A stretch of DNA of 64,000 nucleotides from assembly GCA_964351315.1 (NCBI GenBank), contig CAYGNH010000014.1:3280-67279 (forward strand), given 5' to 3'. The notes under the pieces were generated by a model, which did not search any database, was not told the origin of the DNA, and was given only the letters and a program-made list of their open reading frames with translations. The DNA comes from an uncultured Pseudobdellovibrionaceae bacterium. GTDB lineage: Bacteria > Bdellovibrionota > Bdellovibrionia > Bdellovibrionales > JAGQZY01. The stretch's first letter is position 1, and the number at the start of each line of letters is the position of its first letter. Below, one piece after another: positions 1 through 64,000 of this stretch. A program made the translations under genes and the position numbers.

Positions 1-1
1 G

Positions 2-2518
2 CTCTCAGTTCTTTTGAAAAAAATTATCATTCGCCCATACTTTTGGTTCAATAAACGAGCCACACGAGAGATTCCACTTCGTAAACTATCCAAATACAAT
101 TTGGATCCCATGGTTGGAGCTTTTTCCTTATCATTAATAAACTCATGGTACCGACTGCTCGGCAAACACATCGCCATCTTCCAAAAGTCTTTAGAGGACC
201 ACGAGTTTCACTCAAAAGAGATCATCGAGCTAATTTCTAAAGAAAATGAAATATGGTTCAGATCGGTGCAAAGTGACTTTCAAAAAGAAATTTCTCAGGT
301 GTCAAAGCGTTGGACCCGTCAACTTTGCAAAGTGAATACAGCCTACTTGCCAGACAGTCGACTGCGCTATTCGCAGGTGGAACCTCAAATCACTGAAAAT
401 TTTGAAAGGGCAAAAAAGTTTTCTGTCAATTGGGAAGAAAAATTTGTCTTTTGCCGCAATCGACTTAAAGTGATTGTCCAATCGGCACTGCTATCGAATG
501 CCGTAGAAACTCTTTTAGAAGAGAAATTCTTCGGTCCGGTTTTGACGGCCAAGGTTAATACTGATGTCTTGGTAAGAGATGTTTTTGCTTTTTTTGAAAA
601 AATTGAGTCCGAGCTACAAGAAGCCGAAAGTTTTGATAAAAGCGCCTACGAAAAAATGCACCAGGAGACCAAAGCCTTTAGCGAGGACCACCTGCAGGCT
701 GAAATTAAAACTAAATATGTTCGCGGTAGCTTTCGCTTGCTGAATCGAGACATCTCCTTAAATTTGAAAAAAAACCTACCAAAAGAAGAAGGATCATTCC
801 AAATAGCTTCTGAGGCAACTCCGGCAGATCAAGTCAATGACCCATCGGATATCATCGTTAAAAAAATCAACCTCACCGAGTTGTTCGAACAAAGCATCCT
901 AATTAATTTTCTTCCCGTGATTGAAGAAAGAATTGAAGGCGTTTCCAACTACCTTGAATCTTTGCTTTTAGAAATGGAACAAGCTTTTTCTATCATCCAC
1001 TATAGCCTTGAGTCTCAGATCGCAGGGGAGTCGGATCTTAACACCAAAGAACTGTCTGACAGTCTGATGAGTTCAATCACCTCGGAACGAGAAAAGATCA
1101 ACGAGATTTACAAAGGCTTAGTGGACTATATTGATTCTTCAAGCACGGCCACCGAAAAGCTTCTTGAGGAAGTGCAAGACGAAGTGCGCCTAGGAATCGA
1201 AAGATTTTCAGTGGTTAATACCGCCAAGAATCAGTTTCGACAGGGCTTGTTTAACGTGGTTCAGCAGGTTCGCCGATTTAAACGAGAAGCCGACGAACAG
1301 ATTGAAAAACTTTATCAACGTGTAAAAAAGCTAGGTATCCAACAAACTGAACGGGATGTGGATAAAGCGATTTTTAAAAAAATTCAATCGAAGACTTTGG
1401 ACACCACCACTATTCGGCAATTCATCAAGGAGACCTATTCGTTTGATCGAGAGATGAAGAAACTGCCGCGCGTCTATTTTCGCTTGTTTAGTCTAGACCC
1501 GATTCAAGATCGTCGATTTTTTGTTGCCCATCGCGATCGCTGGCGCCATTTTGAGCCTTTTTCCAAAGAAGATGGTTTTACAGAAAGTCAGAAACTTTTA
1601 ATTATCGGAGACCGAGGCATTGGAAAATCCTCTTTGATCAATGTAGCACAAATGGAAATCCAAAACACTCGATTAATTCGAATCGACGGTGAGTCTCAAA
1701 ACGGACCTGTCGCCGAGTTGGCCAATTTGTTAAACTGCAAGAACAACAACGCTTCAATTTTAGGGACCTTGCGAAAGAATGGTGCCACCATCATAATGGA
1801 TAACGTTGACCAAATGCTGAATCGCCGACATTTGGATCAATTTGAAAGACTTTTTGACATCATCAAACAGTCTCCTCACAAGACCCACTGGATTCTTTCA
1901 ATCACTCGGTTCAATCTTGACTCCTTGGATAGGGCATTTAAAATTCGAAGCTTATTTAACAAATTGATCGACCTCAACGAGATCAACCTTGAAACCTCGA
2001 AAGAGATTATTCTAGGTCGTCACCGATTGAGTGGTCTCGAGATCGAGTATCCCAAAACCATGATCAGTGACTTAGCCATGAAAATCGGATTTTCCTCTGA
2101 GGACGAGATGTTCTTCCGCGTCCTTTACGAAAGGTCCCACGGTCACCTCAGGCATCTCATCTTCCTGTGGATTCTTAGCTTATGTGACTCTGATGGCAAA
2201 AAAATTCGTTTGTCTCTCAGTCGAACCATCGATCGAGGCCTACCAATGATTCATGAGTTCTCCGTGGTTCAGAAATATATCCTGAATGAGCTTTATTGCT
2301 TTCATGCCCTAAGCGTTCAGCAATTGAGTCAGGCTTTGGGAGTCTCTTATTCTATTATTGATAACGAAACCCAGTACCTTGAGCACTGCGGGCTGATCAA
2401 CACCAAAGGCATTGATCGCAGCGTTTTTGAAATCCCAAACTCACTGGTTATGCCAGTCGGAGTCGAATTGAAAAAGGAGGGCATCCTGAATGAAGGATAT
2501 AGCAACTTACGGCTCTAG
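2..2518 (+). CDS. Large helical protein with C-terminal P-loop (AAA-like) NTPase and winged-helix end; probably 5'-truncated by the window edge
   Basis: Frame open to the window start; Walker A GDRGIGKS, Walker B-like IIMDNVD, terminal LSVQQLSQAL...LEHCGLI. Confidence 0.7.
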   Translation, partial: LSVLLKKIIIRPYFWFNKRATREIPLRKLSKYNLDPMVGAFSLSLINSWYRLLGKHIAIFQKSLEDHEFHSKEIIELISKENEIWFRSVQSDFQKEISQVSKRWTRQLCKVNTAYLPDSRLRYSQVEPQITENFERAKKFSVNWEEKFVFCRNRLKVIVQSALLSNAVETLLEEKFFGPVLTAKVNTDVLVRDVFAFFEKIESELQEAESFDKSAYEKMHQETKAFSEDHLQAEIKTKYVRGSFRLLNRDISLNLKKNLPKEEGSFQIASEATPADQVNDPSDIIVKKINLTELFEQSILINFLPVIEERIEGVSNYLESLLLEMEQAFSIIHYSLESQIAGESDLNTKELSDSLMSSITSEREKINEIYKGLVDYIDSSSTATEKLLEEVQDEVRLGIERFSVVNTAKNQFRQGLFNVVQQVRRFKREADEQIEKLYQRVKKLGIQQTERDVDKAIFKKIQSKTLDTTTIRQFIKETYSFDREMKKLPRVYFRLFSLDPIQDRRFFVAHRDRWRHFEPFSKEDGFTESQKLLIIGDRGIGKSSLINVAQMEIQNTRLIRIDGESQNGPVAELANLLNCKNNNASILGTLRKNGATIIMDNVDQMLNRRHLDQFERLFDIIKQSPHKTHWILSITRFNLDSLDRAFKIRSLFNKLIDLNEINLETSKEIILGRHRLSGLEIEYPKTMISDLAMKIGFSSEDEMFFRVLYERSHGHLRHLIFLWILSLCDSDGKKIRLSLSRTIDRGLPMIHEFSVVQKYILNELYCFHALSVQQLSQALGVSYSIIDNETQYLEHCGLINTKGIDRSVFEIPNSLVMPVGVELKKEGILNEGYSNLRL

Positions 2519-3230
2519 CCCCTTACCTATCAATTTGCCAGAATTGTCTTTGCAGGTTATTTCTTTTCTACAAATTGGTTTTTTTATAGCCATGGCCATC
2601 CTGGCTTATTATTTGTCGCGCAAAATCCTAGTGGCAATGGGAAATTCAGGGGCTTTAGAAAAGAAAACTCTAAGCTATCAGTTTTTCAATATTTCGACTT
2701 TTATTTTACCAGGCTTGATTTTTCTTTACGGATTGACCAGCGTTTCTCAAGATTCTTTATTTGTTTCGCTGTTGTTCTTTGTGATCTTTAGTATTGTCCT
2801 TGGTTTTTCATTGATTGAACCCTCAAAGTCTATTTTTGCGGCCCTTTTAATCACCCTACGTGGCGACTTGCGGGTTGGTGACTATATTACGATGGGGGAG
2901 CTGGAAGGCGAGATTGGCGCGATCGGCGCCTTCAACATCCTAATTTATTCAAAGAATGGATCGAGAACCTACATCCCCACCAATAAAGTTTTAAATCAGG
3001 CCTATGAAGTTCACGCTAAGAAAGGTGGCCCTTCCATTGTCATCAATGTGCCTGCTGAAAAGATCTCTAAACGAAATTTAGAGCGCCTGGCTCATCTTTG
3101 CTCTTTCAAACGCAAAGGCTCGGATATCCGAATTTCAACCCTTGAAGGGCAACACCGCCTGTCCATTGAAATCGTCAATCGAGAGGCTCGGCCTTGGGTA
3201 CAAAAGTACTTCGATAAACATCTTCAATAG
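2490..3230 (+). CDS. MscS-family mechanosensitive channel domain protein
   Basis: Three N-terminal TM segments, then LRVGDYI...GEIGAIG...YIPTNKV; overlaps the upstream gene. Confidence 0.75.
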   Translation: MKDIATYGSSPLPINLPELSLQVISFLQIGFFIAMAILAYYLSRKILVAMGNSGALEKKTLSYQFFNISTFILPGLIFLYGLTSVSQDSLFVSLLFFVIFSIVLGFSLIEPSKSIFAALLITLRGDLRVGDYITMGELEGEIGAIGAFNILIYSKNGSRTYIPTNKVLNQAYEVHAKKGGPSIVINVPAEKISKRNLERLAHLCSFKRKGSDIRISTLEGQHRLSIEIVNREARPWVQKYFDKHLQ

Positions 3231-3465
3231 ATCAACCCAACTTGTGAAAACCAACCTCAGTCTCCGGCCCCAAGAAGGGACTTGTGCGTCTTCCTACACT
3301 GAGATAGGAATTTGTAGGGCAATAAGTTTGATAGCGACGGCACTCACCATCCCGGCGAAGAGCCGTTGGGTGGAATTTTATTTTTTGCGTACGGAAATTC
3401 AGAAGTCGCGCCGCCTTCCAATTACTACTGCACAAAAGACAGCGCCCACTCTCTTCGCCTATAAT

Positions 3466-4635
3466 TTAACGAATCGCTTCTTCGCCAGTGACTTGTAAGC
3501 CGACCACCAGGCGGTGAATATCCTCGGTGCCTTCATAGGTATTGACCGTTTCAAGGTTCAACATATGACGAATGACCGGGTACTCGTCGATGATGCCGTT
3601 TCCACCCAGCATATCACGCGCCTCGCGAGCGACGTCGAGGGCCATTCGGCAGTTATTCATTTTCGCCAAGGAGACATGATGAGGCTCCATCTTACCCGCT
3701 TCTTTCAAGCGACCCAACTGCAGAGCTAACAATTGCCCTTTAGTGATTTCTTGCACCATCTTAACAAGCTTGGCCTGAGCCAACTGGTAACCCGCCAAGG
3801 GCTTTCCGTTGAACAAAGTTCTTTCTTTCGAGTAGTGAAGGGCCTCATGATAACAAGTGTTGGCGGCCCCTAAAACGCCCCAAGCAATCCCATAACGGGC
3901 CTGGGTCAGGCAACTGAGAGGGCCTTTAAGACCGACGACTCCAGGGAGAATTGCATCTTCAGGCACCACGCAATCTTGCATATGCAATTCGCTGGTCGTA
4001 CTAACTCGAAGAGAAAATTTCCCTTTCATGAGCGATGTGCTAAAGCCGGGGGTTCCCTTTTCGATAATAAAACCTCGAACCTTTCCGTCCAGCTTAGCCC
4101 AAACAACAGCGATATCGCTAACGCAGCCATTGGTGATCCACATCTTGTTTCCATTAATTTTATAGCCTCCACTGACTTTTTCAGCCGTGGTCAACATCGC
4201 ACCCGGGTTGGAGCCGGCATCGGGCTCGGTCAAACCAAAGCAACCGATCATCTCGGCTTTTGCAAGTTTCGGCAGGTACTTTTTCTTTTGCTCTTCTGAT
4301 CCGTAAGTGTAAATCGGATACATCACCAAGGCGCCTTGGACCGAGCAAAAAGAGCGAATTCCTGAATCCGCGCGTTCAAGCTCCTGCATGACCAAGCCGT
4401 AGGAGACATTGCCAAGCCCCGGGCAATCATAACCTTTTATGGTTGAACCGAGAAGACCCAGCTCTCCAAACCGAGGCACCAAGTCCATGGGAAATTTCTC
4501 TTCACGATTGGCCATTTGCAAGGTGGGAATGATTTCTTTGGTCGCAAATTCGCGAACCGTATCGCGCACCATCAGTTCTTCTTCGCTTAATAGACTATCG
4601 AAATCCATATAATTGAGTGATTCGTAAGCAGCCAT
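3466..4635 (-). CDS. gcdH: Acyl-CoA dehydrogenase, glutaryl-CoA dehydrogenase type
   Basis: GCFGLTEPDAGSNP, KMWITNG, ARYGIAWG, RHMLNLETVNTYEGTEDIH are typical of GCDH. Confidence 0.85.
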   Translation of the reverse strand: MAAYESLNYMDFDSLLSEEELMVRDTVREFATKEIIPTLQMANREEKFPMDLVPRFGELGLLGSTIKGYDCPGLGNVSYGLVMQELERADSGIRSFCSVQGALVMYPIYTYGSEEQKKKYLPKLAKAEMIGCFGLTEPDAGSNPGAMLTTAEKVSGGYKINGNKMWITNGCVSDIAVVWAKLDGKVRGFIIEKGTPGFSTSLMKGKFSLRVSTTSELHMQDCVVPEDAILPGVVGLKGPLSCLTQARYGIAWGVLGAANTCYHEALHYSKERTLFNGKPLAGYQLAQAKLVKMVQEITKGQLLALQLGRLKEAGKMEPHHVSLAKMNNCRMALDVAREARDMLGGNGIIDEYPVIRHMLNLETVNTYEGTEDIHRLVVGLQVTGEEAIR

Positions 4636-4773
4636 GCTGGTCTCCTTTTCTCGCTATAGGTCTAGCACCAAATTTCAAAATAGCATTGCTATGACTGATA
4701 GGATAAGGGAAAATTCCTGTGAAGAATAGCAAATGACCCCTTATGCATCATATCAAGAGGGGAAAGGAAGGGC

Positions 4774-6987
4774 ATGAGCGTTTTCAATCGGGCCGAAGTG
4801 ATTGATAAAAACTTTCAAGAGGCGGTGACTCACCATAACCTTCCTGAAGGCCATAGAAGTACCGCCTTCAATCCACAACTGATGACCCAAGAGGAATTGA
4901 TCGATCTGTTTGAAAGCCAAGTGATGAGCCGATGCTTGGACCTACGCGCACGCGAGCTGAAAAAAGACGGGCATTGTTACTACACCATCGGCAGCTCCGG
5001 ACACGAAGGCAACGCAGCTTTTGCCAAGGCCTTTCGTCCCACCGATGTCGCTTTTTTACACTATCGCAGTGGCGCTTTTTTTATTCAGCGGGCCAAACAG
5101 AAAACAGGCATGACCCCTTTATTTGATTTGCTTCTCTCGTTTATGGCCTCCAAACAAGACCCCATATCCGGAGGCCGTCACAAAGTCTTGGGCAGCCTCG
5201 AGTTGTGTATTCCTCCACAAACTTCGACCATTGCCTCGCATTTGCCAAAAGCCGTGGGGGCCGCTCTTTCCATTGGTAAAGCCAAGGACTTAAACCTTCA
5301 AAGCCATTGGCCCGATGACAGCGTGGCTCTTTGTAGCTTCGGCGACGCTTCGGCCAATCACTCAACCGCGCTCGGTGCCATCAACACCGCCAGTTGGGTA
5401 GCCTATCAGAACATCAAACTGCCGCTGGTCTTTTTTTGTGAAGACAACGGATTGGGAATTTCCGTCAAAACACCAACCGATTGGATTAAAAGGAATTTCT
5501 CGGGACGTCCCAGTCTTTTGTATTTGGAGTGTGACGGCCTCAATTTAGTGGACGTCTACCAGACCTGTCGTCATGCGGCTCAACATGCGCGTGCTCGTAA
5601 GAAACCGGTTTTTATTCGCATGAAAACGGTTCGATTGCTGGGGCATGCGGGCAGCGATGTGGAGTCTAACTATCACTCGATGGACTTTATTAAAGCCAGT
5701 GAAGCTCAGGATCCGCTTTTGCACAGCGCTCGCCTTTTGATAGAGAATAAAATTCTTAGCAGTGAAGAAATCCTGAATCTTTACCAGCAGATCCAAAAAA
5801 GAGTTCAACATGTCTCCGAACAAGTAGTGCTTCGAAAACCTTTACAAACCATCGATGAAGTCGCAGAATCGATCACCGCTTGTACCGACAAAAAGAAACC
5901 ACAACCCTTGGCCGATGAAAACAGTCGGCAGCAGCTTTTTGACAAAGAGTTCACCAAACTGGCCAGCCCTCAACATATGGCCAAACTGATCAATTGGGGA
6001 CTCAACGATTTAATGCTTCAATATCCTAACACCTTGGTTTTTGGCGAAGATGTGGCCGAGAAGGGTGGAGTTTACCATGTTACTGATAATTTGAAGAAAC
6101 GCTTCCGTTCGAGGCGAGTGTTCAACTCTCCTTTAGATGAACAATCTATTTTAGGAACAGCGATCGGGCTTGCCCATAATAATTTTATCCCGATCCCAGA
6201 GATTCAATTTTTGGCCTACGTTCACAACGCCGAAGATCAAATTCGCGGCGAAGCCGCCACCCTTAGTTTTTTCTCCCAGGGTCAGTTCACTAACCCCATG
6301 GTGATTCGCATTGCCGGTTTGGCTTATCAAAAAGGCTTTGGTGGTCACTTTCACAATGACAACTCACTGGCTGTGTTTCGCGACATCCCAGGCTTGATTA
6401 TTGCTGTCCCCAGCAATGGGGCCGATGCCGTCAAAATGCTTCGAACTTGCGTCAAAGAGGCTCACGAAAACGGACGGATCAGTGTTTTTATTGAACCCAT
6501 TGCGCTTTACATGACTCGCGACCTTCATGCTGAAAACGACAAAGCATGGACCTTCGGCTACCCTGAACCCAATCAACACTCACTGCTCGGCGAGTGGAGC
6601 ACCTATGGAGACGGGGGCTGCGTGATTCTGACCTATGGCAACGGCACCTATCTTTCTTTGCAAGCTCAAAAAGTCTTGAAGGAAAAACACAACATTGAAA
6701 CTCAAGTGATTGATTTAAAATGGATTGCACCCCTGAACTATCAAAAGTTAAACCAAGCGATCGGCTCTGGCAAAAAGGTGATGGTGGTAGAAGAATGTCG
6801 GCTGACCGGATCTTTTGCCGAAGGTCTTGTGTCGCGATTGGTGATGCTGAATCCAAATAACCGCTATCATATTCATGGGGCTTCCGATTGCTTTATTCCT
6901 TTGGGGCCGGCGGCCACCGCAGGCCTCCCCAGTCGAGAATCCATCGTCAAAAGTGTACAAGATTTTGTCGGAGGCTTTTATGAGTAA
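4774..6987 (+). CDS. Fused alpha/beta E1 subunit of a TPP-dependent 2-oxoacid dehydrogenase
   Basis: SFGDAS...EDN TPP motif, RLLGHAGSD, FGEDV, EIQF, GGHFH, transketolase-like C-terminus. Confidence 0.85.
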   Translation: MSVFNRAEVIDKNFQEAVTHHNLPEGHRSTAFNPQLMTQEELIDLFESQVMSRCLDLRARELKKDGHCYYTIGSSGHEGNAAFAKAFRPTDVAFLHYRSGAFFIQRAKQKTGMTPLFDLLLSFMASKQDPISGGRHKVLGSLELCIPPQTSTIASHLPKAVGAALSIGKAKDLNLQSHWPDDSVALCSFGDASANHSTALGAINTASWVAYQNIKLPLVFFCEDNGLGISVKTPTDWIKRNFSGRPSLLYLECDGLNLVDVYQTCRHAAQHARARKKPVFIRMKTVRLLGHAGSDVESNYHSMDFIKASEAQDPLLHSARLLIENKILSSEEILNLYQQIQKRVQHVSEQVVLRKPLQTIDEVAESITACTDKKKPQPLADENSRQQLFDKEFTKLASPQHMAKLINWGLNDLMLQYPNTLVFGEDVAEKGGVYHVTDNLKKRFRSRRVFNSPLDEQSILGTAIGLAHNNFIPIPEIQFLAYVHNAEDQIRGEAATLSFFSQGQFTNPMVIRIAGLAYQKGFGGHFHNDNSLAVFRDIPGLIIAVPSNGADAVKMLRTCVKEAHENGRISVFIEPIALYMTRDLHAENDKAWTFGYPEPNQHSLLGEWSTYGDGGCVILTYGNGTYLSLQAQKVLKEKHNIETQVIDLKWIAPLNYQKLNQAIGSGKKVMVVEECRLTGSFAEGLVSRLVMLNPNNRYHIHGASDCFIPLGPAATAGLPSRESIVKSVQDFVGGFYE

Positions 6988-8011
6988 AAAAAGAGCGGTG
7001 GTGATCTGCCCTGGACGAGGTTCCTACACCAAAGACAATCTAGGGACTTTGCCAAATCGGAAAAGCATTCAGTTGGATCTACAGCAGATCGATCAAGACC
7101 GAAAAGATCGTGGTTACCCCACCGTCACCGAGCTCGACGGCGCTGAGAAATTTAAGGTTTCTGTGCATACGAAAGGGGAGCATGCCTCGCCCTTAATCTA
7201 CACCTGCGCTAAGGCTGATTTTCTGGAAATCAACCAGGACCAAATAGAAATCAGTGCGATTGCTGGAAATTCCATGGGCTGGTATCTCTCTTTGGCTTTT
7301 GCAGGCGCTTTAGACCCTAAAGACTCCTTTCATTTGATTCAAACCATGGGTGCGATGATGGAAAAGGAATTGATTGGGGGACAGGTCATTTATCCCATCG
7401 TTGATGAAAATTGGCGAATAGACCCCGAACGCATCACTCAACTGGAGAAAAAGGTTCAAGAAATTAATGCCGAAGGGGATTGTGAAGTCTACACCTCCAT
7501 TCACTTGGGGGGCTACAAGGTTTTGGCTGGCAATAAAAAAGGGGTGTCTCGACTGCTAGAAGTTCTCCCCAAACAAGACCCTTACCCCTTTCAGTTGGTC
7601 AACCACGGAGCCTTTCACACCCCTTTGCTTAAAGAAATCTCAGAAACTGCTGAGCACGCCCTTTACCGCATTCGCTTTCAAAAACCGACAATCCCCATGA
7701 TCGATGGACGCGGTCATATCTGGTCAACCTACGCCACCAACAGCAAGGACTTGTACGATTATACACTAGGGCATCAAGTGACTGAAACCTATGACTTTAC
7801 CAAGTCCATCGAAGTCGCCCTTAAAGAATTTGCGCCGGATTTGTTGATACTTCTTGGACCAGGCAACTCCTTAGGGGGGGCCATCGGGCAGATCCTCATT
7901 GAAAACGACTGGCTTGGACTACGCAATAAAAGTGACTTTCAGGAGCGACAAAAACAACAGCCCTTTTTAATCTCAATGGGGGTTCCTGAACAGGCGTCTT
8001 TGGTCAAATAG
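6980..8011 (+). CDS. FabD-like (ACP S-malonyltransferase fold) acyltransferase
   Basis: ATG at 6980 after GGAGG, overlapping the E1 stop; CPGRGS, GNSMG nucleophile elbow, GAFHTPLL, LGPG. Confidence 0.8.
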   Translation: MSKKRAVVICPGRGSYTKDNLGTLPNRKSIQLDLQQIDQDRKDRGYPTVTELDGAEKFKVSVHTKGEHASPLIYTCAKADFLEINQDQIEISAIAGNSMGWYLSLAFAGALDPKDSFHLIQTMGAMMEKELIGGQVIYPIVDENWRIDPERITQLEKKVQEINAEGDCEVYTSIHLGGYKVLAGNKKGVSRLLEVLPKQDPYPFQLVNHGAFHTPLLKEISETAEHALYRIRFQKPTIPMIDGRGHIWSTYATNSKDLYDYTLGHQVTETYDFTKSIEVALKEFAPDLLILLGPGNSLGGAIGQILIENDWLGLRNKSDFQERQKQQPFLISMGVPEQASLVK

Positions 8012-8282
8012 ACAGTCCCCAGGGACCCTTGCGCAAATTGTCGCTCTGAAGATTCAATGTCACCAGAAAACAGTAGTCTTTCTAGTAAGTTCGACTGAAT
8101 CACCCCTTTTGCTGTCAAAAAAATTAACAGCCAGACTTTTTATTTTTTTTAAAAACCGACATTTCTTTCAATCATTTCAAGCACCTAGTTATGGCCTCAA
8201 TTTTGTATTTAGTTAATTCAATCGAACTCGATGAATAGGAATAAGTTCTCAGGAACTTCAATGCTAGCAAAGGCCTTAATAC

Positions 8283-9149
8283 GTGAATCTACTGGATAGA
8301 AAAATTCAACTCTCCGCATTCTGCCTAAGGGTCGGACTGACGCTTCTCATTCTGAGTTCCGTATCGCAAGCCTCCTATGAAAACACAACTCAATTGGGAA
8401 TCAAAAAGGAAAAGAATCAAATCAGTTTGGTGAACAATTTCAGTTACCGAATGTCTTCCGACGCCTTCGACAACAACGACCAGAAGGTGTTCAACCACGG
8501 CCTCGGCTACAATGGCACCTTGTTTTTCCTCGACCAGTACTATGCCAGTTTTGGAGCCGCTGCCACTTACCACAGTGTTGACTCTTCGATTATCGAAGAT
8601 GACAACGCCGCCTTCCACTTCACCGACCTGAGTATCGGTTTGGGAACTAAAGGTTTTGCAATGTACAAGGGCGAACAAGACAGTCTGTCTTTGTTTTCAA
8701 ATATTCGCAATGTTTTCCCGCTAAGTGAAACCAGCCGCAACGAAGGTTACAAGTCTATTCCCTCGATCTCCAGTGACTTGGCTTACCAGAGAGGCCCTCT
8801 CAGTTTTGTGCTTTCCGGACAGTACAGCTATGTCATGAACTCTTTCGAAACTAACACTCGTGGGCTTTACAATCTTCGGTCCTCGACTGTGGCGGGGATT
8901 ACGGCTCGCTACAATTACAAGAGACTTCGCTTTCAATACTCGTATCGGTTTGGCGTTCTTGAATACATGGATGGGAATCGACTAGGCTCCTCCGGCAATA
9001 ATTTTTCCGTAATGGCTATGTTTAACAAAACCCTCTGGGCTGGAATTTCCACATCGAACCTCAGCTACGTTGAAGAGCAATATGTCGATGTTTGGTTTTA
9101 CGACCCTTTTACAAGAATTTATAACCTCACAATGGGAGTGACATTCTGA
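8283..9149 (+). CDS. Probable outer-membrane beta-barrel protein
   Basis: Signal peptide, alternating aromatic/hydrophobic strands, C-terminal YNLTMGVTF resembling a BAM signal. Confidence 0.6.
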   Translation: MNLLDRKIQLSAFCLRVGLTLLILSSVSQASYENTTQLGIKKEKNQISLVNNFSYRMSSDAFDNNDQKVFNHGLGYNGTLFFLDQYYASFGAAATYHSVDSSIIEDDNAAFHFTDLSIGLGTKGFAMYKGEQDSLSLFSNIRNVFPLSETSRNEGYKSIPSISSDLAYQRGPLSFVLSGQYSYVMNSFETNTRGLYNLRSSTVAGITARYNYKRLRFQYSYRFGVLEYMDGNRLGSSGNNFSVMAMFNKTLWAGISTSNLSYVEEQYVDVWFYDPFTRIYNLTMGVTF

Positions 9150-12100
9150 TGAGACTCATTTTAATCGCAACCTTCTTTTTCACAGCGGCACTGACGGCCT
9201 GTACCGTCAACAAGCGAGACCCGCAGACGCCTGTCGTTACCGCTAAACGAGTCAAAACAGACTTCTTTTTTGAATACAGCGCCGATCGAAGCACTTACAA
9301 ATCAAGACGATTCTTGTTTGGAATGGCGACCGAAGACAAAGCCGGACGCTACCGCGATATCAACTTTGATCACTACAATCGTTATGCTTACGGGAGCTCC
9401 AACATCGAGTTTGAATTCAACGAAGCCGGAGACAAACTCATTGGCCGCCTTGTCAACCCCACCTATCCCAACAATAAAAACAAATGGCAAGTTCTATTAA
9501 CCTTTAATATTAGTCGCAGTTACTACGAGGAAAACGTGGTCGATGGTACTGGCCGCACCAGTAATGATCGCATCGAAAGAGTCGACCGCAGCGATCCTCG
9601 AGCTCGAACCTATATCGATTTAGAACTCAGCTCTTTAAAGTTTGAAAACAATGTCCTAGTGAATCCATACGACGTCATTGCTATGCGCCAGATTCAGAAA
9701 ATTGAAGACGTGGAGTGGAGCAGTGACGGAAAGTTTCTCGGTTTTACAACCGTTGCAACAAATGTCGCTCTCGGCTCGAATGCTCAGACCATCGATCGCG
9801 TGAACTTTCTTAGGATGGACGAAACTCCTGTGGACTTTGAACAAACTCGCTACAATAAGTACAACGATCAACATGTGCAGATCCTCTACACTATAGGCTC
9901 TCGCCCTAACCATTTCGGTGAGGACCTAAAGGCTGTCCACTGGGATATTAATGAACGAACAAAAAAGAAACATAAGATATATCTTCACAACTTCCCAGAG
10001 GAATACCTGCAAATTGCCAAAGACTCTGTGGAATCATGGAATGATGTCTTTCAAGACTTAGTCGGTTACCGACCCTTTGAAACAGAAGTTTGGGAGAGTA
10101 AATACTTCTTCGACCTCCGCCACCACGTCGTCCACTGGGTGGATGATATCCGTCTTTCGGCAGCTGGCCCCCTTGGCGTCGCCAATATCGCCGCTGATGT
10201 TGAAACAGGCCGCGTTCTGTGGACTGGCTCCATCGTCTGGGGCGGACTACTTGATCGATATGCTGGTCGTCACATCCCTTCATCCAGTGTCGCCGGGTTT
10301 GATGCATTCGCTCAACAAGGTCACAGCATGCAAGGCTTGATTCCTCAAAATCAAAGTGCCTGGAACACTCCCACCGTGACCCCCATGATCGACTCCTATT
10401 TCAGTGACTTCACGAACTATCTGACCAGTAGTGTGAGTCAAGTTAACGCCAACGAAATTGAACAGCGAATCGAAGAATTCAATTCTGAGATGGATCGAGC
10501 GGTTAGTGCAAATGCCATGACCGAAGCTGATGCTGAGGCTGCAAAGACCAACTTTGCGGCACAAGCCAGAAACCCAGAAGACTTATTTTCAGCCCAACAA
10601 CTTTTGGGAACCATGAGGCAGGCAATGCAAATGGAGCCTGTTCATGAAATGGATTTGGACGATTCTCGTGCCAACCTACAAATCAATCCCTTCAGCTTCG
10701 AACAGATTCTTGAAGAGCTGGGAATGGCAACGACCGAAGAGAACTCCGATCGTCAAGTCTATTTGGGAGTGATGGACCCAAGCTCGGATTTTTACAATCA
10801 ACTGCCTGAGGATTTGCAACAGCGAGCTTTTCAAGTCCCTAATGGATTTTTTGAATACTCTCACGACGCGGATCAATCCGCATACAACATGATCCAAAGT
10901 ATGAATTCGGGTGTTAGTGAACTTTTGGCTTCTGGGCAAATTGTTGACGTCGAAGAAGTGAAACGAGGAATGATCCGTGGAACTCTCGTCCATGAGATAG
11001 GTCATACTCTTGGGCTCGGGCACAATTTTAAATCGAACATCCTACCCAAAAAAGGCGACGTTCCAAATACGATCTATAATGCACTAGAAGCCAAAGCCAA
11101 AGAAAAACGCACGGACTCGGCTGGAAATGAAAAAGAAAAAATGATCAATGCCAGCTCCATTATGGGTTACGCAGATGGTCTCACCGATGCCTTAACGCCC
11201 TACGATGAGCATAAGCCAGGGTTCAATGATATTTCACGCTTGAGACTTCTTTATAAGCAAGAATATCCAATGTACGACAAAACTTCCGGTGGTGAGTCAG
11301 ACTACGAATGGGTCAAGCTTGAAGAAGATGGCCGTATCTTACCGCAGGTCAATCGCAATGGGAAAATTTTGACCCCCGGTTACCTCCCTAACTGTAATGA
11401 CCTTGAAGCAAGCTACTATCTAGACCCCTTTTGTAACCGTCATGATCGTGGGTACAATGCTCAAACATTAATGGTTAACTACTTTGACCGCTTTTGGGAC
11501 ACTCTCCAACAAAACCTTGAGTCTAATATCGACTCGCTACAAAGTCGAAACTATCAAGGCATTGAAGGGTATTTGTGGCATCTTTCAGCACGAACTTTGA
11601 ACAGAGGTCGTTTGTTTCACGATTATATGAGGAACAAGTACCGTGATCAGATCGAACATTTAGACGTTGGTGGTATGGGCACCTATCAAAATATCCTTGA
11701 ATTCTCGCAGAGCTGTCGTGACCTTTCAGGAAAAAGCTCCGATGAATTGGCCGACCATCGAGAGCAAGCGAAGTACGGACGTTTCATCGAATCTGAAGTA
11801 GGCGGAGGCTTCCGACTCAATGAATTTGGTGACCTCTGTATTGCGACAGCAAACTATTTTGATCAACTCAACGAACTGCTACAACTGGAAGGCAAGGAGT
11901 ACACCGAGGTTGATTATTTTAACCGTCTTGCTCCCGGAGGAATTCGTGCCGGTGACGCCGTTTCTGACTACAGTCAGTTTTTTGGTAGCTGGAAGCGAAT
12001 GTCACTTTTGCCTATTAAATTTAAAATCATGCAAAATATGATTTTGCCAATGACAACTATGACTGTAGGCGGGCGAGACTATGCCATACCTATCTACAGT

Positions 12101-12964
12101 CGTCCGGATACTTCTTTTAGTATGAGTACACTTTATCCAAAAGAGTACCTAAAAGTTATTCGATCTTATGTAGAAAGCTCGATCAATATTGATGACCCTA
12201 CGGTGGAGCCTAGTATTTCTCGATCTCTTTGGTACCTAGGTTATTTTTTGCGATTTCAGACACAAACCAGGGACTACTTGAACTTTCCAAGTGAAATTCT
12301 CGACTCAGTTTCTAAATTGACTCGCTTTCGTTTTTCACAAGCCTTAGTGGTAGTCAATGCAACGAAAGAGGATGGAAGTCCTTACGCAAAAACCTTTAAG
12401 GGGCAGATTTACAATCAGTATAACAACTCCAGTCTAGAAACTTTAGGTAACATCTACCTTTACACTTTTGACCGGATTGTGATGAATTCTCAAAATAACA
12501 ACAGTTTGGCTCTTCAAGTTTCTCCGGTTCGATGGAGAACACCCTCCGCGGGAGTCTCTTTGGCTATCAAGTTAGACTATGCGCCTAACTACAACTTCGA
12601 AGAGTTAGAAGTTTATTCGCCTCGTAAGTTTTTTACTGATAACTACACTGACACCCTAGAAAAATGCATCAAAGGTGATAATGCCAGCCTAGACAACGGG
12701 CTAGAGTCTTATTTCAACGCCACGAACGAAGATTTCGAAGGTATTTTGATTCCACTGAATATTGATTCCCGCAGCTCGGCCTACAGAGAGGTCAATGACT
12801 CGATTATCTCTAATCTCAATCAGTTTTCAGCAGCCAAGAATTTTGACCTGAAGAATTGTGAAAATGCTTTAAAAACCCAAACGGTCTTAGTTCTCAGTGC
12901 GGCCATGATGATGGGTTACATTTTCCCTGAAACCTTTAAATATTATGAAGCGGGAGCCAACTGA
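9149..12964 (+). CDS. Large lipoprotein zinc metalloprotease (metzincin; DUF4953/EcxA-like)
   Basis: Lipobox LTAC; HEIGHTLGLGHNF zinc motif; Met-turn SSIMGY. Confidence 0.8.
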   Translation: MRLILIATFFFTAALTACTVNKRDPQTPVVTAKRVKTDFFFEYSADRSTYKSRRFLFGMATEDKAGRYRDINFDHYNRYAYGSSNIEFEFNEAGDKLIGRLVNPTYPNNKNKWQVLLTFNISRSYYEENVVDGTGRTSNDRIERVDRSDPRARTYIDLELSSLKFENNVLVNPYDVIAMRQIQKIEDVEWSSDGKFLGFTTVATNVALGSNAQTIDRVNFLRMDETPVDFEQTRYNKYNDQHVQILYTIGSRPNHFGEDLKAVHWDINERTKKKHKIYLHNFPEEYLQIAKDSVESWNDVFQDLVGYRPFETEVWESKYFFDLRHHVVHWVDDIRLSAAGPLGVANIAADVETGRVLWTGSIVWGGLLDRYAGRHIPSSSVAGFDAFAQQGHSMQGLIPQNQSAWNTPTVTPMIDSYFSDFTNYLTSSVSQVNANEIEQRIEEFNSEMDRAVSANAMTEADAEAAKTNFAAQARNPEDLFSAQQLLGTMRQAMQMEPVHEMDLDDSRANLQINPFSFEQILEELGMATTEENSDRQVYLGVMDPSSDFYNQLPEDLQQRAFQVPNGFFEYSHDADQSAYNMIQSMNSGVSELLASGQIVDVEEVKRGMIRGTLVHEIGHTLGLGHNFKSNILPKKGDVPNTIYNALEAKAKEKRTDSAGNEKEKMINASSIMGYADGLTDALTPYDEHKPGFNDISRLRLLYKQEYPMYDKTSGGESDYEWVKLEEDGRILPQVNRNGKILTPGYLPNCNDLEASYYLDPFCNRHDRGYNAQTLMVNYFDRFWDTLQQNLESNIDSLQSRNYQGIEGYLWHLSARTLNRGRLFHDYMRNKYRDQIEHLDVGGMGTYQNILEFSQSCRDLSGKSSDELADHREQAKYGRFIESEVGGGFRLNEFGDLCIATANYFDQLNELLQLEGKEYTEVDYFNRLAPGGIRAGDAVSDYSQFFGSWKRMSLLPIKFKIMQNMILPMTTMTVGGRDYAIPIYSRPDTSFSMSTLYPKEYLKVIRSYVESSINIDDPTVEPSISRSLWYLGYFLRFQTQTRDYLNFPSEILDSVSKLTRFRFSQALVVVNATKEDGSPYAKTFKGQIYNQYNNSSLETLGNIYLYTFDRIVMNSQNNNSLALQVSPVRWRTPSAGVSLAIKLDYAPNYNFEELEVYSPRKFFTDNYTDTLEKCIKGDNASLDNGLESYFNATNEDFEGILIPLNIDSRSSAYREVNDSIISNLNQFSAAKNFDLKNCENALKTQTVLVLSAAMMMGYIFPETFKYYEAGAN

Positions 12965-15900
12965 TGAAATATTTTATCGCGGCATTGATTGCCCTAACGG
13001 CAGTATCAGCTTGTACTCCAAAGTCGATGGAGAACAACCATCATGAAGCAGCTCCAGTTTATGAGCAATCGGCTCGAATTGAAGCTCAACAAGTGGAAAG
13101 TATCGCCCAAGTCGAGCAGCTTTACACATCTCTGCGCCCAGCTATCGAATCGGGTGATGCCGACCGAATGCTTTCTGCCCTTGAAGCTATGGAGGTTTTT
13201 CTTCTTAATCTTGATAACTTAAACAATCCGGTGATTCACACTCGAGGTCAATTACACCCTAGCTACAATCGACTAATGAATCTCTACGGCTTAGGACTCT
13301 CTTTGGCGATTCGGTCACTTCCAGAGAGCCCTCGACAAACTCAACTTTTAGAAAACTACCGTAATACCCTGTTTCACTCTTGCCATCTCGACAATATGGA
13401 CTGTCAAACGGCGGCCGCCTTCAAAGGACCTTACGGGGTTTCGATCTTAAGCCATTTAATTCGTCACGAAATTGCGACAATGCGAAACTCAGCTCAAACG
13501 CAATTCCCAACCCAAAACATTAAAAATGTGATATTTTCACTGTATGTTCTAAAAAACTTTAACGAGAGTCAGTCGAACATCACGCAATCTCTTTTTGTCG
13601 ACTTCTCTTCCATCTTTTTCAGAAGCGTAGATATTGCCAATATTCAAGACCCTCTATTGAATAAGTATCTTTTAGACTTACAAAATATGATGGTCTACTT
13701 GGCAGCCCAAGATGCGGCTCCAGAGACCTGTTCAATTTTTCAATCGATGAACCGTCAGCAGTTAAATCATATCACCGAAACTCTCGATCGAAGCTTTGTG
13801 GTTCAATTTAGCAATCACTATTACCGATGTCATTCCTCCGAGGAAATTATCGCACGTATTGTTGCTGACGAAGAAGATCTTCGAGCGGAGGTTGAGCAAG
13901 ATATAGAAAACAAAGGATCTTGGATGGAATACCAAAACACCATTCATGGTCGCGCCTATATCCTAAAACAAAACCACCAAGAGGTTTTAAATAATTTTGG
14001 GATTCGAGGAGAAATTCCTTTAGCTGTTTTACACTTAATGGATCAAATTTATTATGGACGCATGGATGTATCAGAACAGGAAGCCTTACTTGCTCGTCTT
14101 TCAGAGAGTGATCTCGAGGTTTTTGTTCGCAAGTCTGAACAATATGCCCAAATAAACTATTTGTATGCAATGCAGTACACCTTCAATCAGTTTAACAATT
14201 CTCTGGCATCTAGTTTTGAAGAGAATCAAACCATTAACAAAAAGTTTGTTCAAGACGTCTACGATGCTCTTTGGCAATCAACGGGTGACATGTGGCTAGA
14301 CTACCGTCGCCAAGTCAGCCGACTTCGCCAAGGTTTGTCTGATGTGTACTTCAAACTTTCTCCTCAAAAGAGACAAGAACTAGAAACCACTTATCAAGAC
14401 TTGAACGAGCGAAAATTCGAGGAAACAAATCTAACAAAATTAATCAATGTTGGAGTGACATATCCTATTGTTCTTGCAACCACTTACTTTACAGGAGTCG
14501 ATGGTGGCGGAACCATGGAAATTCGAATCGCTTGGGTTCGTGGAGCTGATAATACGATTGAAATTTCCACAATCAAACCTCTTCGCAATTGGTTTCGAGC
14601 CTACTCTCGAAGCATCTTACAGCTTTTGGATTTTGGAACCATCGGCTATCAGCCTTACCGATTTGAAAGAAGTTATGGATTAGCCTCGGCGATCAAGTCC
14701 GGTTTCTTCGAAACGGTTAATTTCGATTTAGGCAACGAAAACAAAGGTCTCGAACACAACTTGAAACTGTTTTGGCATCGCTATGTGGAACACAATCGTG
14801 AATTTGCAGAGATCGCACAAAGAGAAATCGAAGAACTGCGTGGCGTTGAAGAGAATCACTGGCCGAAAGTTCAAAGAATGTGCAACCAGCCAATCTCAGG
14901 TGAGAGACGGATTCAAATGAGTGAGCTTTACCAAGACTTCTACCTAGACTCACGCGAATCCAGCTCGTCAGTGGGCAATAGAGATCTTTCCTATGCAACT
15001 CGTATTAATGATATCCAAAGTAGAGTTGAAGGCCTTCGCTCCGAAATTGAAAAAATGCGCAGAACTTACCAAGTAATTCTTACGGCCCTTCAAGAAAAAG
15101 GCCACGACACATCAGCATTGAAAAAGCACTTTCAAACGGCTTTGGTTCCCCATTTTCTTACCATGAAAACCCTCATTGAAAAAAGACAGAACCTTCTTGA
15201 AGATGTGCAAAAAGAGGATGAATCTTGCCTCTACACCCTCAATAAAATGCAACGTTTTCAGCAAAACATAATGCAGAAAAAAGCCGTGGACTATGCCGCC
15301 CGCGTGCATGCCGCTATGAGCTATGTGACGCCTGACTCAGCCTTAAGTCAGCAACTGAGTCAAAATACTTCGGCCGCAGACATAAAAGCTCTTTTTGAAA
15401 CAGAAAGGACTCGACTCCTAACAGAAGCCACTCAAGATAGTTATCGTCTTTGGGTGTCCGAACAAATGATCAATACTTCAGTTCTCGAAAAGGTCTCTTC
15501 TGACTTAAGTTTTCGAGGCCAGAGACTGTTGATGGAAGCTCTAAACCTTTTAGTCAGTCCTCACAACATGGAAACTGACTTCGGAATTGGAATTCGAGGA
15601 ATGACAACTCAAGCCAACTCCTTAAACGATCCGAACAGTTTCTTAGCCAGACGAGGTGGTTTTGATTCGGAGTACTTTGAAATCAGCGATCAAGACCAAC
15701 GATTACGGGTTCGAGAAGAGCTTCTTGACCTAACGGCATCAGTTAGTGAAATTGTTGAGTACTTTCAGGACAGCCCAACCATTCTTGGTGAGCTCCGCCA
15801 ATTGGGATTCAACACTGAGAACCCATCTGAGGCGCAGGTTCCTTTGAGCTCTAATCTTGATATTTTCATTAACAACTTCCAATACTTTAAAGAACGCTTG

Positions 15901-17091
15901 GGTAGTTCCGAAAAACGTAACCGTGTTCGCTTTAACAGCAATCGACAGGCCTTTATCCAAGAGACACTTGAAAAGCTTTTTGGAAACAATCAAGAGGGAC
16001 AGCAAATATTCAATTGGAGCAGTCAGTACAGTCGAATTGAGTACCTCAGCAGTAATTACACGAAAAATCTAGAGACTTACTTGGCTGGACCTATATTTGT
16101 TCCCAACAACCTTGACTCCGAAAATCCTGATCTTTCTTGCTTTTTGGATGTCTCTTTTGATGATGTCTCTGACAAACAGGGTTGCACATCCTACAGTGTT
16201 AGCTCGGAACAAGTAATTGATGAATTTATTGAGCGAGCCGATTTGTTCTATCTTGACCAGCACGAGTTGGCCCCGATGCTGACTTATAGTGACGCTCAGG
16301 AATTAGACGAATTAAGTTCGATTTTGAATGCGACACTTCTCGCCAGTGAGTATATTGATCAATATAAGCCCTCTGATATTATTAGATACTTCAGATACTA
16401 CAAGAAGAAAACCGAACCCGGCGAATGGACTTGGTTTGATCAATTTCTCGCCAAAGAATTCACAACGGTGCAGACAAGGGATCAACAGTTTCAATCCTTA
16501 AATGTTCCTATGATTCCTGGAACAAGGAATTATGAGGTTTATTTCGAAGAAATTGAGTATTTAGAAGTGGAAAACCTACTAATGCCGTTCAATATGAGCA
16601 CGAAAAATATTTTTAGAAACTATTTTCGCTCAAATATCTTTAATTTTATTAGATTCACTGACGAGATTATTGAGGAGATGGTCCAGCGAGAGTATGAAAC
16701 CCAAACAGACGATTACCCTCGTATCCGTTTCAAAAGAGAAGATGTCGCCGACATTACAGCGGGAGCTGAAGACGGTCGTCAGTGGCTCGATCTTCCTATA
16801 AAAACCCGCGACAACGGAAGCTTGGTTCTTCTTGAAGACCACGGTTTTGAAGTCAAAGTCTACGAGGATCAACAAAAGGTTGTTCTTGAAGAGTACGAGT
16901 GCAGTTTGATGCCCCAGTTGGGTGATCTTGACTACAGCGCTGAGTCCGCTTCCTATATTTCGGAAGCTTCAACTTGTGGACAACAGGTGCGCCGTTGGTT
17001 GAACTACAAAAAGTGTGAACAATTTAAAGCTCGAAAAAATAGCTATCCTAACTACCATCGCCAGTGCGTTGGTGGCCTTGGAGGCAACTAA
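12964..17091 (+). CDS. Giant helical lipoprotein, unknown function
   Basis: 1375 aa ORF, lipobox VSAC, TGATG stop/start overlap with the protease gene. Confidence 0.75.
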   Translation: MKYFIAALIALTAVSACTPKSMENNHHEAAPVYEQSARIEAQQVESIAQVEQLYTSLRPAIESGDADRMLSALEAMEVFLLNLDNLNNPVIHTRGQLHPSYNRLMNLYGLGLSLAIRSLPESPRQTQLLENYRNTLFHSCHLDNMDCQTAAAFKGPYGVSILSHLIRHEIATMRNSAQTQFPTQNIKNVIFSLYVLKNFNESQSNITQSLFVDFSSIFFRSVDIANIQDPLLNKYLLDLQNMMVYLAAQDAAPETCSIFQSMNRQQLNHITETLDRSFVVQFSNHYYRCHSSEEIIARIVADEEDLRAEVEQDIENKGSWMEYQNTIHGRAYILKQNHQEVLNNFGIRGEIPLAVLHLMDQIYYGRMDVSEQEALLARLSESDLEVFVRKSEQYAQINYLYAMQYTFNQFNNSLASSFEENQTINKKFVQDVYDALWQSTGDMWLDYRRQVSRLRQGLSDVYFKLSPQKRQELETTYQDLNERKFEETNLTKLINVGVTYPIVLATTYFTGVDGGGTMEIRIAWVRGADNTIEISTIKPLRNWFRAYSRSILQLLDFGTIGYQPYRFERSYGLASAIKSGFFETVNFDLGNENKGLEHNLKLFWHRYVEHNREFAEIAQREIEELRGVEENHWPKVQRMCNQPISGERRIQMSELYQDFYLDSRESSSSVGNRDLSYATRINDIQSRVEGLRSEIEKMRRTYQVILTALQEKGHDTSALKKHFQTALVPHFLTMKTLIEKRQNLLEDVQKEDESCLYTLNKMQRFQQNIMQKKAVDYAARVHAAMSYVTPDSALSQQLSQNTSAADIKALFETERTRLLTEATQDSYRLWVSEQMINTSVLEKVSSDLSFRGQRLLMEALNLLVSPHNMETDFGIGIRGMTTQANSLNDPNSFLARRGGFDSEYFEISDQDQRLRVREELLDLTASVSEIVEYFQDSPTILGELRQLGFNTENPSEAQVPLSSNLDIFINNFQYFKERLGSSEKRNRVRFNSNRQAFIQETLEKLFGNNQEGQQIFNWSSQYSRIEYLSSNYTKNLETYLAGPIFVPNNLDSENPDLSCFLDVSFDDVSDKQGCTSYSVSSEQVIDEFIERADLFYLDQHELAPMLTYSDAQELDELSSILNATLLASEYIDQYKPSDIIRYFRYYKKKTEPGEWTWFDQFLAKEFTTVQTRDQQFQSLNVPMIPGTRNYEVYFEEIEYLEVENLLMPFNMSTKNIFRNYFRSNIFNFIRFTDEIIEEMVQREYETQTDDYPRIRFKREDVADITAGAEDGRQWLDLPIKTRDNGSLVLLEDHGFEVKVYEDQQKVVLEEYECSLMPQLGDLDYSAESASYISEASTCGQQVRRWLNYKKCEQFKARKNSYPNYHRQCVGGLGGN

Positions 17092-17092
17092 T

Positions 17093-20000
17093 TTGAAGAC
17101 TTTAATCTCATACTTAACGATAGTCTTTGCATTTTTGACGCTGGCAAACTGCACAAAAGACCAGAGCCGGAACAATCAGCATCAATCTGCTCCCAGGGTT
17201 GAAGTCGGGAGCACTTTGACTGCGAACGCTTCGATTCTGACAACGGGTTTGCAAGATCTCTCTACTTTTCGAGGAGATCAATCTGAGTCCCTTCGTAACT
17301 TTTTTGAAACTTATTTGACAGAAGATTTTTTCCGAAACCTCGTTCGACTAAGAGATCCTAAAGAACTCAGAGATTTGTCTCAGTACCATCGGCAGTTTCA
17401 CCAGTACAGCTTGGATCATCCGGAGAATCGAGATAGCCTATCTCTACTCTCCTTTGACTATTACCAGCGCTTGGTCAGTTTATGTGCAAATGATTTTCAA
17501 ACTTGTCCTATTCTTGGCCTTTACAGTCATGCGGTCTATGCTGGAAATGTTTTTTTACTGGCTGAACCACATGTCCCAGAGGCTGAACGCGAGCGCTATA
17601 TTCTATTTACAACCAACATAGGGTTTCCTCAAAACAATATTCCAATAGTGGAAAGAAGGCTGCAATGGATGGTTGATGATATCTCTGATGATGAGACCGT
17701 CGACCTCACTAAAATCGAGCGACTTACCAATCTTATAGTCTACCTGTCCATAGAAGGCCATGAATTTCCACAGGCCCCCATTCACGCTCTTTACCGGCTT
17801 GTACAAGGTCATCCCAACAACACATCACTGTCTCAGGCTTTTGAAAATATTTTGCAGTTTTCTCTTGAAAGAGAACCGAACGGACCTTCTTTAGAGATAG
17901 CAGAGCGGTACATCTTAAACATCCTTAGCAGCAGCAACCTAGATTCAACTCTGCAAATGGAAAACAACAATGGATTGATTCGATGGAAAGGGGAGCTACA
18001 AACCTTTAGCCTAGCCAGAGACTGGCAGAGCTACTATGTCCTTTATGGTTTTTTAAAGCCACAATACTCCGGAGATCTCCATTCTCACTTTTTTGCAAAA
18101 GCGGTCGAATCTCAAGAAAAGCAGAGTCAGTTACTGAATATCTCTCTCGCTTATATCTACAAAAAATTTATTAAAAACGCCTATCTCTCTCACCAGGAAA
18201 TTGGTCAAATTTGGCAGCAAGAATTTGAAAGATTCGGCAAAGTCGAGCCCATGTTTACTGACTTTTTTAGGTTGGCCGATGCGAAGTTGGCGGAGATTTG
18301 GAATGCGGCGTATAAACAAGAGGTAGAACGAATCTCAAATGAGATTACTCCCTATTTCACTGCTGCAGAATTAGCTCCGATCAAACAGGTCGAAGACAAT
18401 CTTGAATCCAACATTGCCAACCTTGTGGCTTATCCAGCCCAATTTATAGCTGGATATTTTGCCTCTCAACAAGGAGATTTTGATTTTAAATTTTTTGTCG
18501 GTGGTGGGGGAATGCCTCCCAGTATCGTTCACATGAATGACATCTATTATTTCAAAGAGCATTTCGACGGATCGGCTCCTGTTATGTTCCAGTTTGTTAC
18601 TGAACCCGATATTAAAGGTTTGGAGTCCCTGCTCTCTTTTTATATCTCACTCGATCAGAGAATACTGCAGTCCTACAATCTTAACTTAGAATTCACCCAG
18701 CAGTTTATTGGACGCTACCTGCAAAAAGAAAAGCAGTTTATGCTCGATAAAAATGAAGAAATGCGACGATCGCTCTCCGACGGAACAGCCATCCAACGTC
18801 TCAAAGGCTATTGCGAAAAAATTGAACGCGGAGATTTCAACTTTACCTACAATCTTCCTTTCTCTGCTTCTGAAAATCGATTTTTCATGGGGCAAGTTTA
18901 CCCCCTTGGCGGTGGTTATACTTTTGGCACCAACCATGAGCTCGTTGATTTCATCAATATCTTTAATAAACAGCTATTGCCAGAGAACCTGTCCGAAACC
19001 ACTGAAGTCCTTCGCATGGAACTTGACATCAAAGTGAACCGAATGCAGTTAATGAGGCAGGCACTTCTTGCACAAAGTCAGACTGAAATTGCGGAACAGA
19101 TTGGTATTAAAATTGATGAGATCCAGCAGATGGCGGATGATCTGTACCGCCAGCAAGAGGAAAACTTCTTTGAATTTGCCAGCTGTTTGGTCTCTTTTGA
19201 AAAAGTAGAAAAAATCATGCGCCTGGAATATTTCGATCACGAAATTCACTTTGCCAAGGCCACTTATCAAGCTCTGAATATCCTTAACCAGGACCCCAAT
19301 CGTGACTTGTCCATGGCTGACGTGAGAGCCGAGTATGACTCGGCGTTCGCTAACCCTTTCTTCCAAGAATTGCCTCAGGCCGGACGCTTTGTGGATGGAC
19401 TTAATCAGACTTGGCTAAAATACGGAAGACGTTTTAAACAGAATATCGTTGATTACGACTCGCAGGTCACGGCTCAAATTGGTTTTAAGAAAACCATTAA
19501 TAGCCGCTATGCTTTTTTTACCAATAAATTCGAGCAGAGATTTCGTCTTATCGATTTCATCAGAGACTCGCAAAAACGGGGGCAAGAGTTCCCTACGACT
19601 CGTATCAATGGGCTACCCAGAAGTTACGAAGAATTGGATCTTATCTTTGGTGAAGGTCAAAATCATTTCTTCACGTTGGAGAAGGGAACTAATGAAACAG
19701 AGTCACAGTATGTTTTTAAACATTTTACCCACAATGGTTTTAGACGATCAGGTTACGCGACGCAGTTTTTGATGGATGGAACCTCGGTATGGAAAGTTTT
19801 GTATCTCAATATGGCTGCACTCGCCAAAACCAAAGCCCATCGGATTTCACTTGGAAATTTCAATTACAGAAATTATCCTCAGCTTATTGGTACTGCCTTA
19901 CAACCTCATTTTGCCAAAGTGGCTCGATTTAACAATGAACTTTTGTCTTTACTCAATATCTCAGAACAGGAGCGATCAATTTTAATTGATTTAAATAGTA

Positions 20001-20677
20001 AAAACTTTCGACGAGATGATGAAACCGGAGCTGGAGGAGCTCGCCAAATCGGCAACACTTTGTTTGTATACAATAATGTTGTTGATTTTTACAACCTAGG
20101 CCAGTTTGATGTTTTCTTTAATGTCTTGTCGAGTTACCAACTGGGGAAGAAAGCGCAATTTATTCCAGGACTTTTTGGGAGTGGACCTCAGCATGACACC
20201 GGGTATGATCAAAATCCATTGGTTTGGGAATGGATCCCACGAGTTCAATCCGGCGGAACCGGTGGTCCCGGTCCCGGCATGATTGTTCACGTCGATGCCG
20301 ACGAAACCTTTGGCCGACGAAACCAGCGCACCTACCCAAAAGACAATGTTGAAGTGGCCATCGACTATGACAATGCTAATTTATTCGCCGTTCAGGCAAG
20401 TGCAAAAAACTTGATCTTCCATGATGTCTTTCATACGGTAATGGCAGACCGAAGCCTGATTGATTCTTTCGTCCAGTGGACTCAAAATCCTGAGGTCAGC
20501 CAGAGCATTCAACCTTACCATTTGGATTTGTATTTTCATGCGGAGCCAGTAACCCCTCCACTTATTCAACCAAGTATCCGTGACCGGTACTATGACTATA
20601 GACAGCAGTTTGACTACGAAACACTCAATCTGTTCAAAGACGCCGGAGAGCCCGGAGTCCCTGAAAGTCGCCATTAG
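17093..20677 (+). CDS. Giant lipoprotein, probable paralog of 12964-17091
   Basis: TTG start at 17093 after GGAGG gives signal MKTLISYLTIVFAFLTLANC; shares spaced motifs with the upstream protein. Confidence 0.7.
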   Translation: MKTLISYLTIVFAFLTLANCTKDQSRNNQHQSAPRVEVGSTLTANASILTTGLQDLSTFRGDQSESLRNFFETYLTEDFFRNLVRLRDPKELRDLSQYHRQFHQYSLDHPENRDSLSLLSFDYYQRLVSLCANDFQTCPILGLYSHAVYAGNVFLLAEPHVPEAERERYILFTTNIGFPQNNIPIVERRLQWMVDDISDDETVDLTKIERLTNLIVYLSIEGHEFPQAPIHALYRLVQGHPNNTSLSQAFENILQFSLEREPNGPSLEIAERYILNILSSSNLDSTLQMENNNGLIRWKGELQTFSLARDWQSYYVLYGFLKPQYSGDLHSHFFAKAVESQEKQSQLLNISLAYIYKKFIKNAYLSHQEIGQIWQQEFERFGKVEPMFTDFFRLADAKLAEIWNAAYKQEVERISNEITPYFTAAELAPIKQVEDNLESNIANLVAYPAQFIAGYFASQQGDFDFKFFVGGGGMPPSIVHMNDIYYFKEHFDGSAPVMFQFVTEPDIKGLESLLSFYISLDQRILQSYNLNLEFTQQFIGRYLQKEKQFMLDKNEEMRRSLSDGTAIQRLKGYCEKIERGDFNFTYNLPFSASENRFFMGQVYPLGGGYTFGTNHELVDFINIFNKQLLPENLSETTEVLRMELDIKVNRMQLMRQALLAQSQTEIAEQIGIKIDEIQQMADDLYRQQEENFFEFASCLVSFEKVEKIMRLEYFDHEIHFAKATYQALNILNQDPNRDLSMADVRAEYDSAFANPFFQELPQAGRFVDGLNQTWLKYGRRFKQNIVDYDSQVTAQIGFKKTINSRYAFFTNKFEQRFRLIDFIRDSQKRGQEFPTTRINGLPRSYEELDLIFGEGQNHFFTLEKGTNETESQYVFKHFTHNGFRRSGYATQFLMDGTSVWKVLYLNMAALAKTKAHRISLGNFNYRNYPQLIGTALQPHFAKVARFNNELLSLLNISEQERSILIDLNSKNFRRDDETGAGGARQIGNTLFVYNNVVDFYNLGQFDVFFNVLSSYQLGKKAQFIPGLFGSGPQHDTGYDQNPLVWEWIPRVQSGGTGGPGPGMIVHVDADETFGRRNQRTYPKDNVEVAIDYDNANLFAVQASAKNLIFHDVFHTVMADRSLIDSFVQWTQNPEVSQSIQPYHLDLYFHAEPVTPPLIQPSIRDRYYDYRQQFDYETLNLFKDAGEPGVPESRH

Positions 20678-20679
20678 AA

Positions 20680-21489
20680 TCAGTAGTTGATCACATCACG
20701 ATTGTTCAGTGGCTGCAACGGTCGGTTGTTTTTTTCGAACAGGTTTCGAAAAGTGGCTATCTGCTCTTGGCTTAACTGTAAGGGTGTATTGAAGACAAAC
20801 CACTGCACCTCTTCAAGACAAGGTGGGTGAGTGAGAGAGCCTTGATATTGGTAAAAAGTTTTTCGAGGTGGAACCAGCTGATCTGGATTGAAGCGGAAGG
20901 TGGGTGAAGACTTAAATTTCTCTAGGTTTTGAGTTTTTTCCCAAAGGCGGTCAAACCAAGCGCTGCCACGGCCGGTGATAACAAATAAGGAAATAACAGC
21001 CTGCTTTAACCCATTGGAAGAGCGGTGATAAAACTGCAACTCCATAGGAAGCTGGTTCCCCGAAAGGTGATGCTCACTGGGTGAACGAATTTCTATTTTT
21101 TCTAACAGGTAGTCCATTCCTGCAAAATTAATAGAACTTTGAGGTGTCATCTCAATGCGAAAAGTGTAACCGGCATTCATGATCGTCGCATTGCCCTCAG
21201 TATAGTTGATATGCATAGGGTTTGATGGTTGTGGCTTATGCCAAACTAAATTAACAGGGGATTGGGCCGAACCCGTGTTGCACATATAGTACTGTGGATT
21301 TAAAGTGGCCCAACTTTCTGGTCCGCGTGGTCCATCAGAATAGTCCCATCCCCAAATATCTTTCTTTGGTTCGGGAGAAGGCTGTTCAGCTTGAGCCGGC
21401 TCACTGTTTGTGTCTTCAACCGGCGGGCCGGAAGAACAAGCGACAATGAAAAGGATGCTGGCGAAAATCAAGATGCCTATTTTCTGCAT
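20680..21489 (-). CDS. Alpha-carbonic anhydrase-like lipoprotein, zinc ligands substituted
   Basis: WDYS..GPESW, QSPVNL, PSEH, YQGSLTHPPCLEEVQW, NNRPLQPLNNR; lipobox IVAC. Confidence 0.85.
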   Translation of the reverse strand: MQKIGILIFASILFIVACSSGPPVEDTNSEPAQAEQPSPEPKKDIWGWDYSDGPRGPESWATLNPQYYMCNTGSAQSPVNLVWHKPQPSNPMHINYTEGNATIMNAGYTFRIEMTPQSSINFAGMDYLLEKIEIRSPSEHHLSGNQLPMELQFYHRSSNGLKQAVISLFVITGRGSAWFDRLWEKTQNLEKFKSSPTFRFNPDQLVPPRKTFYQYQGSLTHPPCLEEVQWFVFNTPLQLSQEQIATFRNLFEKNNRPLQPLNNRDVINY

Positions 21490-21569
21490 GGGTAACTCCT
21501 CGAGGACTTACCATAACATCTCATTATCACTGTTGAATTTCAAAAAATTTAACGCCTGCTAGACCAAGG

Positions 21570-22301
21570 TCAATCTTGCGGAAGCTGGAGGTAGTCCCGC
21601 AAACGATAAACTAAGAAGTAAAAGGGTAAAGTGTCCAGTAGGGCTGCTGCCATTTTAAATAGGTAGTTACTTCCTAACAGTGTGACAAAAGCCAATCCCG
21701 TCATTTTACCAGCAAAAAGGCTAGTTCCGAAAGTGATTCCTATCACCGCCACCGAATCGATTAATTGTGAGCACAAGGTACTGACATTGTTACGCAGCCA
21801 TAAAGCTTTGCCGTGAGTTCTTCTTTTCAGATAGTGGAAGATTTGAACATCAAAAAACTGAGCTGTGATGTAGGCGATCATCGATGCTAAAACCGACCCC
21901 GCCGAACAGGCGTAGATAAAATCAAAAAGTTCGACCTGCCCATCGACCTGTTGTCCTGTGGCTAACATCACCGGTTTGGCTAAGTATAGAACCTGCCAAG
22001 GGGGTTGAGACTCCGGGCCAACAGCGCTAATCCACTGACCCAAAAATAAAATACCAATAACAAAAAGATTCAACCCCAAGCCGACCCAAACAACAAAGTT
22101 TGCCCGGGATTTCCCGTAAAGTTCACTGATTAAATCCGTCACTAAAAAGGTCAGAGGATAGGGGAGAACACCAACCGCCAACGAAAGAGGGCCCAATTGA
22201 ATAAATCGTGTTAGACCGATCACATTTAACAAGGTCATGGATGCAAAAAACACCGCAGACAGAATAATAAAGACTCTTTCTCTTTTTTCTCTTAAGTCCA
22301 T
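21570..22301 (-). CDS. yhhQ: Queuosine precursor transporter (YhhQ/VUT family)
   Basis: YPLTFLVTDLISELYG, QFFDVQIF, LWLRNNVSTLCSQLIDS, ALLDT; likely start ATG 22301. Confidence 0.85.
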   Translation of the reverse strand: MDLREKRERVFIILSAVFFASMTLLNVIGLTRFIQLGPLSLAVGVLPYPLTFLVTDLISELYGKSRANFVVWVGLGLNLFVIGILFLGQWISAVGPESQPPWQVLYLAKPVMLATGQQVDGQVELFDFIYACSAGSVLASMIAYITAQFFDVQIFHYLKRRTHGKALWLRNNVSTLCSQLIDSVAVIGITFGTSLFAGKMTGLAFVTLLGSNYLFKMAAALLDTLPFYFLVYRLRDYLQLPQD

Positions 22302-22510
22302 AGTCCTGAAATATACCCATCTTGCCCCTAAAAACAATCCTAAGGACGTAGTAATTTGAGACATTTATGAAGTTTTTTCGTAATAAAATCGAAATCTGGC
22401 CTCTTTGGTGCCTATTTTTGAATCAAATGTAGACCATCTTGAACCATTTTGATAATTTAGTAATAAGGGTCCAATTGAAGGATCCCATTAAAAAACCGAT
22501 ATAGGATCTG

Positions 22511-22822
22511 ATGTTTAAGTTTTCATTTATTGCATTATCTATCGTCTTTCTTTTTCCCTTTCTGGGAGAGGCCCGGGTCCGTCCAGCCACCGACCTGACG
22601 AGCTTAGAGAAAGAAGCTGGCGAAGTGGGCAATGAAGACGACATCAGTGTGATGTCCAACACAGTTGGACCCGAGTTACTTCGGATTGGGGCCGAGCCTT
22701 ACATTCCTTACCCTGCTAAAGCAGGTCTAGGGAATGACGAAGCCAGTATATTCGATTTTAGTGAATCTCCAAATGGTGCCAACACCACGCCTGCCGGAAA
22801 AGAAAACGAGTCTTCACAGTAA
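22511..22822 (+). CDS. Small exported hypothetical protein
   Basis: Signal-peptide-like N-terminus, acidic low-complexity body. Confidence 0.55.
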   Translation: MFKFSFIALSIVFLFPFLGEARVRPATDLTSLEKEAGEVGNEDDISVMSNTVGPELLRIGAEPYIPYPAKAGLGNDEASIFDFSESPNGANTTPAGKENESSQ

Positions 22823-22897
22823 AATTATACCCCATTTTATAAAGAAATATCATTTCTAGACCGATAGACTCTCTATAAACCAACGGAGAACCCGATT

Positions 22898-23332
22898 ATG
22901 TTGAACTCTGAAAAAATTAAAACCATCACCTATATGCCAGGCGAATTCATTTTGCGAGAAGGTGCTAAGTGTGATGCTCTTTTTATCGTCAAAGAAGGAC
23001 AAATTCAGATTTTTCGCATGGACTCCCATAAAAACAAAATTCCGGTGGGCCTAGTTCGGTCGGGTGAGTACCTGGGAGAGATGTCTTTGATCTCGGATCG
23101 CCCCCATTCCGCGAATGCTGTCGCTCTAACAAAAGTGGTTTGTGTGAAAATCACCAGTGGTACTCTTGAAGAGCAACTTAAAACGGCGCCCTCTTGGTTG
23201 GTCGCTTTAACTCGGGGATTGGTCTTTAAACTCCATCGCACCAACGATGTCCTAAAACGCAATGGAATTGTAGACGAATCTCTCTCCGCTGCCGTCAAAG
23301 CCATACAAGACAAAGAAAAAACGGCCGCTTAA
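22898..23332 (+). CDS. Stand-alone cyclic-nucleotide-binding domain protein
   Basis: PGEFILREG, LFIVKEGQI, YLGEMSLI..RPHSANAVA; no HTH. Confidence 0.85.
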   Translation: MLNSEKIKTITYMPGEFILREGAKCDALFIVKEGQIQIFRMDSHKNKIPVGLVRSGEYLGEMSLISDRPHSANAVALTKVVCVKITSGTLEEQLKTAPSWLVALTRGLVFKLHRTNDVLKRNGIVDESLSAAVKAIQDKEKTAA

Positions 23333-23346
23333 AGTCGAGTCGTTGT

Positions 23347-24735
23347 TTACTTTTTAACTTTCAATTGTTTTTGGAAATAGGGAGTCGACTGTTTGACTCC
23401 ATAAGATCGGACGTCGAATTTTAACTCCTTATCCTCAACCTCAGATTCTACCAACAAATAGTTGTGCTCTTTAACTGAGACCAAGCGACGAGGGTTATCG
23501 AGCCAGGACTCTTCTTTACCTTCGGAACGAAAGATGTAGCTGTGCAGCGGGCTGGATGTGACCTCGTAAGTCTGATACCCCAACATTTCCTTTTCAATTC
23601 CAACAATCTCAGAGTAATGGATATCTCCGGACAAAAAGACCACCGGGCTCTTTGATTTCTTCAAATCATTCATCAAGGTCCTAAAGTGGACCGGGTGATC
23701 ATCGATAAAAGTTTCGTTTATCTGCTTTTTAGAACCGTCTTTCTGGGCAACCTTTGTCGCCTTGGTAAAAAACTGCACTCCATTGGCCAACCAAATCGGA
23801 CGATCGGAATCTTGCAATTGCTTTTGCAACCACTGGTGTTGTTTTTTGCCCCACTGGCCGAAGGCGGCGTTGCCGTTGAATTCACGGTAATAACGACTGT
23901 CCATAAAAAGAAACTTCTGACCAAACCCATTGAAGCTAAAGTAAACACCTTGGTTGGCGCGTTGATAGACACCTGGAATATCTTCCCCACCAAAAAAGGC
24001 ATTGAAAACTTTTTCTGCCGCCTTTTTGCCTTTAAAGTTTTTATTGGAGTTGTTGGTTCCAAAGTCGTGATCATCCCAAATGGCGAGAATAGGTAAAAGA
24101 TGGCGATTTTGAAATAATGGAATTTTTCGAAAGCTGTCAATGTAACGAGTCCAAATATCAAACTCGGTGGCTTTTTCTCGTTTTACAAAATCAAAGTCAT
24201 CGACGTAAACTTCATCACCAAGAAGCATTAAGAAGTCTGGCTGGTGGGTTAACATTTGGTCCCAAATTCGACTGCGAACGTGTTCAAAGGCATGACTATC
24301 CGACATGCATGAGCCCACCACAAACCGACTTTTTTTCTTGTTAACGTCTAGGGTCTTGAAAAAACGCCAGTCGATGGCCCGTTTTCGCCAAGTGTTGACC
24401 ACCGACAAGCGGTAGGTGGTGCCTGGTTTCAAATTTTTTACATGAATACGATCCACGGCCCAGTGAATGTGAGGCCCTGTCGTTGTCTTGACTATTTTTT
24501 CAACTTTGCTGGGCTGCCATTGAAATTTGTAGCCAGGCTGTTCGACTTCGACCACATAGGCCATTTTAGTCAGATGAGGCCGAAGAATATTGATCGTGGT
24601 CTCAGTATCCGACGTCATGGTTTGAAAGACAGAAACCCAGCCGGGAGCATTGGTGAAATCTCCGAGTTCATCGGTTTTGGGGGAGTGTTGGCAGCCAGCG
24701 AGAACACATATCAAAACAACAAACAAAAAGCGCAT
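23347..24735 (-). CDS. PhoD-like alkaline phosphatase D / metallophosphoesterase lipoprotein
   Basis: GSC, LLGDEVYVD, IWDDHDFG, DSRYYR, LSGDIH; lipobox LAGC. Confidence 0.8.
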   Translation of the reverse strand: MRFLFVVLICVLAGCQHSPKTDELGDFTNAPGWVSVFQTMTSDTETTINILRPHLTKMAYVVEVEQPGYKFQWQPSKVEKIVKTTTGPHIHWAVDRIHVKNLKPGTTYRLSVVNTWRKRAIDWRFFKTLDVNKKKSRFVVGSCMSDSHAFEHVRSRIWDQMLTHQPDFLMLLGDEVYVDDFDFVKREKATEFDIWTRYIDSFRKIPLFQNRHLLPILAIWDDHDFGTNNSNKNFKGKKAAEKVFNAFFGGEDIPGVYQRANQGVYFSFNGFGQKFLFMDSRYYREFNGNAAFGQWGKKQHQWLQKQLQDSDRPIWLANGVQFFTKATKVAQKDGSKKQINETFIDDHPVHFRTLMNDLKKSKSPVVFLSGDIHYSEIVGIEKEMLGYQTYEVTSSPLHSYIFRSEGKEESWLDNPRRLVSVKEHNYLLVESEVEDKELKFDVRSYGVKQSTPYFQKQLKVKK

Positions 24736-24823
24736 AGGGGCTCCTATCAAAGAATTTAGAAGCCCCTTATTAGTATGAATCTCCAGGTCTGTCCAAGCCT
24801 ATTGGAACCAAATGATTGAGATT

Positions 24824-25432
24824 CTATTGGCAAACCTGTTTTTGCCCTAAAAGACCTTTTTTGAGCTCAGCGTCAGTCGGATCTGGCCCAATCAAACTGT
24901 TTTGCAGTAGGCGGGCGTAGCCGGGACTGTAGATCGGAGGAAAGGTTTCATTTTCATTGGCTTCAAATTCAAACCGATCGGGGAAGGTGATCATGTACAT
25001 CCGCTCTCCCTTTGCCACATCTCTTGCGTAGCTCAAGAACTGATCGTGGTAGGGTCGCAAGGCCTTACACTCTTTCTCGCTTCCACAGAGTCGGTCAAAT
25101 TCGTCATTCCAAACATCAACCAGACGCTTTCGATCTATATTCATTGTGGCGTGGATGATACCCACCTTAACCTGGTTCGAGGCGATGATGGCCTCCGCGT
25201 TTTGGGTGGGAGTCTCAAGATAAAGAGCGGCATAAAACACATTAAAAAAAAGAACTCTTTTCAAACCCACGCCGTTTAGAAGTAAATCAATATCTTTGTT
25301 TTGATTGTTAGTGATACTAAGACTCTCAGTAAACTCGACTCCATTTCCGCAGTTGACATTGGCAAAACTTTGGACAGAAAAAAACAGTGAAATCGCTATA
25401 AAAACTTTAGACAAAACCCCTCCCAGAGACAC
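24824..25432 (-). CDS. Chalcone isomerase-like family exported protein
   Basis: LLLNGVGLKRVLFFNVFYAALYL and terminal LIGPDP...LKKGLLG. Confidence 0.75.
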   Translation of the reverse strand: MSLGGVLSKVFIAISLFFSVQSFANVNCGNGVEFTESLSITNNQNKDIDLLLNGVGLKRVLFFNVFYAALYLETPTQNAEAIIASNQVKVGIIHATMNIDRKRLVDVWNDEFDRLCGSEKECKALRPYHDQFLSYARDVAKGERMYMITFPDRFEFEANENETFPPIYSPGYARLLQNSLIGPDPTDAELKKGLLGQKQVCQ

Positions 25433-25606
25433 TTATTTGTTTGTAAAATTCCAGCATGTTTTTTTAGCTAAAACAAGCCTTTAAACGGACATCGATTCGA
25501 TTAGCTTTCTCTTTCTTTGTCTCAATCTGGCACGTCGATACTTTGATGGCCTGTCTATGGACTGTACGCATTCAACGGGTTTAGAGCAATCTACAAGCGT
25601 CTCGAG

Positions 25607-25622
25607 AGGCATTGATTTCGCA
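25607..25622 (+). promoter_or_regulatory. Candidate sigma-54 promoter of the cytochrome c cluster
   Basis: AGGCATTGATTTCGCA fits GG-N10-GC, about 80 bp upstream of ATG 25704. Confidence 0.35.
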
Positions 25623-25703
25623 TTATCTGATTATGGGTCGCTGAGTGGATGGGATTTTCTAACTCAGGTAAAATTTATTGAAATGCTACCAAAAGGGGTT
25701 CAA

Positions 25704-27320
25704 ATGAATTGGGAATTAATTGTTTTTCCAAACAAATTGTGGGGTCATCTTTTTAAGATCCTTACAACATTGGCTTGTTGCTTCATTGGAGCCAACGCCT
25801 TCGGTCAGTTCACGATTGACGCTACCAATACGTCACAAGCGACGACCATGAATTTACCTGGCGACGACATTTTGTTTCTTCGCGTCACAGTCAATGATCC
25901 GGATTACGATGATGAAGGAGAGTTGTTCGTGAATGGCAATGGCCCAATTCAATTGTGGCCGGGTGGCAACAGTGGCAACGATGGTCTCACGATGACTATA
26001 AATCTGGATCTAAACAACACTCAACGGGGTTACTTTATCAACGGAACCAACAACCTCGAGTTCCGTTTTGCCGGTGATCCAACCGTGGTTGACGGATACA
26101 GAGTTGACGCGGTCGAACCCGTGACCTCGCTTCCGACAAAGAACTACCAGGCTTTCGATATTGATGTTGATGCGCCGATCTCGGCAAGTCGAAGCTTAGC
26201 TCTTGAAATCTATAAACGTCTGGTCGGTGTAGCGACTCCGATTGACAATCCTGTTCTGGTGGATATGGAACAGCAGATTAACGCTGGCAATTTGCGGGGG
26301 GCGGCAGCGATCGCAACCGAACAACCGGGTTTTTATAACCTAGTTGTTAGGGACTTAGCGGCACAAATGTCGACCCGAGACGAGTCGATCAACGAGCCCT
26401 TAAATGACTTTATAGCGACCTTTATCGGCGTTGCTCGTGATGATTTAGACGCACGCTTGCTTCTAACTGGAAATTTCTTCTACAAAGGCTCTATTGAAGC
26501 ACCGGTAAGAAGTGACATTTATAACGATATCCTTGGCTCGAATCGCCATTACGATGACCTAAACAACGACAACTATGACTTGACCGCCGTTTTAACTCGC
26601 GAAAATCAGCAGTACATAAGAAATGGCGATCAATCTTATGTTAACCATCCCGATGCTTCGGGCGTCATTACGACAAGAGCCTTTATGGGAGCCCATGCTT
26701 TGGATGGAACCAACCGACGCTTGGTCGAGTTCACTATGAATCAGTTTGCTTGTTTCGAGATGGAAGAGTGGGCTGACGCCACGGCGTCTGATATTCGAGT
26801 CGGTCGCGACATTGACCGAGCTCCTGGTGGAGAAGCCACAAAATATCTAACCACTTGTAAAGCCTGTCACTCGGTGATGGATGGCTTTCGTGGGGCCTTT
26901 GCGAAATATGACTTTAATAATAACTTTGTAAACTATGATTTTGATCCTGGACCAGGCACCAACAGTGTTGATCGTAAGATGAACCAGAATAACAACACAT
27001 TTCCAGGAGGTTTTGTTACTAATGACAACTCTTGGATCAACAATGCTCGCAATCCAGCTAACATCCAGCGTTTTGGCTGGCGGGGAGTGGTTGACAGTGG
27101 TGTCGGAGTTCGACAGTTCGCTACAGCCGTTGCCAACTCACGGGCCTTTTCCAAGTGTATGGTTAAGCGTGTGTATCGTGAAGTCTGTCGTCGCCCAGTC
27201 GCCACCTTTGAAACAGGCATGGTCGATTCAATGGCTAACTCTTTTGAAGCCAGTGGTTACAGTCTTAAAGGTCTTTTTGAAGAATTAGCAGTTCGTCCTG
27301 AATGTATCGGAGCGAGGTAA
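25704..27320 (+). CDS. Exported DUF1585/DUF1588-like protein with one CxxCH heme motif
   Basis: Signal ending ANAFG; GVITTRAF, TNRR, CKACH, FSKCMVKRVYREVCRR, GYSLKGLF; ATG 25704 after AAGGGG. Confidence 0.7.
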   Translation: MNWELIVFPNKLWGHLFKILTTLACCFIGANAFGQFTIDATNTSQATTMNLPGDDILFLRVTVNDPDYDDEGELFVNGNGPIQLWPGGNSGNDGLTMTINLDLNNTQRGYFINGTNNLEFRFAGDPTVVDGYRVDAVEPVTSLPTKNYQAFDIDVDAPISASRSLALEIYKRLVGVATPIDNPVLVDMEQQINAGNLRGAAAIATEQPGFYNLVVRDLAAQMSTRDESINEPLNDFIATFIGVARDDLDARLLLTGNFFYKGSIEAPVRSDIYNDILGSNRHYDDLNNDNYDLTAVLTRENQQYIRNGDQSYVNHPDASGVITTRAFMGAHALDGTNRRLVEFTMNQFACFEMEEWADATASDIRVGRDIDRAPGGEATKYLTTCKACHSVMDGFRGAFAKYDFNNNFVNYDFDPGPGTNSVDRKMNQNNNTFPGGFVTNDNSWINNARNPANIQRFGWRGVVDSGVGVRQFATAVANSRAFSKCMVKRVYREVCRRPVATFETGMVDSMANSFEASGYSLKGLFEELAVRPECIGAR

Positions 27321-27323
27321 ACA

Positions 27324-27968
27324 ATGAGTGGAGAAAAAATGATTAGAAAATTTGTCGTCTTTTCAGTGAGTTTTGTTGCCATCGCTATGGCCTACCAGAA
27401 TTGTGGTTCTCCTAGCGGAAATGGTGAAGGGGGCGCCGCCGTTGCCTCGAATACATCGAACGGTGACATCGTGGCCCTGCCGAATACAAAAACAGCGTCG
27501 GTGCAACGAGCGTCTCGCGTTCTGGATAACCTGGTTTCCTGTTTAGGAACCGGTCAACCCAGTGATGCGGCTCGCAACGTCTGGCAGAACAATCGAGGAA
27601 CCATTTCTGAAGAAGGATTGGCCAACTCAATGGCGCAACCGATGGCCAAAACACTGGTCACTGTGTCTTCGGAAGTTTGTGAAGACTTGTTGGACCAAGA
27701 GCGAGGAGCCAACCCTGCTGACCGCAAGATTTTTCTTGAGTCGGACCTGGATGCAGGTGGATTGTCGAACAATGCTTTGAGCATGGCTTCAAAGCGCATC
27801 GCTCGATCTTGTTGGGGGCGAAATGCTTCCGATGACGAACTTGATATGATTGTGGATGCTGTCAATGAAGCCTTTGCTGGTGAAAATGACGACGCAAACT
27901 TAACACGCAAGAAAATGATTTTTATGTGCACTTCGATGACGGCGTCCTTTGATGCCTTTAATATGTAA
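27324..27968 (+). CDS. AYQNC-signal exported/lipoprotein, unknown function
   Basis: Signal ending AMAYQNCG; paired cysteines; operonic spacing. Confidence 0.7.
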   Translation: MSGEKMIRKFVVFSVSFVAIAMAYQNCGSPSGNGEGGAAVASNTSNGDIVALPNTKTASVQRASRVLDNLVSCLGTGQPSDAARNVWQNNRGTISEEGLANSMAQPMAKTLVTVSSEVCEDLLDQERGANPADRKIFLESDLDAGGLSNNALSMASKRIARSCWGRNASDDELDMIVDAVNEAFAGENDDANLTRKKMIFMCTSMTASFDAFNM

Positions 27969-27982
27969 GATGGGGTCTTGAT

Positions 27983-29461
27983 ATGAGCGATCGTAAAATA
28001 GAATTAGAAAAGCAAGCGGAACTGCAGGAAGCTAAACGCAAAGAGCTTGAGAAGAATTACATAGACTATTGCACTTCTCATAATCACAAAAAACCCATGA
28101 GTCGTCGAGACTTGCTGGGCGCGGGAATGATTTCCTTTACCGCCAGCATGACCCTGCCCACATTGGCGGGGATGATGGCTCCTCGCCGAGCCTTTGCTCA
28201 GTCCTCGGAGTGTCCGTCTTCGGCCGGAGCCTCTTCGATGGCGGCTTTCGTCACTTTGAACTTAGCCGGTGGTGCCGGTTTAGCCATGAACTATGTGCCA
28301 ACTGATCAAGGTGGACAGTTGTTACCAACCTATAACAAAATGGGATTGGGTGATGGTCAGCTACCGATCGATAATGAATTTGGTAATGTTCCCTTTGCCG
28401 GAGAGGGGATCAGTAAACTCCTAACAGAGCTTCGATTGGCCGCCAGCCCTGCGACTTTAGCTAACACGGCTTTTGTTGCTATTCCAGTTCGGTCTCGTGA
28501 TGACTTTGGAATGAATCCTTTTGATATATCCGGTATGGTTGCTAAAGCCGGCTTGATTGGAACCGATCTTCCTAATATGGGAACTCGTCAATCCGATACC
28601 GGCATCAACCAAATGTATGCTAAAATCAAACCGCCAACACCTTTAACCGTTGGCAACTACAATGACCTGGCCGGCGCCTTAGAACTGGGCGTGCAAGGGC
28701 CACTGGCCAATCTGACAGACGACCAAAAAGTCTCGATCGTTCGCTTGGTCAATCGCTTGAGTGAATCGCAGGTTAATAAAGTAAACTCACAGTCGGGCGG
28801 ACGCATGTTGGCCACCTTAGTTAACTGTGCTTTAGGTAAAAATGTCACCCTGGCTTCACAGCCGGCGCCAAGCGTAGATGTTCGCGCAAACGCCAGTCTT
28901 GCGACAGTGTGGGGTGTTAACAATGGAACTAATAACAATGACCGTGGTGTGGTTTTTGGATCCATGGTGAATGCCGGACTTCTCGGGAATGCAGGATCTG
29001 TAAACCTTGAAATGGGTGGTTATGATTACCACAACGGAACCCGAACCACAGGTGATCAACGAGACGGTCAAGCTGGACAAGCTATTGGTCGCATTTTAGA
29101 AAGTGCTTCTGTTCTAAACAAGAAAGTTTTTATCTATGTGACGTCTGACGGAGCAGTGGTTTCACCGGTCAGTGATGATCGAGCCGCGCCTTGGCAGTCT
29201 GACCGAGGGAGTGCCGGAATGGCTTATATCTTGGCTTATGACCCAGCTGGACGCCCGGAAACAAGCGGTCACCAAATTGGTCATTTCACGGAGGCTCAGG
29301 CTGCCGATGAATCATTTATAACCGGTGGAAATCCAGAGCTAGCCGCCAGTGCAGCTTTTGCTAACTACCTGAAATTTAACGACAGAATGGATTTATTAAC
29401 CTCAGTTCTTGGTAGTACTTTTAGTACTAGCGACCTCAATAGAGTGATAAAATTTGGCTAA
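27983..29461 (+). CDS. DUF1501-like Tat-exported protein
   Basis: Twin-arginine SRRDLL; LNLAGGA; GGYDYH; VTSDG. Confidence 0.7.
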   Translation: MSDRKIELEKQAELQEAKRKELEKNYIDYCTSHNHKKPMSRRDLLGAGMISFTASMTLPTLAGMMAPRRAFAQSSECPSSAGASSMAAFVTLNLAGGAGLAMNYVPTDQGGQLLPTYNKMGLGDGQLPIDNEFGNVPFAGEGISKLLTELRLAASPATLANTAFVAIPVRSRDDFGMNPFDISGMVAKAGLIGTDLPNMGTRQSDTGINQMYAKIKPPTPLTVGNYNDLAGALELGVQGPLANLTDDQKVSIVRLVNRLSESQVNKVNSQSGGRMLATLVNCALGKNVTLASQPAPSVDVRANASLATVWGVNNGTNNNDRGVVFGSMVNAGLLGNAGSVNLEMGGYDYHNGTRTTGDQRDGQAGQAIGRILESASVLNKKVFIYVTSDGAVVSPVSDDRAAPWQSDRGSAGMAYILAYDPAGRPETSGHQIGHFTEAQAADESFITGGNPELAASAAFANYLKFNDRMDLLTSVLGSTFSTSDLNRVIKFG

Positions 29462-29502
29462 TCGCCAATAGAGGGTTAGAATTGAGGAAGGGGTTTAATC
29501 AA

Positions 29503-30654
29503 ATGCGAACGTATACTGTTATTGGTTATTTACTAGCCTGTGTGGGAATGGTCTTTGCCTACCAGAATTGTTCGGGAGTCCATGAAAGCAACGCTTCGTT
29601 GAGTTCATTTGAAGCCTGTAACTTGGTTTTAAAAGATCAATTTTCGAACGGCTACCACCAGTTCTTAACACAGAATTGCAACGGCTGTCATGTTAGTAAC
29701 GGAACTGGAAACGGCGCCTTCGGTGACAACGATCTCGATATCGCTTTTGACGCCTTCAACGTTCGGGGAAATATTTTGGTGGAAAATCGCGCCCTCGATC
29801 CAAATCACCAACCTCCTTTTACCGGCCCTCAACATCAAGGCGACATTATCGACTTGGACGAAGGCTGGTATGCTGCCAAAGCTCAGGCTGACCTCTGTAT
29901 CGCCAACGCCGGTGTGACTATTGAAAATGAAATTGAGGGAGGAGTCATCACCAATGATCCTCAACCCACCACCCATGCTTTTGAGACCTTTATTAAACTC
30001 ATCGATGCCGACAAAGACGGGACCACAATCCAGTGGGATTTATCTGATGAGATTCTTTTACCGAACGGAACCTCATTTCCTGGGGCTCGCTTGGAAATTG
30101 AGGTAACGGCTTTGTCGACCGTAACCGGCGAAAAAAGTTATATTATTTCCAATCCGAAATTGAGAGCTGGCGATCAAGCCCTTCACTTTCAATACTTCGG
30201 AGTGAAAATCAACAACCAAGTGGTGCAGGAAGCAAACAGTTTTCACCAGATCAATCGCAAGATCCCACCCAACACCGAAAGAGATCTTGCCACCAGCTCT
30301 TTAGTCTTCCGCTATGATATTCGCGCCACTGATACGATCTCTGTTTTGATCGGTAATATTCAGACGACGACATTCAATCCACCCACTTTTGACGAGCTCA
30401 TAGCTCCAACCGGTGTGTTCGGAGCCAACTGTATGAGTTGTCATGATGGTGGAACGGGCAACCCACAAGCGGGCTTTGATATTTCAAACCGCAATGCGGT
30501 TCTCACACAATTAATGGTGGCTCCCTATAGTCCAAACAATTCCGAGATCTTTAAACGGATGAACGACACTCAACGTCCTATGCCTCAATCCGGTATACTT
30601 TCAGATCCGGCCCTAGAACAAGTCCTATGGTGGATCCAAGACGGCGCCCGTTAA
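29503..30654 (+). CDS. Di-heme c-type cytochrome with AYQNC signal
   Basis: CNGCH and CMSCH; C-terminal MP...WIQDGA planctomycete-type cytochrome c domain. Confidence 0.75.
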   Translation: MRTYTVIGYLLACVGMVFAYQNCSGVHESNASLSSFEACNLVLKDQFSNGYHQFLTQNCNGCHVSNGTGNGAFGDNDLDIAFDAFNVRGNILVENRALDPNHQPPFTGPQHQGDIIDLDEGWYAAKAQADLCIANAGVTIENEIEGGVITNDPQPTTHAFETFIKLIDADKDGTTIQWDLSDEILLPNGTSFPGARLEIEVTALSTVTGEKSYIISNPKLRAGDQALHFQYFGVKINNQVVQEANSFHQINRKIPPNTERDLATSSLVFRYDIRATDTISVLIGNIQTTTFNPPTFDELIAPTGVFGANCMSCHDGGTGNPQAGFDISNRNAVLTQLMVAPYSPNNSEIFKRMNDTQRPMPQSGILSDPALEQVLWWIQDGAR

Positions 30655-30669
30655 GGTATTCCGTTCCGT

Positions 30670-31392
30670 TTATTGGTGGGAGTAGTGAGTGGTTTCGACT
30701 TGATTGAGGAGGCCAAAGGCTATTTCTTGGTTTAAACTTTCGGCCTGCAACCAAAGATCAATGTTTTTTTCTGCCATAAAGATGGGGCAACGGTCGTGGC
30801 CTTGTTCTTCGATTTCTCGAGGAGGGTCAGTGGTTATTAATGCAAAAGATTGAAAGCCAACTTCGTTATTGACCGAGCGCCACTGATCGAAAATCATGGG
30901 CGCCCACATAATCTCCCGTCTCTCTGGGAAAAACTGAATCAATTTTTTCCGCCCTTTTTTTTCAACCCATTCAAAGAAGCGTATAAAGGGAAAGAGCCCA
31001 TGGTTTTTCAAAAAAAGGTTTTTCCAAGTCTTTCGATTTGTCAGTGAATCGAGTCGAGCATTGAAAACATTGTATTGGGTGGGAATCTCTTCGCTGGAAT
31101 GTTCGGGTCGAACTCGATAGCGCATGGGCTTAATCACCCGTTGGCCATCTTCATAAACAATGACTGGTGCAAAATATCCGGGATAGATGCGTCCATCTTC
31201 AGCAGCCTTTTTAAATAGGGGAGATGAGGGTTTTCTTTTCAACCCTAAAATCTGTTTTAACTGTTCCGGTGTTTTTTCAGCCGCTGTCTTTTGCAAAGCC
31301 TCAAACTCCTCGAAGGCGGTGATTGAAACCTTGGCATTGAATCGAGCGGCTAGTTTTTCTAAATCTCTTTCGACCTGCACAGAGAAACACAT
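30670..31392 (-). CDS. SOS response-associated peptidase (SRAP/YedK, abasic-site protein)
   Basis: N-terminal MC, FNARLDSL, FFEW, HDRCPI; divergent from the imu cassette. Confidence 0.85.
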   Translation of the reverse strand: MCFSVQVERDLEKLAARFNAKVSITAFEEFEALQKTAAEKTPEQLKQILGLKRKPSSPLFKKAAEDGRIYPGYFAPVIVYEDGQRVIKPMRYRVRPEHSSEEIPTQYNVFNARLDSLTNRKTWKNLFLKNHGLFPFIRFFEWVEKKGRKKLIQFFPERREIMWAPMIFDQWRSVNNEVGFQSFALITTDPPREIEEQGHDRCPIFMAEKNIDLWLQAESLNQEIAFGLLNQVETTHYSHQ

Positions 31393-31480
31393 ACTTTCTT
31401 TGTGTCACTGTTTGCTTGCCACTGGCAACAGAAATAGCGCGGCGCTCGTTCGGACTTTAGGAGAGGGTGTCCGATTTTCG

Positions 31481-31509
31481 TTGACAAACTTACACATTAC
31501 TTACATATT
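31481..31509 (+). promoter_or_regulatory. Sigma-70 promoter of the imu cassette overlapped by a tandem 11-bp repeat (candidate operator)
   Basis: TTGACA-17bp-CATATT; ACTTACACATT/ACTTACATATT at 31488-31509. Confidence 0.55.
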
Positions 31510-31547
31510 CAAAGTTTCTGGGGAAACATCAATTATTACGAGGATCT

Positions 31548-32174
31548 ATGAACACAATCATGACTTGGGATGCCAAACGGCTTCCGAATCTCGTCTCTTA
31601 TAAGAGTCTAGAGAAGCCGGTTATCAGCAGCTTAAAAACGCCAGTAACAAGACTCAACCCATTCTTGCAAGCCTTCCGTTGGCATGGGCAGCTGAGCGAA
31701 TGGGGCGTGCCCTCCGGCTCCATCGCTCGTCTGCTGCCCGCCATGGCAGCCAAGGCTCTTGACTTAGAATGTTTATGGGTCAGCGACCAAGAGACAGCAC
31801 GTCTCTATCCCAACTCTTGGACCGGCTTGGGCTTTAACCTGAACAATCTGCATTTTTTGCAAGACAGCGAACCTTTAACCAGTCTACGCACCGTCATTAC
31901 CGAAAATACGTTTCCGTTCTTAATTATTGACTGCAAACACCCTTTACAGAAATCCGATTTGCACTTTTTAGCTCAAACTTGTCGTCAGCAGGGGACCACC
32001 ATCTTTTTATTTCGCCACTTCTACTTAAGCAATAAGAATGGCAACCCCTTTTCTCAACAGAGGATCAACAGCTCTTACTCCATAACTCAAAAAAACTTTC
32101 AGCTGTCGGTGATCAAGGGCCGAGGCTCTAAAAAAAATCTACGACTTAACTTATCTGAGGTTCTTTGTGGCTGA
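31548..32174 (+). CDS. imuA: Divergent ImuA-like (RecA-fold) protein
   Basis: HGQLSEW, CLWVS, LYPNSW..LG, FLIID; first gene upstream of imuB and dnaE2. Confidence 0.6.
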   Translation: MNTIMTWDAKRLPNLVSYKSLEKPVISSLKTPVTRLNPFLQAFRWHGQLSEWGVPSGSIARLLPAMAAKALDLECLWVSDQETARLYPNSWTGLGFNLNNLHFLQDSEPLTSLRTVITENTFPFLIIDCKHPLQKSDLHFLAQTCRQQGTTIFLFRHFYLSNKNGNPFSQQRINSSYSITQKNFQLSVIKGRGSKKNLRLNLSEVLCG

Positions 32175-33654
32175 TTTGATCTCTTTGTTTCGTTATGATC
32201 AATCAGCCGGCGAAAGTTTTCTACCCTATTTGATCTTACAAACTCACCAGCCCGAAACTCTACAGGCCTTATCGCCGGACATTATGCAACTTACTGATTC
32301 CATTTATGTGGTGGACCTGCATATCGTCGAAAGCTACTGGCGCAAAGCCGCTCTGCAAAAGAAGATGAAACTGAATGACTTTCTTGATCAGGTCATCACA
32401 AAAAATAAATCAGAGAGTCCTATTTATCTGTTCTGCCAACACCCTTTTCAAGGTCTAGTTTTTTTCAATCACCTTAAAAATCTGGACAGTTGTGGGGTTT
32501 TTCGCACCAACGCCTTGTTCTCGAAAAAAGTTTACCAAAATATGGGCTGGTATCCCTGGTTTGTTAGTGCCCGACAAATTCACGATTGCATCGAGGCGGC
32601 GCAGTGTCTTAAAAAAGAGAGGCAGAACTTTTCCTCTCAGTTGTCAAAACTGTCTCGCTTTGTGGAGCGCATGGATCTGCAGGAGTTTTCTAACCTTGAA
32701 CAGGCCCATTTTTTTGAAATCTCACGACGCTTCAAAGGTTTTATTGGCTTGCTCTGGAAGTGGACCTTTCAAAAGCCCCATAAATCGATCGACCACCAAC
32801 AGGCTTCACTGCTGACCTTTGAACACTACGAAAAGTTGGATGGCTTTCCATGGATTCCTTATTTTATCCAGCCCCCCACCAAGATTGATAACATTCTTGA
32901 TTACCCGGTCTCTGAATGGGAGGCCTTATGCGATTCTTTACTTTATGATTTCGAAAAACTCAGCCAACAAGACAAACTGCGCGCCCCTTATAAAGTGATC
33001 GAGATGCGGTGGCGCCTGACCCTGTTCGACATGTCACAGGTCGAGAAAACTTTGCAATTCAAACACCCCCTTTGCCTTGAACGCGAGCAAGAGCGAGGTT
33101 TCTCTACTTTGGAAAAACAATTTCAGTTTGCCTTCGATCAGTTTCGCAATGACTTACAAAGCCGGGACCAAGAGTTGCAATGGGTCAACACCCCTTTGCT
33201 TGTAAGCTGGAGCATTGAAGTCAGCAAAGGGTTAATCCTTACCGAAAAAACTGACTGGCTGGACTTGGAAGAGCAAATGCACAAAATGCATCATCAAGAC
33301 TTAATGAACTTAAATAACAAAGTAAAAACCGGACTACAGTCTTTTAAAGTCTTCGAAACCTTTATTCCCGGCTTAGACTTTGCTCACAAAGATCTTCTTG
33401 AAGAGGTGACGGCCTCGGAGCCAGAGGCGTTGCTGCATCTCCCTCGTCCCTTCTATATCCTACCCGAAGAAGAAGAAATCTCGGCTGACTCAATCAAACA
33501 TTGGCAATTTTTAGATCGCACCAGTTCGGACTGGTGGAATCGACAAGACGCCCTGGATTCTTATCGAGATTGTTTTCTCTGTGAACTCAAAGACCAAGAA
33601 TTTGTATTTGCTTATCGTAATTACCAAGGTCGGTGGTTTCGTTATGGCTTCTGA
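32167..33654 (+). CDS. imuB: Highly diverged ImuB-like protein
   Basis: C-terminal RTSSDWW...RDCF...YRNYQGRWF resembles the ImuB C-terminal motif; lies between imuA and dnaE2. Confidence 0.55.
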   Translation: MADLISLFRYDQSAGESFLPYLILQTHQPETLQALSPDIMQLTDSIYVVDLHIVESYWRKAALQKKMKLNDFLDQVITKNKSESPIYLFCQHPFQGLVFFNHLKNLDSCGVFRTNALFSKKVYQNMGWYPWFVSARQIHDCIEAAQCLKKERQNFSSQLSKLSRFVERMDLQEFSNLEQAHFFEISRRFKGFIGLLWKWTFQKPHKSIDHQQASLLTFEHYEKLDGFPWIPYFIQPPTKIDNILDYPVSEWEALCDSLLYDFEKLSQQDKLRAPYKVIEMRWRLTLFDMSQVEKTLQFKHPLCLEREQERGFSTLEKQFQFAFDQFRNDLQSRDQELQWVNTPLLVSWSIEVSKGLILTEKTDWLDLEEQMHKMHHQDLMNLNNKVKTGLQSFKVFETFIPGLDFAHKDLLEEVTASEPEALLHLPRPFYILPEEEEISADSIKHWQFLDRTSSDWWNRQDALDSYRDCFLCELKDQEFVFAYRNYQGRWFRYGF

Positions 33655-36600
33655 ACCTATTCACGAGTGGCTTTGTAAAACCAATTTTAGTTTTCTTAAG
33701 GGGGCCTCTCACCCCCACGCCTTGTTGGAGTCGGCTTTAGCTCTAGGCTACTCTTCTGTTTGCATCAACGACTTTGATGGCTTGTATGGAGCGGCTCGCA
33801 CCTACAACGACCTGCAGGTGATTAAAAAGAAGAGGGGACACTGCCTTAAACTGAACTATGGCACCGAAATCCATATCCAGCCCGACCACGCCTTGCCTCT
33901 GTTAAAACAACAAAGTCTTGTTCTGAATGCTTTCAGTTGGAACGGCTATAAAAACATCTGCCAAATTATCAGCCGCTCTCACCGAGACAGTAAGAACGAG
34001 GCCTGGCTCAGTATCGATGAGTTATCGAACAGCTGCCTGCAAGGCGTGTTTGCTATTGTTCCCATGCGAGGTGGTCTGGACCACTTCGCAAAACAAACCG
34101 AAGACCTCGAAAAACTGCGGGTCGCTTTGTCTGGCGAGCTCTACCTCGCCATCACTAAAACTTTTAACCGTATGGCCGATGCTAAAATCAAAAAGGCTTA
34201 CCAGATGGCGGCGAAACATAACTTGCAGACACTCTTTAGCCAAGATGTATTTTTTTCTCATCGTTCAGAGAAGGCTTTCCATGATTTACTGACCGCCATC
34301 CAGCAGAACCAACGGGTGGATCAATGCTTAGCTTATCATCTTCCCAATGGAGAGCGGTCTTTACACAGCCCAGCTCATTTTCGACAAATTTATAAAAACT
34401 TTCCGCAATTTCAAAAAACAATGCAGCTGATGGCCGATCTCAATGAGCGCAGTCAATTTTGTCTTTCGCAAATTCGTTACCAATACCCAAAGGAATTCAT
34501 CCCCGAAGGACACACTCCGCAATCTTATTTGGAACTTAAAACATGGGAGGGCGCCAAGCAACGCTATGGTGAAAACATCCCCAGTCCCGTGGTCAGCACT
34601 TTGAGTCGCGAGCTCGATTTGATTGAAGAATTGAATTTTGCTGATTACTTCTTAACAGTTTGGGATATTGTTGCTTGGGCTCGCTCACAGAATATTCTTT
34701 GTCAGGGCCGGGGATCGGCCGCTAATTCCTCTGTTTGTTTTGCTTTGGGGATCACATCTTGTGACCCCTCACTGTTTGATTTGCTGTTTGAAAGATTTGT
34801 CAGCAAAGAACGAGGCGATCCTCCCGACATCGATGTCGACTTTGAGCATGAACGACGAGAAGAAGTCATCCAATACATTTACCGCCGCTATGGGCGTAAA
34901 AAAGCAGCGATGGTCGCCAATGTCATCACATTTAAAAGCAAGGGCGCCCTGCGTGCGGTCGGCAAAGCCCTCGGGGCTCCCGAAAGTCTTTTAAAACAGT
35001 CTTCTGACCTGTGCCGAACCGTGGCCTTCCGTCGCGAAAGCTTGGGCGCTGTCTTGCAAGAGGTGAAAAAGAAAAACCAACACCCAAAAGTTCCCTCTTT
35101 TTTCTCTTGGTCTTTGTGGGAAAAATTCGCCACCCAACTTTATGGTTTCCCGCGGCACTTAGGACTGCACTCGGGTGGCTTTATCATTTCACAACATAAT
35201 ATCGATCATCTAGTTCCCCAGGAGCCAGCATCGATGCCAGGCCGCACCGTCATTCAGTGGTGCAAAGATGATATCGAAGAATTGGGATTTTTTAAAATCG
35301 ACTGCCTGGCTCTTGGTATGTTGACCGCTCTTCGCAAAAGTTTTGCTTTGGTGAAAGAGAAATACAATGTGGATTTGGATCTCTACAATATCCCACAAGA
35401 GGACAAAGCCACCTACACCATGATTCAGAAAGCCGACACCGTCGGCGTCTTTCAAATTGAGTCTCGCGCCCAGATGTCGATGCTGCCTCGCTTGAAACCG
35501 AAAACCTTCTACGACTTGGTCATCGAGATTGCCATCATCCGCCCGGGCCCCATTCAAGGCAAGGTGATTCATCCTTACTTAAGACGGCGAGACGGCCTGG
35601 AACCGGTGACTTATCCCGACGATAGCATCAAAGATATTTTATCCAAAACCTTGGGCGTGATTCTTTTTCAAGAGCAACTGATGCGCATTGCTATTGCTTT
35701 AGGGGACTTTACCCCTGGCGAGGCCAATGAACTGCGTAAACACATTGGCTCTTGGAATTCAAAGAGTTTCAGCCGCAACCTGAATCCCTACATTCAAAAA
35801 CTGTTCACGGGCCTTAAACAACGTAAGGTGAACTCTGTCTTTATCCAACAAATGGTGGAACAGATGAAGGGTTTTTCTGAGTACGGCTTTCCAGAAAGTC
35901 ATTCGATCTCATTTGCTTTTATTGCCTATGCCTCTTGCTATCTAAAGTGTCACTATCCAGCTGCTTTTTTTACATCAGTTTTGAACTCGCAACCCATGGG
36001 TTTTTACTCACCCCACGCTTTGTTGCAAGCCGCCCGTCGTAAGCAGGTCCCCATCCTTCCTCTTTGTGTAAACCATTCGCATTGGGATCATCAGCTCGAG
36101 AAGGTTCCACAAAAAGAGGGACGCCCCGAAGTGTATGGGATTCGTCTTGGTTTTCGCTTGGTTTCAGGGCTCAGTGAAAAAGCCGTTCAAGAGATCACGA
36201 GGGTGCGTCAACAAAGGGGTCCATGGAGAGACCTAGACGATTTTATCCAAACCACATCCATTTACCGAGATGACTACTCGGCCTTAGCAGCGGCCAACAG
36301 TTTTCAAGCTTTTGGGCTTTCACGTTTTGATGCCATTTGGCGCGCCGAAGCCGTGCCCTACAAACAGTTACTAGATGTGGATGAACGCAAGCTGCAATGG
36401 AGAAGTAAAAATACTTTTGAAAAGGCGCAAATGGATTTTCGTGCCACCGGTACCACTTTGGAAACCCATCCCGTGCAAGTTTTACGACAATCTTATTGGC
36501 ATTATAATCTCGCTAAAAATTTGATCTCTCTGGCTAAGGATTTAGAGCGAATCAAGGTTAACACCCATGTCCATACCTTCGGAATGACCCTGATCAAACA

Positions 36601-36883
36601 AGCCCCGCCATCGGCTAAGGGCATGGTCTTTATCACTCTGGAAGATGAATCCGGCTTTGTTAACCTGGCGTTCACACCACAAGTTTACAAAAAGTTTTAT
36701 CCTTTGGTGGAGGGCAGTGGTTTTCTGTGTGTGAGTGGGCGTTTACAAAAGGCCTCGAACTACCATTCAATCTTAGTCACCCAAGTGCACTCTGAGAAAC
36801 GGGGAGACATCCAAAATCTTTATCAGGACAGCGCCCCCACTTCGCAAAACGTTTTGAATATCAAACCGCGAAATTATTATTAA
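33644..36883 (+). CDS. dnaE2: Error-prone DNA polymerase III alpha subunit
   Basis: TNFSFLKGASHP, QGRGSAANS, PPDIDVDFEHERREEVIQY, FKIDCLALGML, YGFPESHS, FITLEDE. Confidence 0.92.
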   Translation: MASEPIHEWLCKTNFSFLKGASHPHALLESALALGYSSVCINDFDGLYGAARTYNDLQVIKKKRGHCLKLNYGTEIHIQPDHALPLLKQQSLVLNAFSWNGYKNICQIISRSHRDSKNEAWLSIDELSNSCLQGVFAIVPMRGGLDHFAKQTEDLEKLRVALSGELYLAITKTFNRMADAKIKKAYQMAAKHNLQTLFSQDVFFSHRSEKAFHDLLTAIQQNQRVDQCLAYHLPNGERSLHSPAHFRQIYKNFPQFQKTMQLMADLNERSQFCLSQIRYQYPKEFIPEGHTPQSYLELKTWEGAKQRYGENIPSPVVSTLSRELDLIEELNFADYFLTVWDIVAWARSQNILCQGRGSAANSSVCFALGITSCDPSLFDLLFERFVSKERGDPPDIDVDFEHERREEVIQYIYRRYGRKKAAMVANVITFKSKGALRAVGKALGAPESLLKQSSDLCRTVAFRRESLGAVLQEVKKKNQHPKVPSFFSWSLWEKFATQLYGFPRHLGLHSGGFIISQHNIDHLVPQEPASMPGRTVIQWCKDDIEELGFFKIDCLALGMLTALRKSFALVKEKYNVDLDLYNIPQEDKATYTMIQKADTVGVFQIESRAQMSMLPRLKPKTFYDLVIEIAIIRPGPIQGKVIHPYLRRRDGLEPVTYPDDSIKDILSKTLGVILFQEQLMRIAIALGDFTPGEANELRKHIGSWNSKSFSRNLNPYIQKLFTGLKQRKVNSVFIQQMVEQMKGFSEYGFPESHSISFAFIAYASCYLKCHYPAAFFTSVLNSQPMGFYSPHALLQAARRKQVPILPLCVNHSHWDHQLEKVPQKEGRPEVYGIRLGFRLVSGLSEKAVQEITRVRQQRGPWRDLDDFIQTTSIYRDDYSALAAANSFQAFGLSRFDAIWRAEAVPYKQLLDVDERKLQWRSKNTFEKAQMDFRATGTTLETHPVQVLRQSYWHYNLAKNLISLAKDLERIKVNTHVHTFGMTLIKQAPPSAKGMVFITLEDESGFVNLAFTPQVYKKFYPLVEGSGFLCVSGRLQKASNYHSILVTQVHSEKRGDIQNLYQDSAPTSQNVLNIKPRNYY

Positions 36884-37027
36884 GCTTCATCACCAAGAAT
36901 ATTAGGCAAAAGTCTGATCTCCCAGAGCAAGACTCTGTTATGAATGTAGACTATAGTCGGGTTTAACCTGAGGCGACATTTGTGAACATGTCTTGCTCCT
37001 TTGAGTCTTAAATCGCAAAATTAAATA

Positions 37028-38227
37028 ATGAAAGCCTCCATTATATTTTCAATAGTATTCGCCCTATCCTGCCAATCTAATGCGACCGATGAGTTTTTGA
37101 TTAAAACCAAATCTCCGATCAATGATCAGCAGGCACGATCTTTAAATCTGCAGAAAGTGCGTGCTGATGTGTTTGTGGTTGCAAAAAATGATCTAGCCCG
37201 GGCTCGCAATACTTTACAAATTATCGACATCAACCCCAACATCGTTATTCAACCTGACAACCTGCCAAACGATCTTTTATCTGACCAGTGGGGTATGAGA
37301 GGAGATTCTTCAGGCGGCGGAGCCAATGTGATCGGTGCCTGGTTGACCACCACCGGCTCGAAAGATGTGGTTGTTGCAATCACCGACACCGGACTCGACA
37401 TCAATCATCCAGATCTTGCCGAAAACCTATGGAACAATACCCAAGAGATCAATGGCGAGCCCGGAGTCGATGATGACGGCAATGGATTTGTCGACGATTT
37501 TCATGGCTGGAATGTGGCTGAAAACAGTAACGACCTGACTGATCGCAAACGCCATGGCACCCACGTAGCCGGGATCGTTGGAGCTCGAGGCAACAATGGG
37601 ACGGGTTTGGTTGGAGTGAGTTGGGAAGTCAGTCTGATGGCTGTTCCCTTTTTTCACCGCAACAAAGACACCAAAATGTCTGACGCCATCAAGGCCATTG
37701 ACTATGCCGTCGACAATGGCGCTCACATCATTAATGCTTCCTGGGGCGCCACACACGATGCAGAAGCTCAAGACGAAGTCACTCTGTTGTCGGAAGCCAT
37801 TCAAAGAGCCGCCGATCGCAATGTGGTCTTTGTCGCCGCCGCTGGAAACTCCAATTATAACAACGACAACAACGGACATATCCCTGCCAGCCTGAATGCT
37901 GCGAACGTCATTTCGGTCGGTTCCGTCACGCGCCATGGTTGGCGGTCCAGTTTCTCGAATTACGGAGCCAATTCTGTGGATGTTTTCGCTCCAGGATCAA
38001 CCATTAAAAGCACTCTACCGGGTGGCTACTACGGAAACCTTAATGGGACGTCCATGGCAGCGCCCTTTGTTAGCGGAATTGTCGCCCTTTTGCTAGCCAA
38101 AGAGCCCGAACTAAAGGTTTCTCAGATCATACAACGAGTCGTTGAATCTTGTCGTGCCAACTCGAACTTAACCAATTCATGCTTGTGCCAAGGTCATATC
38201 GACGCTGACAAAGTTCTGAACCCCTAA
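37028..38227 (+). CDS. Secreted subtilisin-like S8 serine protease
   Basis: Catalytic triad motifs TDTG, HGTHVAG, GTSMAAP; signal peptide. Confidence 0.92.
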   Translation: MKASIIFSIVFALSCQSNATDEFLIKTKSPINDQQARSLNLQKVRADVFVVAKNDLARARNTLQIIDINPNIVIQPDNLPNDLLSDQWGMRGDSSGGGANVIGAWLTTTGSKDVVVAITDTGLDINHPDLAENLWNNTQEINGEPGVDDDGNGFVDDFHGWNVAENSNDLTDRKRHGTHVAGIVGARGNNGTGLVGVSWEVSLMAVPFFHRNKDTKMSDAIKAIDYAVDNGAHIINASWGATHDAEAQDEVTLLSEAIQRAADRNVVFVAAAGNSNYNNDNNGHIPASLNAANVISVGSVTRHGWRSSFSNYGANSVDVFAPGSTIKSTLPGGYYGNLNGTSMAAPFVSGIVALLLAKEPELKVSQIIQRVVESCRANSNLTNSCLCQGHIDADKVLNP

Positions 38228-38306
38228 AAAACCAGCTCACCCAACACAAAGTCTAGAACTCCGCCAAAACTATCAATGAGTTCGACAAAAAAACCGAACC
38301 CATAGC

Positions 38307-39560
38307 ATGAGGAATCTCTACTATTGTCTCTTAATTTCTAGCTTTTTTCTCGCAGCCTGTCAGCGCGACGGACAAACTCTTCCTGAAATCACCGACAAAG
38401 ATTTGCAACAGGCCGTCGAAATTGAAAGTGTCTTGCAGGAAGAAATTGAAAAAGGAGATATTGTCGAGGCACTTGAAACTCTTGGAGAAGACGGGGAGCT
38501 TTCTGAGAGAGGAATCGTACTCAGTCGAATTGTTGCCCGGCTACTGAAACTGATTATGCCAAATCATCTTGAAAAATTTGATCGTTTTCACCCTGGACTC
38601 AGTGAAAAACAGCAAACATTTGCCGAATACAAAGGCGTATTTTCGGGTTGCTACCAGTTTCGCGTTTTTTACCCCTACACAGACAGTCGGGTGAATAACG
38701 TACACTGGGCTTCATCCGTTTTATCCATTCCAGCGAAAAGTAAAGACAACTCTGGCTCCGGTGTTGTCTTAGCGCCAACTTTGGACGGATTTACTCCCTT
38801 TATCGAAACCGGTCTTTGGCTCAAACTTTGTCGCAAAGGGATAGCCAACTTAACCCCAGAGTCTCTTTATCAAAAAAACAATGATCAGTGGGAAAAAATT
38901 CATTTCGACCCAACCCCGGCCTACAAAAGCATTGATGAATACACACTTTACGAAGACAGCATTAAACGTTACGAGAATATCCTAAATATCAATCTTGATA
39001 TTCTCCGAAATTTCGAAAAACTAATGACCGATCGCGATCAAAAAATCGAGCAATTGAATGTGATGAGTGTGAAACCTAAACAAGTCGGATTCTGGGGCTC
39101 GAGCTTTGGCGCCGTGGTGGGCGCTTTGGTGGTTGCCAAGGACTCTAGAATTAAAGGGGCCGTGCTGACAGTGGGCGGAGGCAATTTACCCTACGTGATC
39201 TCTCGCTCTAAAATCGCTTTATTCAAAAACACTCGTCGCAAGCAAATGCAACTGCTTGGCATCAAGTCTATTGACGATTATGAGAACTTTATCGCCCGAT
39301 ATATCGAAAGCGACCCCTTAGACTTTGCGAAAAAGTCAGATAGAAACCGACTGCATATGATCGTTGCAAAAAAAGACTCGTCCGTCCCAACCAAAGCTCA
39401 ATACGAACTGCTAGAAAGTTTTGGCACCCCAAACTACAGTCGCATTGAAAGTGGCCATATACTCGCCTTACTCTTGACGTCGTGGCTCAACGGAGCGGCC
39501 ACTCGTCGATCTCTTGATTTTCTGTCTGAAAAACTGCAAGAAGACAACAGCCCAGATTGA
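38307..39560 (+). CDS. Alpha/beta-hydrolase lipoprotein
   Basis: Lipobox LAAC; GSSFG nucleophile, D..VP, C-terminal GH. Confidence 0.7.
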   Translation: MRNLYYCLLISSFFLAACQRDGQTLPEITDKDLQQAVEIESVLQEEIEKGDIVEALETLGEDGELSERGIVLSRIVARLLKLIMPNHLEKFDRFHPGLSEKQQTFAEYKGVFSGCYQFRVFYPYTDSRVNNVHWASSVLSIPAKSKDNSGSGVVLAPTLDGFTPFIETGLWLKLCRKGIANLTPESLYQKNNDQWEKIHFDPTPAYKSIDEYTLYEDSIKRYENILNINLDILRNFEKLMTDRDQKIEQLNVMSVKPKQVGFWGSSFGAVVGALVVAKDSRIKGAVLTVGGGNLPYVISRSKIALFKNTRRKQMQLLGIKSIDDYENFIARYIESDPLDFAKKSDRNRLHMIVAKKDSSVPTKAQYELLESFGTPNYSRIESGHILALLLTSWLNGAATRRSLDFLSEKLQEDNSPD

Positions 39561-39635
39561 TTCGTGTGACCGATCGATATAGGTACGATTCGGGTCACTG
39601 CCTGAATATCCAAGCACCCCAAACAATCAAAGCGT

Positions 39636-40580
39636 CTATTGGCTTGTCAGCACGCTGGCGGTATCCGTCCCAGCGGACTCTCCCATTGGCACCCCATAAG
39701 CCTGGCAATAGGCTGGGTTATTCTGAGTGTTTTGATAAAGAGTCTCATATAAAGGGCGACAGGTTTCAACAGGTCGGGCTTCATTGCGCCGAAGCGGACC
39801 ATAATGACGACGGTTGTGACGAGAGGTGATCATGGCGTGCTCGGCGGCCAAGGCTGGACAATTGCGCATGAGGTCCTGAAAATCTCGCCCAACTCCCGAT
39901 CCAATCCCTTGACGGGGAGAGGCTGGAGGATTCATTCCTTCAGAAAATTCTTCAACCAAACACAAAGAAGGATTGTCGCGATAAAATTGCTCTAGCTGCT
40001 CTAAGGCTTGCACCCATTCTTCACCATGGCCGATGCCGCGAACATCATATGACGTCTGAAATAAACCGGCTTCCGCACTCACAGCACGGCTCATGGAACT
40101 TGAATTGGTAACGTCGACACCCGACCAATACCGACCTGTGGATTCACGCATTCCCATAGAGAGAGTCAGGAGACTGGTACTGATTAGCAAATTGCGAGAA
40201 TCTTGATTGTTTTGTCCGTTAAAATGGGGCGCGAGACCATCCCACCTTGTACTATTTTGACCGCGAACCATGTGGGTTTGCACGATATCCGAAGAGGGAC
40301 GGCAAGCGCTGCGAATGAAACTGAAAAGCATACCCTGAAAGTAACCTGGAACCTGACTCAATCGTCCTCGGTTTCCAAACTGAGTGTTTTCACAACTGGA
40401 ATTTTGACTGATCAAGGTCTCAATCTCTTGGTTTACCTGCGCAACAGCTTGAGGTGAGCCTAAGGGCGGAGAGGTTTGCCTCCGAGAGTTTCCAGAAAGA
40501 AAAGGAAAGTCATCAATTGTATTGGCCATGACAATAGAGCTTGAAAAAAACACCAGTAAAAATGAAATCGATAGTCTCAT
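39636..40580 (-). CDS. Exported protein with lysozyme/lytic transglycosylase-like motifs
   Basis: Signal peptide; GMRESTG followed by EAGLFQTSY. Confidence 0.55.
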   Translation of the reverse strand: MRLSISFLLVFFSSSIVMANTIDDFPFLSGNSRRQTSPPLGSPQAVAQVNQEIETLISQNSSCENTQFGNRGRLSQVPGYFQGMLFSFIRSACRPSSDIVQTHMVRGQNSTRWDGLAPHFNGQNNQDSRNLLISTSLLTLSMGMRESTGRYWSGVDVTNSSSMSRAVSAEAGLFQTSYDVRGIGHGEEWVQALEQLEQFYRDNPSLCLVEEFSEGMNPPASPRQGIGSGVGRDFQDLMRNCPALAAEHAMITSRHNRRHYGPLRRNEARPVETCRPLYETLYQNTQNNPAYCQAYGVPMGESAGTDTASVLTSQ

Positions 40581-40605
40581 TGAACCTCCCGACGGAAGTA
40601 TTTAA

Positions 40606-40621
40606 TGCAATAGCAGTACCA
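40606..40621 (-). promoter_or_regulatory. Candidate sigma-54 promoter
   Basis: Minus strand TGGTACTGCTATTGCA (GG-N10-GC), 25 bp upstream of ATG 40580. Confidence 0.5.
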
Positions 40622-41057
40622 TCAGAGACTTCAGAAAAAGGATCTCAAACCTCATCCTATTGGCCCTTAGCTGTTAATGAACGACATTGTTTTAAGAATT
40701 TTAAACATCTGTTAAAGCCCCGCAATCAAGTGTCAAAAAAGTTTACAGTCTGAAGCAAAGCTCAGATCGAAAAGAAAGCCGAAGCCCAGCCCACTCCAAA
40801 CCTTTAGAATTTCAGTGATGAGGTGTAGCCACCCAATCCTGCGATACAGAAGATTTAAGGAATTTTGGCAAAAGCACCGACTTTTTGGAGATATCGCGAT
40901 TGGCTGAGCCAAACTCACAATACAGACTAAACTATATTTCTTTGCACGTTTAATCGTATTAAATTTTTGAGTAATAAGTAAAGGCCATGGTGTGAGCATG
41001 GCCAATATTACTATTTTTGATCGATATTTTTCGACGAAACTTTATTGGAATACCGCT

Positions 41058-41501
41058 TTAGTTCACAGACATAACTGTGTAATAAAATCGTTGATTTCCC
41101 CAGATCATATCACCTGTCATATCCATAAAAACTCGTCCCAAATACAGTGAACCCTGAGATTTATCAGTTCCATTTGCATACGGTACCACTAATATATTTG
41201 TTACCGGAAAACCAGCAAGCGTTGCATTTTCTCTTTGATATTCGTCAAAAATTCTGACTTTCAAAGTTGTTTTTGGTATTTGATTTGAATAGTCCTCGTA
41301 AGTATCAAAGACAGTCAGCTCATCTTTAGAAGCACACATATATTTAGTATCAGAATGTAATGCGTCGACAGTTCCATCAATTAGAATAGAATCATCATTT
41401 GAATTGAATAGTATACAAACTTTAGTATCGACGGCGGCAAATGCTTGAGCGGTGAAAAAAGTGCTATATAAGAACGTTGTGATTAAAATTAATCTCATCA
41501 T
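41058..41501 (-). CDS. Exported hypothetical protein in an AT-rich patch
   Basis: ATG 41501 after AGGAG; signal ending AQAFA. Confidence 0.65.
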   Translation of the reverse strand: MMRLILITTFLYSTFFTAQAFAAVDTKVCILFNSNDDSILIDGTVDALHSDTKYMCASKDELTVFDTYEDYSNQIPKTTLKVRIFDEYQRENATLAGFPVTNILVVPYANGTDKSQGSLYLGRVFMDMTGDMIWGNQRFYYTVMSVN

Positions 41502-42174
41502 TAGGTTTCTCCTTGAGTAATATTTGTATTTTAAGCTTTTTACGTTCAATGACAATGAGCTGTGAAAACAAGTAAGGGCTGTAAGAAGTAAGATGACCAA
41601 AAACTAAACAGTTTGGTCGGTGCCGAGTAGACTCATTCCGTGTGTTTCTCTCACATTACCAATGGTTGTCCCCTCAGATGACAAGATCTATGTCCTAGTC
41701 GTAAACAACTGAGATTATTCCAAAAAAAATCGAGTTTTTGGCGATTAAACGCGCTAGCCCTGACCACCTAAGCAATCTTGGAGTTGTAGCCAATCTCCCA
41801 GTCGTTGTAATCTCCCCATTAAAAACTAGAAAGACTAATCACAATTAAAGAGGGTGACAATTCTATTTAGAAGTTAAGGGGTGACAGTTTTACTTGAATT
41901 CATCAATTCCTCCTCCAAACCGGCTTTTTGCCGATAATTTATATTATGTTGCATACAGCTTGTATCATACTGAAACTAGCCATGTTTTTAAATTAAAAAT
42001 ATTGAGTTCTCTTCGTCTGAAATCAGATTTTAAAAAAATGGAGCCACCCCAGGCGACTCTCGTCGACCGCCACCACCAAAACGTGTTTCACTTTATTCTT
42101 TTTTACAGAGTCACTGAATTTCAATGATTTTGCCGACACAGAGGGACTATAAAAAACTCATTCTGGAGATGTTT

Positions 42175-43035
42175 ATGAAAGTTTTGCTGTTTTTAAGTTT
42201 AATTTCTTTTAGCCTTGTCGCTCAGGCTCAACTGGATAACGGCCTGACTCCATTGCAAAGATACGATCAAGGACAAAGGACCCAAGGCGCTTTCAGTCTT
42301 GATAATTGGATTATGTGCTCCCAAAAGGCCCGTAATCAGTACGTTCCTGAGGTCGTCAATGATGAGACTATTTTAACGGTCACAGATCAAGGGGCGTTAA
42401 TCACAGCTGCGGGTCAAAACAGTATAGTCACGGATGTCATCAATCAATCCTTGGATTCACTAGCAAGACAAGGAGACACAAAAACACTGGGTCGCCATGT
42501 TTGCGTGGGCTTTTATTTTGGAGCCCCGGAGCACGTAACCGGCAACGCCAGCTCCCATACTTTTGGCTATCTTCTTTTTGACTATCGAGCCATTGAAAAT
42601 CTTTACTCGATTAAAAATAGAAGCTTCTGGGTTCATCACTATTTGATTCTTCACGAACTCGCGCACCAGTTACAGTATTGGAACAACGATCAAGAAGTTC
42701 AAAAAACTTTTCAAGGCCTGCAAACAGCTAAAAAACCAGAACTGGCCGCCGACTGTCTAGCTGGAGCTCTGTTCCGACTTAATCATCTTGGTCTTACCAA
42801 AGATCTTTACGATCTTAGCTTTAAAGGGGTTTTAGAAGGTGCCGCCCTTATTGGCGACCACTCCATTGGTGACCCTGGTCACCACGGAACCCCGGCCGAA
42901 CGACGTTTTGCCACTGGGTTCGGATCAAGTTTAGTCGCGGAATTTGAACAGGAGTTACGCGATGGTACTCTACGAGTCACCAGCGAATACTTACTCAACC
43001 GGTGCAATGCCTTTATCACCAAGGCGATGCCGTAA
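42175..43035 (+). CDS. Exported neutral zinc metallopeptidase-like protein
   Basis: HELAH, ELAADCLAG, HGTPAERR; signal ending AQA. Confidence 0.75.
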   Translation: MKVLLFLSLISFSLVAQAQLDNGLTPLQRYDQGQRTQGAFSLDNWIMCSQKARNQYVPEVVNDETILTVTDQGALITAAGQNSIVTDVINQSLDSLARQGDTKTLGRHVCVGFYFGAPEHVTGNASSHTFGYLLFDYRAIENLYSIKNRSFWVHHYLILHELAHQLQYWNNDQEVQKTFQGLQTAKKPELAADCLAGALFRLNHLGLTKDLYDLSFKGVLEGAALIGDHSIGDPGHHGTPAERRFATGFGSSLVAEFEQELRDGTLRVTSEYLLNRCNAFITKAMP

Positions 43036-43201
43036 AACCTGACAAAGACATCACTCAATCGGAAATGGTAAGCTCCCGACATGTCAATCAATGACCTCAC
43101 TCGTCCAAAAGTCACCCGGATCTATCTTGCAAAATTAATCTCGGGCTCTCTCCTCACCTCTAAGTGAAGACTTTTAAGGTTCCGGCTAGCGATACCAGCT
43201 T

Positions 43202-44338
43202 TTAATTGTTTTTCCGGAAAACCGACGGGGTGACGCCCGTCTGCTTTTTGAAGGCGGTATTGAAAGCGGACTTGCTGTTAAATCCTGATTCGTAGGCGAT
43301 ATTGATAATGGTTTCATCGGTGAATTTTTCGTCTTTCAACCGGCGTTTGACTTCATCAATCCGATATTGACTGATCAGCTCAAAAAACGTGGTGTTAAGA
43401 CCGATGTTTATCACTTGCGACAGCTGGTAGGTCGGTATTTCAATTTTCTTCGCCAAATCTTCAGACAACAAATTGGGGTTCAAATAGGCCTTTTCAACGG
43501 CAAGAACATGTTTAAGCTTTTCGGCCAACTCCCCGACTCGTTCATCCGATAGATTCGAGTTTTGGTACTTTTCGCCCACTTCTTCTTTTGCTTGCTCTTC
43601 TAATAAATCCTTTTTCTCTTTTGTGTACTCTCGATAAGAAAGGGAGTTCATACGAAAAGCCTCAAACATATTGGCCATAAAAACTACGGGGAAAAAGTAG
43701 GCATAGGTGAAAGGTAATAAGAAGTTCTCCATGGTCGCAGCGGTGATCGAAAGCACCAAGCCCGCAATAAAATATCGGTCTTGTGAAGACCTCAATACAA
43801 TAGACAGAAGAAATATAGCGGTTATGGTTGTAATCACGCTGGAGATCGAGAGTAAAACATTGAGAAAAGCACTAGGTGTTCCAAATCGAGTGGTGTAAGA
43901 GTTCACAAAGTAGTTCTGCGTTTCAAGTATTTGATCGGGATTAAAGAACAACGAATGATCCCCAAAAATCGACGCAACCGTAGCTAAACCTGTCGCAATA
44001 GCTAAAATCATCGCGCAAAAACAATAGACCTGGTAAAAACGATTGGGAATAGCCACAAAAAAGTTAAGAGACTGCAAGTAGGTCAGCAAAGACAAACACA
44101 AAGCGAATGTGGATACAGCCACATAGGCATGGGTGAACTCGGGTGAAAAAATACGAGACTGAGCCACAAAATGTTCAAAAGAAAATAGGGCCGAAAAAAA
44201 GCAGAACAAGGCCAATGAGCGGGATCGTTTGTAACCTTTGTTTAAATAAATCTTGAACTGAATAAGGCTAAGGAATAGAAGGAAAAAGCTACAAGCAAAG
44301 GCGATCCCTGGAATGGTGCTAATAAGGACTTTTTCCAT
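43202..44338 (-). CDS. Membrane-anchored AraC-family regulator
   Basis: Multi-TM N-terminus; C-terminal IAYESGFNSKSAFNTAFKKQTGVTPS. Confidence 0.9.
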   Translation of the reverse strand: MEKVLISTIPGIAFACSFFLLFLSLIQFKIYLNKGYKRSRSLALFCFFSALFSFEHFVAQSRIFSPEFTHAYVAVSTFALCLSLLTYLQSLNFFVAIPNRFYQVYCFCAMILAIATGLATVASIFGDHSLFFNPDQILETQNYFVNSYTTRFGTPSAFLNVLLSISSVITTITAIFLLSIVLRSSQDRYFIAGLVLSITAATMENFLLPFTYAYFFPVVFMANMFEAFRMNSLSYREYTKEKKDLLEEQAKEEVGEKYQNSNLSDERVGELAEKLKHVLAVEKAYLNPNLLSEDLAKKIEIPTYQLSQVINIGLNTTFFELISQYRIDEVKRRLKDEKFTDETIINIAYESGFNSKSAFNTAFKKQTGVTPSVFRKNN

Positions 44339-44389
44339 AGAAGCGCACTATATCATAGATGCCTAAAAATGGATAAATACCTATAAAAA

Positions 44390-44677
44390 TTAAGCAATTG
44401 TCGTAATTTTCTCTTCTTTGTCAAAAAATAAGGCTAACGCCACCGTCTTTTTTTCGGCCAGTTGTACTTTAATGTAGCCAAACATATCTTCTATGGGGTG
44501 GCCCGACTCTGTCAAAAGCGCCACATGTTGGGCGGATCGATCTGATAGGACTTGAAAGATTTCGTTGAGATTTGAGCACTTTTTGACCTTCGCACCAAAA
44601 TTTTCATCCAAGCCGTTTTCCCGCATAAGATGAGAAATTTGAGTTGCATAAATAGAACTCACTTCGATTGATTTCAT
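44390..44677 (-). CDS. Small hypothetical protein
   Basis: ATG preceded by GAGGAG; protein-like composition. Confidence 0.55.
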   Translation of the reverse strand: MKSIEVSSIYATQISHLMRENGLDENFGAKVKKCSNLNEIFQVLSDRSAQHVALLTESGHPIEDMFGYIKVQLAEKKTVALALFFDKEEKITTIA

Positions 44678-45001
44678 AAAGACTCCTCTTCTTCTCTTAC
44701 CATCGCCAATTTTTTAATATGAATCGTCCGGATTAAATAATAACAACCTTTTGGGCGTTCGAATTCTCTAAACCGAACTTTTATTGTGTGATTACGAACA
44801 CTTGTGCGAGTTATTAAAGAACAGGCGTTCGTCTTTTGATGCTAAGGGTAGAAAACAAATCTTTTCAGCCAACTTACATTTTGATAGTTGTGAAGGGCAG
44901 CAAATAGGTGTCTGGCCCTCACTGATGAGGCCCGGGGTTGTTTTTCTACAACCCCGAATCCAGTCAAAAACTGAATAGATTGAATTCGACCGGGGGGTTT
45001 T

Positions 45002-46126
45002 ATGCGAATTCTGTGGCTTATTGGCGCGTTAATATTTTGTTTGCAGAACTCAGCACAGGCCCGCGTTTACCGTTATGTCAGGGTCGGCTCATTTGCCACC
45101 TCATTTCACCTGGCGGACTACAAAGGCCAGACTTTTTTGAAGACCATGAAAGATGTGATGTACCCTGCCCTGATGGCCGAAGCCGTGCCTCGTTTTGAAG
45201 GCAGCCCCATCTCTGGAGTTAAAATAGGAGAAGGAGTTGAACTTCGCCTCACCGACCGGGTCTCCACCTATCATGTTAAGTTTGCGGCTCATTGGGAGGA
45301 AAATGCGGAAAGATCGGGACGAAGCTTTGCAGGTGTTGATTCTAAACCTTGGAACGATAAAACGGAATATGTCGCCGACGCTTCCTACAAGCACTTTCTA
45401 TCGACCCTAGAGGACTTGCTTGACGACCCCGATCAAATTGAAGTGTTTTACCGAGCAATTTTGCAAGTGCTTCTGAACAGCGATCCCTCCGGAATTGGTG
45501 AACTTTCAACCAAAGGGCAACAGGTCGCCGCCGACTTCGTTGCCGTTTACGTGGCCGAACAGTACCGCCACCTTATCAGTGGTAAAGGAAAAAAACTGGG
45601 ACGCAGACACAATTGGGACAATGCTCATTTACAGGTAACTTTACTAGCGGCCTTTCACGCCGGACAAAAACACAAAGCCATGTACTACAAAGGCCGTTTT
45701 CTTAACAAGGTTTACCATCAACAAAGTAAGGAAACCTGTATTTACCAAAAACCATGGGGTGAGATTCCAGACTATCATTGGTCTCGCTCCGTTCGGTTGA
45801 TCGACTATTGGCAGTTCAACGAAGAGTGCGAACGCAGTGGGGTCAACATAACCCGCCGTGATTTTCAAAAACTGGGACGCGCCACCACCCACTATCTTAT
45901 CGAAAACGACAACGATCTGAGTGTCAGAGCTTTCAATAAAACCTTTCAGCAAAAATGGACCCGGAACTTCATCGAATCCATGACTAACTCAATCATCAGC
46001 AACTGGGCTCCGGACACCAACGATCGCTGGCAGGCTCAGATCGATGTGGCGCTGAAGTGGATTTTGGCTTCGCACCGGCAGGCTAATGCGATCACTCTTT
46101 GGCTAAATCCTCAGCCCCTAAATTGA
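45002..46126 (+). CDS. Exported hypothetical protein
   Basis: Signal ending SAQA; 374 aa ORF. Confidence 0.7.
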   Translation: MRILWLIGALIFCLQNSAQARVYRYVRVGSFATSFHLADYKGQTFLKTMKDVMYPALMAEAVPRFEGSPISGVKIGEGVELRLTDRVSTYHVKFAAHWEENAERSGRSFAGVDSKPWNDKTEYVADASYKHFLSTLEDLLDDPDQIEVFYRAILQVLLNSDPSGIGELSTKGQQVAADFVAVYVAEQYRHLISGKGKKLGRRHNWDNAHLQVTLLAAFHAGQKHKAMYYKGRFLNKVYHQQSKETCIYQKPWGEIPDYHWSRSVRLIDYWQFNEECERSGVNITRRDFQKLGRATTHYLIENDNDLSVRAFNKTFQQKWTRNFIESMTNSIISNWAPDTNDRWQAQIDVALKWILASHRQANAITLWLNPQPLN

Positions 46127-46966
46127 GACCTGCCCCTGTTGCAAAAGAAAGTCGCGGTCTACACCTACAAACTGCGAAAAAGGCAATGGGGTCCAAACAT
46201 TTTCGTTTTTAATCACTTCAGAACTGATCAACAAATGATGGATTTTGTCATTGGCTTTGGCCGAGCTTTCGCAAACCTTGTCAAGAAAGGCGCAACTGTC
46301 ACGCTCGGAACATTTTGTCTTATGGGTACTGAAGAACAAGGGCTGACCACCATTAAAGGCATACATCATTTTTCCATCCGTTAAAATAAAGGTAAGATAG
46401 TTTTTATCGTAGTCCCCTTTTGATTCGGTTACGGCTCCAAAAACGGAGGAGAATATCTCGACAAATTTTTGCAAAACACTGGAGAAATCGAAATTGCCTG
46501 AAGAGACATTTAAAGCACCTTGCCGACGCATTATTGATAGCAACAAATAAAAGAGAGCCTCACTGTCGGTTTCTCCCAAAATATAGCGCCGCAAATCTTG
46601 ATCGATTTTTTTCAGAAATTCAAGGCGCAGATCGGGGAAGTTCTCAACATTTCCATTGTGGGCAAAAACCCACGGTCCAAATTGAAAGGGGTGGGTGTTC
46701 AAAGGCCCAACCGTCCCCACTGTGGATTTACGAATATGGGTGACTACCGTGTTCGACGAAACCACACCCGAGACCTTCTCGAAGATCTTACATTCACCGG
46801 CCTGGTTCTCATTTTTGACCAAATGGGGGCTGCCCATATTGTAATAAGCCACACCCCAGCCGTCGGGGTGCCGATCACTTTGCTGAATGATCGCATTGTC
46901 TGAGTCGATCAAACTCCGGTGGACTCCGCTTTGTAATATGGATCGAAATCCAAAAATTCGGCACAT
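46118..46966 (-). CDS. Class II glutamine amidotransferase (YafJ/EgtC-like)
   Basis: N-terminal MCR, DGWG, HIRKST, NTHPF, FAHNG, GETDSE. Confidence 0.88.
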   Translation of the reverse strand: MCRIFGFRSILQSGVHRSLIDSDNAIIQQSDRHPDGWGVAYYNMGSPHLVKNENQAGECKIFEKVSGVVSSNTVVTHIRKSTVGTVGPLNTHPFQFGPWVFAHNGNVENFPDLRLEFLKKIDQDLRRYILGETDSEALFYLLLSIMRRQGALNVSSGNFDFSSVLQKFVEIFSSVFGAVTESKGDYDKNYLTFILTDGKMMYAFNGGQPLFFSTHKTKCSERDSCAFLDKVCESSAKANDKIHHLLISSEVIKNENVWTPLPFSQFVGVDRDFLLQQGQVSI

Positions 46967-47019
46967 ATTCGCATTATACCCTAATTGACTCCCAAGGACG
47001 AGCCCCATAAAATAACTTT

Positions 47020-47754
47020 ATGGCAAACCCCACTCAACAATCCCCAAACAAAGTCTGGCTCAACCTGATTCTGGATATCGCCCTGCCTGTGATTATTCTC
47101 AATAAACTCTCCCCTTATTTAGGAGAAAGTGGTCCGGTTTATGCTCTTTTGTTGGCGATCTCACTGCCGCTTGGCCATGGACTCTTTGATTTTTACAAAG
47201 AACGAAAAATCAATTGGATTTCTTTGCTTGGATTAATGAATGTGTTGCTTACCGGCGGCTTCGCCCTGCTAAAACTTGAAGGCTTTTGGTTTGCTGTGAA
47301 AGAAGCCAGTTTTCCAGCCCTCATTGGTGTCTTCGTCTTTTTCTCCAGCTTTTCTCGCAAACCCCTATTTTCGTTCTTCCTCAACCAGCCGGGAATTTTT
47401 TCTATGGATTTGATCCAAAATCGATTGCAAGAACACAATCGGCAACAAGACTTCAACGACCTTATTAAACGCTGTACTCTTTTATTTTCGGGAACTTTCT
47501 TTATTAGTGCATTACTCAACTTCTTTTTAGCTCTTTCTATCTTTAAAGAAATCCCGTCGACCTTACAAGAATCAGAAAAAGCCAACATGTTAAACGGACA
47601 AATTGCTGACATGACTTGGATGGGCTATGTGGTCATCGCCCTACCTTTGATGGTAATCACCACTAGTTTGTTTTATTACTGTTTGCGCAGCCTGGCCCGA
47701 CTAACGAATTTATCCCTTAACGAACTCATGGGACACCCTAACCAGCCTTCATAG
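47020..47754 (+). CDS. VC0807-family membrane protein
   Basis: PVIILNKLS, LLTGGFALL, WFAVKEA, SALLNFFLA, multi-TM. Confidence 0.75.
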   Translation: MANPTQQSPNKVWLNLILDIALPVIILNKLSPYLGESGPVYALLLAISLPLGHGLFDFYKERKINWISLLGLMNVLLTGGFALLKLEGFWFAVKEASFPALIGVFVFFSSFSRKPLFSFFLNQPGIFSMDLIQNRLQEHNRQQDFNDLIKRCTLLFSGTFFISALLNFFLALSIFKEIPSTLQESEKANMLNGQIADMTWMGYVVIALPLMVITTSLFYYCLRSLARLTNLSLNELMGHPNQPS

Positions 47755-48501
47755 CTCTTTAATATTGTCTGAAATCACTTTTAAAGCCCATTCGGGATCA
47801 TCGATAAAAATATCGTGCCCTGCTGAGGGATGGGTGTGCAAGGGTAAGCTCCAATGGTCTGCCAATTGTTTTGAACACACTGGGTCCACCATTTGATCAC
47901 CTAATGATCGCAGCACCACAATAGGAACATCTGGCGGCCTATCCGCCAAACGGTAGGCGCCTGCGGCAATCAATTGTCTAAAAAAGTTTTTCAGAGGCAT
48001 CGGTCGTTCCTTAGCAATTTCGGCCCATTGCTGAGCAATAGCTTTGTGCTTGCCGGTTTGACGACTAACCATGCTTAACACTTCCATTTCACGCTCTTGC
48101 AAAGAACCCGCCCGCCCGACTTTGTAAAAACGCTTAAAGGCATCCAATTGCAAGCGGTGATGAATCGGAGACAGATTAGAAAAACTGGTATTTGTAACAA
48201 ATACTTTTGCAAAAAGGCTCGGCTGCAGTTGTGCCATTTCAATAGCAACCATTGATCCCAGTGAAATAGAAACCACTACGCGAGGACGATGCGATTTCGA
48301 GTCGATTTGACTGATTAAAAATTCACTATTCTCTTTGATACTCAAAGGACTGGTTAATTTGTGGTATCGTCCGGCTCCGAGCAAGTCTAAACCCGTGACA
48401 CTGGCTACATCGTTAAGATTTTTTATGAAGTCGTAAAACTCTCCCCAATGCGCTGATTCACGAGCCAAGCCACGAATCAAAAAAACGTCAACTTGCGACA
48501 T
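47749..48501 (-). CDS. Alpha/beta hydrolase
   Basis: LIRGLARESAHWG, ISLG, DQMV, AGHD. Confidence 0.8.
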   Translation of the reverse strand: MSQVDVFLIRGLARESAHWGEFYDFIKNLNDVASVTGLDLLGAGRYHKLTSPLSIKENSEFLISQIDSKSHRPRVVVSISLGSMVAIEMAQLQPSLFAKVFVTNTSFSNLSPIHHRLQLDAFKRFYKVGRAGSLQEREMEVLSMVSRQTGKHKAIAQQWAEIAKERPMPLKNFFRQLIAAGAYRLADRPPDVPIVVLRSLGDQMVDPVCSKQLADHWSLPLHTHPSAGHDIFIDDPEWALKVISDNIKEL

Positions 48502-49534
48502 CTTTCACTCCGGTGTACCACAGATTCAACGCTTCGTATTTCCAGATTTGTCTCTGTTCAGGAGTTAAGTTGAGCCAGTCATTGGATAGAACCGCTCGGT
48601 GCAAAAAATCCATGAAGGTTTTCTGGTCGCGCAACACGCGCGCAGTTCGGTGAGGCAGAACAGGATTGAAAATCCCTAAAGCGCCAAACATTTGTTTTGG
48701 ATTTTTTCTCACCCACTTCCAAGATCCCAGCTCTAGGGTCAGCGGAAAAAAGAACTGATTGTGTTTAACATTCAGGTGGGAATCATAGACGTAGTCCCAG
48801 AAATCTCCATGTGTGGTGTACTGAATGGATTGTGGTTCTACCGCATAAACATGATTGGGATAAGTTTTATTTAATAGTTCTCTGAAAGCATAAGCTTCGA
48901 CAAAGTAAGGAAAGGGTTTTTTTGTTCGAGCATAAGGAAACCAAAGCCTGTCACTCGAGCCAAAGCCAGAGTGCACATCCAAGCAAATCGAAACCCTGGC
49001 TGGCAAAACTTTCTCTTTTAAAAAATTGTAAAGCACTTGGTTTTCCTGTTCCATTCCATCGGCCAAAGCCCCTCGGTAAAACGGAATCTTTGGTGATAAC
49101 CGATGCCCGCCGTAGAGAAATCGAGTAGCCTCTTCTGAAAACACGGGGGCATTGCGCATTAAATCCACACTGTTACCATTGGATCTTGAACGACGAAACA
49201 TACCAACCGGATTTAAAATGGGAACGTAAACCAGACGAGAGTTCTCCAACCGATTTTTTAAAGTTTGATCCCAACTGAGAAGCTCGATGACTGTCCGTAA
49301 AGTCGAGAGCACCACCGTCGAACCAATCCGCTCCAAACCGTGAACCCCCCCCACCATGGCAAAGCATGGGCTAGTGACATCTTGCGAACCAATTTCAATG
49401 GCATAGATCGGAAAAACATGACCTTCGTAGGGAACTTCAGCGAGGACTGTCACCTTGGCTTGAGATCCCAGTTTTTCGATCAGGGATTCCAATTCAATCA
49501 ATTCTGGTAATCTTTTTTCTAGAACGCTTCGCAC
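48488..49534 (-). CDS. M14-family zinc carboxypeptidase
   Basis: GVHGLE, LNPVG, RSNGNSVDLMRN, DVHSG, TLELG; GTG start 49534 after GAGG. Confidence 0.8.
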   Translation of the reverse strand: MRSVLEKRLPELIELESLIEKLGSQAKVTVLAEVPYEGHVFPIYAIEIGSQDVTSPCFAMVGGVHGLERIGSTVVLSTLRTVIELLSWDQTLKNRLENSRLVYVPILNPVGMFRRSRSNGNSVDLMRNAPVFSEEATRFLYGGHRLSPKIPFYRGALADGMEQENQVLYNFLKEKVLPARVSICLDVHSGFGSSDRLWFPYARTKKPFPYFVEAYAFRELLNKTYPNHVYAVEPQSIQYTTHGDFWDYVYDSHLNVKHNQFFFPLTLELGSWKWVRKNPKQMFGALGIFNPVLPHRTARVLRDQKTFMDFLHRAVLSNDWLNLTPEQRQIWKYEALNLWYTGVKDVAS

Positions 49535-49562
49535 TTTTAACCTCGAGGAGGCTTTTAGTGTA

Positions 49563-50384
49563 CTACAACTTTTGACAACTCGGACACCAAAAACTATTTC
49601 TCCCGACGATAGCTCGGCTGCGAATCGCGGCACCACAAAACCGACAAGCCTCGCGGTCTCGCCCATAGACGAGTAGCAGATTTTGAAAGTACCCTTTGGA
49701 ACCACCCGCCTGGGTAAAATCGCTGATTGTGGTCCCCCCGCAGGCGATGGCTTCGCCAAGAACCTGTTGAATAGCCTGCACTAGGCGATCGCAGTCCCGA
49801 CGGCTGACACGGTGACAAGACTTGTTGGGATGGATCCCGGCAAGATACAAAGCCTCGCTGGCGTAAATGTTACCGACCCCGACTACAACACTTTGATTCA
49901 TGATTAAAGACTTTATGCTAGTTTTGCGAAGTCGACATTTCGTAAAAAGGTAGTCGCCGGTAAAAGTTAAGTCTTGCAGGGGCTCTGGCCCCAAACTTTT
50001 CAAATGGGAGTGAGTGGCCAGCTCCGCTTTTTTGAAAACCAAAAACATCCCGAAACGTCGAGGATCATGGTAGGTTAAGACTCTTTGTTCATCCAAAAAT
50101 ATTTGAACGTGATCATGCTTGCGCGCATCAGTCTGCAACCGCCAACTTCCGGTCATACCTAAGTGTGACAAGATGTAAAACTGATCGGTCTCTAAAAGCA
50201 GGTATTTCGCCCGACGGTGAATGGCTAAAATAGATTCACCTTCTACTTTGCGAATGACTTGCAAAGGACTGATATATCTTAACTTTTTGTCGCTCAACTG
50301 AATCTTATTGATGCGCTCGCCGGGAAGCCGGAGCAACTCCTCTAGACCTCGTCGAACGGTCTCAACCTCAGGTAGTTCTGGCAT
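49563..50384 (-). CDS. mutM: Formamidopyrimidine-DNA glycosylase
   Basis: MPELPEVE, HLGMTG, DPRRFG, GVGNIYASE, C-terminal CRFC...CPSCQ zinc finger. Confidence 0.97.
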   Translation of the reverse strand: MPELPEVETVRRGLEELLRLPGERINKIQLSDKKLRYISPLQVIRKVEGESILAIHRRAKYLLLETDQFYILSHLGMTGSWRLQTDARKHDHVQIFLDEQRVLTYHDPRRFGMFLVFKKAELATHSHLKSLGPEPLQDLTFTGDYLFTKCRLRKTSIKSLIMNQSVVVGVGNIYASEALYLAGIHPNKSCHRVSRRDCDRLVQAIQQVLGEAIACGGTTISDFTQAGGSKGYFQNLLLVYGRDREACRFCGAAIRSRAIVGRNSFWCPSCQKL

Positions 50385-50707
50385 ATGGACTCCAACCTCT
50401 TGTTTTTACTCAGTTTATTTTTCACATTTTGAACAAATGCCAACTCAGGCCAACATTTCAGCCGTTTTTAACATTTTTAGCTTTAAAAAGCGAAATGACA
50501 TTCTCAGCACTGGGGTCCACTTGCTGCTCACGAATGTACTCCATCACGCGCTCAGAAACCTCTTTCTGGTCGTCCTCATCGCATATTGAATTTACCTGTA
50601 TTTCTCAAATCAAAAAAACTATTCAAGTTGCCATCGACTACTTCCGCTCACTTTAACCGGAGACTTAATCACTTTCATCAATGACAGATGGTAATGGAAG
50701 TCACTCC

Positions 50708-50842
50708 GTGGCTAGGAAAAATTAGAGGGCTTAAAAAGTATACCTGCCCCCTTCCCTGCTAAAAAAGGGCCTCCCCAATCGGGCCGAAGGCCCTTTATTC
50801 AATTTTGTTTAAGGTTTTATGTGACGAATTCTTTTATAAACA
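50708..50842. repeat. 135-bp non-coding direct repeat, copy 1 of 4
   Basis: GTGGCTAGGAAAAATTAGAGGG...AAAGGGCCT-loop-AGGCCCTTT...GAATTCTTTTATAAACA; C5 allele. Confidence 0.97.
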
Positions 50843-51378
50843 CAATTGGACCCGAATCCTGAATTGACCTTCTTTTTCAAAATTGTGCTGAAGTTGGACT
50901 TCAAAAAAACATACCCCCTCACTTATAGGGAAAAATATACGACAAATACGCGACAAAATTATGGTGAAAAATGAGCAAACCCTTCTCACTATAGGGGTAA
51001 ATGGGCGGCCTACTGGGCGGCCATTTCTCATGTAACCCACTAAAATCAATGCGAAATATTTTTCTGGAGAATTTTCTTCAATTTTTTTTAATTTTTTTTT
51101 CAGAGCCCCAAAAAAAACAAATTTCGGGCTCAATTTTAGAGCTCAAAATTTAATTTGGATGGTAAGGAAGGCAATCATGCTTGCTTGAATAAACTCCCAG
51201 TTCAATCATAAAACTAGGGAGTTTTTTAAATGGCCAACTGGTCTTGTCATGGGCGAGGGTGCCGAAAAATTTTTTTGTTTTCAATAACGTTAATGGCTCT
51301 AACTAATATTTTTGTCATATTCCGAGGCTTACAACTTAAGGCATAGCTGCAAGAGCTAGTCGGTCTCAAAATAGGGTT

Positions 51379-51825
51379 CTAAAGAATACGTTCATTAACG
51401 ATCAACTGAAAAAAATCACTGTCCGTTTCAATCTCGAAAGTTTTTGACTCGTTAATATCAGCTTTACAGCTTTCTGCATTAACAGAAAAATCTATCAAAA
51501 AGACTGAGCTTTTCGCAGCTTGCCTAATTTTTCCGGGTACATAATACGTAACGACTCGGTAAGGATCACCGATGTATCCGGATCTAGTATTGACTCTATC
51601 TTTGTCCTCAATAAATATAGCATAGTTTTCAAAGTCATAGAGATCGCTGTTTTTAACTTCTCCTACAAAGTAGCTGATAGCATCATTTTTTCTTGAAAGA
51701 TCATTAGACTTAGAATTGACTATTTCTTCGATTGCTCTAGTTACTGCAGATTGAAAGTCACAATCTGCAAAAGAATGAAAGGGCACCAAGGTGGCAAAAG
51801 CCAGTATCGCAATCTTCAACGTCAT
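51379..51825 (-). CDS. Exported hypothetical protein (cargo block 1)
   Basis: ATG 51825 after GGAG; signal ending HSFA. Confidence 0.65.
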   Translation of the reverse strand: MTLKIAILAFATLVPFHSFADCDFQSAVTRAIEEIVNSKSNDLSRKNDAISYFVGEVKNSDLYDFENYAIFIEDKDRVNTRSGYIGDPYRVVTYYVPGKIRQAAKSSVFLIDFSVNAESCKADINESKTFEIETDSDFFQLIVNERIL

Positions 51826-51975
51826 CAAACTACTCCATATTTTGATATCTGAATCGAGGTATAGCAAAAAAGAGGCATGTTCTACTGAAAACCTATTCAA
51901 TGAAAAAAAGACACAATTTTTGGCACTTAACTTTCTATTTCATGACAAATCAAAAATTTGTAATTATTTCCTGTA

Positions 51976-52110
51976 GTGGCTAGGAAAAATTAGAGGGCTT
52001 AAAAAGTATACCTGCCCCCTTCCCTGCTAAAAAAGGGCCTCCCCAATCGGGCCGAAGGCCCTTTATTCAATTTTGTTTAAGGTTTTATGTTACGAATTCT
52101 TTTATAAACA
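51976..52110. repeat. 135-bp direct repeat, copy 2 of 4
   Basis: Identical to copy 1 except TTATGTTACG for TTATGTGACG. Confidence 0.97.
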
Positions 52111-52112
52111 CA

Positions 52113-52376
52113 GCAAGGATTCTTAAAACTTTTTGTGAAGGCATTGGGATCACGCCGGTTAAGTTCCATGATCTCAGGGCTACGCTCATTACCCAGATGA
52201 TGCGAAATGGTGTAGCACTCGCTAAGGTCATGGCCATCGTGGGTCATTCAGAGCTTAAAACCACTCAAGGCTATTTAAGACTTTGCGGCCAGGACGTGGT
52301 CGGGGCTACTGACTCTTTAGGAATTAAGCTTCCTGAGGACGTGGAACGAGGCAAAATCCTTAACTTTAACAGTTAA
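52113..52376 (+). pseudogene. C-terminal 87 codons of a tyrosine recombinase, truncated at repeat copy 2
   Basis: Manual translation ARILKTFCEGIGITPVKFHDLRATLITQMMRNGVALAKVMAIVGHSELKTTQGY: HxLR, GH and catalytic Tyr; no start codon. Confidence 0.85.
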
Positions 52377-52443
52377 AAAATAGGGTTACTTTTGGTCACT
52401 TGGATTTGTTTTTCTTCAAGAAAATGAGCCGGTTAGGATCTAA

Positions 52444-52459
52444 CCCATCACCCGCTCCA
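52444..52459 (+). other. tRNA-Gly 3'-end fragment, probable att site
   Basis: CCCATCACCCGCTCCA matches a tRNA-Gly acceptor end, 67 bp after the integrase stop; no full cloverleaf upstream. Confidence 0.65.
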
Positions 52460-52566
52460 CTTTTCCTCCTACAATTTTGGTCTGTCAGAGTCGTGCAGAG
52501 TGAAAAAATGCCACGCCTTGTGGCTTTTATTTGAGAAACCCTAGAAGTTAGATTATTCATCGCGTT

Positions 52567-53370
52567 ATGGGCGCAAGCAAGCAGCACACACCAGTGAAAA
52601 ATCTTAGCGAAGAAAGCCTGCAGGTTTTTTATGACTTTGCAATATGGTTACAACATGAGTTCACTTCTAGGTGTAAACGGAACCCCCAGTATTCACTTCG
52701 CTCATTTGCACGCTTTTTAGAAATTGACCCATCGACTCTATCCCAATACATCTCGAAAAAGAGGAATGCTTCAGTAAAAATGAAGGTCAAACTTGCAAAA
52801 CGTATTGGTGCTTCACAGGCTCAAATTAATATTTTTGCCAACAAAACAGAGATCGATGAAGCGGCTGCCAAATTTCAGCTTATTGAACTCGACAAATTTC
52901 ACTTTATTTCTGACTGGTATCATATTGCAATTTTAGAGCTTTCTTGCACAGAGGATTTCAACCCAAACTTAAATAACATCTCCCGCAGACTTGGTATTAC
53001 GGTTGATGAGGCCCGTGCGGCTATTGATCGACTCTTAAGATTAGGCCTAATGAAACGACACGAACAAAAACTTCTAAAAGTAGAAAAAGACATCACTAAT
53101 TTTTCTCCTGGCCAGTCCTCAAAAGCTCACAAACACTACCAAAGGCAGATAATGGAAAAAGGCCTAAAAGCTATTGATGAATGTCCTCAAAAATTAAAAG
53201 ATATCACTTCAATGTCTATGGCTATAGACATCGCAAAGCTTCCTGAAGCGAGAAAGCATATCCATAACTTTAGAAAAAAAATGTGTCTTCTGCTTGAGCA
53301 AGGTCAACAGACAGAGGTCTACAACTTATCCATACAACTTATTCCGATAACAAAACAGGTTGAATCATGA
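52567..53370 (+). CDS. TIGR02147/DUF4423-family HTH protein
   Basis: RCKRNPQYSLRSFARFLEI, ISDWYHIAILEL, EVYNLSIQLIP. Confidence 0.85.
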   Translation: MGASKQHTPVKNLSEESLQVFYDFAIWLQHEFTSRCKRNPQYSLRSFARFLEIDPSTLSQYISKKRNASVKMKVKLAKRIGASQAQINIFANKTEIDEAAAKFQLIELDKFHFISDWYHIAILELSCTEDFNPNLNNISRRLGITVDEARAAIDRLLRLGLMKRHEQKLLKVEKDITNFSPGQSSKAHKHYQRQIMEKGLKAIDECPQKLKDITSMSMAIDIAKLPEARKHIHNFRKKMCLLLEQGQQTEVYNLSIQLIPITKQVES

Positions 53371-54932
53371 AGAAGTTATTAGGGATTTTATTATGTTCAG
53401 CCGTCTTATTCACCGCAGGCTGCAATAGCGACCCGACCGGAGGCAAGGGTCCAACCGATGAAATAAGTCGGACCAATCCCACATCCGAGTCCAAGCCGAA
53501 CTCTCAACCTGATTCTTTTACTCTTGAAGGAACAGACACTGGAGGTGGTGGTGATCCAATAATACAAGATGTTTATCGGGTTATAGAGAATATTATTTTT
53601 GAACTGGAACAAATTGAATCTTCAGATCCTGAAGCTTTTAGCATGCTTAACAAATTTTTAGGCTTGCACTCAACAATCAGCATTGAAGTCTACAACCACC
53701 TCAAACTCAATGGCAAAGATATTGGCGCCATCAACTACCCCAGAACTGGGTTGATTCAAATCAATCGAGATAGATGGAATAATATTTCATCTGAGCTTGG
53801 AAAAACCTCGTTTGTACTCCACGAGCTAATGGGGCTTGCGTCAATCATCGACCCCAAAGACTACTCACTATCAAATCGATGGGGAAAGGTACTCTTTCGA
53901 GGAGTTCCAGAGGTTTGCAGGCGCTCAGATCAGATTGTCATGAGTTTGCAAAATATCTTTGAAAAAGAATGCTCTGAAATAACTCTGGAAAATCTATTGG
54001 AGCTTAAGTCACTCAAAATCGAAAACATCGGATCCTCTTGGGTCGAGATCGATTCTGAAATGAGTGATGAGGAAGCTTATGCGCACGAACTCACTTTAAA
54101 TTATAATTTAAAAAAATATGAAAAACCCGAATTGCTTTGGAATTTAAGACATGATGACCTGTTAGGCCTCGATAATTTAGAGGACCTTGATTTAAGTGAA
54201 ACCCAATTGGTTAACTTTGATTTAAGTTCATTCGCAAACCTTAGAAATCTCCGCAGATTGAACTTGTCGGAAAACTTTTTAACTTTTTTGCCTGAAAACT
54301 TTTTAAGTGGCTTGGAGGAATTAGAGTATTTAAATTTAGCATCAAATAGACTTGAGGGCTTGACACAACCTGTAGCCGATAAACTGCCAAACCTGAAATC
54401 ACTGTTGCTATCTTCAAACAAAACTCTATTTCGAATAGACCCGATCTTTTTTGAATCCATGGTAGGCCTAAAGTTATTAGCGATGGATGATCTCGATTCA
54501 TTAGAGAATATTGCCAACAATACCTTTCTCCCCTTGGCTTCCCTTCGGTTTCTGCACCTCAATAATTTTACAGGGTTTCTTCACGAAAACAGTTTTTCTG
54601 GCCTTAACAATCTCGAAGAACTGTTTATAACAAACTGGTGGCTAGATCCAAGAATCAAGAAATTACCATGGCAAACCAACCGTGACCACATGGATGCTAT
54701 TAATGAGTTTTACCTATCCTACAAAATACCACCCAATCTATTTACCCCGCTTGAATCATTAATTCGCCTATCCTTGTACAGGAGTGATGAGTGGCTTTTT
54801 AAAACAGATGAACCAGACTTTCTAAAAGAAATGCTCCGCGAAAATACCAACCTACAAGTGGTCTGTTTGCCATCAAGAAACCCGAATTCATTGACTGGGT
54901 GTCAAAACCTTTTGGATCAATCGGTAAGATAG
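53367..54932 (+). CDS. Leucine-rich-repeat lipoprotein with N-terminal GGGGD/LHE domain
   Basis: Lipobox TAGC; TGGGGD, AINYP, VLHELMG; repeated LxxLxLSxNxL units. Confidence 0.8.
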   Translation: MKKLLGILLCSAVLFTAGCNSDPTGGKGPTDEISRTNPTSESKPNSQPDSFTLEGTDTGGGGDPIIQDVYRVIENIIFELEQIESSDPEAFSMLNKFLGLHSTISIEVYNHLKLNGKDIGAINYPRTGLIQINRDRWNNISSELGKTSFVLHELMGLASIIDPKDYSLSNRWGKVLFRGVPEVCRRSDQIVMSLQNIFEKECSEITLENLLELKSLKIENIGSSWVEIDSEMSDEEAYAHELTLNYNLKKYEKPELLWNLRHDDLLGLDNLEDLDLSETQLVNFDLSSFANLRNLRRLNLSENFLTFLPENFLSGLEELEYLNLASNRLEGLTQPVADKLPNLKSLLLSSNKTLFRIDPIFFESMVGLKLLAMDDLDSLENIANNTFLPLASLRFLHLNNFTGFLHENSFSGLNNLEELFITNWWLDPRIKKLPWQTNRDHMDAINEFYLSYKIPPNLFTPLESLIRLSLYRSDEWLFKTDEPDFLKEMLRENTNLQVVCLPSRNPNSLTGCQNLLDQSVR

Positions 54933-55079
54933 TTCATATCATAAAGAAAATTTTCGGTAAAAGATTCGCGTGGCATGTTTTTGCCACACTTTATTGGCCT
55001 TTTAATGCTTACAAGTTGACCAAATTTGCCTTCAAGCCCTATCCCTAGTCTAAGTTTTTACCTTTATGGAGGATAAACA

Positions 55080-55715
55080 ATGAAGTCACTTAGCTTTTTT
55101 TCAATTTTTTTACTCCTACTCAGTGCGACCGCCAAAGCTGGAGTGCATAAATCTGATCAGGAACTCTTTCCGAACTGGATGAGTACACCCGTAGAAAGAA
55201 AATGCAAACCTCGTTTCGAAAATGAAGACACTTTGGTGCATTTAAACTTTGTTAGTCATCAATTTAATAACCCTGTTGATGTTCGCTATAATAGATTCCT
55301 TTTTCCAGATTTGAAAACTTGTGAAGACACCTTAAACCCATCGGTAAAACTGGATGTTGACGGAACAGGGTTAACTTGCGGTTTTTTTGCAAATCACAAC
55401 GGAGTTTACAAGTATCGTTGGGGGATCATATCGACTCGCGGAATTGGAGCTGGCGAAACAGCCAATCGATTTGAGAGCAAGGCAGAATGCGAAAACATAC
55501 TGCGCAACCCTGTCATTGCAAACAAAAGAGTCTGGTTCTGTACGAAGTTCAACGCTTCCTTTGCGATCGCAACTATTAATGCCAGTTATTTCCCGGTTGG
55601 CGTGAATATCTACAGCACGCTACCGAAATATAAAAATAAGTCAGACTGTGAAATAGAAATGATTAAGCTGAAAAATAAGTGCGAACAAAACCCTAATTTT
55701 TTCAAGTGTAAATAA
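55080..55715 (+). CDS. Exported cysteine-rich hypothetical protein
   Basis: Signal ending AKA; recurring F/Y-x-x-K-x-x-CE units; GGAGG RBS. Confidence 0.7.
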   Translation: MKSLSFFSIFLLLLSATAKAGVHKSDQELFPNWMSTPVERKCKPRFENEDTLVHLNFVSHQFNNPVDVRYNRFLFPDLKTCEDTLNPSVKLDVDGTGLTCGFFANHNGVYKYRWGIISTRGIGAGETANRFESKAECENILRNPVIANKRVWFCTKFNASFAIATINASYFPVGVNIYSTLPKYKNKSDCEIEMIKLKNKCEQNPNFFKCK

Positions 55716-55729
55716 CAATGGAGAATACA

Positions 55730-56989
55730 ATGAAATCGATACTCGTTTTTTCACTAATGCTCGCCACACCTCTATTGGCTGTCCAACCTGGATACACCCA
55801 ACCAACATTAAGACAAGCAACTTATGTCGGGACAGCACATTCTTTCACCCACAGACCAACAACATCACAAAAAAAAGGATTTTCGTCGAACTATTTCAAA
55901 CTCATTGAAGTTAATGGGACCAGTGACGGCTATAGCTTTTCGACTATAGACAGCAAGTTTTTGCGGCTACCGATTTTAAACTATTTTGGTGGAAGCTTTA
56001 TAATTTTAAAAGATGTCGACTGCTCTAAACAGAATAGTGTATTTGATTGCGGTGCAAGCTTTGTCAGCAACACTAGAAATGTGGAAGAGAAAAAGTTTGA
56101 AGAAACAGTGGCAATGTTGGCTCATGATGGAAGGATCTCTACTGATGATATTGCCATTTTCAATGAATGGCTGAAGCTACACATACAAATGGACCAAGCT
56201 GGGTACAATCAGTCAAAGACTTTAATGTGCTTTGACCGACATCCCGTATCCAAGAGTTCAGCATCTTCTACATTCGGAACAAGCTCTAAATCATCAGCTC
56301 ACGAGAGGGTTTGTTTATGGGCCTCTCAATCGGAAGTTCAAACTATAGAAAAAGCTTTCGGTAAGGGTCAAGATCCGACAAATTATGTGCTGGATGGAAT
56401 AAACTACTCTTCAGTGCAATCGAATGATCCACTTTATCTTTTCATGGATTCACACTCGATAGGAGGCGCTTACCCCTGGGATGACCCCAATGAACAAACG
56501 AGATCTCATTACTCTGAAATTAAGGGGCAAGATGATCAATATTTAGGGGCTTTGGTTTTGCGGATTAACAGAACAAAGCAAATAGTAGAACCTCACTTTG
56601 AGGTGACGCCTGATAGCTATAAACGAATACCGGTTTTTATGCCTTTCGATGCCATTGGGTTGCTCGACAGTCTTCGAGCCCTCAACAAAATCCCTTACGA
56701 GAATCAAGTGACTAGCGCGAAAGCCAAAAGTCTTTTGAAATTTGATTCTTGGGAGACTCATGCCCAATTGGTAGATCAAGCCTTTGACAACTTTGAGTCG
56801 TACATCCTCTCTGGCAGTCCGATGTACATCCGAATGAACGCAGAATCTGATGTGCCATTATTTAACGAATTAGTCATTCCAAGCCTCTCACTCCCAGGCC
56901 CATATAAAGAAATCCTGATTCAGTGTAATAGCCCAGACGTCAAATTTAGATACGGAAGGCGATTTTGCCCAATTGAGGTAATGAAGTAA
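55730..56989 (+). CDS. Exported hypothetical protein
   Basis: ATG 55730 after GGAG; signal MKSILVFSLMLATPLLA. Confidence 0.7.
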   Translation: MKSILVFSLMLATPLLAVQPGYTQPTLRQATYVGTAHSFTHRPTTSQKKGFSSNYFKLIEVNGTSDGYSFSTIDSKFLRLPILNYFGGSFIILKDVDCSKQNSVFDCGASFVSNTRNVEEKKFEETVAMLAHDGRISTDDIAIFNEWLKLHIQMDQAGYNQSKTLMCFDRHPVSKSSASSTFGTSSKSSAHERVCLWASQSEVQTIEKAFGKGQDPTNYVLDGINYSSVQSNDPLYLFMDSHSIGGAYPWDDPNEQTRSHYSEIKGQDDQYLGALVLRINRTKQIVEPHFEVTPDSYKRIPVFMPFDAIGLLDSLRALNKIPYENQVTSAKAKSLLKFDSWETHAQLVDQAFDNFESYILSGSPMYIRMNAESDVPLFNELVIPSLSLPGPYKEILIQCNSPDVKFRYGRRFCPIEVMK

Positions 56990-57013
56990 ACAAATCTGGA
57001 GAAAGGCGGGGTC

Positions 57014-57166
57014 TTATGGATCAATATAGACCCAACGGCCTTCACTGAGAATCCAGTTACCACCGTAGAGATCAAAATACCTTGCGGTGCCTCTTTCTAA
57101 CAACTGCTGGCCCCTTTCATCATTGCGGAGCCAACGAATAAACATGGGTCTAACACCATTGTACTC
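57014..57166 (-). pseudogene. Possible 3' fragment of a gene cut by repeat copy 3
   Basis: 50 open codons EYNGVRPMFIRWLR...GRWVYIDP* starting at the repeat boundary; no family recognised. Confidence 0.3.
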
Positions 57167-57167
57167 C

Positions 57168-57301
57168 GTGGCTAGGAAAAATTAGAGGGCTTAAAAAGTA
57201 TACCTGCCCCTTCCCTGCTAAAAAAGGGCCTCCCCAATCGGGCCGAAGGCCCTTTATTCAATTTTGTTTAAGGTTTTATGTGACGAATTCTTTTATAAAC
57301 A
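57168..57301. repeat. 134-bp direct repeat, copy 3 of 4
   Basis: Same as copy 1 with one C fewer in the C-run. Confidence 0.97.
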
Positions 57302-57691
57302 CATAAAGTCACTAAAAGAGCAAAAGCCACTTAAGTTCACAATAACATTACATGCAGATGAAAAAGAGCAGTTCATTAAACACTTACTAGAGTAGACTCT
57401 AAACTTGTAACCTAGACTTTTCGAGATGGTCCGCACTTCCTTATATGAAAGTGTGGCTCACGTTATTCTATAAGCTAAGGTTCAGGCACAACCTGAGAAG
57501 TTGAGCCAATTAATCAGATTGCCAGCTTTGAGTTGAATGAAATTTTAAACTGATTAAATGGCCAATATTCCGTCATATCGACTCAATGGATGCATCTGAC
57601 TGATTTTTTTAAAAAATATCTAATTAAAGTACAGGGAATAGTAAATTAGCCCTACCTCTATTTTATATTGATTCTTTAAAATTAAAAAAAA

Positions 57692-58192
57692 TTAATTAGA
57701 TACGAGATTTTCATCAATAGCTGCTGCATTATTCTCAAGATACTGAGCTTGATTTCCATTCAGTTCATTGATTAACGAGTCTATTGAAGCTCGACAATCT
57801 GACCGATCGATTGTAACTAAAGAATGAACATTACCTGATCTAAATAACCCGATTTGAGTTTGTGTCATGAAGAAATGGGAATTACTGCTGACCTGACTTC
57901 GGTTTAAGTTAAAAGCATGCATAACTGCTTGATTGTAAGTTTCAGCATGGGAGTTCCTTAAAGCATTCAAAATTTCTAAGTGACAAAACCTGTCACGCGA
58001 ATTTCTATGGATGACTGTTGAAATAATTCTTGGTCTATTACACACGCCGGTTTCAAAATCTTGAATTCCATTTCCAATTTCTGCTTGTCCACCTAAAAAA
58101 CAGGTGACAACATTGGTTCCATTTCCAGAGTCTGCATGTGAATTTGAAGCGACTATGAAAATGAAAGCTCCAAATAATAATAATTTACTCAT
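57692..58192 (-). CDS. Exported hypothetical protein (cargo block 3)
   Basis: AGGAG RBS; signal ending SHA, then DSGNG...VVTC. Confidence 0.7.
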   Translation of the reverse strand: MSKLLLFGAFIFIVASNSHADSGNGTNVVTCFLGGQAEIGNGIQDFETGVCNRPRIISTVIHRNSRDRFCHLEILNALRNSHAETYNQAVMHAFNLNRSQVSSNSHFFMTQTQIGLFRSGNVHSLVTIDRSDCRASIDSLINELNGNQAQYLENNAAAIDENLVSN

Positions 58193-58222
58193 TTTAGGTC
58201 TCCTTGGTATAATATAATGAAG

Positions 58223-58238
58223 AGCAAGAAATATGCCT
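58223..58238 (-). promoter_or_regulatory. Candidate sigma-54 promoter
   Basis: Minus strand AGGCATATTTCTTGCT (GG-N10-GC with TTGC), 30 bp upstream of ATG 58192. Confidence 0.5.
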
Positions 58239-58676
58239 ACTATAGCGCGTCTAATGATTTGTTGATTACAAACACGTGTTTAACTTTTTAACAGTCGTAT
58301 TCCTCATTCAAAATATATAATTTTTCAGCGATTTCTTCCGGTTATAGCTTTTCAGGGAAAACGACTGCTTTTGTGTTCTAAATTGACGGTTTCTCACTGA
58401 ATTCGCATCAAGGAAGGGCAAGATTGGAGCCACACTCTATTTCGAGATCCTTAGTTCTAATAAGGAAAGTAACGTGTGTACTGTCAGGTTCAATTCGCCT
58501 ACTCAGACCTAAGGGCATAACTGGGAGATGTGGGCCCAACTCCAAGATATGGCCATTTGACCTGATTCCAGTAATTTAGATGAATTCATCAGTTTCACAA
58601 TGCCTAAAACCTTTAAATAGTTAGTCCTATATATAGAGGCGGCAATAGAGCCCCTCATTTGATCCACGGAGGGATT

Positions 58677-58882
58677 ATGAAAGATATCAATATAAAGGGT
58701 ACTACTGACGAAAAAGCTGTTGGCACGCATGTTCACTGCGATAGTGCTGAAGACCTGATTTACGAGTTTTTAAAAGACAGGAGCCCATTAACGGCAAGAG
58801 GCTATCAAAAAGACCTAAAGAAGTTTTTTGAGTTCACAAATCATTTTTTTGGACTTCCACAGAAAAAAGAAAAATCATTTCT
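58677..58882 (+). pseudogene. N-terminal fragment of an Xer/phage-type tyrosine recombinase, truncated at repeat copy 4
   Basis: GGAGGG RBS and ATG; LIYEFLKDRSPLTARGYQKDLKKFFEF resembles the integrase N-terminal SAM-like domain; frame runs into the repeat. Confidence 0.65.
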
Positions 58883-59016
58883 GTGGCTAGGAAAAATTAG
58901 AGGGCTTAAAAAGTATACCTGCCCCTTCCCTGCTAAAAAAGGGCCTCCCCAATCGGGCCGAAGGCCCTTTATTCAATTTTGTTTAAGGTTTTATGTGACG
59001 AATTCTTTTATAAACA
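58883..59016. repeat. 134-bp direct repeat, copy 4 of 4
   Basis: Identical to copy 3 through TATAAACA. Confidence 0.97.
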
Positions 59017-59019
59017 GAC

Positions 59020-59057
59020 GGCCACATGCATTAGCTTTACAGCTAAAGCATGTGGCC
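59020..59057. repeat. 38-bp near-perfect palindrome
   Basis: GGCCACATGC-A-TTAGCT-TTAC-AGCTAA-A-GCATGTGGCC. Confidence 0.8.
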
Positions 59058-59219
59058 CTAACCTTCACTTCGCCCTTCGGGCAAAAGCGCAACCGCTTGA
59101 AGAAGACCCTTTAAGGAGGACTTAAGAAACCTAATAAACAAGTGACTACCGTAGAAAAAACAAAAGTTCGAAGTATCACTTTCACAATAATGCTTTTTAA
59201 AAAACTGTCTTATAAATCA

Positions 59220-59839
59220 GATGACTTTACCTGTTTTTTGCTGATCTCTTGTGGCTTTATATTTCTTAATGATGAGGCCATTCATGTCCATAATCCGGTA
59301 AATCCTCTTTCTATTAAGGGTCTTAAGCTCAAGGCTTTTTCTGTCATTCTTGATTTTCCTTTGTGATGTATTGAACTGCGACTGACTTTTAGCTCATCGC
59401 AAACAGTGATCTTGCTTATTTTTTCTTCTTCAAGCGTCCCAATGGCCTCTTCGGCAAGCTCAACTTTTTTTTGAGTTGATCGCGGTTTAGAATATCATTT
59501 GTACAGTCTAAAATTCTTTTTCGTACAGCAAGGTCATTGACTGTTTCTTTTAAAGCTTAGTTCTCATTTTGAGTCGATCATTTTCTCTTAAGACCTCATC
59601 AATATTCTATCGTCTGGCTTTTTCATTTTTTTCCGTAAAGTTCTTTTCCAAGAATAGATCGTTACAGGGTGAATATCATGAATCCGAGCCAGATCCGATA
59701 ACGACTTAGATCCTGCACTGGTTTCACGTAAAATTTCCATTTTTTTGGCCTTTGAAAAGGTCCTCCTTCTTCGTTTTTGGGTGGTTTCCACCGTTTCCTC
59801 CTGATTTGGAGGTGTCTAAACTAAATGGGGGGACAAACA
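59220..59839 (-). mobile_element. 5' half of a decayed IS3-family (IS2-like) element
   Basis: IRL TGTTTGTCCCCCCATTTAGTTTAGACA starting at 59839; OrfA RRRRTFSKAKKMEIL...LARIHDIHPVTIYSWKR; OrfB pieces NRKRIYRIM and KTGKVI; frameshifts. Confidence 0.85.
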
Positions 59840-59840
59840 T

Positions 59841-60378
59841 TAAGTACCTTTTTTCAAACACCAGGTGGTGTTGTGATGGTTTAGAAATCAAATGTTAGAA
59901 CAATGAAAAAGTTTTCGTTGCCATTACTTTGGATTGCCATGACCGCGAGTGCATAGGATTTGTGAACTCTAAAGAGCCACTTCAAGCCACGCATATTCAA
60001 GACTTGATGGTAATGTCGGTTGAAAAGCGTTTTAAAGAATTAAAGACGCCACGAGAAATCCATTTTTAAGCTAAAGAGGATCTATTTACAGAGCCAAAGA
60101 AACCATAGCTATAGGCAGGTCCCTTGGCCTTAAAAGTTGCTTCACGGCTGCTTATAGCCCACAGTCTAACAGCACGTCAGAGGCTTTTGTGAACACTTTG
60201 AAACGCGATTATGTTTACACAAACGAATGCTTTGATGCAGAGACCGTTATGAAAATGCTTCCAGGATGGATTGAGGATTATAACAACATCGGACCGCACT
60301 CGGGCCTTGGCATGCGAAGCCCACAAGAGTATATCAATTTAGATAACCAAGCTGTCTAAAACTTTGGGGGCCAAAGCA
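59841..60378 (+). mobile_element. 3' half of a decayed IS2-like element (DDE core and IRR)
   Basis: SNTRWCCDG, LDCHDRE, YSPQSN, EAFVNTLKRDYV, PHSGLGMRSP with stops; IRR TGTCTAAAACTTTGGGGGCCAAAGCA. Confidence 0.85.
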
Positions 60379-60382
60379 AAAA

Positions 60383-60871
60383 CTAATTAATTAATTCAGG
60401 TAATTGCAGGCTTCCAATATTGGAGTAACCAGTGGCATTGTTTGGATCACGTGCGATTGTAAATTGATACTCGCTGAATTCATCTAATCTTAAACCGCCA
60501 TCTTTTGTCAGCGCGCCCCGAACAATTAGTATTATCGTTGCATCACCATTAGAGTCTGTAAAAACTACAGACTTCATAAGATATCCACTGATTTGAAAAA
60601 CATAAGTCTGTTTATCAAAAAAATCAGTACCACCTAGTGTAACTATAATATCATGCTCTTCTAAACCTTTAAGGTTTGCCTTTGAGAGTATTGAAATTGG
60701 ATAAGAGGTAACAGTGTCTTCTTCAGAATAATAAAGGTCAGTAGCGCTGAAGTAATCGATTAAAGTAGGGTCGATTTTTACTACTTGTGTGCTGGCTGTC
60801 ACTTTTTGTGAAGTAGCAAAGACGTTAAAAGAAAATCCACTAAGAATTATAAAAAATAAATATTTGTACAT
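60383..60871 (-). CDS. Exported hypothetical protein
   Basis: Signal ending NVFA; AAGGGG RBS. Confidence 0.7.
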   Translation of the reverse strand: MYKYLFFIILSGFSFNVFATSQKVTASTQVVKIDPTLIDYFSATDLYYSEEDTVTSYPISILSKANLKGLEEHDIIVTLGGTDFFDKQTYVFQISGYLMKSVVFTDSNGDATIILIVRGALTKDGGLRLDEFSEYQFTIARDPNNATGYSNIGSLQLPELIN

Positions 60872-61029
60872 TTTTCCCCTTCTTTAAATTATTGTTTTAT
60901 TCCAACATTTAAATCAATACTTCGTCTACAGAATGATAGAATAATAGGCAACCATAAAAGACTGTGTTGTCATCAGCTTGGCTCATATTCGTGCTAGCTC
61001 ATGTTTTTTTGTGTGAGTTGTGTAAATTT

Positions 61030-61253
61030 TTTGTAGCCCCCATCTAGTTGAGGCACCTCCAAATCTGGAGGAAACAATGGAAACCACTCAATAACTAAGA
61101 AGAAGGACCTTTTCAAAGGCCCAAAAAATGGAAATTTTACAGGAAAACATGAAAAAGCCAGACGATATAAATATTGATGAAGTCTTAAAAGAAAATGGTC
61201 GATTCAAACTTGAGAACTCAGCTTTAAAAGAAACAGTGAGTGACCTTGCTATT
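61030..61253 (+). mobile_element. Second, internally deleted remnant of the same IS2-like left end
   Basis: CACCTCCAAATCTGGAGGAAACAATGGAAACCAC...GGACCTTTTCAAAGGCC...ATGAAAAAGCCAGACGAT aligns by eye to the reverse complement of about 59530-59839. Confidence 0.8.
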
Positions 61254-61391
61254 CCAAACTCTGACTAACCAAGACGGCGTAAAATTTAAAATAGTAAAGA
61301 TAAAATTATAGGCTATTTTTATCTGTTGATTGAGTATAATATTGGCGACAACTTAGTCATTTTGCTTCACGAACTACCTATTAGGATTTTT

Positions 61392-61931
61392 ATGAAAAAT
61401 TACTTAAAAATTTTGAAATTCGCTATTATTCCATTACTCTTTTCTCACTTTGCCTCTGCTGACCTTACAGAAGGTTTAAAATATGATGAAAGAATTGAGC
61501 TTCCAGGTGAAAATGTTGAAGTGATTGCGCAAGTTGTGTTCACTAATATTTCTTTCGACCTTGGAGATCATGAAAACCTCTATCTATATCCTGTGGATGT
61601 AACCGCGAAAGGCTCTCACACCAATCCAGATCCTTTTATACTAATTGAGATGTGTAGAGACCTTACAGACGGTGCAGCTGATTATTACGCAACTTCGGCA
61701 ACATTAAATAGTGGAGAAACAGTTACAATGACAGCGCCAAGGCCTTTTTTACTTTTTGGTGGTTTAAAAATAATATCTTTTAAAAATTCACATCAATGTG
61801 GTCCTTGGGAATCTCAAATTGCTGATTTCCCACGGGGGACTTCGTATATCCGAAATTTAATTTGTATCAAAACAAATCATCGCTTTATGAGAAGACAGTT
61901 GAGCGATCTATATTCTAATGAATGTTATTAA
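61392..61931 (+). CDS. Exported hypothetical protein
   Basis: Signal ending ASA; ATG 61392 after AGGA. Confidence 0.65.
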   Translation: MKNYLKILKFAIIPLLFSHFASADLTEGLKYDERIELPGENVEVIAQVVFTNISFDLGDHENLYLYPVDVTAKGSHTNPDPFILIEMCRDLTDGAADYYATSATLNSGETVTMTAPRPFLLFGGLKIISFKNSHQCGPWESQIADFPRGTSYIRNLICIKTNHRFMRRQLSDLYSNECY

Positions 61932-62136
61932 GGTATCTGGTCGCCTAACATAACTACAATTGACCCTTTATAAGCAAAAGAATCATAACAGCATTGGTAC
62001 AATCTATAGATTGACACTCACTATCTACTTTTTTGATGGCTTTGTTGTAAACTTTTCCTATAATTTTGCAGATCTGTATATTATCTCCAAATTTTGATAT
62101 AGAAGCCAAAGTCTTTAGTTTAAAAAAGGAGGAGAA

Positions 62137-62523
62137 ATGAAATCTCTACTATTAATTTTTGGCACATTGCTTTCAGCGTCAACTTTTGCTGACACAACGA
62201 TGCTTAAATGTGTTGTTGAAACAAGTCAAACTGGTGATGTTGTAACTGAAACAATGTACATAGAAAACGGATATATTTACGCTCCAGTTTTTGGTGGTGA
62301 CGTTGCCGCTGGTTCAGGAGCAGTTCAAGTGACTCGAATGATGGGTGATGACCTTACCTTTACCTTTGAGAAAGATGTCGAAGAAGGCAAAACCATTGTA
62401 GCTCTCACGAAAATTGGACAGACTCTGTCTCTTGGTCAATGGAAGTACGTGGAAAGAATTGTTCTTGACGGAACTCCAGGCTCTTTGAGAGCGGGCTACT
62501 GCACGTCTCAAAAAGTTAACTAA
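62137..62523 (+). CDS. Small exported beta-rich hypothetical protein
   Basis: AGGAGGAG RBS; signal ending STFA; two cysteines near the ends. Confidence 0.75.
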   Translation: MKSLLLIFGTLLSASTFADTTMLKCVVETSQTGDVVTETMYIENGYIYAPVFGGDVAAGSGAVQVTRMMGDDLTFTFEKDVEEGKTIVALTKIGQTLSLGQWKYVERIVLDGTPGSLRAGYCTSQKVN

Positions 62524-62602
62524 ACTTTGTTCCTTCGATAAAATCAGTCACTTCTTAAGCACATGAGGGCTGCCAATTAGAGCAAATAGTTTTAAGGAAA
62601 GT

Positions 62603-63958
62603 ATGAGAAGCTTAAAGTTTTTTTTAGCAATATTCAGCTTCATGATTCTTCAGGAGTCATGGGGAAGTGAACCTAAAGTTATTTATACAATGGGTAATGC
62701 TTCAGGACTTCTCTCTGTAAATGTACCTTTTGATGTCACTGGTAGCTCACCTCGGCTTCTTCAATATAATTATTCGATTGTTAAACCAAGAGTGCCTGTT
62801 GATTCACCAGTGACAATTGTCTGGCTCGGCGGCGGCCCTGCCGAAGCCCTGGTTAACCATCAACAGTTGGTCTCAGAAATGTTTCCTCCAGAGGTACAGG
62901 TTTTATTGGTCGAGTATCGGGGCTTTGGAGTTAACAAACCTATTGCCTCATCTGGACCAGGCAACGAAGTGACAGAGTTTGTTGATAGTGCTTTTAAAGA
63001 TTTTAATTCTGATACAATCACCACTGATGTGATTGAAGTGTTAAAAAGCGAGAAAATTGAGAAATATATTCTTTTTGGACAAAGCTTTGGGACTATAGTA
63101 GCGACAAAACTAGCTGCTTTATCTGAGCAAAATGGATTAAAAAAGCCATTTAGAGTGGTACTGGAGGGAAGTATTGCGAAATCTCCAACACTGGAAGAGG
63201 CTCAAGAAACAGCTAAGTTATTTAATGTTCTCCTAAAGCAACTCGATACTGCTGCTCATAAAGTCTTACAGGATAGTAAATCTTTTGATTATACAAGAGC
63301 TGAATGGGACATACTTTTTAGGTATTTTGTTTTAGCTAATGGCGGGGATTTTGCCGTAGATCAATTTAATACATTGATCCCTTATTTCTATGGGACACTT
63401 GAGCAAATTGAAGCTGGCAAAGCATACGTCGCCCCATTAATTAAGGCAGCAAAGGATGCACTTGGCGAATCGTACAAGGAGTACGGACAGCATGAACAAA
63501 GTTTTGAATCTTTGGCAACATTGGCCCAGAGACAAATTGCTCCAAAAATTTTGCTGTCAGAAATTCGCTATGACTCTGCCGAACTTGTTCTTAGAGATGG
63601 AACTTACTCAGTAGAACAAAATCAATTTGATGAGAGCTTAATTAAACACTTCAATCCATTTGATTCTTCAAAATGGCAAATATCCTCTCCGGTATATTAC
63701 ATACATGGAGAGTTGGATACTGCCACCTATCTTGGTACAGGGAAGAGTCACGCAAACTCTCAGTTTTCCACACCATTTAAGTGTTTTTCTGTGGTTGAAA
63801 ATGTAGGTCATTCACCACTTTCGATGTTGGATAGCTCAATGAAACATCAAGTTTGGCTGAAAGTGATTTCAGGTAAATTGCTCAATGAAGTAATACCAAA
63901 CTCCAAGTTGGACCTATCTACTTCAAGTGAGACTTGTAAGTCTTTACTAGAAAACTAA
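62603..63958 (+). CDS. Exported alpha/beta hydrolase (S33 peptidase-like)
   Basis: WLGGGPA, EYRGFG, GQSFG, HGELD, NVGHS. Confidence 0.8.
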   Translation: MRSLKFFLAIFSFMILQESWGSEPKVIYTMGNASGLLSVNVPFDVTGSSPRLLQYNYSIVKPRVPVDSPVTIVWLGGGPAEALVNHQQLVSEMFPPEVQVLLVEYRGFGVNKPIASSGPGNEVTEFVDSAFKDFNSDTITTDVIEVLKSEKIEKYILFGQSFGTIVATKLAALSEQNGLKKPFRVVLEGSIAKSPTLEEAQETAKLFNVLLKQLDTAAHKVLQDSKSFDYTRAEWDILFRYFVLANGGDFAVDQFNTLIPYFYGTLEQIEAGKAYVAPLIKAAKDALGESYKEYGQHEQSFESLATLAQRQIAPKILLSEIRYDSAELVLRDGTYSVEQNQFDESLIKHFNPFDSSKWQISSPVYYIHGELDTATYLGTGKSHANSQFSTPFKCFSVVENVGHSPLSMLDSSMKHQVWLKVISGKLLNEVIPNSKLDLSTSSETCKSLLEN

Positions 63959-64000
63959 AGGTTACTGGCTGTCGTACCAATCTCTAAATGAAGTTGACGT

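What the first reader, a model, noticed from the sequence alone, without database searches (positions are those of the whole stretch)
50708..59016. Array of four near-identical 135-bp repeats separating unrelated kilobase cargo: candidate DNA-fragment capture system
Seen: same-orientation copies at 50708-50842, 51976-52110, 57168-57301 and 58883-59016 differ only by one SNP and one C-run indel, so they are recent. They separate non-homologous blocks of 1133, 5057 and 1581 bp. No copy has a flanking direct duplication, and the two flanks of a copy are not halves of one locus. Junctions cut genes: an integrase C-terminus right of copy 2, an integrase N-terminus left of copy 4, possibly another gene left of copy 3. 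There are no attC R''/R' boxes, no CRISPR-sized units and no intact recombinase or transposase in the window. Inference: units of one repeat plus arbitrarily bounded DNA were stacked at one locus beside mutM, like IS26 translocatable units or ISCR capture, but using a tiny non-coding element activated in trans.
Basis: partly seen in the sequence, partly recalled or inferred. Interest (0 to 1): 0.9.

Follow-up and report, generated by a model that had tools for sequence, protein, structure and literature searches.

The report
Co-oriented 137-bp repeats bounding accessory DNA
A small non-coding 137-base element, found only in one bacterial genus, sits in same-direction rows that separate blocks of foreign-looking genes and sometimes butts against broken genes, which suggests an undescribed way of stacking DNA at one chromosomal site.

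Summary
The window has four near-identical 137-bp direct copies. A fifth lies 125 bp past the window end and a sixth starts at the contig end. The unit has fixed ends (GTGGCTAGG...ACACAG), a central GC hairpin, no terminal inverted repeats and no target duplication. It belongs to a family found in 5 of 13 genomes of the genus and in none of 138 other genomes of the order. Members cluster in rows: 16 of 17 neighbouring pairs point the same way, in three species. The DNA between copies is low in GC (0.34-0.43, against 0.45-0.485 in the core) and unrelated from block to block. Element ends abut broken genes at least five times. Two are integrase C-terminal fragments, in two species, broken within 3 codons of each other. 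It is not an integron attC, a MITE, an IS200/IS605, IS91 or IS26 relative, a dif site or an Rfam RNA. No recombinase lies beside any row. My best reading (0.4) is a recombination-active, att-like element that allows directional stacking of DNA segments, with a recombinase supplied in trans. The main rival is a mobile mini-element followed by repeat-to-repeat deletions. The enzyme and mechanism are not shown. Contig order across the repeats is confirmed for one copy only.

The parts
49563..50384 (-). mutM (formamidopyrimidine-DNA glycosylase). This is the last core gene before the array.
   Evidence: Pfam Fapy_DNA_glyco 114.8 bits, H2TH 95.4 bits. Orthologues found in 10 of 12 other genomes of the genus.
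50708..50844 (+). Repeat copy 1, 137 bp, with the C5 run.
50845..51975 (.). Block 1. It holds one 173-aa ORF with a signal-peptide-like start (51379-51900, minus strand) and has no Pfam family.
51976..52112 (+). Repeat copy 2, with the C5 run and one G-to-T change.
52113..52376 (+). Orphan C-terminal 87 codons of a P4-type tyrosine integrase. The fragment begins at the repeat's last base.
   Evidence: Pfam PF00589, 40.4 bits, profile positions 112-167. It is 95% identical in protein to the 346-aa integrase at C9:29536-30576.
52377..52459 (+). About 83 bp downstream of the integrase fragment that is still 97% identical to the C9 island end. Homology stops here, which I read as the old island boundary.
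52567..56989 (+). Block 2 genes: a DUF4423/HTH protein (52567-53370), a leucine-rich-repeat lipoprotein (53367-54932), and two secreted proteins with no family (55080-55715, 55718-56989).
   Evidence: PADLOC matched 0 of the 10 cargo proteins scanned.
57168..57303 (+). Repeat copy 3, with the C4 run. It is the only copy bridged by an independent contig.
   Evidence: X4 record 28 spans 57024-57369 with 0 differences.
57692..58192 (-). Block 3: a 166-aa secreted ORF with no family.
58677..58882 (+). Orphan N-terminal ~69 codons of a Xer-like tyrosine recombinase. It reads straight into copy 4.
   Evidence: Weak Pfam SAM-like hit of 17.4 bits, below the cut-off. Homologues in 6 of 200 other genomes of the order, with a full-length 359-aa form in G022. 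The remainder is not in the assembly.
58883..59016 (+). Repeat copy 4, with the C4 run and a changed right-end tip.
59519..61258 (.). Degraded IS3-family remnant inside block 4. It comprises an OrfA fragment (59588-59791, minus strand), an rve fragment with a stop (59857-60063), and ~310-bp inverted duplications flanking a 162-aa ORF.
61326..63958 (+). The rest of block 4: ORFs of 201 and 128 aa, and a 451-aa alpha/beta-hydrolase-like protein. Copy 5 follows at 64125-64260, outside the window.

Best explanation
The 137-bp unit belongs to a genus-restricted family of polar, non-coding elements. Members have fixed ends (left GTGGCTAGGAA..., right ...TTTTATGT.ACGAATTCTTTTATAAACACAG) and a central GC hairpin. 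I read it as a recombination-active, att-like site. DNA segments that carry one copy are joined, always in the same direction, at a resident copy. This builds rows of element-cargo-element-cargo in a chromosomal hotspot, here between mutM and the neighbour it has in related species. The enzyme acts in trans. The only candidates in the assembled genome are tyrosine recombinases, and P4-type integrase genes are the ones found broken at element ends. Joins between an element end and non-cognate DNA would explain the gene fragments at junctions.

The following are shown: the family and its fixed ends, the rows, the co-orientation, the foreign composition of the cargo, the hotspot, and the broken genes at exact ends. 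The following are inferred: that joining is enzymatic and directional, that it acts on element-bearing segments, and which enzyme does it.
For: 1. It is a discrete unit. Copies that differ by 15-35% still begin and end at the same bases.

2. Copies lie in rows. Five clusters had three or more copies. G000 C14 has 6 copies. G000 C3 has 3. G000 C6 has 3, one of them a left half. G006:C338 has 5 copies in 11.6 kb. G010:C36 has 3. There are also two pairs. Of the 17 neighbouring pairs, 16 are co-oriented. By my own arithmetic, chance would give about 1.4e-4 if the pairs were independent.

3. The cargo blocks are unrelated to one another. Their GC is 0.34-0.43, against 0.45-0.485 in the adjoining core.

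4. The locus is a hotspot. In G008, G003 and G005, mutM abuts the orthologues of C6:152.5 kb and downward. G007 has a different 8-kb insert there, which carries a family member in the same orientation. Both C14 and C6 end inside a copy.

5. Exact element ends abut truncated genes in five cases:
- copy 2 right end, a P4-type integrase from aa 260
- copy 4 left end, a Xer-like integrase up to about aa 90
- C11 copy right end, the last 35 codons of a dacB-like gene
- C24 copy left end, a small gene missing at least 4 codons
- G006:C338 copy left end, a P4-type integrase from aa 263

6. The two P4-type fragments, from two species, start at Pfam profile positions 112 and 114.

7. Each cargo block has at least the depth of the core in two samples, so the blocks coexist in one genome rather than being alternative alleles (this depth measure is weak).
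Against: - No recombinase lies next to any row.
- No core site with inverted binding arms is recognisable.
- No folded structure stands out beyond a 4-5-bp hairpin base. The z-scores are -1.2 and -1.3, and the consensus fold has 4 pairs with almost no covariation.
- No excision product, empty site or circle was seen.
- Cargo genes point both ways relative to the element, unlike integron cassettes.
- Site-specific stacking does not itself explain how an element first becomes attached to mid-gene DNA.
- The two integrase fragments touch different element ends.
- The order of blocks rests on a short-read metagenome assembly and is verified across only 1 of 5 internal copies.
- The strand rule relative to GC skew holds for 14 of 14 copies in this genome. 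In the ten loci from other species it is mixed: 5 agree, 2 disagree, 2 are near zero and 1 holds copies on both strands.
Confidence: 0.4

Rival explanations
1. The element is a non-autonomous mobile mini-element (MITE-like, but without TIRs or TSDs) that inserts more or less at random, including into genes. Ordinary homologous recombination between co-oriented copies then deletes or swaps the DNA between them. This leaves orphan gene halves and apparent cassettes.
For: - Copies have discrete conserved ends at many unrelated loci, in five species and one metagenome contig.
- Genes are broken exactly at both kinds of end.
- In the three cases I could test, the partner half was missing, or present only as a separate intact copy elsewhere. 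Deletion between direct repeats would produce this.
- 137 bp at 99% identity is ample for RecA-dependent recombination (established knowledge).
Against: - Copy number is low and clustering is extreme. All six near-identical copies lie within 17 kb and none lies elsewhere.
- 16 of 17 neighbouring pairs are co-oriented. Random insertion does not predict this.
- I could document no simple insertion with both flanks contiguous.
- No transposase family was found that works without TIRs, TSDs and a target motif.
- Unequal crossing-over would duplicate cargo, not juxtapose unrelated cargo.
Confidence: 0.25
2. The element is a passive intergenic module: a two-way transcription terminator with flanking protein-binding boxes. 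It is kept for a regulatory role. Its copies merely serve as portable homology through which accessory blocks are exchanged between strains by double crossovers.
For: - Every copy in the window is scored as a terminator-like hairpin followed by a T-run on the + strand (4 of 4). The minus strand has a U6 tail after the same stem.
- Several copies lie 40-180 bp after a stop codon.
- The boxes are conserved at sequence level rather than through structure.
Against: - It cannot explain exact-end joins to the interior of five genes.
- It cannot explain near-identity within one array alongside 15-35% divergence elsewhere.
- It cannot explain co-orientation that is independent of gene direction.
- Restriction to 5 of 13 genomes of one genus argues against an essential regulatory part.
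Confidence: 0.12
3. The element is a miniature IS26-like or ISCR-like element mobilised in trans by a DDE or HUH transposase. It makes translocatable units (element plus adjacent DNA) by replicative or rolling-circle events and re-inserts them beside another copy.
For: It has the same gross anatomy as IS26 arrays: direct copies, no TSDs, and arbitrarily cut neighbours. Multicopy IS elements are often missing from metagenome bins, so the absence of a transposase is weak evidence.
Against: - There are no terminal inverted repeats beyond about 3 nt, and none are conserved across the family.
- The assembly has no DDE_Tnp_1, Y2_Tnp or IS110 hit. Its only rve hit is a dead IS3 remnant.
- The element does not match plasmids, phages or viral contigs, where IS ends abound.
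- No conserved flanking tetranucleotide is present.
Confidence: 0.08
4. The array is an assembly artefact. The copies are real, but the assembler threaded unrelated flanks through a collapsed 137-bp repeat, so the order or even the clustering is wrong.
For: - The genome is a 27-contig draft from a biofilm metagenome.
- Logan contigs stop at every copy.
- Two contigs end inside copies.
- Only copy 3 is bridged independently.
Against: - Copy-specific variants are retained in the assembly.
- The X4 contig bridges copy 3 with the same flanks.
- Similar co-oriented rows were assembled independently in G006 and G010 and on contig C3, from diverged copies that cannot collapse.
- Flank-to-repeat junctions are reproduced in a second sample, X2.
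- The orphan gene fragments exist whatever the pairing.
Confidence: 0.05

Closest known systems
Integron cassette arrays, and CALINs (clusters of attC sites lacking an integrase)
   Same: Rows of co-oriented repeats of roughly 60-140 bp separate unrelated, mostly promoter-poor accessory genes at one chromosomal site. Repeats can be nearly identical within one array. No integrase need be adjacent, as in CALINs.
   Different: - There are no R''/R' (RYYYAAC/GTTRRRY) boxes and no long imperfect palindrome.
- Blocks reach 5 kb and hold several genes on both strands.
- Gene fragments sit at junctions.
- The Xer-like integrase relative scores 49.5 bits against a cut-off of 265 on the integron-integrase model.
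IS26 translocatable units and pseudo-compound arrays
   Same: Direct copies, no target duplications, neighbouring genes cut at the exact element end, and stacked unrelated segments.
   Different: This element is 137 bp and non-coding. It has no 14-bp terminal inverted repeats, and no DDE transposase was found.
Tandem accretion of integrative elements at one att site (ICE/CIME arrays; tycheposon islands at tRNA genes). Both are recalled, not read here.
   Same: Hotspot next to a conserved gene, direct att repeats between modules, decayed integrase genes among the cargo, and low-GC cargo.
   Different: - The repeat is not part of a tRNA or any Rfam RNA.
- The same repeat family forms rows at other loci.
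- Integrase genes are cut exactly at the repeat ends rather than lying intact beside them.
Prokaryotic MITEs and other small dispersed repeats (BOX, ERIC, Correia, REP/BIME, PATE)
   Same: Small, non-coding, hairpin-containing and lineage-restricted, with defined ends.
   Different: - There are no TIRs, no TSDs and no target motif.
- Copy number is very low (about 14 in this genome).
- Copies are clustered and co-oriented rather than dispersed.
- The genome's single RAYT has its own unrelated REP pair.

Membership tests
Integron attC site / CALIN | R'' (RYYYAAC) at the 5' end and R' (GTTRRRY) at the 3' end, pairing in a folded single strand together with the L boxes. | tested here: not met
   Neither box is present at either end on either strand (alignments). 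Single-strand folds show only a central hairpin, with z-scores of -1.2 and -1.3. The attC consensus is recalled; no attC model was available to run.
Integron attC site / CALIN | An integron integrase (IntI) in the genome or next to the array. | tested here: not met
   There are 8 PF00589 hits in the genome and none beside an array. The full-length G022 relative of the fragment left of copy 4 scores 49.5 bits against a cut-off of 265 on TIGR02249.
MITE (DDE-mobilised) | Terminal inverted repeats conserved across the family. | tested here: not met
   The two ends differ. Only about 3 nt (GTG/CAC) are complementary, and the C3 and G006 subfamilies do not keep even a weak match.
MITE (DDE-mobilised) | Target-site duplication flanking each copy. 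| tested here: not met
   None is seen at any of 12 copies whose two flanks can both be read, including the solitary diverged ones.
IS200/IS605-derived PATE | A fixed tetra- or pentanucleotide target 5' of the left end, subterminal hairpins at both ends, and a Y1 HUH transposase. | tested here: not met
   The left-flank tetranucleotides all differ. There is one central hairpin only. The single Y1_Tnp gene is a RAYT flanked by its own REP pair.
IS200/IS605-derived PATE | Strand bias relative to replication. | tested here: inconclusive
   All 14 copies in this genome lie on the strand with negative GC skew, across 5 contigs. In the ten loci from other species, 5 agree, 2 disagree, 2 are near zero and 1 holds copies on both strands.
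IS91 / ISCR | A Y2 HUH transposase and insertion at GTTC/CTTG. | tested here: not met
   There is no PF04986 hit, although the control genomes also gave none, so that search is uninformative. No such flank motif is present.
IS26 translocatable unit | An IS6-family DDE transposase and 14-bp TIRs. | tested here: not met
   No DDE_Tnp_1 hit. The only rve hit is a dead IS3 remnant. No TIRs. The IS6 family was not searched with its own model.
Xer/dif-exploiting element (IMEX, pdif module) | A 28-bp dif-like site with inverted XerC/XerD arms inside the repeat. | tested here: not met
   The best window in the element has 14 of 28 mismatches to a dif consensus recalled from memory. GC skew does not change sign on the contig.
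tRNA/tmRNA-targeting tandem islands | The repeat is the 3' part of a tRNA, tmRNA or other RNA gene. | tested here: not met
   ARAGORN found 0 genes in the window. Rfam gave 0 hits at gathering thresholds, and only chance-level hits (E of at least 0.72) on the repeat alone.
Rho-independent terminator | A GC-rich stem followed by a T-run. | tested here: met
   All 4 copies in the window are flagged by the scan, and the stem base is conserved across 10 family members. This describes one part of the element, not its behaviour.

The most novel reading that the evidence does not exclude
The element defines a cassette-array system of a new kind, analogous to integrons but unrelated to them. A short, asymmetric, non-palindromic site is recognised by a recombinase encoded elsewhere, possibly a P4-type integrase. 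This lets the genus stack arbitrary DNA, including mid-gene fragments from relatives, in one direction at chromosomal hotspots. The recurrent break at the same point of the integrase genes would be the footprint of that enzyme acting on a pseudo-site in its own gene.
Probability: 0.2. Interest if true: 0.85.

Novelty: new variant of a known kind. Interest (0 to 1): 0.6.

Why it matters
Integrons are so far the only well-understood bacterial system that stacks unrelated genes behind a repeated site, and how their cassettes originate is still open. A second, unrelated repeat that forms directional rows and is caught joined to mid-gene DNA would give a new handle on how cargo first becomes attached to a recombination site. 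It would also bear on how predatory-type bacteria of this order build their variable gene islands. If it is instead a mini-transposon followed by deletions, it is still an undescribed repeat family lacking TIRs and TSDs. It also warns that short-read bins break or may mis-join at such repeats.

Tried and rejected
Searches for the element elsewhere:
- Two exact-pattern scans of one genome per species found nothing outside this genome.
- A metagenome scan found one contig, L031, with one family member.
- Viral contigs, plasmids and phages gave no match.

Leads that led nowhere:
- The DUF4423 cargo gene belongs to a huge paralogous family, matched in 153 of the 200 other genomes searched in the order. 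Its neighbours therefore gave no ancestral state.
- I tried to find an empty site for the G007 solitary copy and to align the intergenic DNA upstream of mutM with relatives. Both failed because the sequences are too diverged.
- A GTGGCTAG-like motif in the G003 intergenic region, and another inside the C9 integrase gene, looked suggestive. The 8-mer occurs 55 times in the genome, so I treat both as chance.
- A sub-threshold Resolvase hit next to the hotspot is a SohB-type S49 peptidase.
- The RAYT on C16 has its own REP pair and no link to the element.
- The SSV1/Mx8-type idea, that integration splits an integrase gene, is rejected. The N- and C-terminal fragments belong to different families, and the middle is absent.
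- Reading the N-terminal fragment through copy 4 stays in frame with the fragment right of copy 2, but the repeat-encoded stretch is not integrase-like.

Read laying:
- In X1 and X2 the blocks have 1.4-1.9 times the depth of the mutM piece. The tool warns that this depth is not a copy number, so I draw nothing from it beyond the conclusion that the blocks are not minority alleles.
- Parts without cover in X3 and X4 say nothing.

Literature: four searches used these terms:
- Bdellovibrio, integron, attC
- translocatable unit, miniature, direct repeats, truncated integrase
- Bdellovibrio, miniature inverted-repeat, repetitive element
- non-autonomous, no target site duplication, same orientation, lagging strand, repeat element, bacterial
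I saw listings and abstract starts only, and none describes such an element. I read no paper. Supplements are closed.

Full report
**What is in the window**

Four same-strand copies of a 137-bp sequence lie at 50708-50844, 51976-52112, 57168-57303 and 58883-59016. They are 98.5-100% identical. They differ by a C5/C4 run, one G/T change in copy 2, and the last 2-3 bases of copy 4.

The window is G000:C14:3280-67279. A fifth copy lies at C14:67404-67539, 125 bp beyond the window. The contig stops 13 nt into a sixth copy, and that copy's left flank joined to the repeat is also seen in runs X1 and X2.

The blocks between copies are about 1131, 5054, 1579 and 5108 bp. They share no similarity with each other.

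**What the blocks contain**

The blocks encode mostly secreted or lipoproteins with no family. They also include a DUF4423/HTH protein, a leucine-rich-repeat protein, an alpha/beta hydrolase, a reprolysin-like protein and a dead IS3 remnant. None of the 10 cargo proteins I scanned matches a defence family.

GC falls from 0.45-0.485 in the mutM region to 0.34-0.43 throughout the array. The gene to the left is mutM.

**Anatomy of the unit**

The ends are fixed: GTGGCTAGG at the left and AACACA(G) at the right. The interior has four parts:
- an A-tract-rich left box
- a C-rich tract
- a GC hairpin that scores as a terminator in all 4 window copies
- a well-conserved AT-rich right box

The unit has no terminal inverted repeats beyond about 3 nt, no flanking duplication and no constant flank motif. 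Folding either strand gives nothing beyond the hairpin, with z-scores of -1.2 and -1.3. A 10-member family alignment supports only 4 pairs, with almost no covariation. ARAGORN and Rfam find nothing.

**A family, not just an array**

A profile search finds diverged members in this genome:
- C6:164013-164149, 85% identical
- C6:181545-181642, at the contig end
- a left half at C6:173137-173186
- C24:3749-3886
- C11:3897-4027
- three more on C3 (285609, 286573, 293642)

I built a covariance model and searched 151 genomes of the order and 13 genomes of the genus. It finds the family only in the genus, in 5 of 13 genomes: G000, G006 (10 hits), G010 (6), G007 (3) and G005 (1). One metagenome contig also carries a member. 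Plasmids, phages and viral contigs carry none.

Members cluster. G006:C338 has five copies in 11.6 kb, all on one strand, next to rpmF. G010:C36 has three, and G006:C241 has two. Across all clusters, 16 of 17 neighbouring pairs point the same way; the exception is G010:C106. The G006 and C3 copies are diverged from one another, so rows are not only a recent event.

**The locus**

In G008, G003 and G005, mutM lies directly next to the orthologues of G000's C6:152.5 kb and downward. G008 has one extra gene between them.

In G000, mutM is instead followed by the array, and both C14 and C6 end in copies that would be co-oriented if the contigs were joined. This suggests one variable region of at least 46 kb. 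That join is inferred. Some genes on the C6 side look like housekeeping genes by my reading of their first residues (the proline-synthesis genes proB, proA, proC; no family search was run), so a rearrangement is also possible.

G007 has a different 8-kb insert at the same place, containing a family member in the same orientation.

**Broken genes at exact ends**

I found five cases.

1. Right of copy 2, the reading frame opens at the first base after the repeat. It encodes the last 87 residues of a P4-type integrase (Pfam 40.4 bits, profile positions 112-167). The fragment is 95% identical to the intact 346-aa integrase at C9:29536-30576. The 97% DNA identity runs on for about 83 bp past the stop and then ends, which marks an old island boundary.

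2. Left of copy 4, the first ~69 residues of a Xer-like recombinase run into the repeat. Relatives occur in 6 of 200 other genomes of the order, with a 359-aa full-length form in G022 next to a BrnT/BrnA pair. The rest of the gene is nowhere in the assembly.

3. The right end of the C11 copy abuts the last 35 codons of a dacB-like gene, followed by a PhoD-like gene. The true dacB orthologue sits on C3 in conserved synteny with G008. The C11 block is therefore a diverged second copy that starts in mid-gene.

4. The left end of the C24 copy removes at least the last 4 codons of a small gene conserved in 6 of 25 other genomes of the family.

5. In G006:C338, an integrase C-terminal fragment starts at the left end of a copy. 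It scores 30.3 bits in Pfam, covers profile positions 114-168 and matches C9-integrase residues 263-336.

Cases 1 and 5 break the same gene family within 3 codons of each other, in two species, but at opposite element ends. By my rough estimate, chance gives about 0.02.

**What it is not**

The membership tests rule out the following.
- Integron attC: no boxes, no palindrome, no IntI.
- Classical MITE: no TIRs or TSDs.
- IS200/IS605 derivative: no target motif, and the only Y1 gene is an unrelated RAYT.
- IS91/ISCR, IS110 and IS26: no enzyme and no matching end features.
- dif module.
- tRNA-derived att repeat.

The assembly holds eight tyrosine-recombinase hits and none lies beside a row. A metagenome bin may lack multicopy IS elements, so absence of a transposase is weak evidence.

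**Reliability of the assembly**

The genome comes from a biofilm metagenome. Logan contigs of four runs stop about 25-30 nt into each copy, as expected for k=31. One low-coverage contig (X4, 57024-57369) bridges copy 3 with both flanks and no differences.

Three observations argue against an artefact: the copy-specific variants, the independent rows of diverged copies in other genomes, and block depths at or above the core depth. Even so, the order of blocks across copies 1, 2, 4 and 5 is unverified.

**Interpretation**

The family has fixed ends that have repeatedly been joined to unrelated DNA. Its members accumulate in one direction at a few sites, bounding foreign-looking DNA. The reading that covers most of this is an att-like, recombination-active element that permits directional stacking of element-bearing segments by an enzyme acting in trans (confidence 0.4). 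P4-type integrases are the only hinted partner.

A mini-transposon followed by repeat-to-repeat deletions (0.25) explains the orphan gene halves. It does not explain the clustering or the co-orientation.

A passive terminator module used as portable homology (0.12) does not explain the exact-end joins.

An assembly artefact (0.05) is unlikely to explain the whole pattern.

The strand rule relative to GC skew holds for 14 of 14 copies in this genome. In the ten loci from other species, 5 agree, 2 disagree, 2 are near zero and 1 holds copies on both strands. I do not lean on it.

No movement, excision or enzyme was observed, so the mechanism remains inference.

Noticed in passing
G000 contig C16:55709-56353 (outside the window): A 214-aa RAYT-like Y1 transposase is flanked on both sides by an inverted pair of its own REP sequences. 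It is a textbook REPIN-RAYT unit, unrelated to the 137-bp element.
   Followed up: partly
window 59519-59831 and 61037-61258: About 310-bp inverted duplications (85-88% identical) carry IS3 OrfA pieces and flank a 162-aa secreted ORF. An rve fragment with an internal stop lies at 59857-60063. This is the only DDE remnant found in the assembly.
   Followed up: partly
loci L038-L043 (G031, G150, G079, G158, G115, G022): A Xer-like integrase next to a BrnT/BrnA pair recurs in six genomes of the order. It is intact only in G022. Each of the others has a different internal deletion or truncation, and in G079 the frame runs on into sequence that looks like an acetyltransferase by eye (no family search was run).
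   Followed up: partly
window 41927-41954 (C14:45206): This is the best match in the genome to a recalled dif consensus, with 7 of 28 mismatches and a palindromic centre. It lies 8.8 kb left of the array. GC skew does not change sign on this contig, so it is probably not the terminus site.
   Followed up: no
window 52567-53370: The DUF4423/HTH cargo gene belongs to a family with up to 12 or more copies per genome, matched in 153 of the 200 other genomes searched in the order. Its closest relatives (46-48% identical) lie in other families of the order, not in the same genus.
   Followed up: no
window 50478 (run X1): One contig of run X1 follows the mutM upstream region up to 50478 and then continues with 14 unlike letters. 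This may be a co-occurring strain with different DNA upstream of mutM. The stretch is too short to trace.
   Followed up: no
C6:173137-173186: Only the left ~50 nt of a family member is present, followed by unrelated sequence. The break falls at the C-rich tract, the same place where the near-identical copies differ by the C-run indel.
   Followed up: no
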